Assembly (NCBI GenBank): GCA_046760305.1
Contig: JBHIDX010000003.1
Coordinates: forward strand, 2,526-66,525
DNA: 64,000 bases
From: Candidatus Aminicenantales bacterium
Lineage (GTDB): Bacteria; Acidobacteriota; Aminicenantia; Aminicenantales; Aminicenantaceae
Reading direction: 5' to 3'
The stretch's first letter is position 1. Every line of letters begins with the position of its first letter. A program made the position numbers and the translations under genes. Below the pieces are notes generated by a model that saw only the letters and a list, made by a program, of their open reading frames with translations, was not told where the DNA came from and made no database searches. Below are positions 1 through 64,000 of the stretch, one piece after another.

Positions 1-1
1 G

Positions 2-1774
2 ACAATAGCCCGCCATCCTGTATCCTACAGCGACCTGGCTGTAGCATACAGAGCTGTATTTCACGCGGGTGATAACCCTGCTTTTGTCAGCCTTGACCCT
101 CATCCTGATCCGACAAAAGTAAAAGTGAGCTTTGGCGGATTTCTTGAAGACACGAGAATTGGCGAAGTAGTCCTGGAGGCAGATAAAAGATTCAAGACGA
201 TTTCTACTGGTCTTGACCCGAATTCCTATCTTGATATCAGAAAAGAGACCCGGAGTTTTGTCCCTTCTTTCTTCACTGTTTCAGAAAGAGACCTCCTTCC
301 CCGACCAGGAGAAACCTCGAAAGAATGGGAAGCAACACGATTCTGGTTTTATCCTGATTTAATCGAGCTCGAAACTGACCCTAACTTTGAATATGTAAAA
401 ATCATAAATCCTCAGTTCATGGCCGATGCTGAGCGGAGCAGACAAGATTTTACCAGCAAAGAGGAATTTGAAAGGCTTAAAAAAACCACTCTTTCACCCA
501 GTATCCGGAAGTGTATAGAACACTTAAACCAAAATTATGAAGAGTACACCAATGTTTATCCGGAAATCAAAGAACTCAATGTGGTGGGAAGGATAATGGG
601 AATTTGCAGCTGGCTCTTCCGGGCAAGTCCTGATTGGCTGGACCTTGACTCCCTCCTCTCCATAGATTTGCCAGAATGCCGGACAGAGAGGGAGAGAACA
701 AGAATGCTGGCTGTGACTTATGTCTCTTACCTATCGACAGAAAACCTTGAGGACAAGTACATAGTTGAGAATTCAAAGGTCGTCTACCTCACTCCCATCC
801 TGGATAAAAAAGTAGAGGAATATTTCAATGACTGGATAGACGTGGCAGAATTTCTCTGCTTTGCCAATAATGTTGATAAAAAATACTACCGCGAGTTCGA
901 AGCTGAGGCAAAAAAAATATACGAGGATTTTAAAACAGAGAAAGTTAAAAAATTAATAAAGACAGAGAACGATTTAAATGCCCTGGCAGATTTTGCGGCC
1001 ACAAAAATAGGCATTTCCTCGCCTAGGCTTATAAATGCTCTTAAGGCAGGAATAGAGGAGGACAAGGCAGAGCTTGCCCGCCTCAAAGAAAAAATCAATG
1101 AGGTAAAAGAAAAGCTTAAATCTGCCACAAGAGAGGAGATAGCTTCCTTGAGTAAAGAGTACAACAAGCTGGTTAAAGAACATAATTCTCTGGTCTCCTC
1201 CCTCAAGCGGGACCATGAAATTCTAAGGCAATTCCAGGTGAGAAGTCCGGTAACAGTGAGGATAACAGGAGGCGTCGAGCTGGGACCCAAGTATTTCAAG
1301 ATAAAGAAGACAAATACTAGCTCTGAACTTCAGCTCTTCAAGGAGATATCAAAAGAGGCAGAGGTTGAATGGGGTGAAGTTAAGGATAAAGGACAGTGGA
1401 TAAAAAGCAGAGCAGGACAGGGTTTTTCCTTCAATAATTACATCCCCAAGTACGAATGGACGACAGAGACATCCAAGCGTCTGGGAGATGAAAGTTTCCT
1501 CCATCTTGGCACGCCAGGAAAGCAGAATTACTGGTTTTCGAAAAATAACACTACCGGTGACTGGCAGGACCTGCTGCAGATTGACGAGGCGACCTATCAA
1601 GAAAGAAAGTACGAGGCCGCTACCCGAACAATTCTTATCTCAGTTTTCAAGGATAATAAGTACGAAGATTCGATTACAGGTAGAATGATCAGTCCGGGGA
1701 GAATTGTATTTTCAAAATATACGGGCCACAAACCTTCTTTGCCCCGGATACCTCCTGAATGGTGGATTAGATAA
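2..1774 (+). CDS. Hypothetical protein, 5'-truncated by the window edge; central coiled coil
   Basis: The frame of ORF 125..1774 is open back to base 2 (TIARHPVSYSDLAVAYRAVF...). Heptad-like segment LKAGIEEDKAELARLKEKINEVKEKLK. No family recognised with confidence. Confidence 0.8.
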   Translation, partial: TIARHPVSYSDLAVAYRAVFHAGDNPAFVSLDPHPDPTKVKVSFGGFLEDTRIGEVVLEADKRFKTISTGLDPNSYLDIRKETRSFVPSFFTVSERDLLPRPGETSKEWEATRFWFYPDLIELETDPNFEYVKIINPQFMADAERSRQDFTSKEEFERLKKTTLSPSIRKCIEHLNQNYEEYTNVYPEIKELNVVGRIMGICSWLFRASPDWLDLDSLLSIDLPECRTERERTRMLAVTYVSYLSTENLEDKYIVENSKVVYLTPILDKKVEEYFNDWIDVAEFLCFANNVDKKYYREFEAEAKKIYEDFKTEKVKKLIKTENDLNALADFAATKIGISSPRLINALKAGIEEDKAELARLKEKINEVKEKLKSATREEIASLSKEYNKLVKEHNSLVSSLKRDHEILRQFQVRSPVTVRITGGVELGPKYFKIKKTNTSSELQLFKEISKEAEVEWGEVKDKGQWIKSRAGQGFSFNNYIPKYEWTTETSKRLGDESFLHLGTPGKQNYWFSKNNTTGDWQDLLQIDEATYQERKYEAATRTILISVFKDNKYEDSITGRMISPGRIVFSKYTGHKPSLPRIPPEWWIR

Positions 1775-1983
1775 ATTATTCCCTCAGCTTAATTATGGTC
1801 CGTTTCCACCTTTTTATCATAAATTTAATTCAGTTCTTGAGAAATCACTATAGCTCCTTGATTGCATTTAAGTTAAATAGTATTGCCGGCATTTCCGAGC
1901 TAATAGTTCAGGGTAAATGATAGAATTTCAGCCTTAAAAACTTATATGGATAAATTCATCTTTTATAAAAGAGGAGGCTTAGA

Positions 1984-4773
1984 ATGAGACCGAGACGTTT
2001 TTCACTCCTTTATTTTTTAACCATAATAATCCTTCTCGCCTCTTTGTTGTGTGCAGCAGAAACGGTAAGCTTTAACCTTGAAGAAGAAAACGGGATAAAG
2101 GTTTTCAGGCTAAAAAACGAAAAAATAGGCTGTGCCATCTTTTTTGCTGAAGCCAGGCTTGAGAAGGATAGTTACACAGCTCTCTCTCGTTGGGTTGCTG
2201 CTTTTAATAGACCTCAGTTCACAATTACAACCAGTGCTGATTTCGTACTCAACGTTATGTGGACAGGCTGGAGAGCGCCAGGAGAGGAGAATAATGCTGC
2301 CAATCCTGTTCTTTTTTCCAAAAAAGATTTCAAGCTGGAGGACTACAAGCTCAGAGAACTGCCGGGGGAGATAAAAGAGCTTGATCTCCTTTTCAGGCAC
2401 CGCTCTCCACAGTATGTTCATCTTGAAATTCGGCTCACATACAGACTCGAACCCGAATCATTCTTTGTTCGGCGAAAAGTTTCTGTCAGAGACAGGTCTC
2501 ATGGAGACCATTTTCTCAGGTGGCTCTGGCCCCTGAGAGCCGAGATTCAGGGTAAAACATCTATTGTCAAAAGAGGCGGATTCGGGCAGCCCGCTGCCTT
2601 ACGCACCAGTAAGGGAGGCGTTTTTTTTGGCCTTGAATATCCAGCTTCTGAAAATTCTCTGGAAAAAATCTCTAAGAAAATAACAGAGATTCAGTGCGGC
2701 CAGGAAATGGGTGAGATTATAAGGGATTCATGGCTTGAAAGCGAATGGGTCGTTACGGGCCTGGCCCCTGAGCCCTACTTGAAGCGCTGGTTTTTTCTCT
2801 ATCTTGACCGCATCCGCGTCGCTGAGATCCGCCCTTATCTTCTCTACAACAGCTGGTATGACCTTCGCGCCCCCGAGTATGTGGAGAACGAGGAAAGAGC
2901 GATGACAGAAAAAAACGTGCTCCGCACCATAGAAATTTTCCGCCACAGACTGTACCAGGAGCGAGGCCTTAGCCTTGATGCCTTTGTTCTAGATGACGGC
3001 TGGGATGTCTACCGCAGCGACTGGAAACTGAGCCCAAACCAGTTTCCGAGAGGGTTTACTCCAGTGGTAGATGCACTTAAGAGCATGGGCACAGAACTCG
3101 GCCTCTGGCTGGGGCCTATAGGCGGGTATTCACATCGAGAGTGGAGGGTGGGATGGATGCGTGAGCACGGTTACGAAACCGTGGGCAGCCAGATGTGTGT
3201 GGCTGGAAAAAATTACAGCAAACTTCTCAAGAAGAGAGTCGTTGACTTTGCCCGTAACGATAAAGTCCGCTACTACAAATGGGATGGAATTCAATTCAGC
3301 TGCAGCGAACCAGACCACGGCCATCTTCCAGGCATTTATTCGCGTCGTCAGGTGATGGAAAGTGTGACTGAGATGTGCCGGGCGGTGAGGAAAGTAAGCA
3401 AAGACATGTTCCTTAACATAACCTCAGGCACCTGGCTCAGTCCCTGGTGGCTTAAGTATGCCAACACCATCTGGATGCAGGGCGGAGATTACGGCTATGC
3501 AGACGTTCCTTCCATAAGCCGCAGGGACCAGGCTATAACCTACCGCGACAGTATACTGTATGAAGGTCTGAAAAAAATGGATGCCTGGTTTCCAGTGGCA
3601 AACCTTATGACCCACGGTATCATAAAAGGCCATCTCCAGATGCTGGGCGGAAAAAGAGAACCTCTGGATAAGTTTGTTGACAATTCCCTGCTTTATTTTG
3701 CCCGTGGCCCCTCCATGTGGGAGCTCTACATCTCGCCTGACCTCCTTTCAGAAAGCGAATGGGATGCACTGGCTGCAGCCATAAAGTGGGCACGCGACAG
3801 GTTTTCTGTGCTCAATTCCACCTGGATGGCCGGTGGCGACCCTGATGAGCGAAAAGCATACGCTTATCTTCATTTTAAGGAGAAGCGTGGTATCATTGCC
3901 TGCCGCAATCCATACATCGAACCTCAGACACTCAGAGTTGAACTTTCTCCCTCCTGGGGGCTTGACCCGGAGGCTTCTTCCCTTGTTGTGGAGAGAGTCT
4001 ATCCAACACGGATGATTCTACCCGGGTTAAAAAAATCAGGTTCGAGGCTAAATATTCCTCTCCAGGGATACGAAACAGCTATCTTTGAGCTCTATCCCCT
4101 TGAGGAAGCAAGGGAACCGCTGCTTGCCGGAGTGAGATTTGATGTCCTGTCATCAGAGAAGGGGAGGAGGATGGTTCTTTACGAGGTGGAAAAGCCGCCC
4201 CTGCTCCTCAATCCTGAGATAGTTGAAAAAGTATTCATCGCTGGAAAGGAATACAAGCCGGGAAAACTATCTTTGCCTCTCAGCAAACGCCTCGAACCTG
4301 TAAAAAATGTAAGTTTTAGTGAATTTGACGAAAGGAATAAAAGCACCATAAACATCCATTTTGACCTCGAAGAATTCACCACGGATGCTTTCTTGGCCTT
4401 GCTCCTGGAACGAGGTGAAAGAGCTCTGAGCGATAAGGACCCTGAGGTGGAGATTTATGTTGATGGCGAAAAGGTACTGCCCGGGGTTGTGCGCCGCAAA
4501 GGAAAATGGGGATGGTACCTGGTGAATGTTAGGTACGGAAAACGCTCGGCTCAGGTTCAGATAAAGCCTCCCCGAGGGATGAGTGAGTGGCGAGGAAAAG
4601 CATCAGTCTGGGTAGTGTGCCTGGTTGAATCCAAGGCAACAGAAGTTTTTTTGGAGACTGGAAGCGAAAATTTGATATTCCGCCCCATGCCACCCCGGCC
4701 ATGGCCACCTGGCTTTTCCAGAAGAAATGTGAAGTTGGGAGAGGTTGAGGTTGACTTAAGCTTAAAAAAATAG
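1984..4773 (+). CDS. Secreted alpha-galactosidase-like glycoside hydrolase (GH36/clan D-like)
   Basis: Signal peptide; YNSWYD, FVLDDGWD, GLWLGP and YYKWDG motifs typical of GH36/27 TIM barrels; GAGGAGG RBS. Confidence 0.75.
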   Translation: MRPRRFSLLYFLTIIILLASLLCAAETVSFNLEEENGIKVFRLKNEKIGCAIFFAEARLEKDSYTALSRWVAAFNRPQFTITTSADFVLNVMWTGWRAPGEENNAANPVLFSKKDFKLEDYKLRELPGEIKELDLLFRHRSPQYVHLEIRLTYRLEPESFFVRRKVSVRDRSHGDHFLRWLWPLRAEIQGKTSIVKRGGFGQPAALRTSKGGVFFGLEYPASENSLEKISKKITEIQCGQEMGEIIRDSWLESEWVVTGLAPEPYLKRWFFLYLDRIRVAEIRPYLLYNSWYDLRAPEYVENEERAMTEKNVLRTIEIFRHRLYQERGLSLDAFVLDDGWDVYRSDWKLSPNQFPRGFTPVVDALKSMGTELGLWLGPIGGYSHREWRVGWMREHGYETVGSQMCVAGKNYSKLLKKRVVDFARNDKVRYYKWDGIQFSCSEPDHGHLPGIYSRRQVMESVTEMCRAVRKVSKDMFLNITSGTWLSPWWLKYANTIWMQGGDYGYADVPSISRRDQAITYRDSILYEGLKKMDAWFPVANLMTHGIIKGHLQMLGGKREPLDKFVDNSLLYFARGPSMWELYISPDLLSESEWDALAAAIKWARDRFSVLNSTWMAGGDPDERKAYAYLHFKEKRGIIACRNPYIEPQTLRVELSPSWGLDPEASSLVVERVYPTRMILPGLKKSGSRLNIPLQGYETAIFELYPLEEAREPLLAGVRFDVLSSEKGRRMVLYEVEKPPLLLNPEIVEKVFIAGKEYKPGKLSLPLSKRLEPVKNVSFSEFDERNKSTINIHFDLEEFTTDAFLALLLERGERALSDKDPEVEIYVDGEKVLPGVVRRKGKWGWYLVNVRYGKRSAQVQIKPPRGMSEWRGKASVWVVCLVESKATEVFLETGSENLIFRPMPPRPWPPGFSRRNVKLGEVEVDLSLKK

Positions 4774-4923
4774 ACTTGGGCCAGCAAAGAAAAAGTGGAA
4801 AATTACCTGATGATAGATCGAGATTTTCTCAGCCGCCAAGAATTTTTGTGATTTAGTAGGTTGACATTCAGTTCCTCTAGAGTGAAAATACAGCAGGAAT
4901 AACAAAAATGTTAGGGGGAGAAA

Positions 4924-5199
4924 ATGAAATTTAACGTCATTCGCTTTGGCTGTGCCATCTCTTCTGTCTGGGGTCTGGTCGTCTTGTTCGTTGGAGTTGT
5001 AAATCTTTTCCGTTCAACCTATGGGATAGAGTTTCTCAAGCTGATTGATTCAATCTATCCCGGCTACCATTTAGGCAAATGGGGATTTGGCGGAGTTGTT
5101 GTAGCCACGCTCTACGCTGTTGTTTGCGGCTGGGTTATGGGCGTTATATTTGCTCTGATTTACAACTGTCTAACCAAGAAAAAAAGAGCCGAAGCCTAA
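4924..5199 (+). CDS. Small membrane protein (2 TM)
   Basis: 91 aa with two hydrophobic helices; GGGGAG RBS; TTGACA at 4861. Confidence 0.75.
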   Translation: MKFNVIRFGCAISSVWGLVVLFVGVVNLFRSTYGIEFLKLIDSIYPGYHLGKWGFGGVVVATLYAVVCGWVMGVIFALIYNCLTKKKRAEA

Positions 5200-5220
5200 G
5201 TTTCCCTCTTTGCCTCGCTC

Positions 5221-5250
5221 CTTGTAATGACTTTTGATGGTCATTACGAG
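5221..5250. other. Intergenic hairpin
   Basis: CTTGTAATGAC...GTCATTACGAG stem with no U-tail. Confidence 0.45.
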
Positions 5251-5306
5251 CCAAACGAGAAGTAATCCTTAGAAAAAATTTAAAGCACTGAAACCTAGGA
5301 AGGAGA

Positions 5307-7292
5307 ATGATGAAAAACTGCGCCAGAGGACTTTTGGTAATTTTTCTCTTTTCAACCTTTATTCATGGCGGGGAGCTGGCAGAGGTAACCTCTCCTGACA
5401 GAAGGATTTCGCTTCAGGTAAGCGTGGAAAGCTTTAGTTCTCCCTTTCCTCAGGGTGATTACCTTGCCTACAGCATCCACTTCCGCGGCCAAACAATTAT
5501 TAGCCCATCTCCTCTCCAGCTCTTACTCAAAGGAGCTCCTTCCATAGGTGCTGAAGTTGAAGTTATCGATAGGATTGAGAAGAGGATCAACGAAAGGACT
5601 GAGATTCACCACGGGAAAACAAGCTTCCTCCATAACTATGCCAGCGAAATTTGTCTAAGACTAAGGGAAAAAGAGGAGCCTCATCGTGAATTTCTTTTCA
5701 TAGCCCGGGCCTACAACGATGCTGTGGCTTTCAGGCTTCATTTTCCCCATCAGCCCGGGTTGGAACACGTGAACATAGAAGCGGAAAACACTTATATCCG
5801 TTCCCAACCAGGGACAGCATATGCTTTAATCCTTGACAGTTTCAACACAAGCTATGAAAACAACTATACTATTGCTCCTCTTGAGGAGTTGAGCCCGGAG
5901 AAACTGATTGGACTTCCTCTCCTGATAAAAACTCAACCCGGTCCCTGGCTTGCAATTGCAGAGGCAGACCTTGAAGACTATCCAGGCATGTATCTTTCTC
6001 TTCTTCAGAGTGAAGAGACAGCGCTTGTGAGCCGCCTTTCTCCTCTGCCTGGTGGAAATGGCCTCTGCGCCCGGATTAAAATGCCGCATGACCTTCCCTG
6101 GCGGGTGTTCATGATTGCTGACCACCCGGGGAGCATGATCGAGTCAGACACGATTATGAACCTTTCTGACCCCTCCAGGATAGAAAATCCGTGCTGGATA
6201 AAGCCCGGAAAAGCTGCCTGGCCATGGTGGTCAGGTAGGACAGTAAGGGGCCGGAAATTTCAGGGCGGCATGAACACCTCGACTATGAAATACTATCTGG
6301 ACTTTGCTGCTCAAGCAGGATTTGAATACCTCCTCATAGATGCTGGCTGGTATGGAGACCACAGGAGTGCAAAGGAAGATATCACCACCTGGATACCTGC
6401 CCTGGATCTGCCCCAGGTTCTCGGGTATGCTGAAATGAAAGGGGTGGGAATCGTACTCTGGCTCAACTGGGAGTGCCTCAAGGACCAGATGGAGAGAGCA
6501 TTTCCCCTTTATCAGGAATGGGGAGTGAAGGGTATCAAGGTGGATTACATGAACCGGGATGATCAGGAAATGGTAAACTTCTACAGGGAAATCTGTGAGA
6601 GAGCAGCCAGATGCCACCTTGTTGTTGATTTCCATGGAGCTTTCAAGCCCACAGGTCTGCGCCGAGTCTACCCCAACCTTCTCACCAGAGAAGGGGTTCT
6701 CGGCCTTGAATACAGTAAATGGAGTGAAAAGTGCTCTCCTGACCATGAGGTCGTAATTCCCTACACAAGGATGCTTGTCGGTCCCATGGATTTTACCCCC
6801 GGTGTTTTCAATGTCAGCAGCAGAGAGACCTTCAAGCCTCATTCAATCCCTCCCCTGGCTCAGGGGACACGGGCTCATCAGCTGGCAATGTATGTTGTGT
6901 ACGAAAGTCCCCTTCAGATGGTGGCTGACCACCCCGATTCAATTCTGGGACAGACAGGATTTGATTTTCTAAAGGCTGTTCCCACAGTGTGGGATGAAAC
7001 GCTTTTTGTGGGTGGAGTGGTCGGTGACTACATCATCCTCGCCCGAAGAAAGGGAGAAGAATGGTATGTGGGTGGAATGACAGGCTGGTCAGAGAAAAAT
7101 GTCAGCCTGCCCCTAACTTTTCTCAAACCAGGAAAATACATGGCCTCGATTTATTCTGACGCTTCAGGCGCTGAAAGTGATCCCACTCTCATTCATTTCA
7201 GAAGGATGGAGGTAAACAGAAGAGAGCTCCTTGATATTCATATGGCTCCAGGAGGCGGGTTTGCCATAAGGATAACACCCACCTGGGATTGA
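5307..7292 (+). CDS. Glycoside hydrolase family 97 (alpha-glucosidase/galactosidase), secreted
   Basis: WIKPGKAAWPWW, LIDAGWY, GVKGIKVDYM, DFHGAFKPTGL, REGVLGLE, GPMDFTPG and YVVYESPLQM motifs. Confidence 0.93.
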   Translation: MMKNCARGLLVIFLFSTFIHGGELAEVTSPDRRISLQVSVESFSSPFPQGDYLAYSIHFRGQTIISPSPLQLLLKGAPSIGAEVEVIDRIEKRINERTEIHHGKTSFLHNYASEICLRLREKEEPHREFLFIARAYNDAVAFRLHFPHQPGLEHVNIEAENTYIRSQPGTAYALILDSFNTSYENNYTIAPLEELSPEKLIGLPLLIKTQPGPWLAIAEADLEDYPGMYLSLLQSEETALVSRLSPLPGGNGLCARIKMPHDLPWRVFMIADHPGSMIESDTIMNLSDPSRIENPCWIKPGKAAWPWWSGRTVRGRKFQGGMNTSTMKYYLDFAAQAGFEYLLIDAGWYGDHRSAKEDITTWIPALDLPQVLGYAEMKGVGIVLWLNWECLKDQMERAFPLYQEWGVKGIKVDYMNRDDQEMVNFYREICERAARCHLVVDFHGAFKPTGLRRVYPNLLTREGVLGLEYSKWSEKCSPDHEVVIPYTRMLVGPMDFTPGVFNVSSRETFKPHSIPPLAQGTRAHQLAMYVVYESPLQMVADHPDSILGQTGFDFLKAVPTVWDETLFVGGVVGDYIILARRKGEEWYVGGMTGWSEKNVSLPLTFLKPGKYMASIYSDASGAESDPTLIHFRRMEVNRRELLDIHMAPGGGFAIRITPTWD

Positions 7293-7320
7293 AAAAAGCG
7301 CAAAGAGAGACAAAGCCTAA

Positions 7321-7762
7321 GAAGCATCTTTTTTTCCGTGATGATTATAAGAGGGTTATGAGAGTATGGTTATAGTATTATAAGAGTTATGAGAGTTTAT
7401 AAGAGATATGAGGGGGAGCATATAAGAATATAAGAGAAATATAAGAATATAAGAAAATAAGAGAATAAGAGGGGACGGGCCTCACTAATTTCAGTGTTAT
7501 CAGTAAGATAGATGCAAATATGAAGCCGATTTTATGCCTTAGACTTCATTTTTGGGGTCAAAAATGGGCTTTAAGGATTTTCTTAAAATCACTTCAAGTT
7601 TAAAATTGATTTTTGCCCTTAAAAATCGCATTTAAGGCCTTTTTTAGGGTTAAAATATTACGTAATTTGTTGATTATAAATAAATTGCTGCGGCCCGTCC
7701 CCTTTCTTCTTCTTTCTTCTTTTAATATTATGCTTGATTATCACGGAAAAAAAGATGCTTAC
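7321..7762. mobile_element. MITE-like non-autonomous element
   Basis: Perfect 21-bp inverted repeat AAGCATCTTTTTTTCCGTGAT (7322-7342 / 7740-7760); flanking direct repeat CAAAGCCTAA(G) at 7311-7320 and 7763-7772; AT-rich and non-coding. Confidence 0.7.
7345..7470 (+). repeat. Degenerate purine-rich tandem repeat (TATAAGAG/TATGAGAG-like units)
   Basis: More than 10 imperfect ATAAGA/ATGAGA units; only one C in about 125 nt. Confidence 0.8.
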
Positions 7763-7779
7763 CAAAGCCTAAGTTTCTC

Positions 7780-7808
7780 TTGCAAAAAAAGTCTTTAAAA
7801 GCTATCTT
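7780..7808 (+). promoter_or_regulatory. Putative sigma70 promoter for the NusG paralogue operon
   Basis: TTGCAA-17 bp-TATCTT, 38 nt upstream of the ATG, with a GGAGG RBS. Confidence 0.5.
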
Positions 7809-7846
7809 AGTTATCCCCATAAAATTTTTGGAGGAAATAACAGTTT

Positions 7847-8329
7847 ATGGAAAGCTGGTTCGTGCTAAATACCAAGCCCAAGAAAGAAGGTCAGGTAGAG
7901 AAACTATTCATCGAAGGGGGCTTCAGGATATACAACCCGAAATACCTCCATGACAACAAGATTAAGCCTTTCTTTCCTGGCTACGCCTTCATCTATTTTG
8001 ACTTCCCGGCCCAATACCAGACAGTACGCTATACCAGGGGAGTAAAAAAGGTAGTGGGCAACAGAGAGGGGCCGATTCCGATATCGGAAGAGATTATTAA
8101 CGGGATTAAGGCTCGAGAAGTAGACGGCTTGATCGAGCTCGAAAAATACGGCGAGGAGCCTGAAGTGGGAGATGAGATTGAAGTGGTAGAAGGTCCTCTC
8201 AGAGGACTTAGAGGTATATTTAAAAAAGAAATAAGCGATAAAGAAAGGGTGATGATTCTTCTCAATTATGTTTCTTACCAGGGAAAGGTCTTTATAGAGA
8301 AAAAAAAGTTGAAAAAAGTCCTCAAATAA
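7847..8329 (+). CDS. NusG paralogue antiterminator (RfaH/UpxY-like)
   Basis: NGN domain (WFVLNTKPKKE, PFFPGYAFI, YTRGV) plus KOW domain (GDEIEVVEGPLRGLRG). Confidence 0.9.
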   Translation: MESWFVLNTKPKKEGQVEKLFIEGGFRIYNPKYLHDNKIKPFFPGYAFIYFDFPAQYQTVRYTRGVKKVVGNREGPIPISEEIINGIKAREVDGLIELEKYGEEPEVGDEIEVVEGPLRGLRGIFKKEISDKERVMILLNYVSYQGKVFIEKKKLKKVLK

Positions 8330-9495
8330 TGATTCCTTTTCTCAATCTCCAAGCTCAGTACGAGCGAATAAAAGATGAAATTAACACCAAAGTGCTCGAG
8401 ATAATCAGCGCCCAGGAATTCGTGCTTGGCCAGGAAGTTGAATCTCTTGAGCAGGAAGTTGCCTCTTACAGCGGAGTAAAGTATGGAATAGGTGTGTCCT
8501 CAGGTACAGATGCCCTCATCATCTCTCTTATGGCCCTAGGGATAGAGGAGGGAGAGGGGGTAGTTACCTCCCCTTTCACTTTTTTCGCCACAGCAGGCTC
8601 AATAGCCAGGTTAAAAGCCCGCCCTCTTTTCTGTGATATTGAAGAAAAAAGTTTCAATCTCTCTCCTTTAAAGCTTGAGGAGTTTCTCAGAGAAGAGGTG
8701 GAAAAGCGCGGCAAGACGAGAATTAAAGCCATAATTCCTGTCCATCTCTTCGGACAGTGCGCTGAGATGGATCCCATCCTGTCCCTGGGTAAAAAATACA
8801 ACATTCCTGTCGTCGAAGACGCCTGCCAGTCGATTGGAGCAGAATATCCTTCAGAAGAAGGAGTAAAGAAAGCATCTGCCATGGGAAAAGCTGGTACCCT
8901 CTCTTTTTTCCCTTCCAAAAACCTCGGCGGATACGGCGACGGCGGAATGGTGCTCACCGATGACAGTGATTTTGCCCGCAAATTAAAGTTGCTGAGGGTT
9001 CACGGCTCAAAAGATGCTTACATCTATGAGTTTATCGGCGGAAATTTTCGTCTTGATGCACTTCAGGCTGCAGTGCTCAGGATTAAGCTCAGGTATGTTG
9101 AGAAATGGAACAAAGAGAGAATGGCAAGGGCGGAGTACTATGAACAGAGGTTCAAAGACAGGGGACTGTTGGATGAAGGATTCATCACTCTTCCTCAAGC
9201 GCTTTATAAGAAAAAAGTGGCCAACTATCATGTCTACCATCAGTATGTGATTCGGGCCCGGAGAAGGGATGCTCTCAAAGATTATTTGGAAAAAAATGGT
9301 GTAGCCAGCGCAGTTTACTACCCTCTCCCCCTCCACCTTCAGAAATGCTTTTCATTTCTTAACTATAAAAAAGGAGACTTTCCTCAATCAGAGAAGGCTT
9401 CCGAAGAAGTGCTTGCCCTGCCCATTTACCCGGAGCTGGGTTCAGACGAGCAGGAATACATAATCTCCTTAATCTATGATTTCTACCATAAATAA
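8329..9495 (+). CDS. DegT/DnrJ/EryC1/StrS PLP sugar aminotransferase
   Basis: SSGTDAL, PVHLFGQ, EDACQSIG and SFFPSKNLGGYGDGG motifs; coupled to the upstream gene (TAATG). Confidence 0.95.
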   Translation: MIPFLNLQAQYERIKDEINTKVLEIISAQEFVLGQEVESLEQEVASYSGVKYGIGVSSGTDALIISLMALGIEEGEGVVTSPFTFFATAGSIARLKARPLFCDIEEKSFNLSPLKLEEFLREEVEKRGKTRIKAIIPVHLFGQCAEMDPILSLGKKYNIPVVEDACQSIGAEYPSEEGVKKASAMGKAGTLSFFPSKNLGGYGDGGMVLTDDSDFARKLKLLRVHGSKDAYIYEFIGGNFRLDALQAAVLRIKLRYVEKWNKERMARAEYYEQRFKDRGLLDEGFITLPQALYKKKVANYHVYHQYVIRARRRDALKDYLEKNGVASAVYYPLPLHLQKCFSFLNYKKGDFPQSEKASEEVLALPIYPELGSDEQEYIISLIYDFYHK

Positions 9496-9594
9496 TCCAC
9501 CTTCTTACTGCAGTTCATGCTCTCCTTTCCATTCCTCCAGCAGCAGGCATTCCTTTCCATCGGCACATCTCTCCCTTTCAACAAACTATTTTGC

Positions 9595-10809
9595 TTAACG
9601 CAGAAAGAGCCTGAAAATATTCCACATGCCGAGCAGTGAAACAATGAGCACGATTAATACTCCCACCGTGTTCTGCCAGAGATTGTTTGCCAAATTCTTC
9701 ATTCTCCTCTTTTTGTTGAGCACCACGAGGAGAAAGGCAGAAGCAAAGGGAAGAACAAAGCCGTTGGCAACCTGGGCAAACACAATCACCGGCAATGGTT
9801 TGAGGTTGAGCACAGCCACGATAAGGCCCGTTAGTATCACTCCCAGCCACACCCCCCTGAACTTTGCTGAATTGTGTCCGCCCTCCCACCCCAGAACTCC
9901 GGAAGTGGCAAAGGCAGCAGCATAGGGGGCAGTGATGGCTGAACTCAGTCCAGCAGCAAAAAAGCCAAGACCGAAAAGAATGTTGGTCAGGGGGCCAAAA
10001 AGAGGCTTTAGCTGCTGGGCAAGCTGAGCGCCTGTTTCGACTTCAATTCCTCTGGTGAAGAAGGCTACACCCGAGGTTACTATGATCGAAGCTGAAATAA
10101 TCCCACCCAGGCTGACTGAAAGGAATAAATCTCTCTTCATGTATTTCATATCAGAGGCTGATTTCCATTTCTCTTTCACAGCAGAGGAATGGAGAAAAAG
10201 GTTGTAGGGAACGACCGTGGTTCCGACAAGAGCCAGGATGAGGTAAATGGAGTTTGGTGGAAAAGAGGGAATCACACCCTTAATGACAGAAACAAGGTTA
10301 GGCCTGACGATGATAACTGTCAGGAGGAAGGAAATACTCATCATAAAGACGAGGAAAATCAGGAACTTCTCCACCATTCTGTATTTTCTCCTGCTCAAAA
10401 TAAACACAGCTCCCAGTGAAATAAGCAGCACCCAGTACCTGCGGGGAACTGAAGTCACCATTTCCAGGCCGAGTGAGCCGCCGATGATGTTTCCGGCTTC
10501 GTAGGCAGCGCAGCCGAAGGTGATGGCAAGCAGGATGAGGGAGACGAAGAAAATTCTTGAAACCGGATGAGGAGGAAATTCCCGTAGTGCCTGAGCAAGG
10601 TCCAGTCCTGAGCCAAGGCTCAGCCTTCCAGTCATTGTCTGGAGGATGATGGTGGTGAAGGTGGCGAAAACAAGGGCAAAGATGAGGGCATAGCCGAACT
10701 TTGCTCCTGCCAGAGAACAGGTAGTAACTGTGCCCGGGCCGATGAAGGCAGCGGTAACTAGAAATCCGGGTCCGAATGAAGATTTCTTACTACCTGCCAC
10801 CGTAAGCAC
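9595..10809 (-). CDS. NRAMP-family permease (YcsG-like); start codon uncertain
   Basis: GPGFLVTAAFIGPG and LVGTTVVPYNLFLH motifs; about 11 TM helices; overlaps the hydantoinase B stop. Confidence 0.85.
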   Translation of the reverse strand: MLTVAGSKKSSFGPGFLVTAAFIGPGTVTTCSLAGAKFGYALIFALVFATFTTIILQTMTGRLSLGSGLDLAQALREFPPHPVSRIFFVSLILLAITFGCAAYEAGNIIGGSLGLEMVTSVPRRYWVLLISLGAVFILSRRKYRMVEKFLIFLVFMMSISFLLTVIIVRPNLVSVIKGVIPSFPPNSIYLILALVGTTVVPYNLFLHSSAVKEKWKSASDMKYMKRDLFLSVSLGGIISASIIVTSGVAFFTRGIEVETGAQLAQQLKPLFGPLTNILFGLGFFAAGLSSAITAPYAAAFATSGVLGWEGGHNSAKFRGVWLGVILTGLIVAVLNLKPLPVIVFAQVANGFVLPFASAFLLVVLNKKRRMKNLANNLWQNTVGVLIVLIVSLLGMWNIFRLFLR

Positions 10810-12352
10810 CGCCTCCTGGAGTTTCTATGGCGAGTACATCTCCGGGCTTTACGCTCAAGTTAACTTTGGAACCTAAAATCTTCTTTTTCCCTTCAGAAAT
10901 GAGTACGTTCTTTCCCTTCTTGCCCGCTTTCCCGCCCTGGAGACCGTAGGGAGCGAACCTTCTCCTCTCGGAGATGATGGTCACCCGGGCAGGAACCAAA
11001 AATTCATACTCCCTCACAATGCCATCGCCGCCTCTGTTTTTGCCAACTCCACCAGAGCCTTGGCGAAGCTTGTAGCGCTTTATTCTCAGAGGTAGATAGT
11101 TTTCCAGGGCTTCAAGAGGGGTATTGAGTGAATTTGTCATATGGGTATGCACCCCGCTCAAGCCCGGAAGAGAACAACTGGCACCCATCCCTCCTCCTAT
11201 TGTTTCGTAATAGACGAAGGTGGTTTTTCTTATCGAATCATAACCGCCAAAAGCAACGTTATTCATCGTCCCCGAGCTTGCTGCCGGTATTTTATCTGGG
11301 ATCGCCTTTGAAAGTGCGCCCAGAAGAACATCCACAATTCTTTGACTTGTTTCCACGTTTCCTCCAGCACATGCTGCAGGAAAGGCGGCGTTAACGATTG
11401 AACCCAGGGGAGCTTTTATCTTGAGAGGCTTCATCAGGCCGGTATTGAAAGGAATATCTTCATCTATCAAGGAACGGAAAACATACACAACCGCCGAGCA
11501 AGTAACGGCAATGGGGGCATTCATGTTTCCCCCTACCTGAGAGGAGGAAGTGCTGAAATCGATGACTGCTTTATCACCTTTAACCTTAAGCTTCACTCCT
11601 ATTTTAACCGGCATTTCGCTCAGGCCGTCGTCATCCAGAAAGTCAGTAAATGTGTACTCTCCATCAGGAATTTCGCTGATTGTCTCTCTCATTACTTTCT
11701 CTGTGTAGTGCTGAATATGCTTTGTGTACTCTAATATCTTATCCAGACCATACTTTCTCACTGTTTCTTCAAGGCGCTTCTTTCCTTTCTCGTTGGCTGC
11801 TATCTGGGCCAGCAGATCTCCTTTTCTCTCCTCAGGAGTCCTGACATTGACCAGGATAAAATTAAGTACCTCCTCTCTTAGTTTGCCCCGGGTCATAAGC
11901 TTTAGCGGAGGAATAATCACACCTTCCTGATAAATTTCTGACGCCAGGGGCATGGACCCAGGAGTCATCCCGCCCACATCAGCATGGTGTGCCCTGTTGG
12001 CGACAAAAAAGACAGGCTTTCCTGCCATAAACACAGGAGAGATGCAGGTAATATCAGGAAGATGAGTGCCTCCCCTGTAAGGGTCATTGTGCACAACTAA
12101 GTCTCCTTCCTCAAACTCGCAGCCAGCAATCGCAGCCTGGACAGAGAGAGGCATTGCTCCCAGATGTACGGGGATGTGAGAACCCTGGGCAAATGTTTCT
12201 CCTTTTGTGGTGAAAAGAGCACAGGAGAAGTCCTTCCTTTCTTTTATGTTCGGAGAAAGTGCAGTACGACCCAGCACTGCACCCATCTCTTCAGAAATGG
12301 AAACAAATATATTCTTGAAAAGCTCAAGCTCGATGGGGTCAAAAGATATCAT
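10790..12352 (-). CDS. Hydantoinase B / 5-oxoprolinase subunit B
   Basis: SPNIKERKDFSCALF, HIPVHLGAM, NDPYRGGTHLPD, HHADVGG and ETPGGG motifs. Confidence 0.95.
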   Translation of the reverse strand: MISFDPIELELFKNIFVSISEEMGAVLGRTALSPNIKERKDFSCALFTTKGETFAQGSHIPVHLGAMPLSVQAAIAGCEFEEGDLVVHNDPYRGGTHLPDITCISPVFMAGKPVFFVANRAHHADVGGMTPGSMPLASEIYQEGVIIPPLKLMTRGKLREEVLNFILVNVRTPEERKGDLLAQIAANEKGKKRLEETVRKYGLDKILEYTKHIQHYTEKVMRETISEIPDGEYTFTDFLDDDGLSEMPVKIGVKLKVKGDKAVIDFSTSSSQVGGNMNAPIAVTCSAVVYVFRSLIDEDIPFNTGLMKPLKIKAPLGSIVNAAFPAACAGGNVETSQRIVDVLLGALSKAIPDKIPAASSGTMNNVAFGGYDSIRKTTFVYYETIGGGMGASCSLPGLSGVHTHMTNSLNTPLEALENYLPLRIKRYKLRQGSGGVGKNRGGDGIVREYEFLVPARVTIISERRRFAPYGLQGGKAGKKGKNVLISEGKKKILGSKVNLSVKPGDVLAIETPGGGAYGGR

Positions 12353-14367
12353 CGTTTCGCTCTCTTGATAATCAGGTTTAAAAAACCGTCGACTTTGAGT
12401 CGGAAGCCCGGCGGAAGAAAAGTGGTAGACTCAAAATCGACGATGAGAGCTGGAGGCTGGACCCTGTTTCCTGGCTCAAGAAAAGCTCGATCATAAACAC
12501 ATGCCCGGAGTTTTTCTCCTCTGTAATAAACATCGTGTCGCTTGATGAGGGCTTTTTCAGGATTGCTCGATGATTCAGGCTTTTTTCTCAAGCGTATTTT
12601 TTTTGTCCTCCCGATTGCTTTCACTCTTATGTTTACCACTTCGACCTCTCTCTGAGGATGAAAGTAGCTGTAAAGACGTTCATGGGCACGGTGGAAATGG
12701 CGGATAAAAGCAAAAGGAGCTGAGCTGTTTTTAGCTTTCCTGTAAGGCACAGTAATCTCATAGGACTGGCCCTGGTACCTGAGGTCCAGAAAGCGGAGGA
12801 TAGAAATTTTTTCTTCCTCAAAACCATCCTTTTTCATGTCTAAAAGACTTCTGTTTTCAAGGCTGGAAAAGTGCATTTCAAGCTCTGCTTGGCTGAGTTC
12901 TCCGGCTGTTTTAAGGATTGACCTCGAATAATCTTTAATCGAATCAGAAAGAAGAAGACCGAGTGCTGAGAGCACGCCTGCATTTTTGGGAACGATGATT
13001 GTCTCCAAGCCGAGATTTCTGGAAATCGCAGCAGCATGCATGCCGCCAGCTCCACCGAAGGAAAAAAGAGTAAAGCTCCGGGGATCAATACCTCTTTCGA
13101 TAGAGATGACGCGGATTGCTTTTTCCATGCTTGAGTTGGCGATGTCAATCATCCCCTGGGCAGTTTCAAGGAGGGATTTGCCGATTTTTCTGGCTACTTT
13201 TTCAACTGCAGCAAAGCTTCTTTGCGGGAAGAGCTTCATTTTTCCCCCCAGAAAATAGTCCGGGTCAAGGCGTCCAAGAACAAGGTTGGCGTCAGTTACA
13301 GTGGGAAGGTTTCCTTTACCGTAGCAGGCAGGACCAGGGTCTGCTCCGGCACTCTGCGGCCCTACTCGAAGCGAACCGCCCCGGTCTACATATGCTAGCG
13401 AACCTCCTCCAGCTCCCACAGAATGAATATCTATTACTGGCAGGCGGAGAGGAAAATCACCTATGACGCTCTCGGTTGTCCTCTTTATCTGTCCCTCTAG
13501 GAGAGAAACATCGGTCGATGTTCCCCCCATATCAAAACTGATGATTTTCCTGAAGCCGCTTAACTTAGCCACCCTGAAGGCTCCAACCACACCGCCAGCA
13601 GGGCCTGAAAGAGCTGTTCTCAGAGGTTCTTTTTTTGCACACGAAGTCGATATATATCCTTCGTTTGACTGCATAATCCTCAACTCTGCACCTCGCATCC
13701 TTTTTTCCAGGTGGCTGAGATAGCTGTTGACAACAGGCATAAGATAGGCATTGGCAGCAGTGGTTGCCGTCCTCTCATATTCCCTGTATTCAGGAAGAAT
13801 GTTGGTCGAGATAGAAGCCAGTATGTTTCTCTTTTGCAATTCTTTCTCGATTATTCTTTCGTGTGTCGAATTTGCATAGGAATTAATAAGAGAAACAGCA
13901 ACTGCTTTCACTTTTACTGAGACTATTTTTTCAAGTATTTTATCCAGTTCCTGGATAGAAATTTCTTTCAACACAGTCCCGTCAGCAGCAGTCCTCTCAT
14001 CAAGCCCGAAGCAGAGATTAGAAGGGATAAGAGGCTCTCTTTTTTCTCCTTTTAGGTTGTAGAGCCTGCTCCTTGTCTGGCGGCCTATGAGGAGTATATC
14101 TTCAAAACCTCGAGTGGTGAGGAGAGCAGTCTTTGCTCCCTTTCTCTCGAGAAGAGCGTTAGTAGCAACAGTTGAGCCGTGAACTATCATTGTCAGGCCT
14201 GGCTTTCCCAGGAATTCACCAATCCCCTTAAGAATAGCCAGAGATGGATTTTCAGGCATAGAGGGTATTTTTTTGATCGATATCCGCCCATTTTTATAAA
14301 TAACAAAATCAGTAAAAGTTCCCCCTGTGTCAACTCCTATCCTAATCTCTTCTCCAGGTTCTTTCAT
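12349..14367 (-). CDS. Hydantoinase A / 5-oxoprolinase subunit A (ATP-binding)
   Basis: GVDTGGTFTD, SGPAGGV, FDMGGTSTD and GPQSAGADPGPACY motifs. Confidence 0.95.
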   Translation of the reverse strand: MKEPGEEIRIGVDTGGTFTDFVIYKNGRISIKKIPSMPENPSLAILKGIGEFLGKPGLTMIVHGSTVATNALLERKGAKTALLTTRGFEDILLIGRQTRSRLYNLKGEKREPLIPSNLCFGLDERTAADGTVLKEISIQELDKILEKIVSVKVKAVAVSLINSYANSTHERIIEKELQKRNILASISTNILPEYREYERTATTAANAYLMPVVNSYLSHLEKRMRGAELRIMQSNEGYISTSCAKKEPLRTALSGPAGGVVGAFRVAKLSGFRKIISFDMGGTSTDVSLLEGQIKRTTESVIGDFPLRLPVIDIHSVGAGGGSLAYVDRGGSLRVGPQSAGADPGPACYGKGNLPTVTDANLVLGRLDPDYFLGGKMKLFPQRSFAAVEKVARKIGKSLLETAQGMIDIANSSMEKAIRVISIERGIDPRSFTLFSFGGAGGMHAAAISRNLGLETIIVPKNAGVLSALGLLLSDSIKDYSRSILKTAGELSQAELEMHFSSLENRSLLDMKKDGFEEEKISILRFLDLRYQGQSYEITVPYRKAKNSSAPFAFIRHFHRAHERLYSYFHPQREVEVVNIRVKAIGRTKKIRLRKKPESSSNPEKALIKRHDVYYRGEKLRACVYDRAFLEPGNRVQPPALIVDFESTTFLPPGFRLKVDGFLNLIIKRAKR

Positions 14368-14523
14368 TAACGGTAATTTTTCTTTATGGGAAGGGCAAAG
14401 TCAAGAGAATTGGACATTTCAATTTCTTTAAAGTATTACTAATTTCAATATAGTAACACTATTATTTAATGCTTACCCTCCGCTATTCTGGATTTCAACC
14501 AGGGTATGGTGTAATATATTGGT

Positions 14524-14739
14524 ATGCCGATATATGAATTTAGCTGTAAAAAGTGCAGCTTCAAATTTGAAAGCCTTGTTTCCATGGGCAAAGAGAATGA
14601 GGTGTGCTGCCCTCGATGCGGTGGGAAAGAGATTCAAAAACTTTTTTCCTCCTTCGGTATAGGAGGTGGAAGCAAGAGAACAGTTTCATCTTCTTCATGC
14701 TCTTCATGCAGCGCAACCTCATGCAACACATGTAAGTAA
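14524..14739 (+). CDS. FmdB-family zinc-ribbon protein
   Basis: MPIYEFSCKKC...CPRCG and a Cys-rich tail (CSSC...CNTC). Confidence 0.9.
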   Translation: MPIYEFSCKKCSFKFESLVSMGKENEVCCPRCGGKEIQKLFSSFGIGGGSKRTVSSSSCSSCSATSCNTCK

Positions 14740-15005
14740 TCTTAAAGAGAGCCCTTTAAAGTAAAAATTCCATTTTCACCCTGATTACTCCTTAAAGGTG
14801 AGGAGGCTCAAAAAAATGCTCCCCTTAACATTCATCCTCAGAGGCGATTGATTTAACTCCTTTAATCTGCGATAAATGTAAACAACAAAGAGAGGAGTAA
14901 AGAGAGCTAAAAATGCTCGAATAAGCGACTAAGATAGAACATTCTCACTATGATTGGATTAGTTTATTTTCATGCTCAACATATGAAAAAGGACCAGGGG
15001 GGAAG

Positions 15006-16751
15006 ATGAGAAAATCAGGGATAGGAATCGTCGGAAATGTCTCTTGGGGAAGTCACATCTGCCTTTTTTATGAATCAGAATTTGACCTGCTAGATATACT
15101 CATTCCTTACTTTAAATCCGGTCTTGAAAGCAACGAATACTGTCTCTGGATTACCAACGAACCTCTTACAGTGGAAAAGGCGAGAGATGCTATAAAAGCA
15201 AGGATTAATAAATTTGATGAATACGAAAGAAAAGGTCAGGTTGAAATAGTCGAGGCAGAAAGCTGGTATAAATCATCTGGTATTTTCGAGGCTGATGTTG
15301 TCCTCGAAGCCTGGGCAAGGAAAGAATATCATGCTCTAAAAGCAGGATTTGATGGTCTTCGCTGCGCTGGAGACACTTCCTGGCTTAAAAGAAAGGACTG
15401 GAAACGCTTTTTAGAATATGAGGCCAGAGCTCACACCACAAACGGACGATACCGGATGCTGACCATCTGTTCATATCCTCTAACAAGATGCCGGGTTGAA
15501 AGGGTCTTTGACCTGGTTAACTACCACAAGCTTGCTCTGCTCAAAAGGAAGAACAAGTGGATCCTGATTGAAGGCTCGGAAAACAAGAAGGCAGAAACTC
15601 TGCTGCGGGAATCTGAACAGAGATGGCGCTTCATAGTCCAGAACACACCCGATATATTCCTTACTGTTTCTTCGAGCGGCAAAATTCTGTCCACAAACAG
15701 GGCGGTGCTCAACATCGTTAAGAGGGAAATAACAGGGAAAAAAATCTATGATTTTATCGCACCAGAGTATAATTCAGTCCTTAAAAAAGCACTCGATAAT
15801 GTTTTTAAAAAAGGAGAATCAAAGAATTGCATTCTCTTCGGAACCGGTTCCCGGGGGCCTCGCACAGCCTGGTATGAAACGATGATAGTACCCATCAAGC
15901 ACAAAGGGAATGTCATGGCTTCCACTCTTATCCTCAGGGACATCACAAGACAAAAAAGAGCTGAAGATGCTTTCTCCGAGGCAAACGAGAGGCTGAAGAC
16001 GATTATCGAGAACATCAATGACATAATATTCCAGCTCACTCCTCAAGGGATGATTACCTATGTCAGCCCCAGGACCAAAGAACTTTCAGGTTTTAATCCC
16101 CAGGAATTGATAGGAAAGCACTTGAAATGTATAACTCCTGAGGAAGAGGTTCCTAAAGCCTTAAAAGCTCTTAAGGAAGTTGCCTCGGGAAATTCATTGA
16201 GGAATTTTGAAATCACCCTCTTTGATGCCAGAAAAAAGCCTGTGCCCGTGGAAATAAACATTTCCCCTGTGCGTGTTAATGGAAAAATAACCGCAGTCCA
16301 GGGAGTTATAAGAAATATAAAAGAGAGGAGAGAAGCAGAAAAGAAACTCCAGATTGAGAGAGCTTACCTAAACAAGCTCTTCGAAGAATGCATGATGGCC
16401 ATAGTCATGGCAGATAAAAAAGGAAAAATTATAAAGACGAACAATGAATTCAACAGAATGTTCGGCTATAAACCTGAGGAGGTCCATGGTCAACCCCTGG
16501 ATAAGCTTGTTGTTCCCCGTAATTCCTACCGCAGAGCTCTTTCAATAACAAAGAGGGTGGCCAGAGGAGAGAGGCTTTCATTCAGGGCGGTAAGATGCAG
16601 GAAAGATGGTTCCAGAATAAATGTCAGAGTTCTTGCCTCGCCCATCATTGTGGGGGGCAAACTAAAGGCCATATACGGTATCTATCAGCTAGAAAACAAT
16701 ATCAGCCAGCCTCAGCTTCATCAACCGCGAAGAGAATGCGTGTCAGGTTAG
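15006..16751 (+). CDS. MEDS domain plus three PAS domains; sensor with no output domain
   Basis: RKSGI...WGSHICLFYE and GFDGLRCAGD (MEDS); three PAS/PAC repeats ending RDIT, RNIK and IY; no HisKA, HATPase or GGDEF before the stop. Confidence 0.85.
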   Translation: MRKSGIGIVGNVSWGSHICLFYESEFDLLDILIPYFKSGLESNEYCLWITNEPLTVEKARDAIKARINKFDEYERKGQVEIVEAESWYKSSGIFEADVVLEAWARKEYHALKAGFDGLRCAGDTSWLKRKDWKRFLEYEARAHTTNGRYRMLTICSYPLTRCRVERVFDLVNYHKLALLKRKNKWILIEGSENKKAETLLRESEQRWRFIVQNTPDIFLTVSSSGKILSTNRAVLNIVKREITGKKIYDFIAPEYNSVLKKALDNVFKKGESKNCILFGTGSRGPRTAWYETMIVPIKHKGNVMASTLILRDITRQKRAEDAFSEANERLKTIIENINDIIFQLTPQGMITYVSPRTKELSGFNPQELIGKHLKCITPEEEVPKALKALKEVASGNSLRNFEITLFDARKKPVPVEINISPVRVNGKITAVQGVIRNIKERREAEKKLQIERAYLNKLFEECMMAIVMADKKGKIIKTNNEFNRMFGYKPEEVHGQPLDKLVVPRNSYRRALSITKRVARGERLSFRAVRCRKDGSRINVRVLASPIIVGGKLKAIYGIYQLENNISQPQLHQPRRECVSG

Positions 16752-16796
16752 GGGAAATCCTCTAAACTACAGACTCAGGGAGAAATTCATAAAACA

Positions 16797-18173
16797 ATGA
16801 AAAAAAAGCCTCACATACTGGCTGTGAGTGAAGAGCCTTCTTTTTACAGCGAGTTAGCCTCAACTCTGGGTAAGGAAGATTGTACTTTCTCTTTCTGTAA
16901 AAAAGGAGAGGTTTGCTCCTCCCTTAATGAGAATCGCCCCCAGCTAATTATCCTTGATGCTGATGGAGATGAAGCCACTATCCGCGCTCTGTTGAAGACA
17001 ATCAAGAGCTATGACCCGTTGATTGATGTCATCATTTCCAGCGAGTCAATTTCATCTGAGAAGGTGATGGATTTAATCAGCCTCGGAGCTTCAGACTTTC
17101 TCCTCAAGCCTCTTAACTCCAGGACTATCCAGCTTCTTATCAGAAAATTCAATGATAAAAATAGCCTAAGACGCGAGACTTATCTTTTAGAGAAGAAGCT
17201 CGAGGAAAAATACATCTTTCAGGGGATGGTGGGAAAAAGTCCTTTCATGCTCGAGGTTTTTTCTCTGGTTGAAAGCTGTGCCAGATATTTCTCAACCATT
17301 CTCATCACGGGGGCAACAGGCACGGGGAAGGAAATGGTTGCTCGGGCCCTGCACAAACTTTCTCCTGTTAAAAACAGGAAGTACGTAGTCTGTGATTGTG
17401 CTTCTATGCCTGAAAACCTCTTTGAATCCGAACTTTTTGGTTATGTAAAGGGAGCTTTCACCGGTGCTGATAAAGACAAGAAAGGCCTTTTTGAAGAAGC
17501 ACATCAAGGAATCATTCTCCTGGACGAAATAGGAGAAATACCTGTCTCCTTCCAGTCTAAACTTCTGAGAGTACTGGAGTCTCATCAGGTAAGGCCTCTT
17601 GGCTCCAACACCACCAGAAAAGTTGAAGTGAGGGTGATTGCAGCTACAAACAGGGATTTAAGGCTGGAGATAAAAAAAGGAAAATTCAGAGAAGACCTTT
17701 TTCACCGGCTCAATAAAGTAGAAATATATCTTCCACTTCTAAAAAACAGGAAAGAAGACATTCCTCTCCTCGTTCGGTACTTTCTCCGTGAATACAACAA
17801 GAAATTCGGCAAGAATGTAAAAGGTGTCTCGCGAGAGGCTCAGAAGCTTTTTCTTACCTATGATTGGCCGGGCAACGTTAGGGAGCTGGAAAATGTTATT
17901 GAGAGTGCTACCATGCTCACCACAAAGGATTTTCTTGACCTTCCTGATCTGCCAAAATATCTGCGTCAACTTGCCCCCTCATCAGACACCAAGTACTTTT
18001 TATTCGAGAAAAAAAATTATCATTCCTTAAAAGAAATCGAGGATGAATACATAAGTTTTCTGCTCAAAAGAAACGATAACAACATCAGCAAAACAGCAAG
18101 AATATTAAACATATCAAGGACAACACTCTATAAAAAAATCAATAAATTTAAAATATGCCTTCCTCCCTCCTAA
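16797..18173 (+). CDS. Sigma54-dependent bacterial enhancer-binding protein (REC-AAA+-Fis HTH)
   Basis: GATGTGKE, ESELFG, GAFTGA, LLDEIGE and WPGNVRELEN motifs; NISKTARILNISRTTLY HTH. Confidence 0.95.
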   Translation: MKKKPHILAVSEEPSFYSELASTLGKEDCTFSFCKKGEVCSSLNENRPQLIILDADGDEATIRALLKTIKSYDPLIDVIISSESISSEKVMDLISLGASDFLLKPLNSRTIQLLIRKFNDKNSLRRETYLLEKKLEEKYIFQGMVGKSPFMLEVFSLVESCARYFSTILITGATGTGKEMVARALHKLSPVKNRKYVVCDCASMPENLFESELFGYVKGAFTGADKDKKGLFEEAHQGIILLDEIGEIPVSFQSKLLRVLESHQVRPLGSNTTRKVEVRVIAATNRDLRLEIKKGKFREDLFHRLNKVEIYLPLLKNRKEDIPLLVRYFLREYNKKFGKNVKGVSREAQKLFLTYDWPGNVRELENVIESATMLTTKDFLDLPDLPKYLRQLAPSSDTKYFLFEKKNYHSLKEIEDEYISFLLKRNDNNISKTARILNISRTTLYKKINKFKICLPPS

Positions 18174-18200
18174 CCCCCTTCAAATAACCCTCCTTAAAAG

Positions 18201-18242
18201 GCGGACTGGCTGCCTTTAACCAGGGGCCAGTCCGTTTTTTTT
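18201..18242 (+). terminator. Rho-independent terminator
   Basis: CGGACTGGC...GCCAGTCCG stem followed by T8. Confidence 0.85.
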
Positions 18243-18258
18243 GCTTCCTCTTTTTTTA

Positions 18259-18372
18259 AGTTAAAAACCTGAACATGTTCATTTACTGAACATTCTCTAA
18301 ATTATGTTTTTAATTCATATATTATCAATAATTTACAGAGCTAACAGCATATTTCTGTTCACTTTCTGAACA
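18259..18372. promoter_or_regulatory. Putative bEBP enhancer sites TGTTCA-N5-TGAACA
   Basis: Perfect palindromes at 18276-18292 and 18356-18372; a degenerate abutting site at 18259-18275. Confidence 0.7.
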
Positions 18373-18451
18373 ATTTTCTCTCCTTTCCTGATGCGCCTCA
18401 AAATTCTTCTAACACATTTATTATCAGCAAATTATGAAATTTTCCAGCTTT

Positions 18452-18466
18452 TGGCATCAATCTTGC
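18452..18466 (+). promoter_or_regulatory. Sigma54 -24/-12 promoter
   Basis: TGGCATCAATCTTGC (GG-N10-GC); IHF-consensus matches at 18323-18335 and 18422-18434. Confidence 0.8.
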
Positions 18467-18505
18467 GCTTAATGAGAGTGCGATGGAAAAAGAGAGGAGA
18501 TTAAA

Positions 18506-19141
18506 TTGAAAAAAAACAAGCTCTTGGGGAGCATAATCTTTTTTACGCTCATAACAGGCCTTGTGTTTACCTGTGCCTGGGCAACAGAAGAGGATTCATC
18601 AGTGGTGGTGAAAACTACGGAGAATGAAAATCAGAAACCGCCTTCACTCTTTACTTCTCAGGAATCAAAAGCGAAAAATTCCATAGAGAAGGAAAAAATT
18701 CTGTTTCAAATTCAACATATAAACGCAGAGCAAAAGATTGAAAAAGCGCTTGAGCCGCAAAAGCCGCACATCGTGTATGAACCAAACAGGATTTTAAAGA
18801 ACCACCTCAGGGCACAGTCGCTGAACAAAGGACTCTATACAGGATCACTGGTCATGCTTTTGGGTTTAAACATTGCTGATTACCTGACTACAAGAGAGGC
18901 ATTGAAATACAGCGGTTTAAAAGAAGGCAATCCTCTTCTGGCGGGTATGGCCAAAAATCCCGCCATATTTGCTGTGGCAAAAATTGGTATAGGTGTAACA
19001 AGTTTCTACGTAATGAAAAAAATGTACAAAAAAAACAAGGAACTGGCGTGGATAGTAAGTCTTGCTGCTAATTTTGCTCTATCTTACGTTGTTTATAATA
19101 ATTTGCGTCTTATAAACCAGAACAGAGCAGAAATAAACTAA
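18506..19141 (+). CDS. Exported/membrane protein with a C-terminal DUF5658-like 3-TM domain
   Basis: Signal peptide; LNIADYLTT...EGNPLL...AKIG...VVYNNL pattern; TTG start with GAGGAG RBS. Confidence 0.7.
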   Translation: MKKNKLLGSIIFFTLITGLVFTCAWATEEDSSVVVKTTENENQKPPSLFTSQESKAKNSIEKEKILFQIQHINAEQKIEKALEPQKPHIVYEPNRILKNHLRAQSLNKGLYTGSLVMLLGLNIADYLTTREALKYSGLKEGNPLLAGMAKNPAIFAVAKIGIGVTSFYVMKKMYKKNKELAWIVSLAANFALSYVVYNNLRLINQNRAEIN

Positions 19142-19164
19142 TCTAATCAAATCTCCCTGGTCCG

Positions 19165-19199
19165 GCTAGTCCTGTCTTTACTCCCCAGGCAGGACTAGC
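19165..19199. terminator. Hairpin between convergent genes, probable terminator
   Basis: GCTAGTCCTG...CAGGACTAGC inverted repeat followed by ATTTT. Confidence 0.65.
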
Positions 19200-19203
19200 A
19201 TTT

Positions 19204-19671
19204 TCATTTTACGGCAATGACTTCGACCTCTATTTTTACATCTTTTGGAAGCCGGGCCACCTGAACAGCTGCTCGGGCAGGATAAGGAGAGGTGAAAAAT
19301 TCGCCGTAGACAGCATTCATTTTCGCATAATCGTTGAGGTCCTGAAGAAAGACAGTTGCTTTTACCACCTTATCCAGCGAAGTGTGAGCAGCTTTGAGTA
19401 CTTCTCTGATGTTTTCGAGGATAATTCTCGTCTGTTCTTCGATATCTCCCTGACTTAACTCTCCTGTAGAAGGATCGATGGCAATCTGACCGGAACAGAA
19501 GACAAATCCGTTGGCCTCAATTGCCTGGGAATAGGGACCGATAGCCTTAGGGGCTCTCTGAGTTTTGATTTCCTTTCTCATTTTTTCACCTCTTTGAGAC
19601 TTTTTCGGGGCTAAGTCACAACTGAAGAGCGCAAGACAGCCCAGGGCCACAATTGCTTCTCTTCTTCTCAT
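19204..19671 (-). CDS. ridA: RidA/YjgF/UK114 family enamine deaminase; alternative start at 19581
   Basis: [32 protein letters not shown] and IEVEVIA motifs. Confidence 0.9.
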
Positions 19672-19908
19672 TCGCACTCTCCCCTTCAAGAATTAAATTC
19701 AAAATCATCAGCTTCATGCAGAAGCTCTCTCTCTATTATATTCATAACTCTGTTAATTCTGTTAACTTGAATTATTCATAAATATCATTATTTTTATCAT
19801 AGAGTCCAGAGAAAAGTAAAAAGCAAGCTGAATCTTTTATAAATGTTGTTTTCTTCTTTTACTTTTATTTTTTTAAATTTCTTATAAAATATCATTTCAA
19901 AGAAAATT

Positions 19909-20655
19909 ATGGAATATCTGAAGCTCCTCCTTCTTTTCGGGGTTGGCTCCGCAGCGGGCTTCATCAACGTCATGGGCGGAGGAGGCTCAAGCCTCACCCT
20001 ACCAGCCCTAATCTTTTTAGGTCTTGACAGTGCCCTGGCCAACGGCACCAATAGAGTGGCGGTCTTTATTCAGAATATTTCTGCGGTGGGTTCTTTCAGG
20101 CGAGAAAAGGTCCATCATTTCAAACAGAGCTTCGTTTATTCCCTCTTCACTCTCCCAGGCGCTGTATGCGGCGCACTAATCGCCACCAGAGTAAGCGACC
20201 TTCTTTTTCAAAAAATCCTGGCAGGAGTGCTGGTTCTAATCGTCTTCTCTATGTTTTTTTCCTATAATCGGAGAACAAAGAGCAGTAATTCAACCCCGGT
20301 CAGGAGGCATTACATCTATCCTGCCCTTTTTGCTGTCGGCTTTTATGGAGGATTCATCCAAGTAGGAGTGGGGTTTATTCTTATGGGCTCAATCTACCAT
20401 ATTCTCAGGCTTGACCTGATCAGGGTTAATATGCACAAGGTGTTCATTATCATGATCTATACACTTCCCGTGCTTGTTGTTTTCGCGGCCACGGGAAATA
20501 TAAACTTCAAGTTCGGTCTTGTTCTTGCTGCCGGTAATGCTTTTGGAGCCTGGTGGGGAGCAAGAACAGCGGTCAGGGGAGGGGAAAGGGTAGTCAGGTT
20601 TGTGCTGGCAGTGGCTATTTTTATCATGGCTTTGAAGCTCTTCAGAATTTTTTAA
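19909..20655 (+). CDS. TauE/SafE family (TSUP) sulfite exporter-like permease
   Basis: AGFINVMGGGGS, ANGTNR and GFYGGFIQVGVG motifs. Confidence 0.9.
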   Translation: MEYLKLLLLFGVGSAAGFINVMGGGGSSLTLPALIFLGLDSALANGTNRVAVFIQNISAVGSFRREKVHHFKQSFVYSLFTLPGAVCGALIATRVSDLLFQKILAGVLVLIVFSMFFSYNRRTKSSNSTPVRRHYIYPALFAVGFYGGFIQVGVGFILMGSIYHILRLDLIRVNMHKVFIIMIYTLPVLVVFAATGNINFKFGLVLAAGNAFGAWWGARTAVRGGERVVRFVLAVAIFIMALKLFRIF

Positions 20656-20922
20656 GGAAAAAAATTATAGTTGCTACATGCTGTGTGTTTGGTTAATATA
20701 TTCGTTATCTTCAATGAAACAAATTTATGTTTTATTTCCATCGGCGATATCGCTGTCGCACCTTCTGAGCTGAACATCGTGTAGGCAGGTATGGGCGAAG
20801 CAAATAATTCTCGAAGCTCGAAATTTTAATCGAGGTTCTGGCAAATGGGCTTTATTTCAGGTGAAAATCATGCTTCCAGAATTGTCTGAAATCAAGCCTG
20901 ATCATAAATCAGGGAGGCAAAA

Positions 20923-23900
20923 ATGAAAAAAAATAATCTCATCTTTTTCCTCTTATTCATTGTCCTCATTTTTCTACCTCTATCAAACATAAGTGGAATC
21001 AATGTTAAAGACACAAAACTCCTCACAGAACCTGCTATAAGCCATAGCCATATTGCCTTTGTTTATGCCAGGGACATATGGATTTGCCGGCCTGATGGCT
21101 CGGAGGTAAGACGCCTTACTTCCCATCCAGGATATGAATCCAACCCTGTTTTCTCACCCGATGGCAAACTTGTGGCTTTCAGTGGAGAGTATGATGGCAA
21201 TGTGGATGTTTTTGTTGTCCCGGCTGAAGGCGGTGTACCACGAAGGCTCACCTGGCATCCTGGCCGGGACACAGTCCGTGGTTTTACTCCTGATGGTTCA
21301 GCAGTTTTATTCATTTCAACAAGAGACAGCTTCACCTATGCCAACAACAAGCTGTATAAGGTATCGGTTGAAGGAGGATTTCCCGAGTCACTTCTTCTGC
21401 CCAGGGTGAATAAGGCCTGCTTCTCTCCGGATGGGAAAATGCTCGCTTACACTCCTCTTAGAGAAGCATTTCACCAGTGGAAAAATTATCGAGGAGGGAC
21501 TGCCTCAACTATCTGGCTTTACAGTTTTTCAGACCACAGGGTGGAAAAGATTCCCCAGCCAAAAGGAAGGTGCAACGACACAGACCCGATGTGGATAGGC
21601 AGCAAAATCTATTTCCGTTCTGATAGAAACGGTGAGTTCAATCTTTTCTCTTATGACCTCAGAACGAAAAAAATAACCCAGCTTACCAACTACGTTGACT
21701 TTCCTGTCCTCAACGCTTCAGCAGGAGGGGAAAGAATAATCTATGAACAGGCTGGCTATCTTCACATCTATGAACCTCAAAAAGCGAGGACCAAAAAGCT
21801 CACCATCGGAGTTGCTGCTGACCTGATTGAAGTACGGCCCAGGTATGCCAAAGGAACACGTTTCATCAGGAATGCAGATATCTCTCCTTCTGGGGCGAGG
21901 GCAGTTTTTGAATTCAGAGGAGAAATAGTGACAGTCCCGGCTGAAAAAGGCGACCCTCGTATCCTGACAAACACAACCGGCGTGCATGAACGCTCTCCGG
22001 CCTGGTCTCCAGACGGCAAATACATTGCCTATTTTTCTGATGAATCCGGTGAATACGAGCTTCACATCGCTCCCCAGAACGGAAAGGGAGAAGTGAAAAA
22101 GTATGCGCTTAAAGGAGCAGGATTCTACGAATCACCAGTTTGGTCTCCTGATTGCCAGAAGATAGCTTACTCTGATAATTCGTGGACCTACTACTGGATT
22201 GATTTGAAGAAAGGAACGGTGAAAAAAATTGCATCCGAATACTACTACGGACCTGCGAGGTGGAGAAGAGCCTACTCTGTCTGGTCACCTGATTCAAAGT
22301 GGCTCATCTTCACTCTTAACACAAAATCCTACTTTCAGAGAGTATATGCCTATTCAATAGAGAAAGACAAATCCTATCCGATTACTGACGGACTGAGCGA
22401 TGTCAGCGATCCTGTCTTTGACAGCAGTGGAAAATACCTCTACTTCTTTGCCTCAACAGATGCCGGACCTGTAAAACAATGGTTTGCTATGTCCAATGCT
22501 GATATGCACATGACACGTTCAATCTACATTGCTGTCCTCCGCAAGGACATTCCTTCACCCCTTCTCAAAGAGAGTGATGAAGAAAAAGGGATTGAGAATA
22601 GGCAGAAGAAAGAAGAGGAAAAAACAAACAAAAAAAACGACACCTCTTTTTCTATAGACTTTGAAGGAATTGAATACAGGATTCTCGACCTTCCTCTTCC
22701 ACCAGCAAACTACTGGAATCTAAGGACTGGAAAAGAAGGAGAAATCTACTACCTGGAAGCACCGATAACTCAGAGAGGTCCATACGGAAAAGAGGTCAAA
22801 CTCCACAAATTCAGCCTTAAAGACCGCAAAACTCAACTTCTAGGCTCAGCAATAAACGCTTTTCTCATCTCAGCCGATAAAAAGAAAATGCTCTATCTTT
22901 TTGGAAGCAACTGGGGTATTGTACCTGCAGGAAGCAAAATTAAGCCTAGTCAGGGTAAAATCAAGGCAGATGCCATTGAAGTCTACATCGATCCCAGGGC
23001 AGAATGGAAGCAGATGTTCAACGAAGCCTGGCGCATTAACCGCGATTATTTCTACGACCCCCACATGCACGGTGCTGACTGGGAGGCGATGAAGAAGAAA
23101 TACGAGGTTTTTCTTCCTCACTGTGCCACCAGGGATGACCTCAACAGGGTTATTCAGTGGATGTGCAGCGAACTCTCTGTTGGCCATCACCGTGTGGCTG
23201 GCGGTGATTTTCTCTACCAGCCAAAGCGCATCTCATGTGGCTTGCTCGGAGCAGATTACACCATCGAAAACGGGCGCTACTGCTTCAGAAAAATATACGG
23301 CGGCTTAAACTGGAACCCCCAGCTTCGCTCACCGCTTACAGAGCCCGGAGTAAACGTGAGAGAAGGGGAATACCTGCTGGCAGTGAACGGTAAGGAGCTT
23401 CGGCCACCCGAGAACCTCTTCCGCAGGTTTGAAAACACGGCCGGGAAAATAGTTGAAATTAAAGTCGGTAAAAATCCTGACGGAAGCGATGCCCGGACAG
23501 TATCTGTTGTTCCTGTTTCAAACGAATACACCCTCAGAAACCGCGACTGGGTTGAAAGCAACCTCAAGAAGGTGGATGAAGCTACAGGTGGACGTGTGGC
23601 TTATGTCTATGTTCCCAACACAACGACTCTTGGCCATATTTATTTCAAACGCTACTTCTTTCCTCAGGTACACAAGGAAGCCATTATCATCGATGAGCGT
23701 TTCAACGGAGGAGGACAGGTGGCAGATTATTATATTGACCATCTTCGCCGTCCGTTTGTCTGCTACTGGCACACAAGATACGGTCATGACATAAAAACGC
23801 CGGGAGGAGCCATTCACGGGCCAAAGGTGATGCTCATCAACGAATCAGCCGGTTCAGGAGGTGACCTGCTTCCCTGGATGTTCAGGAAGTTCAAACTCGG

Positions 23901-24198
23901 TAAGCTTATCGGAAAAAGAACGTGGGGAGGACTTGTCGGAATCCTTGGTTTTCCAGTGCTCATGGACGGTGGTTATGTGACTGCTCCCAACCTCGCCATA
24001 TGGACTGAGGATGGCTGGGTAGTGGAGAATGTTGGTGTTCCACCCGATATTGAAGTCGAACAGATACCGGCTGATGTCATTGCAGGCAAAGACCCGCAGC
24101 TTGAGAAGGCGATTGAAGTTGTGATGGAAGAACTTCGCAAAAATCCCCCCCGAAAAATAGAGAGGCCACCTTTTCCGGTGAGGGTCAAGAAAAAATAG
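20923..24198 (+). CDS. Tricorn protease homologue (S41), secreted
   Basis: PD40 beta-propeller repeats (FSPDGK), PDZ-like domain, DERFNGGG, catalytic GSGGD, GKRTWGG. Confidence 0.95.
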   Translation: MKKNNLIFFLLFIVLIFLPLSNISGINVKDTKLLTEPAISHSHIAFVYARDIWICRPDGSEVRRLTSHPGYESNPVFSPDGKLVAFSGEYDGNVDVFVVPAEGGVPRRLTWHPGRDTVRGFTPDGSAVLFISTRDSFTYANNKLYKVSVEGGFPESLLLPRVNKACFSPDGKMLAYTPLREAFHQWKNYRGGTASTIWLYSFSDHRVEKIPQPKGRCNDTDPMWIGSKIYFRSDRNGEFNLFSYDLRTKKITQLTNYVDFPVLNASAGGERIIYEQAGYLHIYEPQKARTKKLTIGVAADLIEVRPRYAKGTRFIRNADISPSGARAVFEFRGEIVTVPAEKGDPRILTNTTGVHERSPAWSPDGKYIAYFSDESGEYELHIAPQNGKGEVKKYALKGAGFYESPVWSPDCQKIAYSDNSWTYYWIDLKKGTVKKIASEYYYGPARWRRAYSVWSPDSKWLIFTLNTKSYFQRVYAYSIEKDKSYPITDGLSDVSDPVFDSSGKYLYFFASTDAGPVKQWFAMSNADMHMTRSIYIAVLRKDIPSPLLKESDEEKGIENRQKKEEEKTNKKNDTSFSIDFEGIEYRILDLPLPPANYWNLRTGKEGEIYYLEAPITQRGPYGKEVKLHKFSLKDRKTQLLGSAINAFLISADKKKMLYLFGSNWGIVPAGSKIKPSQGKIKADAIEVYIDPRAEWKQMFNEAWRINRDYFYDPHMHGADWEAMKKKYEVFLPHCATRDDLNRVIQWMCSELSVGHHRVAGGDFLYQPKRISCGLLGADYTIENGRYCFRKIYGGLNWNPQLRSPLTEPGVNVREGEYLLAVNGKELRPPENLFRRFENTAGKIVEIKVGKNPDGSDARTVSVVPVSNEYTLRNRDWVESNLKKVDEATGGRVAYVYVPNTTTLGHIYFKRYFFPQVHKEAIIIDERFNGGGQVADYYIDHLRRPFVCYWHTRYGHDIKTPGGAIHGPKVMLINESAGSGGDLLPWMFRKFKLGKLIGKRTWGGLVGILGFPVLMDGGYVTAPNLAIWTEDGWVVENVGVPPDIEVEQIPADVIAGKDPQLEKAIEVVMEELRKNPPRKIERPPFPVRVKKK

Positions 24199-24202
24199 AA
24201 AC

Positions 24203-26437
24203 ATGCCTCAAGCAAGGCTTGCCCGGAACCTCGGGCTGGGGGCTGCTTTAGCAGTCGGCGTGGGAACCATGGTTGGAGCAGGTATCTTCGTTCTTCCCGG
24301 AATTGTAGCCCATAAAGCAGGCCCAGCCGTGCTGCTCTCCTTTACTGGCTGTGGAATAATTGCTGTCCTCATTGCCCTCTGCATGGCCGAGCTTTCCACG
24401 GGCATGCCCTATGCAGGGGGAGGCTATCTTTTTGTCGTGCGTGCTTTTGGACCCCTTGTAGGCACTGTAATGGGCTGGTGCCTGTGGCTGAGCCTCATTT
24501 TCGCTTCAGCCTTTTACATGATAGGGTTTGGTTATTATGTTGGACATGCTCTCGGTATATCACCAACCATAATTGCCCTCTCAATCACCTTTCTCCTCGG
24601 ACTTCTCAATTTCATAGGAGCAAGGGAAACAGGAGGAACCCAGATGGTAATCGTTGCCCTGCTTCTGCTTATTCTGATATTGTTTGTGGCCAGAGCCTTT
24701 TTCTCAGTTGTCCCTGGAAATTTATCTCCTTTTATCCCGCCTGAGATTGGATTGAGAGGAGTTTTAATAACCCTCCCCATACTCTTTATCACCTTCCTAG
24801 GTTTTGCTGAAATATCGGCCATTTCTGAAGAAATCCGTCAACCATCCAGGAATCTTCCCCTTGCCCTGGTGGGCTCGGTGCTCATTGTGATTGTCATTTA
24901 CTGCCTGGTTGTCTTCTGTCTTCTCGGACTCAAAAGCTACACCGACCCGTCTATAGCCAGTGAAACCGTTCTTATCGAGCTTGCACGCCAGCTTGTGGGA
25001 AAAACAGGCTACTTACTCATTCTCTTGGGAGGAATTCTTGCCACCGTTTCCTCAGCAAACGCAAGTGTCCTGGCCGCCTCGCGAGTCTCTTTCGCCATGG
25101 GAAGAGACCAGATTATGCCGGAGTGGTTCAACCTTATCCACGGGCGTTTTAAAACTCCCTATCTCTCAATCACCATCACCACCGGATTGACCCTCTTTCT
25201 TCTCCTCGTTCTGGGTCGCCATCTTGAGGTCCTGGCTGAAGTGGCCGGGTTCCTCAGCCTCGTACTTTATTCTCTGATAACTTTATCCTGCATAATCATG
25301 AGGTATGCTCAGCTCGAATGGTACCGACCCACCTTCAGAGTGCCTGTTTACCCACTTCTTCCTGTTCTAGGGCTTCTGGGATGCGTTTTTGTCATCGTCA
25401 ACACTTCCAGAGTTTCCCTTGTCATCGGCAACCTTATAATTGCTTCCAGTTTCGTCTGGTATCTGCTTTTCAGGCGCAAGGCAACGACTCTGGTAGGCGC
25501 CTCAAACATCATCTTTCAAAAGCGAGTCATAAAGCCTCTGGTAGCCCGGGCTGAAGAGTATATTGCCTCGCGCAGGGAAGAAATACCTTCGGTTCTCGTT
25601 CCTCTTGCTAATCCGGAAACTGAAAAATCGCTCCTGAAATTGAGCACATCCCTGGCCCGAGTCTACAGGGCCAGGCTCCAGCTTGTTCACGTCATAACAA
25701 TTCCGGTTTCAACCCCGCTCGAGGCAGGCCGGGAAGAATATGAGACATACCGCAAAGGTAAAGAAACAATTCTGGATGTGGCCACCCACCATGCAGCACA
25801 GCAGGGAGTTAGAGCAAGGGCAAACGCAATCATCGCTCATAACATTCCCTCTGCCATTCTCAGCGTAGCTGATATGGAGAAATCAGACTTTATTGTCATG
25901 GGCTGGAGAGGTGATGCTAAACCCCCTCGAAGACAGCGCTCAAATGTGGCCAGTGTTCTCAAGCTGGCTAAAACAAACGTTCTTGTCCTCAAGGATAACG
26001 GTTTGAACAAGGTGAGGAGCATTCTTGTTCCTCTTGGGGGAGGTCCGCATGCCAAACTCGGGCTGAGGATTGCCAGTGAACTTGCATCCCAGTGGCAGGC
26101 TTCCATCACTGCCCTTAAGGTGCAGATTGGAAAAGGTCTTTCTCCAACTTCTTCTGAATCTGATAGAGAAAGCATCCAACTCTTCAAAGAAATTGCCGAG
26201 GATTTTGTCCGTGACGCTCTCAGAGAGGCTAACATCCAGGCGAAGGTATCGGTGGTAATAAACACTGATATTGCCCGGGGAATTATCAGGGAAGCCTCTC
26301 ATCATGACCTGATAGTTATGGGAGCATCGAACGAATGGATATTGAGAAGATGGCTTTTCGGCTCCATCCCAGATAAAGTGGCAGCCAGGGCAGAGGTGTC
26401 TGTGTTAATGATCCGCTCAAGAACAGATAAGGACTGA
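24203..26437 (+). CDS. APC-family amino acid permease fused to two universal stress protein domains
   Basis: GTMVGAGIFVLPG motif and 12 TM helices; VLVPLANP and ILVPLGGGPHA...DLIVMGA USP domains. Confidence 0.9.
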   Translation: MPQARLARNLGLGAALAVGVGTMVGAGIFVLPGIVAHKAGPAVLLSFTGCGIIAVLIALCMAELSTGMPYAGGGYLFVVRAFGPLVGTVMGWCLWLSLIFASAFYMIGFGYYVGHALGISPTIIALSITFLLGLLNFIGARETGGTQMVIVALLLLILILFVARAFFSVVPGNLSPFIPPEIGLRGVLITLPILFITFLGFAEISAISEEIRQPSRNLPLALVGSVLIVIVIYCLVVFCLLGLKSYTDPSIASETVLIELARQLVGKTGYLLILLGGILATVSSANASVLAASRVSFAMGRDQIMPEWFNLIHGRFKTPYLSITITTGLTLFLLLVLGRHLEVLAEVAGFLSLVLYSLITLSCIIMRYAQLEWYRPTFRVPVYPLLPVLGLLGCVFVIVNTSRVSLVIGNLIIASSFVWYLLFRRKATTLVGASNIIFQKRVIKPLVARAEEYIASRREEIPSVLVPLANPETEKSLLKLSTSLARVYRARLQLVHVITIPVSTPLEAGREEYETYRKGKETILDVATHHAAQQGVRARANAIIAHNIPSAILSVADMEKSDFIVMGWRGDAKPPRRQRSNVASVLKLAKTNVLVLKDNGLNKVRSILVPLGGGPHAKLGLRIASELASQWQASITALKVQIGKGLSPTSSESDRESIQLFKEIAEDFVRDALREANIQAKVSVVINTDIARGIIREASHHDLIVMGASNEWILRRWLFGSIPDKVAARAEVSVLMIRSRTDKD

Positions 26438-26549
26438 TTTTTCTTGCTATTGAGAAGAAATTATGGCTATATTTGAAGAAGATCCTTTAGCTACCATGTC
26501 CTTGATGCGAGAATAGAAAAAGTTGATAAACCGAGAAAAGCAGGATTGA

Positions 26550-27644
26550 ATGAATAAACTTCTGGGGACAAAGCTCAGAACAGCCCGCGAAAATGCCGGC
26601 CTCACCCAGGATGTGCTGGCCAAAGCAGTCAATCTTTCCCCTGAATACATATCCCTTCTTGAGCTGGGAAAAAGAAGCCCAAGCCTGAAAACCCTGATCA
26701 GGCTGTCAGACTATTTTAAGAAAGACCTCGACTACTTCCTCTTGGAAAAAGAAGACCACTTCAGCCTGCTACTCAAAAGCGAGAAGCTCGGCAGGAAAGA
26801 AAAATTCCTGCTCAAGAAATTCAGGAAGCTATGCCAGGAATACATTAACCTTGAGGAATTAACTGGGAATCGCGTTGAGCCAGCGCCTCTTTATACCCGC
26901 ATCTCGGCTGGAAGTCTTGCCCGCGAGGAAAGAAGAAGGATTGGGCTCGGAAATGAGCCCCTGAGAAATGTTTTCTCCCTGGTGGAACTTAACGGCCTGC
27001 GAGTCATAAGGCTCTGGGTTCCTGAAGAAACTCCTCTTTCAGGAGTCTTCCTCTACTTTGATACCTACCAAACAGCTTTTGCTCTTGTCAACAGTGCCCA
27101 GCCTCTCGGCCAACAGGCTCTGATCGCTGCTCACGAATACTGCCACTTTCTAAGAGACCGCCACAACGGCCCTATTATCGATAATCCTGATATCTTTATC
27201 CGTGAGTATGTGTCTCTCTACCATCCGCGTGAACAGTTTGCCCAGAAGTTCGCTCTCAGTTTTCTCGTTCCCCCTGAAAAAATTATAGAGTTCGTTGGTC
27301 GGGAAATTCGGCTAAAAAATTTACGCTTTGAAGATGTCCTTTTCCTCAAGCATTATTTCGGTGTCAGTACCCTGACCATGATGCAGGTACTAAAAGAACT
27401 GGAGTTCCTATCCCAGGATAGGTATGAAGAATACCGAAAAATAGATGGTCTCATTGTTGAGCAAACAGTCTGTGGTGAGGCAGAGGAAGAAAAGCGAATA
27501 AAGCGGCGAAAAAAAAGCCCTCTTTTCTCGTCCAGGTTCAGGAGGCTGGCAGTTGAAGCTTACAGAAAAAAGAAAATCTCTCTTGAAAAACTTGCCGCTC
27601 TCCTCGACACTGACTCCCGCCAGCTTCTCACCATGCTTAAATAG
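26550..27644 (+). CDS. XRE-family HTH regulator fused to an ImmA/IrrE metallopeptidase domain
   Basis: LRTARENAGLTQDVLA...ISLLELGKRSPS HTH; AHEYCH (HExxH) followed by EQFAQKFA. Confidence 0.9.
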   Translation: MNKLLGTKLRTARENAGLTQDVLAKAVNLSPEYISLLELGKRSPSLKTLIRLSDYFKKDLDYFLLEKEDHFSLLLKSEKLGRKEKFLLKKFRKLCQEYINLEELTGNRVEPAPLYTRISAGSLAREERRRIGLGNEPLRNVFSLVELNGLRVIRLWVPEETPLSGVFLYFDTYQTAFALVNSAQPLGQQALIAAHEYCHFLRDRHNGPIIDNPDIFIREYVSLYHPREQFAQKFALSFLVPPEKIIEFVGREIRLKNLRFEDVLFLKHYFGVSTLTMMQVLKELEFLSQDRYEEYRKIDGLIVEQTVCGEAEEEKRIKRRKKSPLFSSRFRRLAVEAYRKKKISLEKLAALLDTDSRQLLTMLK

Positions 27645-27656
27645 CCCATCTCCAGA

Positions 27657-28322
27657 TTAATCCACGCCGAAAAGCTGCTTGAAAACAGGCACAAGGTTGA
27701 GGGCATATTCCACTTCTGTAAGAGGAATGCCTTTCTCTTGTGCAATCTTTGTGAAGCGGTTGTCTCTGTTGCTTTCTTTAGTAACGATGATGTAGTCAGC
27801 AAAAGGAGCTACAGCATCGATCATTTTCTCATTGTCACTGTCACCTCTTTTTGACAGGCCTCCGGCGTGAACAGCTACAATGAAAATCCCTTTTTTCCGG
27901 CAATAGTTGATGAGTCTGGTCAGGCGCTCAACCTCGGTGCTCACAGTAAGCCCGGAGGCTCCCATGCCTTTCAAGCTGGCTCCGATGGCGAAGATGATTG
28001 TCCTGTAAGGAGTTCCCTTGGGAAACCTTTCCACATCTGTGTAGACTTCAACATGGAAACCAGGGCCGGACTCTCTGTCCGCCAGGCCAACCCCTGCCTC
28101 TACAAGTTCAACACTAACAACATCACAGTAGTCATAGGCAATGCCTGCTTCTTCTAGCACTATGTTCAGGGTAGTTACATCTGGACTCTGACCAGCAGAA
28201 GTGGTGAGCACAGGAAGGCTAGCCCGTGGAGCCTCGGCTTGTTCAGCCAGCAGGAGTAAAAAACTGAAAGAAATGATAAGGATAAGAACGAAGAAGAAAT
28301 TTAAAACAGCCTTTGTTTTCAT
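27657..28322 (-). CDS. Exported DUF6305-like protein
   Basis: Signal peptide; LTTSAGQSPD, GASLKGMGASG and HAGGLSKRG motifs. Confidence 0.65.
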   Translation of the reverse strand: MKTKAVLNFFFVLILIISFSFLLLLAEQAEAPRASLPVLTTSAGQSPDVTTLNIVLEEAGIAYDYCDVVSVELVEAGVGLADRESGPGFHVEVYTDVERFPKGTPYRTIIFAIGASLKGMGASGLTVSTEVERLTRLINYCRKKGIFIVAVHAGGLSKRGDSDNEKMIDAVAPFADYIIVTKESNRDNRFTKIAQEKGIPLTEVEYALNLVPVFKQLFGVD

Positions 28323-28336
28323 TTAATCTCCCTCTC

Positions 28337-30097
28337 CTATTTTTTCTCTTCCTGAGGTTCAAGCTTGTCGTACTGGACAAGAAGCCTCAGCCACCATTGT
28401 GGATAGTTTATGCGGCGAGTCTTTCTTTTATTTATATCATAAAGCCAGAGGTGATTGTACTTAACAAGAATCATGTCACCCAGCTCCCACCAGGCATCAA
28501 CCACTCTGGTGGCGTTATTCAAGCAGTAGTCTGTCAGGAATTTCACTGCCTGTGCTGGGTTTTCTCTGTAGAGTTCGGCAGCGAGCTTATCTACTGTCAG
28601 AGTTCTCTCCACAGCGGGATCCTCCCATTCTTGCTGGGCTTTTTTCACATCCTCAACAGCCAGCATATATGCCACCTGAGTGTGAAAATCTACGTAATCA
28701 AATGCCCATCTGGCTGATTTCCTGTCAAAAACCCAGTGGTCGCCAACCTTGAATGAATGTGGAACATCGGCTATTCCAGCGTAGAGGGGCATGTAGCATG
28801 ATGTATCCTGGGCACCGAAGGCTACCCAGACAATTCCTCCTATAATGTTGGGTAGCCAGCCGCGAGACTGGGTAATGGTGGTGTACTCAGCCCGGTTGAC
28901 GCTGATAGTTCTTGGAGTGTTGTAAGTTTTTCCATCGAGCCTGAAAGGCCGTGGAAGGTAATTGGGATTTTTAAAAGGCCCTCCCTGTAGTCCTCTTACC
29001 GGGTCAAACTGCGTCCCCTGGTATTTATCGCGGGTAAGGTTCATCACGTCTTTAACAGAAAGCTTTCTGTCCGGCTTGACTGAGAATGGAAGTTCCATGT
29101 TCGGTGTCTGGGGACTGATTTTCCGTGAGGGTGCCACGAGATCAAAAAAGCGCCACAGTCTTGCTCTTGTCCCCCTTGAGCTTGCAGCGCTTCCCTTGGT
29201 GGGGGAGTAAGCCTTTTTCCAGTTGAATGGTTTGCCGCTCTTAGGGTCATAATAACCGTTTTCAATGGCATAGGAAATTACGTTGGGAGAGAACATGAAG
29301 AAGTCTTTGTTCTCGAGGTCAATCTCTCCAATCCTTGACTCGTTAGGGCAGACACTCACATGGTCATCCGGCACTCTCTGGGCACACCATACTGCGCCCG
29401 GTTTTCCACTCTCAGGAGTCCAGAGAGGGCCAACAGGCATGATTTCAAAAACCCAGACTTCTTCAGGGTCAGCCACTGCCAGCATCTCACCCGTATCGTG
29501 GTAGCCATACCCATGTTTTTCTGCCAGTGAACCCATAAGTTTGATTGCCTCTCTTGCAGTCTTGCACCTTTCCATGGCCAGAATGGTGAGCATGGTAATA
29601 TCTAACTTCGCCGAAGGAGTGGGATTCCTCATTTTCGGCCGGCAGCCTATGGTTGATTCTCCGATGGCGAGCTGATGTTCATTCATGTAACCGAACATTC
29701 CATGGAGGTAAGCGTAGGTGTGGGGAACCTGAGGAATATCGAGTTCGGTGTAATTCTCTTTGTACTTTTCCCACTTGAGGCCCTCCTCCGGAGGCCAGGT
29801 TGTGTACTGGTCAATGTGATAAATCTTCCTTACAGAACCTGGCTCGTGGTCTGCGGCAGGAACACGTCTCCATGTCCAGTCACAAAAACTGCAGTCACAG
29901 GTGTGGGTGGTCATCACCGAGCCATCGACAGAGGCATCCTTGCCAACTATGATCACGGTACATCCGTCAGGAAAAGGTTCCTCATTGATTGAAACACAAT
30001 TGGCACCTTCTCCCTGGTTGGAATTCAAAGCAGGGACAAGAAAGAATACCAGGGATAAAAATGCAACTGCCAGGATTAATCCTTTTTTGTTCACCAT
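28337..30097 (-). CDS. C69-family dipeptidase (Ntn hydrolase), exported, paralogue 2
   Basis: Signal peptide followed by GCTVIIVGKDASVDGS; MNEHQLAIGEST and AQRVPDD motifs. Confidence 0.9.
   Translation of the reverse strand: MVNKKGLILAVAFLSLVFFLVPALNSNQGEGANCVSINEEPFPDGCTVIIVGKDASVDGSVMTTHTCDCSFCDWTWRRVPAADHEPGSVRKIYHIDQYTTWPPEEGLKWEKYKENYTELDIPQVPHTYAYLHGMFGYMNEHQLAIGESTIGCRPKMRNPTPSAKLDITMLTILAMERCKTAREAIKLMGSLAEKHGYGYHDTGEMLAVADPEEVWVFEIMPVGPLWTPESGKPGAVWCAQRVPDDHVSVCPNESRIGEIDLENKDFFMFSPNVISYAIENGYYDPKSGKPFNWKKAYSPTKGSAASSRGTRARLWRFFDLVAPSRKISPQTPNMELPFSVKPDRKLSVKDVMNLTRDKYQGTQFDPVRGLQGGPFKNPNYLPRPFRLDGKTYNTPRTISVNRAEYTTITQSRGWLPNIIGGIVWVAFGAQDTSCYMPLYAGIADVPHSFKVGDHWVFDRKSARWAFDYVDFHTQVAYMLAVEDVKKAQQEWEDPAVERTLTVDKLAAELYRENPAQAVKFLTDYCLNNATRVVDAWWELGDMILVKYNHLWLYDINKRKTRRINYPQWWLRLLVQYDKLEPQEEKK
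29346..29680. repeat. 335-bp exact direct repeat, copy 1
   Basis: Identical to 31124-31458. Confidence 0.95.
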
Positions 30098-30123
30098 TTC
30101 CTCCTTTCACAAAGCTATCATTT

Positions 30124-31860
30124 TCAATCTCTCGGCTTCAGGTTGTGATACCTGACAACCTCCTTAATCCACCATTCAGGATAGGGAAGGTTGGAACGTT
30201 TTCTTTTTTCCCGATCATAAATACTCAAATGGTTGTATTTAACCAGAAGGTAATCTCCGAGTTTCCACCATGCATCAACAACTTTTGCTGCATTGTTGAG
30301 GCAGTAATCGGTTAAAAATCGTGAGGCAAGCGCAGAGTCCTGGCGGTAGAGAGCAGCGGTCGTCTTCTCGATAGCAGGAGCTATCTCCAGCGCTCTCTTC
30401 TCCCATTTCTGCTGTGCCTTACGGATGTCATCGATAGCGTGAGAATAGGCCACCTGAGCGTGGAAGTCAACATAGTCAAATGCCCAGCGGGCTGAATTTC
30501 TGTCGAATTCCCAGTGGTCGCCTATGGAAAAGGAAGGAGGGATGGCGGTAATTCCTGAATAGAGAGGCATGTAACAGGACGTATCCTGAGCTCCGAAGGC
30601 CACCCAGACAACCCCTCCCACTGGATCAGGCAACCATCTTCTGCTCTGGGTAATTGTTGTGTACTCAGCCCGGTTGACACTGATGGTACGGGGAGTGTTA
30701 TAAACTTTTCCTTCGGTTCTCAACGGCCTTGGATGGTAGTTGGGATTTCCGAAAGGTCCTCCTCTCAGCCCTTCTGCCGGGTCGAAGATGGTCTCTTGGT
30801 ATTTATCACGGGTAATATTGATGACATCCTCGAGAGAAAGTTTCCTGTCAGGGATTACTGAGAAGGGAAGGTCCATGTTTGGGGTCTCTGGTTTGAACTT
30901 CCGGGAAGGCGCCACCAGCTCGAAAAAGCGCCACAGTCTGGCTCTTGTTCCTCCGCTGCTCAGAGCACTGCCCTGAGTAGGTGAATAGGCTTGTTTCCAG
31001 CTGAACGGCCTGCCGCCATTGGGGTCGTAAAATCCATTCTCAACGGCAAAAGAGATGACATTCGATGAGGCCATGAAATAATCCCTGTTCTTGAGGTCAA
31101 TCTCTCCGATCCTGGACTCATTCGGGCAGACACTCACATGGTCATCCGGCACTCTCTGGGCACACCATACTGCGCCCGGTTTTCCACTCTCAGGAGTCCA
31201 GAGAGGGCCAACAGGCATGATTTCAAAAACCCAGACTTCTTCAGGGTCAGCCACTGCCAGCATCTCACCCGTATCGTGGTAGCCATACCCATGTTTTTCT
31301 GCCAGTGAACCCATAAGTTTGATTGCCTCTCTTGCAGTCTTGCACCTTTCCATGGCCAGAATGGTGAGCATGGTAATATCTAACTTCGCCGAAGGAGTGG
31401 GATTCCTCATTTTCGGCCGGCAGCCTATGGTTGATTCTCCGATGGCGAGCTGATGTTCGTTAAGGTAGCCAAAAACGCTGTGAAGGTAGGCATAAGTATG
31501 GGGAACCTGCGGGATTTCAAGCCCGGTGAATGAACCTTCGTATTCTTCACCTTTCAAGCCGCCTTCTGGGGGCCATTTTTCAATCTGACTTTTATGGTAG
31601 ATCTTCCGCATGCTTCCCGGTTCATAATCAGCGGACCGAACATACCTCCATGTCCAATCGCAAATGCCACAGTCTGCAGATTGAGTGGTCATCACCGAGC
31701 CATCTGCTGAAGCATCTTTTCCAACCATAATAACCGTACATCCTTCGGGTCGTTCCAGGGGAGGAAAGTTTTCATCCCTGCCGGTGGAGAAAAAAAGCAA
31801 AGAAAAGACGACGATAAATATTCCCAGGAGGACAAAAAACCCGTAAATAATTTTGCGCAT
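30124..31860 (-). CDS. C69-family dipeptidase, exported, paralogue 1
   Basis: GCTVIMVGKDASADGS and LNEHQLAIGEST motifs. Confidence 0.9.
   Translation of the reverse strand: MRKIIYGFFVLLGIFIVVFSLLFFSTGRDENFPPLERPEGCTVIMVGKDASADGSVMTTQSADCGICDWTWRYVRSADYEPGSMRKIYHKSQIEKWPPEGGLKGEEYEGSFTGLEIPQVPHTYAYLHSVFGYLNEHQLAIGESTIGCRPKMRNPTPSAKLDITMLTILAMERCKTAREAIKLMGSLAEKHGYGYHDTGEMLAVADPEEVWVFEIMPVGPLWTPESGKPGAVWCAQRVPDDHVSVCPNESRIGEIDLKNRDYFMASSNVISFAVENGFYDPNGGRPFSWKQAYSPTQGSALSSGGTRARLWRFFELVAPSRKFKPETPNMDLPFSVIPDRKLSLEDVINITRDKYQETIFDPAEGLRGGPFGNPNYHPRPLRTEGKVYNTPRTISVNRAEYTTITQSRRWLPDPVGGVVWVAFGAQDTSCYMPLYSGITAIPPSFSIGDHWEFDRNSARWAFDYVDFHAQVAYSHAIDDIRKAQQKWEKRALEIAPAIEKTTAALYRQDSALASRFLTDYCLNNAAKVVDAWWKLGDYLLVKYNHLSIYDREKRKRSNLPYPEWWIKEVVRYHNLKPRD
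31124..31458. repeat. 335-bp exact direct repeat, copy 2
   Basis: Identical to 29346-29680. Confidence 0.95.
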
Positions 31861-31937
31861 GCTAATCCCTCATCATAAGCTTAACTAGCCTGAAATATTA
31901 GTTCGAAAATGCCCCATGTCATTGAAAAATATTTCTT

Positions 31938-33107
31938 TTAATTATAGTAGATGTTTTTTATGTCCGCTTCTTCAGGATTGTGAAAATAATGACCCACTCC
32001 CTTCTCAACAACATCTCTATAACGGGGGACATTTCTGACAAGAATTTCTCTCTCTCTATTTCTCCTCGAAAACTGGCGGAAGATTTCCAAGACAACAGAG
32101 CAATGCTGGCCGACCCGTTTTGCCATCGGCCAGCCTGATTCATCATAAGGGACAAACAATTTCCCTTTTTCCGAAAGTTTGAGCAGAAAATGGTCCCTTC
32201 CGTTGATAAGGAGCATTTCTGTCTTGGGACCGGTTGGCTGGTCGAGAAAGGGGACAGGAGCTTCAAGCAAAAAAGGAAGCGTATCCGAGTAATCACCTAT
32301 CTCACGATGAGAAAGTCCCCTGAATCTCGAGGGCGAGGGCTCCACGTGACTGTCAAACTTCTCCCTGGCCCTGACAGTAAGGGAGGCCATGGTGGCCAGT
32401 CTAATCGATTTCTCAGGAGCAACAATACAGTTGGTAACAGGAAACATTGTTTCAGCTCCATGGAGATCAAGAGCAACAGCCACCTCCTCCTTCCTCATAA
32501 GCTCTAGAGCAGCGAAAGTAACTCTCTCCATGAGTGGGCCTTTTGGCCTTCCTGGCCAGGTTCTGTTCGTGTTTCTCACGTCGATAAAAGAGAGAAGCTG
32601 TCTGTCAGGATAGTGGACATAAACGTCAGGGTCTGGCCACTGGTCAAGAGGAGAAGCTTCCCGATTTCCCATTCTGAATCTCTTTTTGCCCCAGGGTGTG
32701 GGAATGTCAAAATAAAGGGGATAACCATCACCGGGTCGGGTGTTGCGGCTGGCGCTGTAATTAAATTCAGGAATGATGATGAGAGTTCCTTTCTCAACCA
32801 CCGCATTTTCAATAAAGACCATAGCGGTCAGCAGAGATGCAGGCTCATTGGCATGTGTATTAGCCATTATCAGGGCTTTCCCTCCCGGCTTTTCACCTTT
32901 AAGATAGAAAACGAGTGTATCGGCTGAAGTTCCTTTAAGGCTCTTTGAGTAATCGCTTAATTTTCTCACCTCTGTTACTCCCGGACCGGCCACAATCGGC
33001 AACCTGAAGTGACGGTGGCGGTAGAGAGGTATTCCCCCTCCTGTCATCAAGGCTGCAGTAAAAAAGGCAAGAATTGCTTTTATTTTCCACTTATTCCTCA
33101 TTTTCAT
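31938..33107 (-). CDS. Succinylglutamate desuccinylase/aspartoacylase-like (M14) zinc hydrolase, membrane-anchored or exported
   Basis: THANEP (HxxE), NTNRTWPG and LDLHGA motifs; N-terminal hydrophobic segment. Confidence 0.8.
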   Translation of the reverse strand: MKMRNKWKIKAILAFFTAALMTGGGIPLYRHRHFRLPIVAGPGVTEVRKLSDYSKSLKGTSADTLVFYLKGEKPGGKALIMANTHANEPASLLTAMVFIENAVVEKGTLIIIPEFNYSASRNTRPGDGYPLYFDIPTPWGKKRFRMGNREASPLDQWPDPDVYVHYPDRQLLSFIDVRNTNRTWPGRPKGPLMERVTFAALELMRKEEVAVALDLHGAETMFPVTNCIVAPEKSIRLATMASLTVRAREKFDSHVEPSPSRFRGLSHREIGDYSDTLPFLLEAPVPFLDQPTGPKTEMLLINGRDHFLLKLSEKGKLFVPYDESGWPMAKRVGQHCSVVLEIFRQFSRRNREREILVRNVPRYRDVVEKGVGHYFHNPEEADIKNIYYN

Positions 33108-33115
33108 CTCTCCAG

Positions 33116-33271
33116 CTATTTAATCCTCAAGAGTCTCAAAACAAGCGGAACAAGCACCAGAAGGTAGAGAATCATGTCATTAACATTCTTTTTTTCGCGG
33201 ACGAAATTCCAGAAAAGCACAAGGCCGAGATAGAAACAAATTATGTAATAAAGAATCATTATCAACATCAT
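33116..33271 (-). CDS. 51-aa two-TM small membrane protein (absent from the ORF track)
   Basis: MMLIMILYYIICFYLGLVLFWNFVREKKNVNDMILYLLVLVPLVLRLLRIK; GGAG RBS 7 nt upstream; fills the operon gap. Confidence 0.8.
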   Translation of the reverse strand: MMLIMILYYIICFYLGLVLFWNFVREKKNVNDMILYLLVLVPLVLRLLRIK

Positions 33272-33341
33272 CTCATGTCTCCATTACGAATTTCTCCATT
33301 ATAAATTCTTTTATCTCTTTTTACTCTTAACTTTTCACTTC

Positions 33342-34655
33342 TCACATGCTCCACCTCACCAGAAATTCGAGCTGAGCGCTGAAAATAATCATCAATATTG
33401 CCACAACCGTGATTACAATCCATGGAAGCCAGGTGCTTCTGAGAAAGCTCCAGTATGAGTGCCTGTAGTCTGAAACCATAACGCTCAGCCTGCCGATGAG
33501 AGCTGTAGGCGGGAGCCCATCACCCAAAGGCCAGAGCAGGCTTAATCCTGAAATAACCACCGTGGCGTGAAGTCCGATAGAGTCAAAAAACCAGACAAGA
33601 GGAATCCCTAAAATAGCAGCTCCGCCATAGGTAAGTACACCCTCTGAAACAGGTATGATTAAAACCAGCATCAAGTAGAGGAAGACAAGAGGCGTGCTGA
33701 TAACAGCAAAAGAGAGCAGGCCCCGAACACCGGTAGCAGTCATTATCTGCTGTAGCATTCCGACCACAACCATTGTTGCCAGGAGAGGAAGGAGTCTCTT
33801 CATCGTCTTTCGGGAAAGCTCGAAGAGGTTGATTTTTACAGGACTTACCACCAGGGAAACGAGAGCAGCGAGAGTAAACTCAAGAGGAAGGCCAAGAATA
33901 GGAATTCTAAAAGGGAATATTCTGGAGAGAACTACCAGTCCAAAAAACAACAGAAAAGGCAGAAGAACTCTCCACCAGCTCATTTTTTCTGGTACTTCGG
34001 GCATCTTCTCCAGTACTTCATTCAGACTGAAACTCTCTTCCCTCTTCAAGCCCAAAGATAAAGCAGTAAATGTTCCCAGGATAAGTACGGGTATTCCCAA
34101 AGGGAGCTCGAACCCCACATAGGGAATGGCTGTCCCGGCGCAAAGTATCATGGCCCAGATATTCACCGGCGGAGCAGCCGCACTCAGGCCAGCTACGATA
34201 AAAAGAATTGCTGCCGCTCTTTTTTTTGAAATCCCAAGATACCCGAAGGCTGCGGCAACAGGAGCTCCAACTACGAGCAGAGAAACACTCCCGGCCCCGG
34301 TTAGTGCGCCTGGAATGAGAATGATGACCATCAGAAGAAGGAGAGCGACAAGACGTTTATTGTAGAAAAGTTTTATCGTTCCTCTCACCACATAGTTCAC
34401 TCCTCCTGAGTCGCTGAGTATGGCCATAAAAATGGTGGCTGTGGAGAAGACAAGAATGACATCGAGATAGGTAAATGCTCCCTCGACAAGATGCCGGGGA
34501 AGCTGGGCTACAGGAGGCGTGCGGATCAATGCTCCGGCGATTCCCCCTGCTGCAGCTGCAGCAAACATACTGAGCTCGACCGAGAGCTTCAGCCACTTAG
34601 CCAGGACATAAGCAGCAACCATTACCAGAAGGACAATGCCAATCTGAAGCTCCAT
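33342..34655 (-). CDS. IT-superfamily permease (TRAP DctM large subunit-like)
   Basis: About 12 TM helices; internal repeat motifs AAAPPVNIWAM and GDGLPPTALIG. Confidence 0.75.
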   Translation of the reverse strand: MELQIGIVLLVMVAAYVLAKWLKLSVELSMFAAAAAGGIAGALIRTPPVAQLPRHLVEGAFTYLDVILVFSTATIFMAILSDSGGVNYVVRGTIKLFYNKRLVALLLLMVIILIPGALTGAGSVSLLVVGAPVAAAFGYLGISKKRAAAILFIVAGLSAAAPPVNIWAMILCAGTAIPYVGFELPLGIPVLILGTFTALSLGLKREESFSLNEVLEKMPEVPEKMSWWRVLLPFLLFFGLVVLSRIFPFRIPILGLPLEFTLAALVSLVVSPVKINLFELSRKTMKRLLPLLATMVVVGMLQQIMTATGVRGLLSFAVISTPLVFLYLMLVLIIPVSEGVLTYGGAAILGIPLVWFFDSIGLHATVVISGLSLLWPLGDGLPPTALIGRLSVMVSDYRHSYWSFLRSTWLPWIVITVVAILMIIFSAQLEFLVRWSM

Positions 34656-34672
34656 CCGCTACACCTCAGGCA

Positions 34673-34739
34673 ATTTTATAATTCGCTTTTGAACTTAGTC
34701 AAGGATTCTGTTGACGAAAGCCTTCTCTCTCAGTATGCT
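34673..34739. promoter_or_regulatory. Divergent sigma70-like promoters
   Basis: Plus strand TTGACG-17-TATGCT (34711-34739); minus strand TTGACT-18-TAAAAT (34702-34673). Confidence 0.55.
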
Positions 34740-34811
34740 TTAGATGCGAGAATAGTCATAAATAGATGTGCAATTCTCAGCATGTGAGTTATCCTGAAAT
34801 ATTCATAAAAA

Positions 34812-36413
34812 ATGAGACGCTGGAATGGATGGGGGAGCAATGAGATAAATTTCCCCCTTTCTCCCTCTGCTGAAAATTACCTCAGCCTCGAGCTGGGTAA
34901 GGCAAAAAGAGGGCCTTCATCAAAGTTCGAAGATGTCTTAGGCCGTGTGCCACGGCCCAGAATAAGTCCTCATCCCCTGATCAGCACCAATGCCGAGCTG
35001 CGGGTGCTGACATCGAGGGGCCAATCGCTCCCTGATTGGATTGCTCTTCGTTTTGGAACCGTTGATAGCTTTCCCGATGGAGTCGCCAGACCAACCTCAG
35101 AGGATGAAATAGAAAAATTAATTTCCTATGCCAAGCAAACAGGAACAAGGCTCATTCCTTACGGTGGGGGAACGAGTGTTGTGGGGCATATAAATCCTCC
35201 CCGAGATGAAAGGCCATCAGTAACGGTTGACCTCAGGAACCTCAGAGAACTCATTTCTCTGGATGAGAAAAGCAGGCTTGCCACTCTGGAGGCAGGCGCA
35301 ACTGGTCCTCACCTTGAAGCACAGTTGAGAGCAAGGGGTTACACCCTTGGCCACTTTCCCCAGTCTTTTGAATACTCAACACTCGGAGGATGGATTGCCA
35401 CTCGCTCGAGCGGCCAGCAGTCCCTCTATTATGGAAGAATCGAGGACCTTTTTGCCGGGGGAAGGGTTATTACTCCCTCTGGAAAAGTTGAGCTTCCTCC
35501 TTTCCCAGCCAGTGCTGCAGGTCCGGATATAAGGCACATCTTACTTGGTTCAGAAGGTAGGTTTGGAATCATCACCCGAGCCACTGTTCGTATCAGTTCC
35601 CTTCCGGAAGAAGAAAAATTTCATGGTCTATTTTTTCCTGATTGGGAGAAAGGAAGCACTGCAGTGCGCGAGCTTGCCCAAAACCGCATTCCATTATCCT
35701 TACTCCGCCTGAGCAATTCTCTCGAAACAAGATTGACCCTCCTCCTTGCCGGGCGGGAGAGACTCGTTCAGCTCCTCAACCGGCTGCTACGAGCACGTGG
35801 TTTAGGAGAAGAGAAATGTCTCCTCATTTTCGGAGTGACAGGAAAAGAGGCTGATGTCAAAAGGACAAGGCGAGTTACTCTTGACATCTGCCGCTCCTAC
35901 GGAGGAGTTTATGTGGGAAAGAGAATGGGAAACGAATGGAAAAAGAACCGCTTCAAAACTCCCTACCTCCGCAACACTCTCTGGGAACATGGCTATGCTG
36001 TCGATACTCTTGAAAGTGCTTTTTCCTGGAGCTCACTCCTGCCTGCAGCCCAGGCAATCCTCAAAGAGCTGGAACAGGGACTTCTTGACACAGGCGAAAA
36101 AGCACTCTCCTTTGCCCATATCTCACACGTCTATCAAACAGGCGCCAGTATCTATGTTACCTATCTTTTCCGCCTCGCCTCTTCTGCCCAAGAAACATTC
36201 GAAAGATGGAAAAAACTCAAGCATAAAGCGAGTAAAGCCATCATTTCCCAGGGAGGCACAATAAGCCATCAGCATGGAGTCGGGACTGACCATCTTCCCT
36301 ATCTTGAACCGGAGAAGGGGAAGATAGGACTGGCTGCGATTGAAGCTCTTTCAAAAAATATCGATCCCCACGGAATCATGAATCCGGGTAAGCTGATAAA
36401 AATAAAGGATTGA
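34812..36413 (+). CDS. FAD-linked oxidase, alkyl-dihydroxyacetonephosphate synthase-like
   Basis: IPYGGGTSVVG, GHFPQSFEYSTLGGWIATRSSGQ, GSEGRFG, SHQHGVG and MNPGKL motifs. Confidence 0.88.
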   Translation: MRRWNGWGSNEINFPLSPSAENYLSLELGKAKRGPSSKFEDVLGRVPRPRISPHPLISTNAELRVLTSRGQSLPDWIALRFGTVDSFPDGVARPTSEDEIEKLISYAKQTGTRLIPYGGGTSVVGHINPPRDERPSVTVDLRNLRELISLDEKSRLATLEAGATGPHLEAQLRARGYTLGHFPQSFEYSTLGGWIATRSSGQQSLYYGRIEDLFAGGRVITPSGKVELPPFPASAAGPDIRHILLGSEGRFGIITRATVRISSLPEEEKFHGLFFPDWEKGSTAVRELAQNRIPLSLLRLSNSLETRLTLLLAGRERLVQLLNRLLRARGLGEEKCLLIFGVTGKEADVKRTRRVTLDICRSYGGVYVGKRMGNEWKKNRFKTPYLRNTLWEHGYAVDTLESAFSWSSLLPAAQAILKELEQGLLDTGEKALSFAHISHVYQTGASIYVTYLFRLASSAQETFERWKKLKHKASKAIISQGGTISHQHGVGTDHLPYLEPEKGKIGLAAIEALSKNIDPHGIMNPGKLIKIKD

Positions 36414-38029
36414 TGATGCCTTGTGATGAATATGTTTCCCCCTGGAAGCCTGGTTGGAGAGAAGCTATCCAGGGGAGGCTGGACAGAAAATGGGATATCA
36501 TCATCGTCGGGGGAGGTATCACTGGGGCAGGCATCCTGGCCATAGCTTCAAAAAGTGGAATGAAAACACTTCTTCTTGAGAAAGAAGATTTTTCATCAGG
36601 AACTTCAAGCCGTTCTTCAAAGCTCGTCCATGGAGGATTGCGCTATTTAAAACACATGCATATCAAGCTCACCCGGGATAGCGTCAGAGAACGCCAGCGA
36701 ATGCTTCGTGAAGCTCAGGGCCTGGTTGAACCGCTTGGTTTTATCTATCCTCTATACCATGGTGATAAACCGAGTCCCTGGCTTGTGGAAATCGGACTCG
36801 GAGTCTACACTCATCTATCATCTGATGCAGGCGAATACACCCGGCTTGATAGCGTCGATTTAACCATGCTTGCCCCCGGACTGAAACAGCGAGGCCTCGA
36901 GCAGGGTTATTATTACACTGATGCCAGAACTGATGATGCCCGACTGGTGCTAAGAGTAATCCATGACGGCCTCCTTTGGGGAAAAAGCAGGTGTGCGGCT
37001 CTAAACTACTGCCAGGTGACCGGGCTTCTTGAAAAAAATGAGCGTGTGGTAGGCGTGAGAATAAGAGATGAGAGAAGGGGAGAGGAAGCTGAAATAAAAG
37101 GCTCTGTGGTTATAAATGCCACTGGAGCCTGGTCTGACAGGTTGAGAAGCGAGGTAGGAGGCCGCCCTCGCCTGCGGCCCATACGTGGGAGTCATCTCTT
37201 TTTTTCCCGTCGTCGATTTCCTGTCTACCAGGCAGTGGCCTTTACACATCCTGAAGACAGACGCCCTGTGTTTGTTTTTCCCTGGGAGGGAATCACCCTT
37301 GTGGGGACGACAGATGTTGACCATCATCAATCTCTTGATACTCAACCATCTATATCTGAGGAAGAAGCTGAATATCTTCTTCAGGCTGTTCGTTTTTATT
37401 TCCCTGAACTAAGTCTTTCCCGCTCAGACGTGTTAACCACTCAGGCAGGCGTACGGCCGGTTGTTGCTACAGGGAAAAAAGACCCCTCGGCAGAAAGCAG
37501 GGAACATACTCTCTGGAACGATAAGGGACTGTTGACAGTAACGGGTGGAAAGTTGACCACCTTCAGGGTAATCGCCCTAGATGCGCTCCGGGAAGCACAT
37601 AACATAAATAAATCCCTTAATGAACCACATACCAGGGCCTCGGTTTTTTCGCGAGTAAGTCCATCTCCTCTTCCCGGAGTTGACCCTTTTTTTTCTCAAC
37701 GCCTCTACGGTCGGTATGGAGCTGCTGCACCTTCAATAATCAAGGAAAATCCCCATCTTCTAAGCAAGGCTGGGAAAACTCCCTATTTATGGGCAGAAAT
37801 AGCCTGGTCCCTTGAAAATGAAGCAGTGGAACATCTTGATGATTTGCTCCTTCGTCGATTTCGGTTGGGTATTCTCCTTGAGGATGGGGGCCAGGAATTG
37901 TTCCCCCAATTAAAGAAACTGTGTAAAGAGCGCCTCGGCTGGCAGGAGGTGAGATGGGTCGAGGAAAAAGAGCGCTTCCAGAAAATCTGGCAGGAGGGTT
38001 ATTTGCCGCCTCCATCCTGGAGGTCTTAA
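36410..38029 (+). CDS. glpD: FAD-dependent glycerol-3-phosphate dehydrogenase/oxidase
   Basis: IVGGGITGAG, SGTSSRSSKLVHGGLRYL, DDARL, NATGAW and GGKLTTFR motifs. Confidence 0.88.
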   Translation: MMMPCDEYVSPWKPGWREAIQGRLDRKWDIIIVGGGITGAGILAIASKSGMKTLLLEKEDFSSGTSSRSSKLVHGGLRYLKHMHIKLTRDSVRERQRMLREAQGLVEPLGFIYPLYHGDKPSPWLVEIGLGVYTHLSSDAGEYTRLDSVDLTMLAPGLKQRGLEQGYYYTDARTDDARLVLRVIHDGLLWGKSRCAALNYCQVTGLLEKNERVVGVRIRDERRGEEAEIKGSVVINATGAWSDRLRSEVGGRPRLRPIRGSHLFFSRRRFPVYQAVAFTHPEDRRPVFVFPWEGITLVGTTDVDHHQSLDTQPSISEEEAEYLLQAVRFYFPELSLSRSDVLTTQAGVRPVVATGKKDPSAESREHTLWNDKGLLTVTGGKLTTFRVIALDALREAHNINKSLNEPHTRASVFSRVSPSPLPGVDPFFSQRLYGRYGAAAPSIIKENPHLLSKAGKTPYLWAEIAWSLENEAVEHLDDLLLRRFRLGILLEDGGQELFPQLKKLCKERLGWQEVRWVEEKERFQKIWQEGYLPPPSWRS

Positions 38030-38031
38030 CA

Positions 38032-40059
38032 TCAATCTTTCTCTTTCTTCTCTTCGCGCTCCCATGGCTTCCAGTCCAGGCCGAGAACATACTTCTGCAT
38101 CCATTTAATTTCTTCAATATCCCTCGTGCGCTGGTGCCTCGGCTCTCTGAAGCCATGGCCTTCACGCGGAACACGAAGATAGCGCACCGGTACTTTTCCT
38201 ATATCTTTGAGTGCAGTGAAGAAAAGCATGCTTTGTGCCTCAGTATCTGTCCTGTCATTCATGCCGTGGATGAGAAGAGTTGGAGTTTTAACATTCTTCA
38301 CGTGGGTAAAGGCTGACTGTTTCCTGTAGCCTTCCGGATTACCCCAGGGAGTACCACCGATGTGCCACAAGCGAACATCATAGTTAAAACCGGGCCCGTA
38401 CTCGGAAGTCCAGTCATAGACACCTGCTCCGAGAGAAGCTGCTTTAAACCTGTCAGTTTGGGTAATCGTCCATCCTCCGAGGATAGCACCATAGCTCCAG
38501 CCTCTGAGCCCCATGTGCTCAGGATCAACGCACCACTCTTTAATTACATAATCCACACCGTTTATTAAATCCCAGTAGTCACCGAGTCCGATACCATCAC
38601 CTGCCTGAACTGTATTTCCCTCTCTAAGCCTATCTGTATAGCCGCTTGAACCGCGGACGTTGGGAGAGAGGCAAGCATAGCCGAGTCCGGCATAGATGTG
38701 GTAGCTTGCCCTGAAACTGTTGGTGAAGCAACCTGCTGGTCCACCGTGGATATTGAGCATGAGCGGAACTCGAATTCCCTTTTTATAACCAGGAGGGAGG
38801 TGAAGAAGGCCCTCTATCTCAAATCCCTTAACGCTCTTCCATCTTATCAACTTCATCTCTGCCAGGAGGATTTCCTTTTCAATCCAGGGATTGACTTCGG
38901 TGAGCTGAAGAGGTTTAAAGTTATAAACGGATGAAACATAGATATCCGGAGGGGTGTTGTAATCGGAGAAGATATAGACCATCTTCTCTCTATTTCTGGA
39001 AAAGGAACTCACCCTGAGCGTGCCTTTTACATCTGTCAGTTTCTGAATTCTCCCTGTGGCCACATCTATTTTAAAAAGATTAGTGTTAGTCCTTTGATGA
39101 CCGTTAAAAAGAATAGCCTTACTGTCAGGCATCCAGGTAAGGCCGTAAACATTTCCTTCATACGCGGAAGAAATTTTTCGGTATGTTTTTCTCTCCGGGT
39201 CCATGATGAAAATTTTGGCATTCCTGTTCAACCACTTTTTATCATCCACTGCGGTGTAAGCAAAACTCCGTCCATCAGGAGCCCAGGTAAGGGAGCTTTC
39301 AGGGACATTGTTTTCAGTCAGTCTTTTTATTTTTTTATCGTTAATGTTCACAATGTAGATTTCACTTTTGTAAACATCGTTTCGTCTGTTGGTGTAGCGA
39401 GCCGTAAAAATAACTTTCTCACCATCTGGTGAAGGGTCAAAGCCCCCGATGATGAAATTCTCATCCGTAACCTTGGTCTCCTTTCTCGTCTCCAGGTCGA
39501 ACATCCAGAGATTGTTCCACCTTCCCTCTCTCTGTCCATTTGGACCTTCGTCAACAAAGATGACATCATAGCCTGACTTATACTTTTTTTCCTCTTCCTT
39601 ACCCCGCGGCTCTGAGGAAACGAAAAAAATCTTTTTCGAATCCTGTGACCACTTGTACCTGCCCACACTTTCTTTGTGTTTTGTGAGCTGGACAGCCTCC
39701 CCTCCAGAAGTTCTCATCATGAAAAGCTGGCTTTTCTTCTCTACTGTCCTTTTAAATGTCAGATATTTCCCGTGAGGTGAAAACTGGAATGAATTACCTC
39801 CCTTCTCTCCAATGTACTGGAATTCTTCTCCACCTTGGGCAGATATCATGTAGTAGGTGAGTTTTCTTTTATTCTTTTCCCAGTCAAGTTCTGATTTTGA
39901 GAAAAATACCCAGTTGCCATCAGGTGAGATGAGCGGAGAGCCAACACGAACCATGTTGAGAGCGTCATCAACGGTCATGGGACGAAGATCGCTGTTTTGG
40001 GAAGCACCCAGGCTGAAGACACACAAAACCAGGATGGAGGCAATTGCCATTTTTCTCAT
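38032..40059 (-). CDS. S9-family peptidase (acylaminoacyl/prolyl oligopeptidase), secreted
   Basis: Signal peptide and propeller repeats; IHGGP, GWSYG (catalytic Ser), HGMNDR and EGHG motifs. Confidence 0.93.
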   Translation of the reverse strand: MRKMAIASILVLCVFSLGASQNSDLRPMTVDDALNMVRVGSPLISPDGNWVFFSKSELDWEKNKRKLTYYMISAQGGEEFQYIGEKGGNSFQFSPHGKYLTFKRTVEKKSQLFMMRTSGGEAVQLTKHKESVGRYKWSQDSKKIFFVSSEPRGKEEEKKYKSGYDVIFVDEGPNGQREGRWNNLWMFDLETRKETKVTDENFIIGGFDPSPDGEKVIFTARYTNRRNDVYKSEIYIVNINDKKIKRLTENNVPESSLTWAPDGRSFAYTAVDDKKWLNRNAKIFIMDPERKTYRKISSAYEGNVYGLTWMPDSKAILFNGHQRTNTNLFKIDVATGRIQKLTDVKGTLRVSSFSRNREKMVYIFSDYNTPPDIYVSSVYNFKPLQLTEVNPWIEKEILLAEMKLIRWKSVKGFEIEGLLHLPPGYKKGIRVPLMLNIHGGPAGCFTNSFRASYHIYAGLGYACLSPNVRGSSGYTDRLREGNTVQAGDGIGLGDYWDLINGVDYVIKEWCVDPEHMGLRGWSYGAILGGWTITQTDRFKAASLGAGVYDWTSEYGPGFNYDVRLWHIGGTPWGNPEGYRKQSAFTHVKNVKTPTLLIHGMNDRTDTEAQSMLFFTALKDIGKVPVRYLRVPREGHGFREPRHQRTRDIEEIKWMQKYVLGLDWKPWEREEKKEKD

Positions 40060-40093
40060 TCTTTCCTCCTTAATTTAACATCTTTTTTTGTGG

Positions 40094-40123
40094 ATTATCA
40101 GATAACTCAGTTAGTAATGTCAA
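40094..40123 (-). promoter_or_regulatory. Putative sigma70 promoter of the S9 peptidase
   Basis: TTGACA-18-GATAAT on the minus strand; AAGGAGG RBS downstream. Confidence 0.5.
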
Positions 40124-40127
40124 CTCA

Positions 40128-40384
40128 GAGGCGGCTCTCTTCCATTTTGTGTGGGTATATTTTATTGAACAAGGAATATCCGACAATGGCCTCTGTTAAT
40201 ATGAAGGCTTTCATTGTTTCCCTCTGTATGGTGCTCAATACATCTCGGCCGGCCGACTCAGTCGGCTTCCCTCGAGGGCGGTTCGGGAAGGCTAAATCTT
40301 CCAAGGTCGCTCGGGCCATTGTCGGATATTCCTTATAGAAACATTTATCGCTTTCCTACCCGCACAAAATAGAAGAGAGCCCTC
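40128..40384 (-). repeat. Structured fold-back element, copy A (ncRNA or non-autonomous mobile element)
   Basis: Outer IR 40133-40157/40357-40381 (23 of 25 matches); perfect 21-bp inner IR 40171-40191/40314-40334; core homologous to 62047-62174. Confidence 0.7.
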
Positions 40385-40545
40385 AATGGAGGCCACTGGA
40401 ATGTAAGGCTCTATTCAGAGTACAATTATCACGGAATGCGAAACACTCACACTTAACAAAGTTGAAAAGAAAGGGTAAATGTCATATTTTATCTGCTTGA
40501 AATCTTCTCTCTATGAATAACTTAAAGTAAAGAGGAGGCTGAGCA

Positions 40546-42432
40546 ATGCGGCTTGAAAAAAGAATAAGTTGCAAGGGGATGAACATCTTGTTGTTTTCCT
40601 TTCTTGTTTTTTTTACTCTTCTGGCTTCCAGCAAGTTGGCCGCGAACAGGACAGAAAAGCCAGTGCTTCACGGAAAACACTGGGTGGCTATCACCGGCAA
40701 ACCCCTGGCTGCCACTGCAGGAGCAAAAATTTTTGAGCGGGGAGGAAATGCCGTTGATGCTGCCTGCGCCATGCTGGCTGCAGTGTGCACCATGTATGAT
40801 GTCCTCAGCTGGGGAGGGGAGACCCAGGCACTGATTTACAACCCCCACACAGGAAAAGTATACGGAATAAACGGCCTGGGTGTTGCTCCTACAGGTGCAA
40901 CGCCAGAATTTTTCAAGGAAAAGGGTCTTGATTACCCGCCAGCCTACGGCCCTCTGGCCGCTGTTACACCAGGCACTCCAGGAGGATTAATGGTCATGCT
41001 GGCTGAATTCGGCACCATGAGCCTGAGTGAGGTTCTGGAACCTGCTATGGAAATGGCCAGAGGATATCCGGTAGAAAAACAGCTCGCAGAAAGCATAGAA
41101 AGACAAAAAGATTGGATAAAAAAATGGCCTTATTCCAGAAAAGTGCTCCTTCCCCATCTGGGAGAGGAACATGAAGCACCCTATCCTGGTGAAATTTTTA
41201 GCCAGCCAGAGCTTTTAGAAACCCTGCAAAAACTTGTCGAGGCTGAGCAGAAGGCGCTCGCTGAAGGGAAAAGCCGCAAAGAAGCAATATATGCTGCTTA
41301 CGACCGCTTTTACAAGGGAGATATTGCTCAGGAGTTTGTCCGCGGCTCGCGAGACCAGGGAGGTCTCATCACCCTTGAAGACCTGGCCCACTGGAAAGTG
41401 TACATAGAAGAGCCGGTGATGACGACCTACAAAGGGATTGAAGTCTACAAGTTAAACTGCTGGGTACAGGGACCTGTTCTCCTCCAGATGCTGAATATGC
41501 TGGAAGAAATCGGCCTCAAGGAAATGGGCTACAACAGCGTAAATTACATTCACACCATTTACCAGGTGATGAATCTTGCTTTTGCGGACAGGGATTTCTA
41601 CTACGGAGACCCATACTTTCCACCGCAAGAACCAATCAAGGGACTCCTTTCCAAGGGATATGCCAGGGAACGCCTGAAAAAACTAAACTGGAACCTGAAT
41701 GACCCTGATGTTAAACCCGGGAATCCGTACCCTTTTGAGGGGAGGAAAAATCCTTTCCTCCACTATCTTGAAGACTGGCCGATCGTAAATAAAGAAAAAC
41801 AAACCAGGAAGCAGAAAGAAGAAATAACCGCCTTTGAAGAAAATTTCCTGGCCGGGACGACGTCAATCCAGGCGGCCGATGAAGAAGGGTGGGTTGTCTC
41901 TGCCACTCCAAGCGGGGGATGGATCCCAGCCTGCATAGCAGGCAAAACAGGCATAGGCATGAGCCAGCGCATGCAGAGCTTTGTCCTCCACGAGGCTGAA
42001 AACCCCTTCAATGTGGTTGCTCCCGGGAAAAGACCGCGTGCCACCCTTACTCCCAGTATCGCCCTCAAGGACGGGAAGCCTTTCCTCTCTTTTGCAGTTC
42101 AGGGCGGTGATACACAGGACCAGAACCTTCTCCAGTTCTTTCTCAACATGGTTGAGTTCGGGATGAATGTCCAGCAAGCCTGCGAGGCTGCTAACTTCAC
42201 AAGTTATCAGATGAAAAGCTCATTCGGCTCCCACGAGTCAAAACCCGGAAGATTGCTGCTCAATGAAAAAATTCCAGAAAAAGTCCGAGAAAACCTGCGG
42301 CTCATGGGTTATACGCTTATTTTCAGAAGCCATACCTCAGGACCCATAAACGCCATTTTCTTTGACAGGGATCACGGAACTTTCTGGGGAGGATCGAGCA
42401 ATTACGGAGAGGATTACGGAATCGCCTGGTAG
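40546..42432 (+). CDS. ggt: Gamma-glutamyltransferase family protein, secreted
   Basis: GGNAVDAA, FYKGDIA, AFADRD, GTTS nucleophile, PGKRP and GGDTQDQ motifs. Confidence 0.92.
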   Translation: MRLEKRISCKGMNILLFSFLVFFTLLASSKLAANRTEKPVLHGKHWVAITGKPLAATAGAKIFERGGNAVDAACAMLAAVCTMYDVLSWGGETQALIYNPHTGKVYGINGLGVAPTGATPEFFKEKGLDYPPAYGPLAAVTPGTPGGLMVMLAEFGTMSLSEVLEPAMEMARGYPVEKQLAESIERQKDWIKKWPYSRKVLLPHLGEEHEAPYPGEIFSQPELLETLQKLVEAEQKALAEGKSRKEAIYAAYDRFYKGDIAQEFVRGSRDQGGLITLEDLAHWKVYIEEPVMTTYKGIEVYKLNCWVQGPVLLQMLNMLEEIGLKEMGYNSVNYIHTIYQVMNLAFADRDFYYGDPYFPPQEPIKGLLSKGYARERLKKLNWNLNDPDVKPGNPYPFEGRKNPFLHYLEDWPIVNKEKQTRKQKEEITAFEENFLAGTTSIQAADEEGWVVSATPSGGWIPACIAGKTGIGMSQRMQSFVLHEAENPFNVVAPGKRPRATLTPSIALKDGKPFLSFAVQGGDTQDQNLLQFFLNMVEFGMNVQQACEAANFTSYQMKSSFGSHESKPGRLLLNEKIPEKVRENLRLMGYTLIFRSHTSGPINAIFFDRDHGTFWGGSSNYGEDYGIAW

Positions 42433-42457
42433 CTACTTCTGGAAAGGCTCAAAACAC

Positions 42458-43915
42458 CTAGGCTGCCAGTTTTTTTAAGCATGCAGTGAGAAAATTCCAG
42501 AATTTTTCCACAGATTCTAAATTCACCCTCTCCTCAGGAGAGTGGGGATGTCCTATGGTCGGGCCAAAAGAAATCATATCCATGCCTGGAAATTTCTCGC
42601 CTATGATTCCGCACTCAAGCCCTGCATGGACAGCTTCCACTTTCGGCTCTCTATGAAACATTTCCTCATAAACTTTTTTCAATGTTTTCAGCAGCTGGGA
42701 CTCCAGGTTCGGTGTCCATCCTGGATAACCTTCTGGCTGAGTTACCTCAGCAGCAGCCAATTCAGCTATGGCCTGAATCGTATTTCGTGTATATTCCAGG
42801 GCAGAAGCAACAGAGCTGCGACTGCTGCAGACAATCTCGGCTTTTTCCTGGTGAGTGTGGATGATGGCCAGGTTAGTTGACGTCTCAACCAGGTCTTTAA
42901 TTTCAGGGTGCATGGTCAGAACTCCGTGGGGAAGTGCAAGGAGAAAGTTAACGAGTTTCCTCTTATCAGCCTCGATCAAGGCCTTTCTGACTTCGGTCTC
43001 GCTTCTCTCCAGGCTAAATGCAGCTTCTTTCTCCACTGCTCTGTATTCAGACTGAACATGAGCAAAAATCTTACGGAGGCAAGAAGTGTATGATTCAAGC
43101 TCTGAAGCATCAAACATAATCTCAGCCCAAGCTTCTCGGGGGATAGCATTCCTCTTGTTTCCGCCTTCAAGGCTTATGAGTCCAAACTCAAACTCGCGGG
43201 AAAGCCCCCAGAGCAAGCGGGCAAGAGTTTTTATCGCATTTCCTCTTCCCTTGTCTATGTCAATTCCTGAATGTCCTCCTCTGAAGCCGTAAACTTTGAG
43301 CCTGAAGATCCGGCCTTTTCCCTCTTCAGCTCTATTTAAAGGAAGCGATAGCTCGGAATCAGCACCTCCTGCACATCCGATAGTGAATGTACCCTCATCT
43401 TCAGAGTCCAGATTAAGAAGCTTTTTCCCCTTGAGAAAGTCTTTCTCGATTTTTGTCGCTCCTGTGAGGCCTGTTTCTTCATCAACTGTAAAAAGAAATT
43501 CGAGCGGCCCGTGTTGGAGGGAGCTGTCTTCCATTACCGCCAGGGAAGCTGCCACACCAATGCCGTTATCTGCGCCCAGGGTGGTTCCTTTCGCCTGCAG
43601 CCAACCGTTTTTTATCTCGGCCTTAATAGGATCTTTAGCAAAATCATGTTCCACATCTGAATTTTTCTCGCACACCATATCCAGATGACCCTGAAGAATA
43701 ACGGTCTCTGCTGACTCAAAACCGGGAGAAGCTTTCTTCCTGACCACAATGTTACCGACTTTATCTCTCTTCCAGGAAAGATTCAGCTTTTCTGCAGTTG
43801 AAATGATAAAGTCGCCAGCAGCTTCTTCATTTCCTGAACAGCGGGGAATGTGGAGTAATCTCTCAAAATACTTCCAGAGCAAAACCGGTTTTAATTTCTG
43901 GGATAAGTCAGACAT
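42458..43915 (-). CDS. pepD: Aminoacyl-histidine dipeptidase (M20C)
   Basis: LQGHLDMVCEK, TTLGADNGIG, DEETGL, LNLDSED, HAGLECG and HSPEE motifs. Confidence 0.95.
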   Translation of the reverse strand: MSDLSQKLKPVLLWKYFERLLHIPRCSGNEEAAGDFIISTAEKLNLSWKRDKVGNIVVRKKASPGFESAETVILQGHLDMVCEKNSDVEHDFAKDPIKAEIKNGWLQAKGTTLGADNGIGVAASLAVMEDSSLQHGPLEFLFTVDEETGLTGATKIEKDFLKGKKLLNLDSEDEGTFTIGCAGGADSELSLPLNRAEEGKGRIFRLKVYGFRGGHSGIDIDKGRGNAIKTLARLLWGLSREFEFGLISLEGGNKRNAIPREAWAEIMFDASELESYTSCLRKIFAHVQSEYRAVEKEAAFSLERSETEVRKALIEADKRKLVNFLLALPHGVLTMHPEIKDLVETSTNLAIIHTHQEKAEIVCSSRSSVASALEYTRNTIQAIAELAAAEVTQPEGYPGWTPNLESQLLKTLKKVYEEMFHREPKVEAVHAGLECGIIGEKFPGMDMISFGPTIGHPHSPEERVNLESVEKFWNFLTACLKKLAA

Positions 43916-44047
43916 ATGATTGCCTCCTTTGGAATAGAAATATACTTTTCTTCATATTAAATTAGTCGAAATAATGGCACAAAAATTGAAAGGATGCAAG
44001 ATGTTTGACTTCTACGTCTGATATTTTTAAAATTCGTCTGCTCTCCA

Positions 44048-45211
44048 ATGGTAAAAAAAAATCTAGTAGAACTTTTCAAAGAAATCTTCGATTCCTCGCC
44101 CGGTATTTTCTCTTCAGCACCGGGAAGGATTAACATCATTGGCGAACACACTGACTACACCGGTGGATATGTCCTTCCTGCAGCCATTCATCTCAGGAAT
44201 TATTTCCTTGCCGGAAAAAGGAGTGACAGAAAAATACATCTCTGGTCTCAAAATTTTGAACAAGGGACAGAATTTTCCCTGGATTCACTCTCTTTTTCTT
44301 TCCAGAATAAATGGGAAAACTATCTGAAAGGAATACTCTGGACTCTTAAAAAAGAAGGCTTCAGGCTGAGTGGAATAAACGGCCTCATCTGGGGTGATAT
44401 TCCACTTGAAGCAGGCCTTTCATCTTCGGCAGCCCTTGAAATTAGCATTCTGGAGGGTCTAGACAGATTATTCGTTCTTGGCCTTGATAAAAGAAAAAAA
44501 GTGCTCCTCGCCCAGCAAGCAGAGAATGAATTTGTGGGTGTTATGTGTGGCATCATGGACCAGTTTATATCTGTTTTTGGAGAGAAAAAGAGAGCTATCT
44601 ACCTCGACTGTGAAACTCTTGAATTCGCCCCTGTTCCCTTTGACCCGGAGAGAGAGAATGTCTCGATTCTTGTCTATGATACCCGAAAAAGAAGAGAACT
44701 TGCCTCCTCAGAATATAACAGGCGCCGTCAGGAATCCGGCCAGGCTGCTCTTTTTTTAAAAAAGAAAGGTTACTCAAGCTTTAAAGAAATCAGCCGCACT
44801 GCCCTGCAGAAATTAAAAAAAGAGATGGACGAGGTTTTATACACAAGAGCGCTTCATGTAGTAACAGAGAATGCGAGGGTTAAAAAAGCTGTTAGGATGC
44901 TTAGAGAAAAAAATTTCTGGAAGCTGGGACAGCTCCTCTTTCAATCCCATTCAAGCCTGAGAGATAATTACCAGGTCTCCTGCCCTGAACTCGACCTTCT
45001 CTACCAAACGGGCAAGAATTTTCCAGCGTGTCTCGGCGCCAGGCTGACAGGAGCTGGTTTTGGCGGATCGGGAATTGCTCTGGTGAGGAAGGAGAGCCTT
45101 CAATCCTTCATGGCCCTCCTCCTTGAAAGAGCAGAAAAAAATGGCTTTCCGAAGCCAGAAATGTATGAGGTCATGGTTGACAGGGGAGCCGAGGCAGAGC
45201 TTATAACCTGA
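44048..45211 (+). CDS. galK: Galactokinase
   Basis: APGRINIIGEHTDY, GLSSSAA, CGIMDQ and GARLTGAGFGG motifs. Confidence 0.95.
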   Translation: MVKKNLVELFKEIFDSSPGIFSSAPGRINIIGEHTDYTGGYVLPAAIHLRNYFLAGKRSDRKIHLWSQNFEQGTEFSLDSLSFSFQNKWENYLKGILWTLKKEGFRLSGINGLIWGDIPLEAGLSSSAALEISILEGLDRLFVLGLDKRKKVLLAQQAENEFVGVMCGIMDQFISVFGEKKRAIYLDCETLEFAPVPFDPERENVSILVYDTRKRRELASSEYNRRRQESGQAALFLKKKGYSSFKEISRTALQKLKKEMDEVLYTRALHVVTENARVKKAVRMLREKNFWKLGQLLFQSHSSLRDNYQVSCPELDLLYQTGKNFPACLGARLTGAGFGGSGIALVRKESLQSFMALLLERAEKNGFPKPEMYEVMVDRGAEAELIT

Positions 45212-45241
45212 ATATCCAGCTTGAGCGGGAGGAGGATAAAA

Positions 45242-47821
45242 ATGAGAAAAGTTGCCATTTTTATTTTCTTTTTGGGGATGATGAATTCCCTTTATCTTGT
45301 CGGAAGCGAGCCTGAAATTATGGCCACCTTTCCCCTTGAGAAGGAAGGCCTTCACCTTGGTCGCTCTGTCAGGCCACAAGCTTACTTTGAAAGCTCGGGA
45401 CGGATGGCCACCATCATGGGAAAAGAAAATGGAACTTCTGAAATATGGGTTTATCCCTACAAGGTGGCTCATAATTTTCGTCTCTTTTTCCTTCTCGAAG
45501 AGGAAAACAAGCTCATTGAGGGAGGAAAGATTGCCGAAAGAATCGATGTTTACCCCCACCAGACTATTCTAAGATATGTCCATTCTTCATTTACCGTGGA
45601 AGAAATTTTCTTTGCTCCTCTTAAGGAGAGAGGAATAGCAGTCTTGCTCTCGGTGGATACCATCAAGCCCCTTTCTATCATAGTAAGCTTTATCCCTGAT
45701 CTAAAGCCCATGTGGCCAGCAGGACTGGGGGGTCAGTACAGCTACTGGCACAGTGAGAAAAATTATTTCGTCATCTCGGAAGGTACAGGCATGAATGTTG
45801 CTCTCATTGGAAGTCCGGCAGGAGAAAGATTCTCAACCGGACCTGCCCATGCCCTCCCTGAAGAAGAGATGAAGCTTAAAATTTACTGCCCTCCCGAAGA
45901 GAGTCGTTCCTGTTTTTACCCTCTTTTCATCACAGCCAGTACTGAGGGCATGAAAAAAGCTGATTCTGCCTATTCCCGGCTTAAGAATGAGCTTGAAGAG
46001 CTCTACAGAGAGAAATTTCTCTATTACCGGAATTTAAGCCAGGAGCATCTTTCAGTGAAGACTCCCGAGCGAACTCTCAACCATGCTTTTGAATGGGCAA
46101 AAGTGGCCGTGGACAAGGCCTATGTCTGTAACCCACATCTTGGATGCGGCTTGGTGGCAGGCTACGGCCTTTCCGGGAGGAGTGAGAGGCCTGGCTTTGC
46201 CTGGTTTTTTGGTGGTGATACCTTCTTCAATTCCTGGGCACTCAACAGCTACGGTTCCTTCAAGATTGTTAGAGACGCTCTGCTCCTCATCAGGAAAAAC
46301 CAGCGTAAAGATGGCAAAATCATGCATGAATTGTCCCAGGGAGCTGGATTTATCCCCTGGTTTGAAAAGTATCCCTACGGTTTTTACCATGCAGAGACAA
46401 CTCCTTACTACATCATTGCTCTTCACGACTACATCCTTCACTCAGGTGATATGAAATTTCTTCAGGAAAGCTGGCCTTCTGTGAAAAAAGCCTACCACTA
46501 TATTCTCACCGCTGATACTGACGAGGATGGACTGATGGAAAATACGGTCGCTGGCCTGGCAGCCCTTGAACTCGGCTCTTTTCTCAGAAAAACAAAAACA
46601 GATATCTACCTTGCTTCCCTGTCGGTCGAATCTTACAGAACCCTGGCTGAACTGGCTTCAATTATGAGAGAAAGAAGCATAGAGTCGGATGCCACTAAAA
46701 GGTGCAAAAAGGCTCTCAAATCTCTTCGGGAAAAATTCTACGACATTAAAACACAAAGGTATGTCCACGCCATTACAGTCAAAGATGAACTTTTAAGCGA
46801 GACGTCTGTCTGGCCTTTCATGCCCCTCTTTTTTTCCCACATAGAGCCGGACAAAGCTGGGGCCACTCTGGACGTTTTCGCCTCATCCGAGCTGAGCACT
46901 GATTGGGGAGTACGTTCCCTTTCTGCGAGAAGCGAATACTACGACCCGCTGAATTACAACTATGGTTCTGTGTGGCCTTTTCTTACCGGATATACCTGCC
47001 TTGCCGAGTACAATTACAAGCGCACCGTGGCTGCCTTTTCTCACCTCATGAACCTGGCATACAACACCTTTATAGATGCACTCGGTTACTGTCCCGAGCT
47101 TTTTTCCGGCGAGTTCTTTAAAACAATCGAAGCCTCGGTGCCCCACCAGGTATTCTCCTCATCACCTGTCATAACCTGCCTGGTGAGAGGACTGCTGGGC
47201 TTGAAGGGAAATGCGCTCAAAAAGGAAATTGAATTTAATCCCTCTCTCCCTGGGGGAATGGACTGGGTTGAAGTCAGAAATTTCAGGCTTGGAAAGGACA
47301 TTTTCCACTTCAATCTCAAAAGAAATGAAAAAAAAATCGTGCTTGAAATAAAAACTGAGGCTGAATCTCCTTACTTTCTATCTTTCAACCCTGATCTGGG
47401 TTTTGGAGCCGAGGTTAGAGAAGTGAGAGTAAACGGTTCAAGACATGAACACAAAATCGGAGACAGTAGGGGACAGGTTCGCTGTCACTTAACTTTTAAA
47501 ACGGCCAGAGAAACAGTAGTCGAGATTGAGTATGAGAAAAGTATCAACCTTGCTCTTCCATCCTTTTTTCCTCAGATCGGAGCTCGCTCCAGAGGATTAA
47601 GAGTGGTGAAAACTTCCTACGTGGATAAAAAAATTAACATCACTGCTGAAGGAATCGGTGGTCAGGCATACGAGCTTTTAATGTATACATCCCGCCGCAT
47701 ATTTGCCTCCAGCGGAACAGATATCGAAGAGTCAGAAAAAGGAGTGAAAAAGCTGAAAATCTCTTTTAAAGGAAATCCCCAGGAATACACAAGGAAGAAT
47801 ATAGTCATTACTTTTAAATAA
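45242..47821 (+). CDS. Secreted (alpha/alpha)6 glycoside hydrolase (amylo-alpha-1,6-glucosidase-like)
   Basis: Signal peptide after a GGAGG RBS; RPGFAWFFGGD, GKIMHE, WGVRSLS, YNYGSVWP and PELFSG motifs. Confidence 0.75.
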   Translation: MRKVAIFIFFLGMMNSLYLVGSEPEIMATFPLEKEGLHLGRSVRPQAYFESSGRMATIMGKENGTSEIWVYPYKVAHNFRLFFLLEEENKLIEGGKIAERIDVYPHQTILRYVHSSFTVEEIFFAPLKERGIAVLLSVDTIKPLSIIVSFIPDLKPMWPAGLGGQYSYWHSEKNYFVISEGTGMNVALIGSPAGERFSTGPAHALPEEEMKLKIYCPPEESRSCFYPLFITASTEGMKKADSAYSRLKNELEELYREKFLYYRNLSQEHLSVKTPERTLNHAFEWAKVAVDKAYVCNPHLGCGLVAGYGLSGRSERPGFAWFFGGDTFFNSWALNSYGSFKIVRDALLLIRKNQRKDGKIMHELSQGAGFIPWFEKYPYGFYHAETTPYYIIALHDYILHSGDMKFLQESWPSVKKAYHYILTADTDEDGLMENTVAGLAALELGSFLRKTKTDIYLASLSVESYRTLAELASIMRERSIESDATKRCKKALKSLREKFYDIKTQRYVHAITVKDELLSETSVWPFMPLFFSHIEPDKAGATLDVFASSELSTDWGVRSLSARSEYYDPLNYNYGSVWPFLTGYTCLAEYNYKRTVAAFSHLMNLAYNTFIDALGYCPELFSGEFFKTIEASVPHQVFSSSPVITCLVRGLLGLKGNALKKEIEFNPSLPGGMDWVEVRNFRLGKDIFHFNLKRNEKKIVLEIKTEAESPYFLSFNPDLGFGAEVREVRVNGSRHEHKIGDSRGQVRCHLTFKTARETVVEIEYEKSINLALPSFFPQIGARSRGLRVVKTSYVDKKINITAEGIGGQAYELLMYTSRRIFASSGTDIEESEKGVKKLKISFKGNPQEYTRKNIVITFK

Positions 47822-47930
47822 AGATTGGGATTCTCACGGAATAAAAGATGTTTACAAAAGGTCCTGAGTTGACATCAAAGGAGATATGTAATAAGTAGTA
47901 AGAAATTAATAGCGGTTCGGGTAGAGTGAG

Positions 47931-49055
47931 ATGGAATTAATTCAGATAATAATTCTATTTCTACTTCTACTCTTGTTCCTCAACCTTCTGCGTAACATCA
48001 AGATGATGAATGAGCAGAAAAAGCTGGAACTCAAAGAGCCTCTGCCTCTAGTTTCAGTCCTTGTACCGATGCGAAATGAAGAGAGGAACATCGAAAATTG
48101 TCTCCGCTCTTTACTCAAACAGGATTATCCCTGCCTGGAGATTATTGTTCTTGACGACAATTCCACAGACAGCTCCTACGAAATTGCCCACAGGCTTACT
48201 GCCGAGGCGGTAAATCTTAAAGTTGTCAAAGGAAAGAAACTACCGCCAGGCTGGAATGGAAAAAACTGGGCCTGTCATCAGCTCTCTCAGCTTGCCCGGG
48301 GCGAATGGTTTCTCTTCACCGATGCAGACACGGTCCATACTCCTCACTCAATCTCCACTGCTGTCGCTTCTTCCCAGAAAAACAGTTCTGTTTTTGTGAC
48401 CACCATTCCTGGCCTGAGTACCAAAACCTGGTCTGAAAAGCTTTATCTTCCTATAATTCATTTTGCCTTTCTCGTTCTTCTTCCTTTCAAACTCATAAAT
48501 TATTCCCAGGACTCCCGCATTTCCTGCGGTATAGGGCCTTTCATGCTTATCGAGCGAAAAATATACTTCACCTGCGGCGGATATAACGAAATAAGGCGAG
48601 AAATTGTTGACGATATGGCCCTGGCAAAACTGGTCAAAGAATATAAGGGAAAAATTACTGTCCTCGACGGCACAGACATGGTGAATGTCAGGTTTTACCG
48701 CAATTTTCGCCAACTCTGGAAAGGCTTCTCCAAAAACCACTATGAAGCAATCGGAGCCGCACCCCATTACCTGGCAGGAATATTTATCATCGGGTATTTC
48801 CTTTTTATTTATCCTTATCTCACTCTCTGGGCAGCAATCGAAGCCCACGCCGCCATCACCCTCCCGCTCCTCCAGGTAGTAGTTATCACCATCATTAAGA
48901 TAACCATGGCGATCAGGTTTAAAACCGATGTTTTCTACAGCCTTCTTCACCCTCTGACAATCGTTCTCTGCTTTCTCATTTTCATCAATTCCTTCCGGCT
49001 TTCTCTCTTCAAGAAGAAAATTGAATGGAAGGAAAGGCTTTACCCTATAGACTAA
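47931..49055 (+). CDS. Membrane glycosyltransferase family 2 (CrtQ/HpnB-like)
   Basis: VLVPMRNEE, DDNSTD, GWNGKNWAC, FTDAD and VDDMALA motifs. Confidence 0.85.
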   Translation: MELIQIIILFLLLLLFLNLLRNIKMMNEQKKLELKEPLPLVSVLVPMRNEERNIENCLRSLLKQDYPCLEIIVLDDNSTDSSYEIAHRLTAEAVNLKVVKGKKLPPGWNGKNWACHQLSQLARGEWFLFTDADTVHTPHSISTAVASSQKNSSVFVTTIPGLSTKTWSEKLYLPIIHFAFLVLLPFKLINYSQDSRISCGIGPFMLIERKIYFTCGGYNEIRREIVDDMALAKLVKEYKGKITVLDGTDMVNVRFYRNFRQLWKGFSKNHYEAIGAAPHYLAGIFIIGYFLFIYPYLTLWAAIEAHAAITLPLLQVVVITIIKITMAIRFKTDVFYSLLHPLTIVLCFLIFINSFRLSLFKKKIEWKERLYPID

Positions 49056-49057
49056 CC

Positions 49058-50035
49058 ATGGGGAAAAAGTACTTTCTTATTCCTTTTTTTGCTTTTTTAG
49101 CACTCCACTTTTCACCTCTCTTTATCCTTTCTACAGAAGATGATTTGATAAAAAAAACAAAAATTATGGCCACTGTTTTCCCTCTTTACGAAATGGCTAA
49201 GGTTGTGGCCGGTGAGAGAGGCGAAGTAAAGTTTCTCCTTCCACCAGGAGCAGAAGTTCACACCTGGCAGCCAAGGCCATCTGACATGCTCAAGCTCCTA
49301 ACTGCTGATATCTTGATTTATGTTGATGACTCCCTCGAACCATGGCTTCAGGAGATGACAAAAGGAGTTTCAAGCGAGAAGCTGGAAATAATCGAAGCGA
49401 GCAGAGAATTAATCCCTACCGATATAACTGCCTGCCTCTCATCTTCTGAAAGAGAAAAGAGAGCTGAGGCTGAAGTTCGAAAAGATGAACATCCCCAGGG
49501 CGGACTTTTAGATCCCCATATATGGCTGGACTTTGGAATTGACAGGAAAATTGTAGACAGGATAGAAAAAACCCTTTCTAGGCTTGATCCTGACCATGAA
49601 GAAGGCTATAGAAAAAGAGCTGGTGTTTACAAAAAAAGACTTGAGGACCTCGATAAAAAATACCAAAAGAGCTTATCTCAATGTGAGAGCCGAACCTTTA
49701 TCGTGGGCGGGCATGCTGCTTTCGGTTACCTTGCCCACCGCTATGGTCTGCATCAGGTAGCCCTATACGGATTGAGCCCTGACTCGAAACCTTCCCCGAG
49801 GAAAATAACAGAAGTGGTTAAAGTGGCTAAGGCCCATAGAGCCAAAGCCATTTACTTTGAAAGTTTCATAAGCAGCGAGCTGGCAAGCGTAATTGCAAGG
49901 GAGACAGGAGCAAAAATTTTAACCCTCAACACAGGAGCAACCGTCTCCAGGGAGGAGTTCAAATCTGGGATTACCTTCTTTGAGATAATGGAGAAAAATC
50001 TGGAGAATTTGAAGCATGGACTTAACTGTCGCTGA
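49058..50035 (+). CDS. znuA: Zn/Mn ABC transporter substrate-binding protein
   Basis: PPGAEVHTW, DPHIWLD, HAAFGYLA and IYFE motifs. Confidence 0.88.
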   Translation: MGKKYFLIPFFAFLALHFSPLFILSTEDDLIKKTKIMATVFPLYEMAKVVAGERGEVKFLLPPGAEVHTWQPRPSDMLKLLTADILIYVDDSLEPWLQEMTKGVSSEKLEIIEASRELIPTDITACLSSSEREKRAEAEVRKDEHPQGGLLDPHIWLDFGIDRKIVDRIEKTLSRLDPDHEEGYRKRAGVYKKRLEDLDKKYQKSLSQCESRTFIVGGHAAFGYLAHRYGLHQVALYGLSPDSKPSPRKITEVVKVAKAHRAKAIYFESFISSELASVIARETGAKILTLNTGATVSREEFKSGITFFEIMEKNLENLKHGLNCR

Positions 50036-50783
50036 AAAACAACCCCTTATTACTCTGAGGAACGTTTCTTTCAGCTATGCCTACATAAAAGTGCTCGAGG
50101 ATGTAAGCTTCAACATCGAATCTGGGGATTTTCTGGCCATTATCGGGCCTAATGGTTCTGGAAAAACCACCCTTATTAAAATAATCCTCGGTCTTTTAAA
50201 GCCCTCCTCAGGAGAAGTAGTAATAATGAGGAAAGCGGTTGACCAATTCAAAGAATGGACAAAAATCGGCTATGTTCCTCAGAAAGCCACTCACATTGAT
50301 TCTCTCTTTCCTGCTTCGGTTAAAGAAGTGGTGGAAATGGCTCTTTCGTCAAGAAAGGGAAAATCTACATCCGGAAAAGTTTACAAAGGGAAAGCTATTG
50401 AGAAAGCACTCGAACAGGTGGGCATGGAAGAATTTAAAAACCGCCGCATCGGAACTCTCTCAGGAGGTCAGCAGCAGAGGGTTTTCATTGCCAGGGCCAT
50501 TGTCAATCAACCTCAGGTGCTTTTTCTTGATGAACCGACGACCGGTGTAGACGCTGAAACTCAAGAACGTTTCTATGAAATGCTTGATAGGCTGAATAAA
50601 AATCAGAGTATAACCATTGTCCTCGTCACCCATGATATAGGAATAGTTAATAGGCATGTGAGAAAAGTAGCCTGTCTGAACAAGAGGCTTATTTATCACG
50701 GTTCGCACAGTGAATTCTGTCGTTCTGAAGCTTTTAAAGAAATGCTGGCAGGAGGACATCACCTCGTCTCTCACCAACATTAA
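50016..50783 (+). CDS. znuC: Zn/Mn ABC transporter ATPase
   Basis: GPNGSGKTT, IGYVPQK, LSGGQQQR and LDEPT motifs. Confidence 0.9.
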   Translation: MDLTVAEKQPLITLRNVSFSYAYIKVLEDVSFNIESGDFLAIIGPNGSGKTTLIKIILGLLKPSSGEVVIMRKAVDQFKEWTKIGYVPQKATHIDSLFPASVKEVVEMALSSRKGKSTSGKVYKGKAIEKALEQVGMEEFKNRRIGTLSGGQQQRVFIARAIVNQPQVLFLDEPTTGVDAETQERFYEMLDRLNKNQSITIVLVTHDIGIVNRHVRKVACLNKRLIYHGSHSEFCRSEAFKEMLAGGHHLVSHQH

Positions 50784-50790
50784 GATTGCC

Positions 50791-51600
50791 ATGGAAGAAT
50801 TACTCGGCTACGGCTTTATTCAGAGAGCATTAATCGGTGGAATCTTTATCGCTGTCGCCTGTGCTCTGCTAGGGGTTTTCCTAGTCCTAAGAAGAAACGC
50901 CATGTTTGCCCATGGTCTTGCCCATGTTGTGTTTGCAGGAGTTGCTCTGGGATTGTTCTTTAAAATTGGGGTCCTTGGGGCAGGCGTGGCTGTCTCAGTC
51001 ATAGCTGCCCTGGGTATGCTAAAACTCAGGCATAAGGCAGGACTCCATTTCGACACGGCCATAGGGATTTTCAGCGCTGTTGGCATGGCTCTGGGGATTA
51101 TTCTTGTTTCTCTTGCCCGGAGTTTTAACGTCGATCTCTTCAGCTATCTCTTCGGCGAAATTCTGGCCATTGAACCTCACGAAGTCTGGCTTTCGTTGGG
51201 ATTGCTATCTGCGGTTCTGGTGGTAATCTTAATTTTTTACCGTAAGTTTCTCTTCATAGCCTTTGATTCTGAAACAGCAAAAGCTTCAGGAATCAGAGTT
51301 GAGATCCTTGATTCCTTGCTCATAATTCTTACTGCCCTCACAGTGGTGCTGGGGATGAAGATTGTGGGTCTCATTTTTGTCACAGCTCTGGTTGTCATAC
51401 CCGCAGCAGCTGCCCTTCAAATAGCAGGAAGTTTTAAATCAGCCCTCCTCATCTCGGCAGCAACAGCCCTTGTTTCTGTTCTGGGTGGACTGTATGGTGC
51501 CTTTTCCTTCGACATACCCGCGGGAGGAAGCATCGTTATTTTCTCGTTTCTCATCTTCTGTGTTTTATTCACGATCAAAAAAGTCAGACAACTATTTTAA
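50791..51600 (+). CDS. znuB: Zn/Mn ABC transporter permease
   Basis: LGVFLVLRR, LAHVVFAG, YLFGEIL and FDSETAKASG motifs. Confidence 0.88.
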   Translation: MEELLGYGFIQRALIGGIFIAVACALLGVFLVLRRNAMFAHGLAHVVFAGVALGLFFKIGVLGAGVAVSVIAALGMLKLRHKAGLHFDTAIGIFSAVGMALGIILVSLARSFNVDLFSYLFGEILAIEPHEVWLSLGLLSAVLVVILIFYRKFLFIAFDSETAKASGIRVEILDSLLIILTALTVVLGMKIVGLIFVTALVVIPAAAALQIAGSFKSALLISAATALVSVLGGLYGAFSFDIPAGGSIVIFSFLIFCVLFTIKKVRQLF

Positions 51601-51606
51601 CCTGGG

Positions 51607-52146
51607 TTAATCGGAGGTGAGCCTTTTCAGGGTTTGCTGGAAGACAGAATAAGCTTCCTGTCCGTAAAGGCAAAATATAACTTTTTTCGGCCACTCTGTC
51701 TCTTCCTGCCTGAGAAAATCCATTGTGGTCTTGAGCATGATTTCACTGCACCTCTGCATCGGGAAACCAAATATGCCGGTGCTTATAGCGGGAAAGGCGA
51801 TAGTTTCCAGCTTTTTATCCCCGGCGATTTTCAGGCTGTTAAAAGTTGCTCTACCTAGCTTCTCATCCTCATTTTCCTCTCCATGAACAGGACCGACAGC
51901 ATGAATAACATATCTTGCCTTCAACTCACCAGCTCCAGTGATAACTGCTTGACCCACATTTATAGGTCCGATTCTGTTGCACTCCTCTTGTATCGAAGGG
52001 CCTCCGAAAGATCTTATCGCTCCTGCAACTCCGCCGCCAAGCTGTAGGTTTTTGTTGGCAGCGTTAACAACGGCATCAACTTCAAGAAGGACTATATTTC
52101 CCTCGATGAGCTCGATTTTTTTATCCTCATGAGACCATTCTTTCAT
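51607..52146 (-). CDS. Macro domain protein (ADP-ribose hydrolase)
   Basis: VVNAAN...GGGVAGAI, VIHAVGP and AFPAISTGIFGFP motifs. Confidence 0.93.
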   Translation of the reverse strand: MKEWSHEDKKIELIEGNIVLLEVDAVVNAANKNLQLGGGVAGAIRSFGGPSIQEECNRIGPINVGQAVITGAGELKARYVIHAVGPVHGEENEDEKLGRATFNSLKIAGDKKLETIAFPAISTGIFGFPMQRCSEIMLKTTMDFLRQEETEWPKKVIFCLYGQEAYSVFQQTLKRLTSD

Positions 52147-52190
52147 TGACTTTCTCCTCCCTAATATTATCCTGCCTGAATTATTATTTC

Positions 52191-52709
52191 TCAGTCAACC
52201 AGGTTGGCTCCGTAAACTTTTTTCATCCTTTTCAAAGCAAATTCATGGGCTTCTTGATCAAAATCTGCCACCCCCTTTAGGTAGACATAGACCGGAAAAT
52301 GTCTGTTCCGGAGTTCGCCCACTGCATCCATGATACAGATCGAGGTGCAGACACCAACCACATGGACCTCGGTGATTTTATGTTCTTCAAGCACCTTGTC
52401 CAGCCCAGTGTTAAGGAATGAGCTTAATGTTTTTTTCCGGACAATGATATCACTTTCTGAGACTGGAAGCTCGTCAATTACCTGCGCTCCTTCGCTGCCA
52501 GCAACACAATGAGCAGGAAACATCTGAAATTCTTTATCATCTCGGTCATGAAAATCACAGACAAAGATTACCAACTCTCCTTGACGGCGGAATTTCTCTA
52601 TCATTTCCCTCACAAAAGGTATGATTTTAAGTGAAGAGTTGCCGCAGTAGAGAGCTCCATCTCGGGTTAGGAAATCATTAAGCATATCAATCACAAGCAG
52701 TGACTTCAT
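52191..52709 (-). CDS. Isochorismatase-family cysteine hydrolase (nicotinamidase-like)
   Basis: LLVIDMLNDF, DFH, PAHC, K and GVCTSICI catalytic/metal residues. Confidence 0.88.
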   Translation of the reverse strand: MKSLLVIDMLNDFLTRDGALYCGNSSLKIIPFVREMIEKFRRQGELVIFVCDFHDRDDKEFQMFPAHCVAGSEGAQVIDELPVSESDIIVRKKTLSSFLNTGLDKVLEEHKITEVHVVGVCTSICIMDAVGELRNRHFPVYVYLKGVADFDQEAHEFALKRMKKVYGANLVD

Positions 52710-52850
52710 CGCTTCCTCCTGGGTGTGAAAAATAATTTACCTTGATTATTTGTGAATAATCCACCTTTACTGCCTAGGGTAGTAAAAATACAATAAAGAC
52801 CATCATATTTTATACAATAGGCTTAGTTTTGAAAAGATAAAACAGTCAGC

Positions 52851-54377
52851 TCAAAGGCCAGCTGCCTTAATCTCGGCTGATTCTGATTGCTCTTCTTCTT
52901 CCTGGGAAAAAAAGTAGTCAGCAACATTTATGCCATATTTATGAGGGTTCAGGGATTTAACGATCGTCCTTTTATACCCGTGGGTAAAAGCATCCTTTTC
53001 TGTCAGGTCAACAATGTCGCCATCAATCCTATTTCCCGAAGAATCAGTTATAAGCTTAACTTTGGGACGAAGATAAAAAGCCACATCCGGATTTGTTTCT
53101 GTTACCACAGCAAGCTCCCCTGTATCAAGAGCAACAAGGGTACCTATGGGATAGGCTCCCACCATGTTGGCAAAGACTTTTAAAAGCAGGGGGTCAAAAT
53201 CCTTACCGCTCTTCTCAATCATCAAGCTCAGGGCATCATTGCGGGTAAATACGTCTTCCCTGTATGGTCTTTTTGTCGTGAGTGCATCGAAGAAATCGCA
53301 TATCTCTACTATTTTGCTGTAGAGATTGATCGAATTTTTCTTCCAGTATCTGGGATATCCCGAGAGGTCAGACCGCAGATGATGTTCGAGAGCTACATAG
53401 AGGGCTCTGACCGGCAAATAGCTCATTTCTTTCAAGCGGACAAGTCTGCCAGCTCCTAGATATGTATGCTTCTCTATGACTCTTCTCTCTTCAGGTGTAA
53501 GACAGGCAGGTTTATCCAGGATTTCCTTGGGAATATCCAGCTTCCCGATATCATGGAAAAAGGCACTTACTCCCAGATCAACAAGTTCTTTCTTATCAAG
53601 TCCGAGCCTTCTTCCCAGACAGACGGCCAGAATGCAGACGTTTACAGAGTGGTTAAGAGTATATTCATCATAATTCTTGAGGTTAGTCAGCCCCATCATG
53701 AATGCTTCATCCTGAATCATAAGATTGACAATTGACTGCATAAGACGCCTGGTGGTCTTTAGCCGCACTCTTTTTTTCTCTCTTTCTCTCTCAAAGACCT
53801 CCTTGAGGTGGGTAATACTCTTGAAAAAAACCTTTTTTGCATACTGCTTCACCTTCTTTGTCTGGAGCCGCGTTTGCCTTTCAAAAGGGGAGATTTTCTC
53901 CAGGGAAACATTGCGTATTCCCCTTATCTCCATTCTCTTGAGAAAATCCTCAAAAGGATTTTCTTCTCCCACTTCCTCTTCTTTAAGGGCCATAACAAAC
54001 TGCGTAAGCTCTTCTTCACAAAGACCGGATTCAAAGGCAAAGCTTGTGATTTCTTTTTTTCCCAGCTCTTCTGCCAGAAATTTAAAACTCTGGAAATTGG
54101 AGAAATCGAGCCTGACTCTTACTGAATTAAAAAAAAGAGCACTTTCCCTTAACCGAAAAACAGCTTCTCCTTCCTTGCGGAGTACTTCATACACAAGGTT
54201 GAAGAGAATGTTTATCTGCCTGAGGAAAGTGAGGTTGTTTGCTTCGTATATGGAAGCCGTTCTCAGGGCAGAGGAAAAACGAAGGAATATTTCTTCCCCA
54301 ATTTTAGACAGAGATTTATCCTTTAACTCTGTGGTCTCCATTTCTTCTTTTACTTTCCCCTTTTCCTCTTCAGACAC
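52851..54377 (-). CDS. HD-GYP cyclic dinucleotide phosphodiesterase
   Basis: YTLNHSVNV, HDIGK, EHH...SGYP and DFFDALTTKRPYR motifs; likely GTG start at 54377 after AAAGGAG, overlapping the upstream stop. Confidence 0.88.
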   Translation of the reverse strand: MSEEEKGKVKEEMETTELKDKSLSKIGEEIFLRFSSALRTASIYEANNLTFLRQINILFNLVYEVLRKEGEAVFRLRESALFFNSVRVRLDFSNFQSFKFLAEELGKKEITSFAFESGLCEEELTQFVMALKEEEVGEENPFEDFLKRMEIRGIRNVSLEKISPFERQTRLQTKKVKQYAKKVFFKSITHLKEVFEREREKKRVRLKTTRRLMQSIVNLMIQDEAFMMGLTNLKNYDEYTLNHSVNVCILAVCLGRRLGLDKKELVDLGVSAFFHDIGKLDIPKEILDKPACLTPEERRVIEKHTYLGAGRLVRLKEMSYLPVRALYVALEHHLRSDLSGYPRYWKKNSINLYSKIVEICDFFDALTTKRPYREDVFTRNDALSLMIEKSGKDFDPLLLKVFANMVGAYPIGTLVALDTGELAVVTETNPDVAFYLRPKVKLITDSSGNRIDGDIVDLTEKDAFTHGYKRTIVKSLNPHKYGINVADYFFSQEEEEQSESAEIKAAGL

Positions 54378-56220
54378 GAAACTCTCCTTTTGCCCCAGAG
54401 TAGGGCTCAACTTTTGAAGAAATCTTTCTTAAAGCAAGTTTACACGCCCGGCTTAAAACTCTGTTCTTCGATTTTGCACCCTGGGCAAAGATATCCTTTG
54501 TTTCAGGTGTGGGAACCATTTCGAGAGCAGAAACTATACACAGCTTCGTTTCATCAATTTTACACTTTGTCAGAAGAGAAGATTTTTTCATCATTGACCT
54601 GAAAAAATTGTAGGCCTCTTCTCTTTTCGACCTAGCCAGAAAATTTAGAATTGCTTTTTTCTCTGTGATTCTCTTTTTGTGAAATTCTTTTTCAAGGGCA
54701 ATCTTCATTACTGAATCAAATACCTCTCTATCTCCTGTTGCTCTTAGATTCATGAGGGCCACAGTCCTGACTTCTTCATCGCTGTCGTCGATAAAGCGCA
54801 AAAATATTTTGTTGGCCCCATCATCTTCTAGCTTCCCCAGTGTCTGAATAGCATCCAGCCTAACTTTCCTCTCGGGATAAGTGGCAAGCTTCTCGAGGTG
54901 GGGAATTATCTCAGGTTTGTGGATACTGGTCAGTATCTTTATCACCTCTCTGGCGAGCGAAACATCTTCCTCGTTTGTAATCTCCATGAGCGCTTCTAAA
55001 TCATCCTTGCCTCTCTGATGGAGAAAATCTTTAGCCTTGGAGAGAACAAAAGGATCTTTTATCTGACTCCATATGTCTCCAATAAAAGGAATCGATTTCG
55101 GGCCAAATAGCCTCAAATAATCAAAGAAAGATTCAAAATCAACTACCCTGTTGTGGATAAATATTTCCCGCAGAAGAGATAATACTTCTTCACTTCTGAG
55201 TTTGGCGTAAAAACTTTTCAACTCCTCGCATTTTCTTCCATCCTCAACAGACTGCATTTCCATCAACTCTTCCAAACGTCTTAAGATCATTGAAGCGAGA
55301 GTAAAATCAGCCTTATGAAGTATTTCATGGTAGCATTGCTCAAGAACATTTAAGGTGGCTGTGAACTGCTCCTCTTTTTCCTCTAGAAAAAGAATCTCAA
55401 AAAGAAGAGTTACCAGTTCAGCCAACCGGGATGGTTCCCTGCTGCTTAAGAGCATATTTTCAAGCTCTGGAATTTCTCCTTCGTTTATTGAGGCGAGCTG
55501 AGAAACAAGTGATGAATCCGAGCTTGATTTTTGTTCTTTTTCCTTCTCATCTTCTCTGAGAATGCCAAGGGTCTGTTTTCTTTTCTGAATTTCCCTCATA
55601 TCCTCTGATGTAAGGCTTATGGCGCCATTTACCAGAGATTGTTTATCGATGATATATCCATCGCCTTCCTCAGCTCCGCCTATGTCTGAATCGAGAAACT
55701 CATCCAGGGCAAAATAGTTGATGTGGGGGTAATCTTTCTCCCAGAGAGCATTGACAATATCACTTTCTTCGGATGGAAGCTCAGAATATATCTTCAGGGT
55801 TTCAATAAAATCCTGAAGCTCTTCCTCTTCGATACCATCTTGAAAACTGAGTTCTCTCATGCCATCTTTATAGAAGAGGAAAGGAAGACTCTTTTTCTTT
55901 TCCTCGTCCTGAAAAACAATCGCTCCTTCGTAGGAAAAAGAGAATTCGTCAATACTGATTTTCAACTCTTCATACTCATCGAGAAATTCTTTCATTTTCT
56001 TAACAAAGAGACTGATACCTTTCTTGACCGACGGATTATCCCCTGGGTACATCTTGATCAGAGTGAAGGCTTTGGTGAAAGATTGAATTGCCTCTTTTAC
56101 CTTTTTAAGTTCAACAGGATTTATCTCAAGAGCTGATTCCTCTCTCTCTACATTCTTATCTTCAGGCTTCAAACCAGTTTCTCCCATTTTTTTGTGTTTG
56201 TTTTCCCCGTTTTCAACCAT
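54370..56220 (-). CDS. HEAT-repeat protein
   Basis: C-terminal HEAT-like repeats (VRLDAIQTLG, DSDEEVRTVALMNL); ATG at 56220 overlaps the GGDEF stop. Confidence 0.8.
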   Translation of the reverse strand: MVENGENKHKKMGETGLKPEDKNVEREESALEINPVELKKVKEAIQSFTKAFTLIKMYPGDNPSVKKGISLFVKKMKEFLDEYEELKISIDEFSFSYEGAIVFQDEEKKKSLPFLFYKDGMRELSFQDGIEEEELQDFIETLKIYSELPSEESDIVNALWEKDYPHINYFALDEFLDSDIGGAEEGDGYIIDKQSLVNGAISLTSEDMREIQKRKQTLGILREDEKEKEQKSSSDSSLVSQLASINEGEIPELENMLLSSREPSRLAELVTLLFEILFLEEKEEQFTATLNVLEQCYHEILHKADFTLASMILRRLEELMEMQSVEDGRKCEELKSFYAKLRSEEVLSLLREIFIHNRVVDFESFFDYLRLFGPKSIPFIGDIWSQIKDPFVLSKAKDFLHQRGKDDLEALMEITNEEDVSLAREVIKILTSIHKPEIIPHLEKLATYPERKVRLDAIQTLGKLEDDGANKIFLRFIDDSDEEVRTVALMNLRATGDREVFDSVMKIALEKEFHKKRITEKKAILNFLARSKREEAYNFFRSMMKKSSLLTKCKIDETKLCIVSALEMVPTPETKDIFAQGAKSKNRVLSRACKLALRKISSKVEPYSGAKGEFRV

Positions 56221-57154
56221 TGTAGACAGCCGCCATGTTTTTTCCGCTTGTCTTGGCTTTGTAGAGGGCAGAATCAGCCAGGGCAATGAGTTCCTGAGCT
56301 GTACGTCCAAAATCAGGATAGGTACAGAGACCTATGCTCAGAGTGACATGAACTGTGCTCTGGCTTGAATTGTCTGTTTCAAATAGACAGACCTCGACTC
56401 TCTGTCTTATCCTTTCAGCCACAAGAAAAGCATTTTCGCTGTTCGTCTCAGGAAGGATGATCAGGAATTCTTCTCCTCCATAACGCCCTGGAATATCCGC
56501 AGGTCTGATCAATTCAACTATTAAACGTGAAACTGTTTTGAGAACATTATCTCCTGTGACGTGGCCGTACCTGTCGTTAAGTTTCTTGAAATCATCCAGG
56601 TCAAGCATCAAGACACTGAGGGGACGACCGTATCTTTCAGCTCGATAAATTTCCTGCTGCAGCCTTTCTTTGATGAATATTTGATTATAAAGACCCGTCA
56701 AGCCATCTTTGGCTGCCACACGAGTTAAGGACTCATTGGCGTCTGCAAGCGATTTGGCAAACTGGTTAACCTGAAGAAGTTTTTTCTGTAACTTAAGAAG
56801 CATATCTCTGTAATACTTGTTAATCTGGTCTGAACCGGTGCTTCTGGAACGGGCAACGCTTTCGTTAGATATTTCAGGAGCATCAATCTTCTCCTCATCA
56901 TCCGTTTCTCCACCATGAGGATAAGCTCGTTGACTTCTCTCAGCCACAACCAGAGCGCTGAAAGAAATAACCAGAATTAACAACAGGCCCAGGGTAAGAA
57001 GGGCTTTATCCTGAGAGTTGAAACCGGCAAATCCCCATATCCGGGGAAAAAAATTAGTAAGAGAGGAGAAAAAAAGAAAAACCAGGGCAATGATAATTAT
57101 AGACCAGAGCCGAAATCGTAATCCTTTCAAAGCAGATGAAGTTCTCCTCTTCAT
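56213..57154 (-). CDS. Membrane-anchored diguanylate cyclase (GGEEF)
   Basis: Two TM helices and a coiled coil; DGLTGLYN, DLDDFKKLNDRYGH, RPAD I-site and RYGGEEF. Confidence 0.93.
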   Translation of the reverse strand: MKRRTSSALKGLRFRLWSIIIIALVFLFFSSLTNFFPRIWGFAGFNSQDKALLTLGLLLILVISFSALVVAERSQRAYPHGGETDDEEKIDAPEISNESVARSRSTGSDQINKYYRDMLLKLQKKLLQVNQFAKSLADANESLTRVAAKDGLTGLYNQIFIKERLQQEIYRAERYGRPLSVLMLDLDDFKKLNDRYGHVTGDNVLKTVSRLIVELIRPADIPGRYGGEEFLIILPETNSENAFLVAERIRQRVEVCLFETDNSSQSTVHVTLSIGLCTYPDFGRTAQELIALADSALYKAKTSGKNMAAVYNG

Positions 57155-57269
57155 TTATTCTCGATAAGGAGTAAATATTCTCAGAAATGAAAGGTAGCTT
57201 CAATCGCCTAAGCGGATGAAATGAGGGGTGATATTTATTTTCTTTTTTTCACCGGTGGAGATGAGAGTT

Positions 57270-58970
57270 TTATCCTGGTCGCTTTTTTTGCTCATACCCA
57301 GAGCTCAATTCTTTTTCGACATGAGCTCTTATCTCTTTCCCCAGCTCAAGGGCCTCCTTTTTCAGGGCTTCAGCCTTTTCCAGAATCTCGGCCCTGAACT
57401 CTTCATCCTTTATGCCAGGAAGATTAATCTGGATATTGTAATAAGCACCTTCGGCAGCTGCCTGGGCTGTGAGAGCTGCTACCCCTGAATCACTCAAAGA
57501 GTTTTTGAATCCTTTGCTCGCCACTTCTCTTGCAAGCTTCAGGGCTTGGACACTCTTTTCTAAAACTCCAAAAGGCACCAGTGTTGCTTCTTTGGTGGCT
57601 TCCTGGATGGCTTTTTCCCGTTCCTCCTTCTGCTCTTCTGTTTTATTTTTCATCCTCAAAGCATCCAGGACTTTGTTAAAAGCCACACTATCTTTATCCA
57701 CTCCACGCAGGAGTTCATCCTTAAGGGGCTGCGCTTTCAGTCCGATTTCTTTCATCTCGGCCCGAACATTCTCATAATCTTTATGGCTGAAAGTAATGTT
57801 TGAGACCATCGATGAAAGCGAAGCCGAAAGAGAAGCGCATAAGGCAGCTGTGCTTCCCCCTCCTGGTGCAGGGGAATCAAGGGAAAGCTCGTTCACAAAC
57901 TCACGGAGCTGGAGGTCGAGGAGAGAGTTCTCGATTTCCTGGAACTGATATTCAATAATTTTCTTTTTGGGGTCAAAAGGAGCAACATCATTCAAACCGA
58001 GCGATATAACTGCTGTTCTTATCAGCTCCTCCTCGGGAACACCCGGGCTCTTTCCCTGTTTCTCGAGATAATACCTGCCCGCCATCAAAAGAGCTTCTTT
58101 GGGAATCAGGCCTACCAGCTCGCTTCCTGTAACACGCAAGCCCATCTCTGAAGCAAGCTTTCTTGCTTCGTCAAAAACCAGATGGGGAGGGGAGATCTTA
58201 TAATTGGTGAAATTAATAGATATCTGGGCAATCCCGTAATCTTCGACATACCACCCCACTGCTTTTACCTCCTTGAACTTTCCGGGAATTCTGACCGGCT
58301 TTCCCTCCTCATCTCTGATTATATTTCCCTTCTTATCTCTTTTTGCCCTCCCTCTCTCACGTAGAGTGAAGGCGATATCTCGAGCGAGCGTTCTATCCCT
58401 GGTGTTGAGGTTGATATTGTAGGCTATCAAAAACTCTCTGGCACCTATAACAGTCGCCCCTGATTTTTCGTTAAAGACAGGTTTTCCGTAGTCGGGTGCC
58501 CATTGGGGATCTTTTAATTTCTCAGCCAGGCCTTCGTACTCACCGGCACGAATATTAGCTAGATTCTTGCGCTCTGGTTTTTTTGCCGCCTCCTCATAGA
58601 GGTAGACAGGAATTTCTAGTTCACGAGCAACACGTTCTCCCACCTCATTCGCAATCTTAACACAGTCCTCCATGGTAACTCCTGTCACGGGCACAAAAGG
58701 GCATACGTCCGCGGCCCCAATTCTGCTGTGAGCTCCTTTGTGCTTTCTCATGTCAATAACCTCAGCTGCTTTCTTAATGGCCTTAAAGGCAGCCTCTTTC
58801 ACGCTTTGCGGAGAACCGATAAAGGTTACCACTGTCCTGTTGGTGGATTCGCCTGGGTCTGAGTCAAGGAGTTTAACCTGAGGCGTACTCTCGATTTCTT
58901 TGAGAATAGCTCTGATTTTTTCCATATCTCTCCCTTCACTGAAGTTGGGCACACATTCAACTAATTTCAT
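57270..58970 (-). CDS. ftcD: Glutamate formimidoyltransferase / cyclodeaminase, bifunctional
   Basis: LVECVPNFSEGR, HKGAHSRIGA and GAREFLIAYN; cyclodeaminase motif SPAPGGGS. Confidence 0.93.
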   Translation of the reverse strand: MKLVECVPNFSEGRDMEKIRAILKEIESTPQVKLLDSDPGESTNRTVVTFIGSPQSVKEAAFKAIKKAAEVIDMRKHKGAHSRIGAADVCPFVPVTGVTMEDCVKIANEVGERVARELEIPVYLYEEAAKKPERKNLANIRAGEYEGLAEKLKDPQWAPDYGKPVFNEKSGATVIGAREFLIAYNINLNTRDRTLARDIAFTLRERGRAKRDKKGNIIRDEEGKPVRIPGKFKEVKAVGWYVEDYGIAQISINFTNYKISPPHLVFDEARKLASEMGLRVTGSELVGLIPKEALLMAGRYYLEKQGKSPGVPEEELIRTAVISLGLNDVAPFDPKKKIIEYQFQEIENSLLDLQLREFVNELSLDSPAPGGGSTAALCASLSASLSSMVSNITFSHKDYENVRAEMKEIGLKAQPLKDELLRGVDKDSVAFNKVLDALRMKNKTEEQKEEREKAIQEATKEATLVPFGVLEKSVQALKLAREVASKGFKNSLSDSGVAALTAQAAAEGAYYNIQINLPGIKDEEFRAEILEKAEALKKEALELGKEIRAHVEKELSSGYEQKKRPG

Positions 58971-60433
58971 TCTTCAACTCCTTTTGAAATTAGATATTGA
59001 AAAATTCCTTTGCTGTCATAAATCTCAATTTCTTCGAAGTCTGAGAGGTAGTCCATAATATTTTCTTTATCTCCGACAACCACTATTACCGGAGTAGCAA
59101 AGGGGTAGTTCTGGACAATCTCAAAGACTTTCTCTGTACTGACTGACATGATGTTCTCGTAATATCTGGTCCAGAATTCACTTCCTATATCAAAAGCGAG
59201 GATTTTTGATAGATAACGAGAAAAATCATCAAGATTCTCGATGTTGAGCGGAAAATTTCCGAGTAAATAGGATTTAGCCTGTTCAATTTCAAAGCTTGAG
59301 ATTTCTTCCCTTAAAATTTTTTCAATTTCTTTTAGACATTCTTCTACAGAGAGAAAAATAAATTTTGGTCTCACCCTGGCCCTGATGATAAAAACACTGC
59401 ACAGCCTGAAAAGCTCAACTTCGCTGAAGGCAAAATAAGCATACTCCTTCGATTCTCTCAGGTTTAGGAAAAGGCGGCTGTTGGGTGTACCACCCAGCAC
59501 CTGGTTGAGAACAAAAAGAGGAAAATATTCCTTTCTGCTCGGTGTGTAGATAACATTGCCCAGAAAAACAGTGGCCTCTTTTGCACCAGGCAGGTCTACA
59601 AAAGCAACCCTTTTCTTCTTACATGCCTCTGGTGGCTTCAAGTAGGTTATCTCCTTTTCCCTACCTTTCCAGAGATTGAGATAATGGCTTGTTTTTTTAA
59701 CAGCAGTATTGAGGTTCAAATCTCCTTGAAAAAGGAGAATACAGTTCTCAGGCCTGTAATACCGCCTGAAAAACTGGAGTATATCTCTGGGATAAATATT
59801 CTTAAGGGAGTCTTCTCTGAAAGCTACTTTGGCGTAAGGGTGTCCTTCGAATAAGAGTTGAAGGAGATGCTTCTTACCGAGGTAAGAGGGGTCTTTCTCT
59901 CTTTCTCTAATCTCGAAAAAGATATTCCTTTTTTCAGCATCTATTTCTCTGCGGAGAAAAGAAGGGCGGAGAATCATCCTGCTGAGCATGTCCAGGGCGA
60001 CCTCAAGATATTCCTCTAGGAAGGTAAGAGTAAACACCGAGTAATCACCATATGCTGCTGTTGTCACCTTGCCTCCGATGTACTCTATTATTTCATCTAC
60101 CTTAGAAGAAGTTAGATTTTCAGCTCCTTTGGGAAACATGCGGGCGGTGATTGTCGCCACTCCTGATTTCCCTTCAGGCGAAGAACTCTCTCCGCTTAAC
60201 ACAATAAGCTGCATGGTAAGAAGGGGAAGACCTTCTCTTCGGACAAGGGCAACCTTAAGCCCGTTCGAAAGCTTGACTGACTCAATTTCCGGAAGTTTTA
60301 GAAGTCTTAACGGCTGGGGAAAAGGAGGAGATCTTCTGAATTTCTCCTGAGCATAAAGAGCTTGAGGCCCCAAAAGGCTGATAAACAGAAAGGCTGTTAA
60401 TATCCTCCTCTCTCTGGCACTGAGATTCCTCAT
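58967..60433 (-). CDS. M16B peptidase-like subunit, non-catalytic, exported
   Basis: LSNGLKV, HPY, YYRPEN and VLGGTPNSRLFLNLRE...AY motifs; no HxxEH. Confidence 0.88.
   Translation of the reverse strand: MRNLSARERRILTAFLFISLLGPQALYAQEKFRRSPPFPQPLRLLKLPEIESVKLSNGLKVALVRREGLPLLTMQLIVLSGESSSPEGKSGVATITARMFPKGAENLTSSKVDEIIEYIGGKVTTAAYGDYSVFTLTFLEEYLEVALDMLSRMILRPSFLRREIDAEKRNIFFEIREREKDPSYLGKKHLLQLLFEGHPYAKVAFREDSLKNIYPRDILQFFRRYYRPENCILLFQGDLNLNTAVKKTSHYLNLWKGREKEITYLKPPEACKKKRVAFVDLPGAKEATVFLGNVIYTPSRKEYFPLFVLNQVLGGTPNSRLFLNLRESKEYAYFAFSEVELFRLCSVFIIRARVRPKFIFLSVEECLKEIEKILREEISSFEIEQAKSYLLGNFPLNIENLDDFSRYLSKILAFDIGSEFWTRYYENIMSVSTEKVFEIVQNYPFATPVIVVVGDKENIMDYLSDFEEIEIYDSKGIFQYLISKGVEE

Positions 60434-64000: not shown

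Follow-up and report, generated by a model that had tools for sequence, protein, structure and literature searches.

A promoter-targeting, non-autonomous element of Aminicenantes that probably nests a gene-less TIRtron in an ISKra4/ISLre2-like shell

Insertion in a fixed orientation close to promoters has been described for the TnGBS, ISLre2 and ISKra4 elements, which lie 13-17 bp, with a peak at 16, from sigma-A promoters, are flanked by 8-9-bp direct repeats and carry inverted repeats (IRs) of 18-39 bp; the main text of that description does not use the term MITE (PMC3942029). TIRtrons, in the parts of the two papers on which we draw, are RAYT-like Y1 genes (TIRYT) flanked by terminal inverted repeats (TIRs), many of which show the motif GGGGWSAS (Di Nocera et al. 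2013, PMC3733652; Quentin et al. 2018, PMC6006769). REP sequences are self-palindromic units of 20-40 nt with a GTAG (or CGTC) tag that occur as compact inverted doublets (PMC3733652), and in REPIN-RAYT systems non-autonomous IR units are dispersed in a genome together with one or a few Y1 genes flanked by the same repeats (Bertels and Rainey 2011, PMC3116915).

We analysed a stretch of 64,000 nt (the window) from the genome of an uncultured Aminicenantes bacterium, which contains at 7320-7762 a non-coding element of 443 bp flanked on each side by the 9-bp target duplication CAAAGCCTA (Table 1). Among ORFs of 40 aa or more, a single one touches the element, a mechanical 61-aa frame across its right end. 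The element is very probably a chimeric, non-autonomous transposon made of two layers, an ISKra4/ISLre2-like DDE shell around a gene-less TIRtron; both layers are described kinds of element, so that it is not a new system. Much of the architecture drawn in the original prediction was recovered, including a perfect outer TIR of 21 nt (7322-7342 / 7740-7760; 24 nt at 96%), for which 100 shuffles gave 0 matches, the inner IR AGGGGACGGGCC (7470-7481 / 7692-7703), the central hairpin and the purine-rich tracts, which are real and consist of tandem "stutter" copies of the flank/inner-repeat junction. The direct repeat had been given as 11 nt (7311-7321 / 7763-7773); repeats of that length are present, but the real target duplication is 9 bp (7311-7319 / 7763-7771), and it looks longer because the left-terminal AG of the element chances to equal the bases past the right duplication. 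A MITE-like substrate more layered than a typical MITE had also been proposed, and this describes the element well, but the layers belong to two separate mobile elements and not to a single elaborate nucleoprotein substrate. The symmetry is layered because two known kinds of mobile DNA are nested, one in the other.

Table 1. Features of the element and its surroundings (positions of the window)
Feature	Position	Strand	Remark
Left target-site duplication copy, 9 bp, CAAAGCCTA	7311..7319	.	9-bp duplication in 5/5 full copies
Outer TIR of the probable ISKra4/ISLre2-like MITE shell, preceded at the left end by the dinucleotide AG (most copies: GG)	7320..7345	+	21-mer identical in other genera
Purine-rich tract of the left side, made of degenerate tandem copies of the flank/inner-TIR junction, units like ATAAGAG + GGGAC	7346..7469	+	
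Inner TIR arm 1, AGGGGACGGGCC with imperfect extension through the TATCAGTAA box	7470..7505	+	
Hairpin module A, containing the hairpin 7547-7566	7539..7585	+	
Site of the TIRYT (Y1 transposase) gene in gene-bearing relatives; gene absent here	7580..7600	.	C101 match gap
Hairpin modules B and C, which repeat module A in direct orientation	7600..7656	+	
Inner TIR arm 2, GGGGACGGGCC with extension through AATCAACAAATTA ("consensus IHF box")	7663..7703	-	
Right stutter tract, pyrimidine-rich on the + strand, purine-rich read inward	7704..7724	-	
Right subterminal stretch, outer TIR (7737-7760) and terminal AC (inward: GT), promoter-facing end	7725..7762	-	
Right target-site duplication copy, 9 bp	7763..7771	.	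matches left copy
Probable promoter of the NusG-like gene, TTGCAA, 17 nt, TATCTT	7780..7808	+	8/12 consensus positions
NusG-family gene downstream of the insertion	7847..8329	+	Pfam NusG, 52.9 bits

The outer terminal repeats of 21-24 nt are those of a MITE family abundant in related genera. When up to 2 mismatches were allowed, the outer TIR had 93, 71, 43, 32 and 27 matches in five related genomes, and the reversed control pattern had 0. Twelve elements with this TIR that were read in the relatives are 177-398 bp long, have unrelated interiors and show 7-9 matching bases among the 9 on either flank. Additionally, none of the 80 metagenome loci with an outer TIR had the inner IR as well, and among the genomes and metagenome loci searched the chimera was found only in its own genome.

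The same TIR also bounds an IS that carries a transposase gene. At locus L127, positions 199-1592 correspond to an IS with the outer TIR at both ends (21/21 and 15/21) and an intact ORF of 427 aa, which matches Pfam UPF0236 with 65.3 bits (cut-off 24.3); the two flanks, on a contig of only 1773 nt, have no matching 9-bp duplication. In NCBIfam this ORF scores 176.8 with the ISKra4 model (curated cut-off 205) and 154.6 with the ISLre2 model (cut-off 200), below both, and by these scores the transposase appears related to both families while passing the equivalog threshold of neither. Furthermore, a decayed C-terminal fragment of an L127-type transposase (63% identity) ends right before an exact TIR in one relative (G008), and a UPF0236 fragment adjoins an exact TIR at another locus (L108). 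In substance, the ends of the element are thus those of a transposase-bearing IS, and the original prediction had named identity to the ends of a catalogued IS as an outcome that would remove the novelty.

Other candidates for the partner of the outer TIR were rejected. UPF0236-like ORFs of relatives, found in 4 of 41 genomes, belong to the ISH6 family and have a different TIR; by score, the ORFs of G030, G032 and G003 were assigned to ISH6 (L042 with 413 bits), and the part that their TIRs have in common with the outer TIR is the inner CGTGAT only. An IS256-type gene (L081) and an IS5/DUF772-type gene (L120) that lie beside TIRs were taken for secondary insertions, since neither gene is closed by a second TIR and these MITE subtypes are also found free of such genes. 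A possible resemblance of the outer ends to those of IS1 was considered and set aside when the UPF0236 link emerged.

In the mechanism that we propose, the terminal dinucleotides and outer TIRs mark a MITE family that descends from IS whose transposase is a prokaryotic Mutator-like DDE enzyme of the ISKra4/ISLre2 type (UPF0236). The transposase would act in trans, binding the outer TIRs and cutting the element out, and by analogy with relatives the excision could pass through a circular intermediate. The element would then be inserted, its GT end toward a sigma-70-type promoter, at a staggered cut of 9 bp made some 16 bp ahead of the -35 box, and the target of the present insertion would have been the promoter of the NusG-like gene. 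In a count that covered 126 outer-TIR ends, a -35/-10 pair starts 15-17 nt from the end at 26 of the 60 GT ends, 17 of them at 16 nt, as compared with 3 of 43 GG ends and, in the shuffled flanks used as controls, 2 of 60. In the window, the first hexamer of the probable NusG-like promoter begins 17 nt past the end of the element, a distance that fits the family-wide peak; our promoter scan did not call this promoter because the scan needs 9 of 12 matching positions and the promoter has one fewer. As far as the ISKra4/ISLre2 group, p-MULT 3/4, is described in PMC3942029, the element resembles it in the length of the IRs, the direct repeats, the oriented insertion upstream of promoters and the presence of a UPF0236-type transposase beside the same TIR, and the window copy differs from it in having no transposase gene and a second mobile element as its interior.

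The genes downstream of the insertion, a NusG paralogue and next to it a DegT-type aminotransferase gene, are compatible with another reading, in which the insertion would have been co-opted as a regulatory module of a NusG-like/sugar-aminotransferase operon, perhaps as bent or protein-binding DNA ahead of it, and the conservation of its core would reflect selection for that role. This would agree with the position of the element directly upstream of the promoter and with cores that are 96-100% identical, but the transposase family as a whole, and not this locus in particular, inserts upstream of promoters, and about 19 dispersed copies of high identity are what recent amplification would leave. 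In addition, the promoter scan gave one inward-facing site across the right end, against 2.0 sites expected in shuffles, no terminator-like site was found in the scan of the element, and no Rfam family was assigned to it (best match with E = 0.28 and 20.8 bits, against a gathering score of 70). We therefore regard co-option as improbable and explain the position of the element by the targeting of its DDE shell.

The second layer, 7470-7703, is bounded by the GGGGACGGGCC repeat and reads as a gene-less TIRtron. The inner unit (query positions 160-413) occurs without outer TIRs at C89 (99%), C96, C88, C134, C14 and C90. A search for further copies, which the original prediction had suggested, yielded not only some 19 copies of the element but also contig C101 of the same genome, on which the inner flanks enclose a Y1 gene: matches to query positions 160-270 and 290-414 lie on either side of an ORF of 258 aa that scores 43.2 bits with Pfam Y1_Tnp (cut-off 23). 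The same arrangement surrounds a 242-aa orthologue in another genus (G006). In these gene-bearing copies, inner arm 1 is downstream of the gene and module A comes after the stop codon, both in C101 and in G006, and modules B and C are upstream of the start codon. Y1 homologues were found in 13 of 41 genomes, with 1-3 per genome, and at 12 of the 15 loci an IR of at least 11 nt occupies symmetric positions on the two sides of the gene, upstream at about 100-260 nt (mostly 100-143) and downstream at 84-253 nt (mostly 84-141), an arrangement that agrees with the TIRtron definition given above.

Inspection by eye shows putative HUH (H-I-H) and Y-I-x-x-N motifs in the Y1 protein, and no relative with a solved structure was matched by sequence. 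The best NCBIfam model for the G006 orthologue is the REP-associated tyrosine transposase (REP_Tyr_transpos; 72.9 bits, just under the cut-off of 80). The protein shares with the IS200/IS605 family the Y1 HUH fold family (Pfam Y1_Tnp), and the hairpin modules lie in direct orientation on both sides of the gene position, but the orthologue reaches only 24.7 bits with the NCBIfam IS200 model (cut-off 55) and inverted repeats are present here; to our knowledge, the IS200/IS605 family is without terminal inverted repeats. The likeness to TIRtrons, as they are presented in the parts of PMC3733652 and PMC6006769 (subclass 2.1) considered here, includes the probably RAYT-like Y1 gene of the gene-bearing copies, GGGG-starting TIRs about 100 nt away from it, TIR families that are moderately repeated and a defined group in Acidobacteria-related lineages; furthermore, the inner-TIR type GGGGACGG fits GGGGWSAS at 7 of 8 positions. 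The window differs from these TIRtrons in that the two flanks are fused without the gene, and those parts of the two papers mention neither junction stutter arrays nor the enclosure of a TIRtron in a DDE-type MITE. Subclass 2.1 is also reported to have a C-terminal HTH-type domain (Quentin et al. 2018, in part; PMC6006769), whereas for the C101 protein Pfam gave Y1_Tnp only, with E up to 0.01, and no such domain. As in REPIN-RAYT systems, non-autonomous IR units are dispersed along with Y1 genes; the inner arms, in contrast, are not short GTAG-tagged REPs and show no self-palindrome; they begin with GGGG and, at a distance of about 210 nt from each other, form no compact doublet, and most copies here appear to have been spread by the DDE shell.

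The interior of the element very probably corresponds to the two flanks of a TIRYT gene (RAYT-like Y1, HUH), fused where the gene was lost, rather than to plain MITE filler, and this gene-less TIRtron keeps the GGGG-type IRs, their imperfect extensions of about 36 nt and the three hairpin modules. With these loci, the Aminicenantes now have a clear series of TIRtrons with and without the gene; in the literature searched, the term TIRYT occurs in two works only.

A regular 9-bp duplication is the mark of a staggered cut of the DDE type, and we know of no Y1 HUH enzyme (IS200/IS605) that makes one. Here the duplication is regular at every copy, and among the five full copies in the genome it is perfect in 4 and matches at 8 of 9 positions in 1. 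This weighs against the whole element, outer TIRs included, belonging to the TIRYT system, in which case it would be moved by the tyrosine transposase and the DDE link would be coincidental. Contig C77 could be taken to favour this alternative, since a second TIRYT gene on it is preceded, at about 170 nt, by a variant of the outer TIR, so that TIRtrons of two subfamilies have this TIR at their side; however, C77 has one outer-TIR end only, and this end faces a host promoter at the usual distance of the family. Moreover, the outer TIR bounds UPF0236 transposase genes, and TIRYT loci in other genomes bear their own, different TIRs. We hold it to be extremely unlikely that the Y1 system alone accounts for the element, and retain a DDE shell with a TIRtron inside it.

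Two further features, IHF-like boxes and A/T tracts at helical spacing, had been the basis for predicting IHF binding and a curved core. Both boxes do start 27 nt from the GGGG and are symmetric, and a WATCAA-type box is found at a fixed distance on both inner arms, diverged copies included, but only one of the two boxes fits the consensus, which we take to be WATCAANNNNTTR, and the frequency of this consensus in the window is at chance (4 matches against 3.77 expected). The placement of the boxes is symmetric because the imperfect inner IR of about 36 nt is conserved on both arms. Similarly, there is an AA/TT periodicity near 10-10.5 nt, but it does not go beyond what the structure itself produces: an equal or stronger signal came from 13 of 2000 mononucleotide shuffles and, when the A/T runs were preserved, from 108 of 2000, and A/T spacings of about 11 nt arise because they are the arms of three T5-loop-A5 hairpin modules. 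Judged from these counts, IHF binding and curvature have no support beyond chance or the product of the structure's own making.

The view that all layers form one purpose-built nucleoprotein substrate, used by a single transposition or inversion machine that relies on IHF and bent DNA, does account for a symmetry that is real and for the fixed box on both arms, and the core, folded as single-stranded DNA, does better than all 200 shuffles (z = -4.4 and -5.0). Against it, the layers come apart: the interiors between the outer TIRs are unrelated in other genera and at all of the 80 metagenome loci, and the inner unit exists without outer TIRs at the six places listed above and around the Y1 gene. 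The chance frequency of the IHF consensus and the origin of the A/T phasing in the hairpin modules point the same way, and nothing points to the inversion that had been considered; no invertase or other recombinase gene was seen beside the copies read. We judge a single substrate of this kind highly improbable as compared with a chimera of two mobile elements.

In its own genome the element has about 19 copies; by BLAST, 19 places reach the right end and 6 copies are full-length, along with many that are cut at contig ends. The assembly is 92.9% complete and consists of 139 contigs, many of them ending inside the element, which accounts for many of the contig breaks. The cores of the copies are 96.1-100% identical, while the left tract varies from 82 to 159 nt and the right tract with the subterminal stretch from 37 to 94 nt. 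The chimera might have arisen once in this lineage, after which the DDE system would have amplified the whole unit to its present copy number. The element shows that promoter-targeting Mutator-like MITEs can capture and spread another non-autonomous element. The stand-alone core of C89, however, differs from the window core by 1 base and the chimeric copies differ mutually by up to 9, and therefore a single capture followed by simple amplification may be too simple; the 18 variable columns among 233 do not resolve the direction of transfer between stand-alone and shelled cores.

The original prediction had seen no transposase in the window, and whole-genome searches with PF01797, PF01609, PF00872, PF06782 and the L127 transposase bore this out, with 0 matches on the window's contig. 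In the genome as a whole, PF06782, PF00872 and the L127 protein were all without a match, PF01609 had two weak matches, both on other contigs, and a search for an autonomous copy among TIR-like pairs at most 6 kb apart with up to 5 mismatches returned MITEs and chance pairs only. No cognate transposase was found in this assembly, and the element may or may not be mobile at present. Contigs from four public runs of one study stop in the element, and none of them joins 7319 to 7763. They revealed no empty site and no inversion, but contigs are unable to show that such a form is absent, and joints within 7355-7465 correspond to other copies with different tracts. The depth summed over the core in these four runs far exceeds that of the flanks, although such a sum is not a copy number.

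The purine tracts consist of rapidly changing tandem duplications in which the junction of flank and inner TIR is repeated. The arrays combine flank with 0-9 letters from the start of the inner TIR. They are seen at the two ends and across many genera, and stand-alone inner elements bear them as well; their rate of change far exceeds that of the core. Stutter arrays were present at 14 of 26 TIRtron ends in other loci and at 24 of 39 in the own genome, as compared with 58 of 2800 random positions (2%) and 3 of 126 DDE-type ends, and they are a general property of TIRtron ends. A possible cause, which we put forward tentatively and with some doubt, is that the arrays are footprints of the Y1 enzyme, which would re-nick at or inside the GGGG end so that imprecise repair or priming duplicates the junction. 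If this were true, the gene-less core would still be a live substrate for the TIRYT of its genome (C101), and two unrelated transposases would act on the chimera, a DDE enzyme on the shell and an HUH enzyme on the core. Such a live core would also explain how the stand-alone C89 comes to be so close to a shelled core. The stutter arrays are in any case a simple, countable mark of TIRtron ends, and may indicate the position at which TIRYT enzymes cut.

The element in the window is a transposon present in multiple copies and flanked by 9-bp duplications. BLAST searches of the source genome (2.49 Mb in 139 contigs, 92.9% complete; the window is part of contig C3) returned six full-length copies (C3, C4, C7, C63, C35 and C29), one almost complete copy (C44) and many further pieces at contig ends, and reached the right end of the element at 19 places, numbers which are a lower bound on its copy number; the search for other copies suggested in the original prediction was thus productive. 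Many contigs end inside the element, often at its variable tracts (e.g. C6, C9, C20, C29, C30, C50, C58, C94 and C117), which ranks it among the main reasons why this assembly is fragmented. Alignment of seven copies placed the true ends at a GG start (AG in the window) and an AC finish, and a 9-bp duplication was found in all five copies with both flanks, four of them perfect and one with 8/9 matches. The 11-nt direct repeat described previously is present in the window, but consists of this 9-bp duplication plus two bases matching by coincidence. The predicted 21-bp outer TIR occurs twice in the window, and in 0/100 shuffles was it found at all. The inner pair extends over 44 nt (70% identity; perfect portion AGGGGACGGGCC), and two matches to its 11-mer with one mismatch allowed were reached in 15/100 shuffles, so that it is not rare alone; what makes it real is that the two matches are inverted relative to each other and that every copy has kept them. 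Three T5-loop-A5 hairpin modules in direct orientation were also detected by the repeat search.

Coordinates of the parts of the element in the window and of related features elsewhere (C, contigs of the source genome; L, loci from the source genome, relatives or metagenomes)
Feature	Location	Description
Direct repeat	7311-7321 / 7763-7773	11 nt
Outer arms	7322-7345 / 7737-7760	24 nt, 96% (repeat search)
Inner layer (core)	7470-7703	bounded by the GGGG-type inner repeat
Central hairpin	7547-7566	in both MFE and centroid structures
Expected position of Y1 gene	~7580-7600	gene absent from the window
Lone outer-TIR end	47833-47853 (- strand), flank to ~47905	3 mismatches, directly after the stop codon of a gene
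Third Y1_Tnp gene	C61:3906-4904 (- strand)	333 aa; C-terminal part like a helix-turn-helix domain by eye
Surroundings of gene-bearing TIRtron	C101:3467-3808	TIRtron adjoins apparent C-terminal remnant of a DNA-alkylation-repair-type gene (by eye)
Outer-TIR piece	C101:3430-3450	17 nt, just past the stop codon of that remnant
Region of second TIRYT gene	C77:2400-3500 (locus L194, source genome G000)	gene of 242 aa
ISKra4/ISLre2-like IS	L127 199-1592	TIR exact at one end, 15/21 letters at the other
ISH6-family IS	L042 606-2031	413 bits on NCBIfam ISH6 model
ISH6-family IS	L043 1350-2797	assigned by similar TIRs alone
ISH6-family IS	L045 1356-2804	assigned by similar TIRs alone
IS256-family gene	L081 2212-3504	just within a MITE end of the outer-TIR family (metagenome)
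IS5/DUF772-type transposase gene	L120 200-1645	just within a MITE end of the outer-TIR family (metagenome)

Judged from its sequence, the element is a chimeric MITE, in which the shell of a promoter-targeting ISKra4/ISLre2-like IS surrounds a gene-less TIRtron, that is, an element of the kind that surrounds a RAYT-like Y1 transposase (TIRYT) gene but devoid of that gene. The earlier observation was largely right, and its interpretation as one mirror-symmetric element with IHF-like boxes and a curved core was partly right. Both kinds of element are already known in print, and what is new is their nesting and the stutter arrays described below; in addition, the titles and abstract openings of the literature searched contained no description of MITEs of ISKra4/ISLre2-type IS families.

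Regarding the outer layer, we collected 126 ends (25 from the source genome and 101 from metagenome loci) and examined the 60 nt outside each end for a TTGACA-like hexamer and, 16-18 nt from it, a TATAAT-like one, up to 2 mismatches being allowed in either. Such a pair was present at offset 15-17 in 26/60 of the GT ends (17 of them at 16), in 3/43 GG ends and in 2/60 shuffled GT flanks. Beyond the right (GT) end in the window, the 9-bp duplication is followed by 8 bases, TTGCAA, 17 nt and TATCTT, and 39 nt downstream of these comes a NusG-family gene, itself followed by a DegT-type aminotransferase gene; this probable promoter matches 8/12 consensus positions, and a promoter scan with a threshold of 9 made no call there. 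The promoter behaviour of the outer-TIR family matches that reported for TnGBS, ISLre2 and ISKra4 elements by Guerillot et al. (PMC3942029), who describe direct repeats of 8-9 bp, inverted repeats of 18-39 bp, a promoter-IR distance of 13-17 bp with a peak at 16, an orientation that depends on the asymmetry of the IRs, and intermediates in the form of circles. The window also holds a lone outer-TIR end, from which 13 nt, TTGACA, 17 nt and TAAGTA follow outward, and which looks like a truncated relative still upstream of a promoter.

Other genera have kept the outer TIR, there at the ends of MITEs whose interiors differ considerably. A nucleotide search found matches to the element in 17/40 relatives, most of them confined to the TIR, and a pattern search allowing up to 2 mismatches found 93, 71, 43, 32 and 27 TIRs in five genomes, in which the reversed control pattern had 0 matches. 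Twelve elements examined in relatives measured 177-398 bp, had 7-9/9 matching flanking bases and in no case had an interior like that of the window's element. Further MITEs of the source genome are one of 330 bp on C14, whose type was also found elsewhere, and a 124-bp mini-version on C34. In two relatives (G008 and G020, loci L052-L056), MITEs of this TIR family share a GC-rich internal module, e.g. around GCTGGGGCAAAGCGAGCG, unrelated to the interior of the window's element.

In line with the lack of a transposase predicted for the window, family and protein searches and TIR pairs revealed no autonomous copy of the outer-TIR IS in the whole source assembly. Scanning metagenome contigs for the exact outer 21-mer yielded at least 119 stretches, and most of the 80 loci fetched were MITEs or single ends. 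One of them, L127, is an IS whose 427-aa ORF stops 9 nt short of the TIR and matches Pfam UPF0236 at 65.3 bits, the NCBIfam ISKra4 model at 176.8 bits (cut-off 205) and the ISLre2 model at 154.6 bits (cut-off 200); its contig is short, and its flanks contain no matching duplication. Additionally, a UPF0236 fragment adjoins an exact TIR in L108, L113 is a derivative of 1293 bp, and G008, the relative with most TIR matches, carries a decayed C-terminal fragment of an L127-type protein (63% identity, 2 stop codons) with an exact TIR directly after it. UPF0236-like genes of 4/41 relatives were rejected as partners, since they belong to ISH6-family IS with a different TIR. These IS of about 1.4 kb, with TIRs ending ...ACGTGAT or ...GACGGGA, occur in bacteria of the same order (G030, G032 and G003), and ISH6 is described as almost exclusively archaeal (PMC3942029). 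The IS256-family and IS5/DUF772-type genes of two metagenome loci are probably IS inserted into MITEs.

The inner layer appears to be a gene-less TIRtron. Positions ~155-413 of the query (window 7465-7723) were found without outer TIRs on C89 (99%), C96 (93%), C88, C134, C14 and C90, and on C101 the two core halves flank a 258-aa ORF scoring 43.2 bits on Pfam Y1_Tnp, which is the gene that longer copies had been expected to reveal. The same arrangement exists in another genus (G006), whose 242-aa orthologue (71% identity) has the REP-associated tyrosine transposase as its best NCBIfam model (72.9 bits, cut-off 80) and scores 24.7 for IS200; a search of solved structures gave no sequence match for the Y1 protein. 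Following the direction of the gene, a stutter tract comes first, then GGGGACGGGCC, the AATCAACAAATTA region and hairpin modules C and B; beyond the gene lie module A, the TATCAGTAA region, GGCCCGTCCCC and another stutter tract. Y1 homologues were found in 13/41 genomes (1-3 each), and in 12/15 of their loci the gene lies between inverted repeats of 11 nt or longer, at distances of 100-262 nt on the upstream side (10/12 within 100-143) and 84-253 nt on the downstream side (10/12 within 84-141), with a sequence varying by lineage (GGGGACGGGCC, GGGGTCGCACC, GGGTCGGACC, or types with a TTGGCTG end). These loci correspond to the TIRtrons with TIRYT genes and a GGGGWSAS motif named by Di Nocera et al. 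(PMC3733652), which Quentin et al. equate with their subclass 2.1 (PMC6006769); in the literature searched, the term TIRYT was used in these two papers only. Among the matches listed, the inner repeat was in 0/80 outer-TIR metagenome loci, and the chimera is therefore specific to the source genome within the data searched.

The purine-rich tracts between both layers are stutter arrays. The 232-nt cores of the seven chimeric copies are 96.1-100% identical, and their tracts measure 82-159 nt on the left and, including the subterminal stretch, 37-94 nt on the right; C3 and C7 have identical cores and different tracts. Their degenerate tandem units combine a few bases of the flank with the first inner-repeat letters, e.g. 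...ATAAGAGGGGAC..., and stand-alone copies and TIRtrons of other genera follow this pattern too, with units of different sequence. A 9-nt junction word (6 flank plus 3 TIR letters, up to 1 mismatch) recurred within 60 nt outside 14/26 TIRtron ends, taken from 13 loci that represent other genomes or subfamilies, and 24/39 GGGGACGGGCC-type ends of the source genome, compared with 58/2800 random positions in the same loci and 3/126 outer DDE-type ends. Most outside junction copies include 0-3 TIR letters, and some up to 14. The purine richness of both arms in the inward reading shows that the arrays are not a microsatellite already present where the element landed. They may stem from nick-associated duplication by the TIRYT, or from a polymerase that stalls at the paired repeat.

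The likeness of the inner arms goes beyond the 12-nt repeat: across copies and diverged subfamilies they show GGGGACGGGCC, then some variable bases, AATTT, some further bases and (A/T)ATCA(A/G). The two IHF-like boxes are indeed symmetric, each 27 nt from GGGG, but are homologous parts of this imperfect repeat of ~36 nt, and the IHF consensus had 4 matches in the window vs 3.77 expected, which is not significant. The AA/TT periodicity near 10-10.5 nt was reached by 13/2000 mononucleotide shuffles but by 108/2000 run-preserving shuffles, and the 11-nt A/T spacings correspond to the paired arms within the individual hairpin modules. As single-stranded DNA, both strands of the core folded better than 200/200 shuffles (z = -4.4 and -5.0), with the inner repeat as closing stem; the central hairpin was part of the MFE and centroid structures.

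Because the same short outer stretches are common to all copies, a single origin of the chimera, followed by its spread through the DDE system, is probable. The stand-alone core on C89 is one base from that of the window's element, and among chimeric copies there are differences at up to 9 positions; the core may have entered or left the shell repeatedly, or copies may have undergone gene conversion. No empty site was bridged in the region's contigs from four public runs of one study (contigs only), which break within the element. The second TIRYT gene of the source genome, on C77, has a different inverted repeat, ATTCTAGTTTGGCTAGC, with tandem copies, and ~40 nt beyond them a single outer-type MITE end, of a variant ending CCGGGGT that is common in relative G001, faces the TTGACA-17-TAATAT of the next gene. 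A gene-bearing TIRtron thus abuts an outer-type end there, and therefore the two kinds of element met at least twice.
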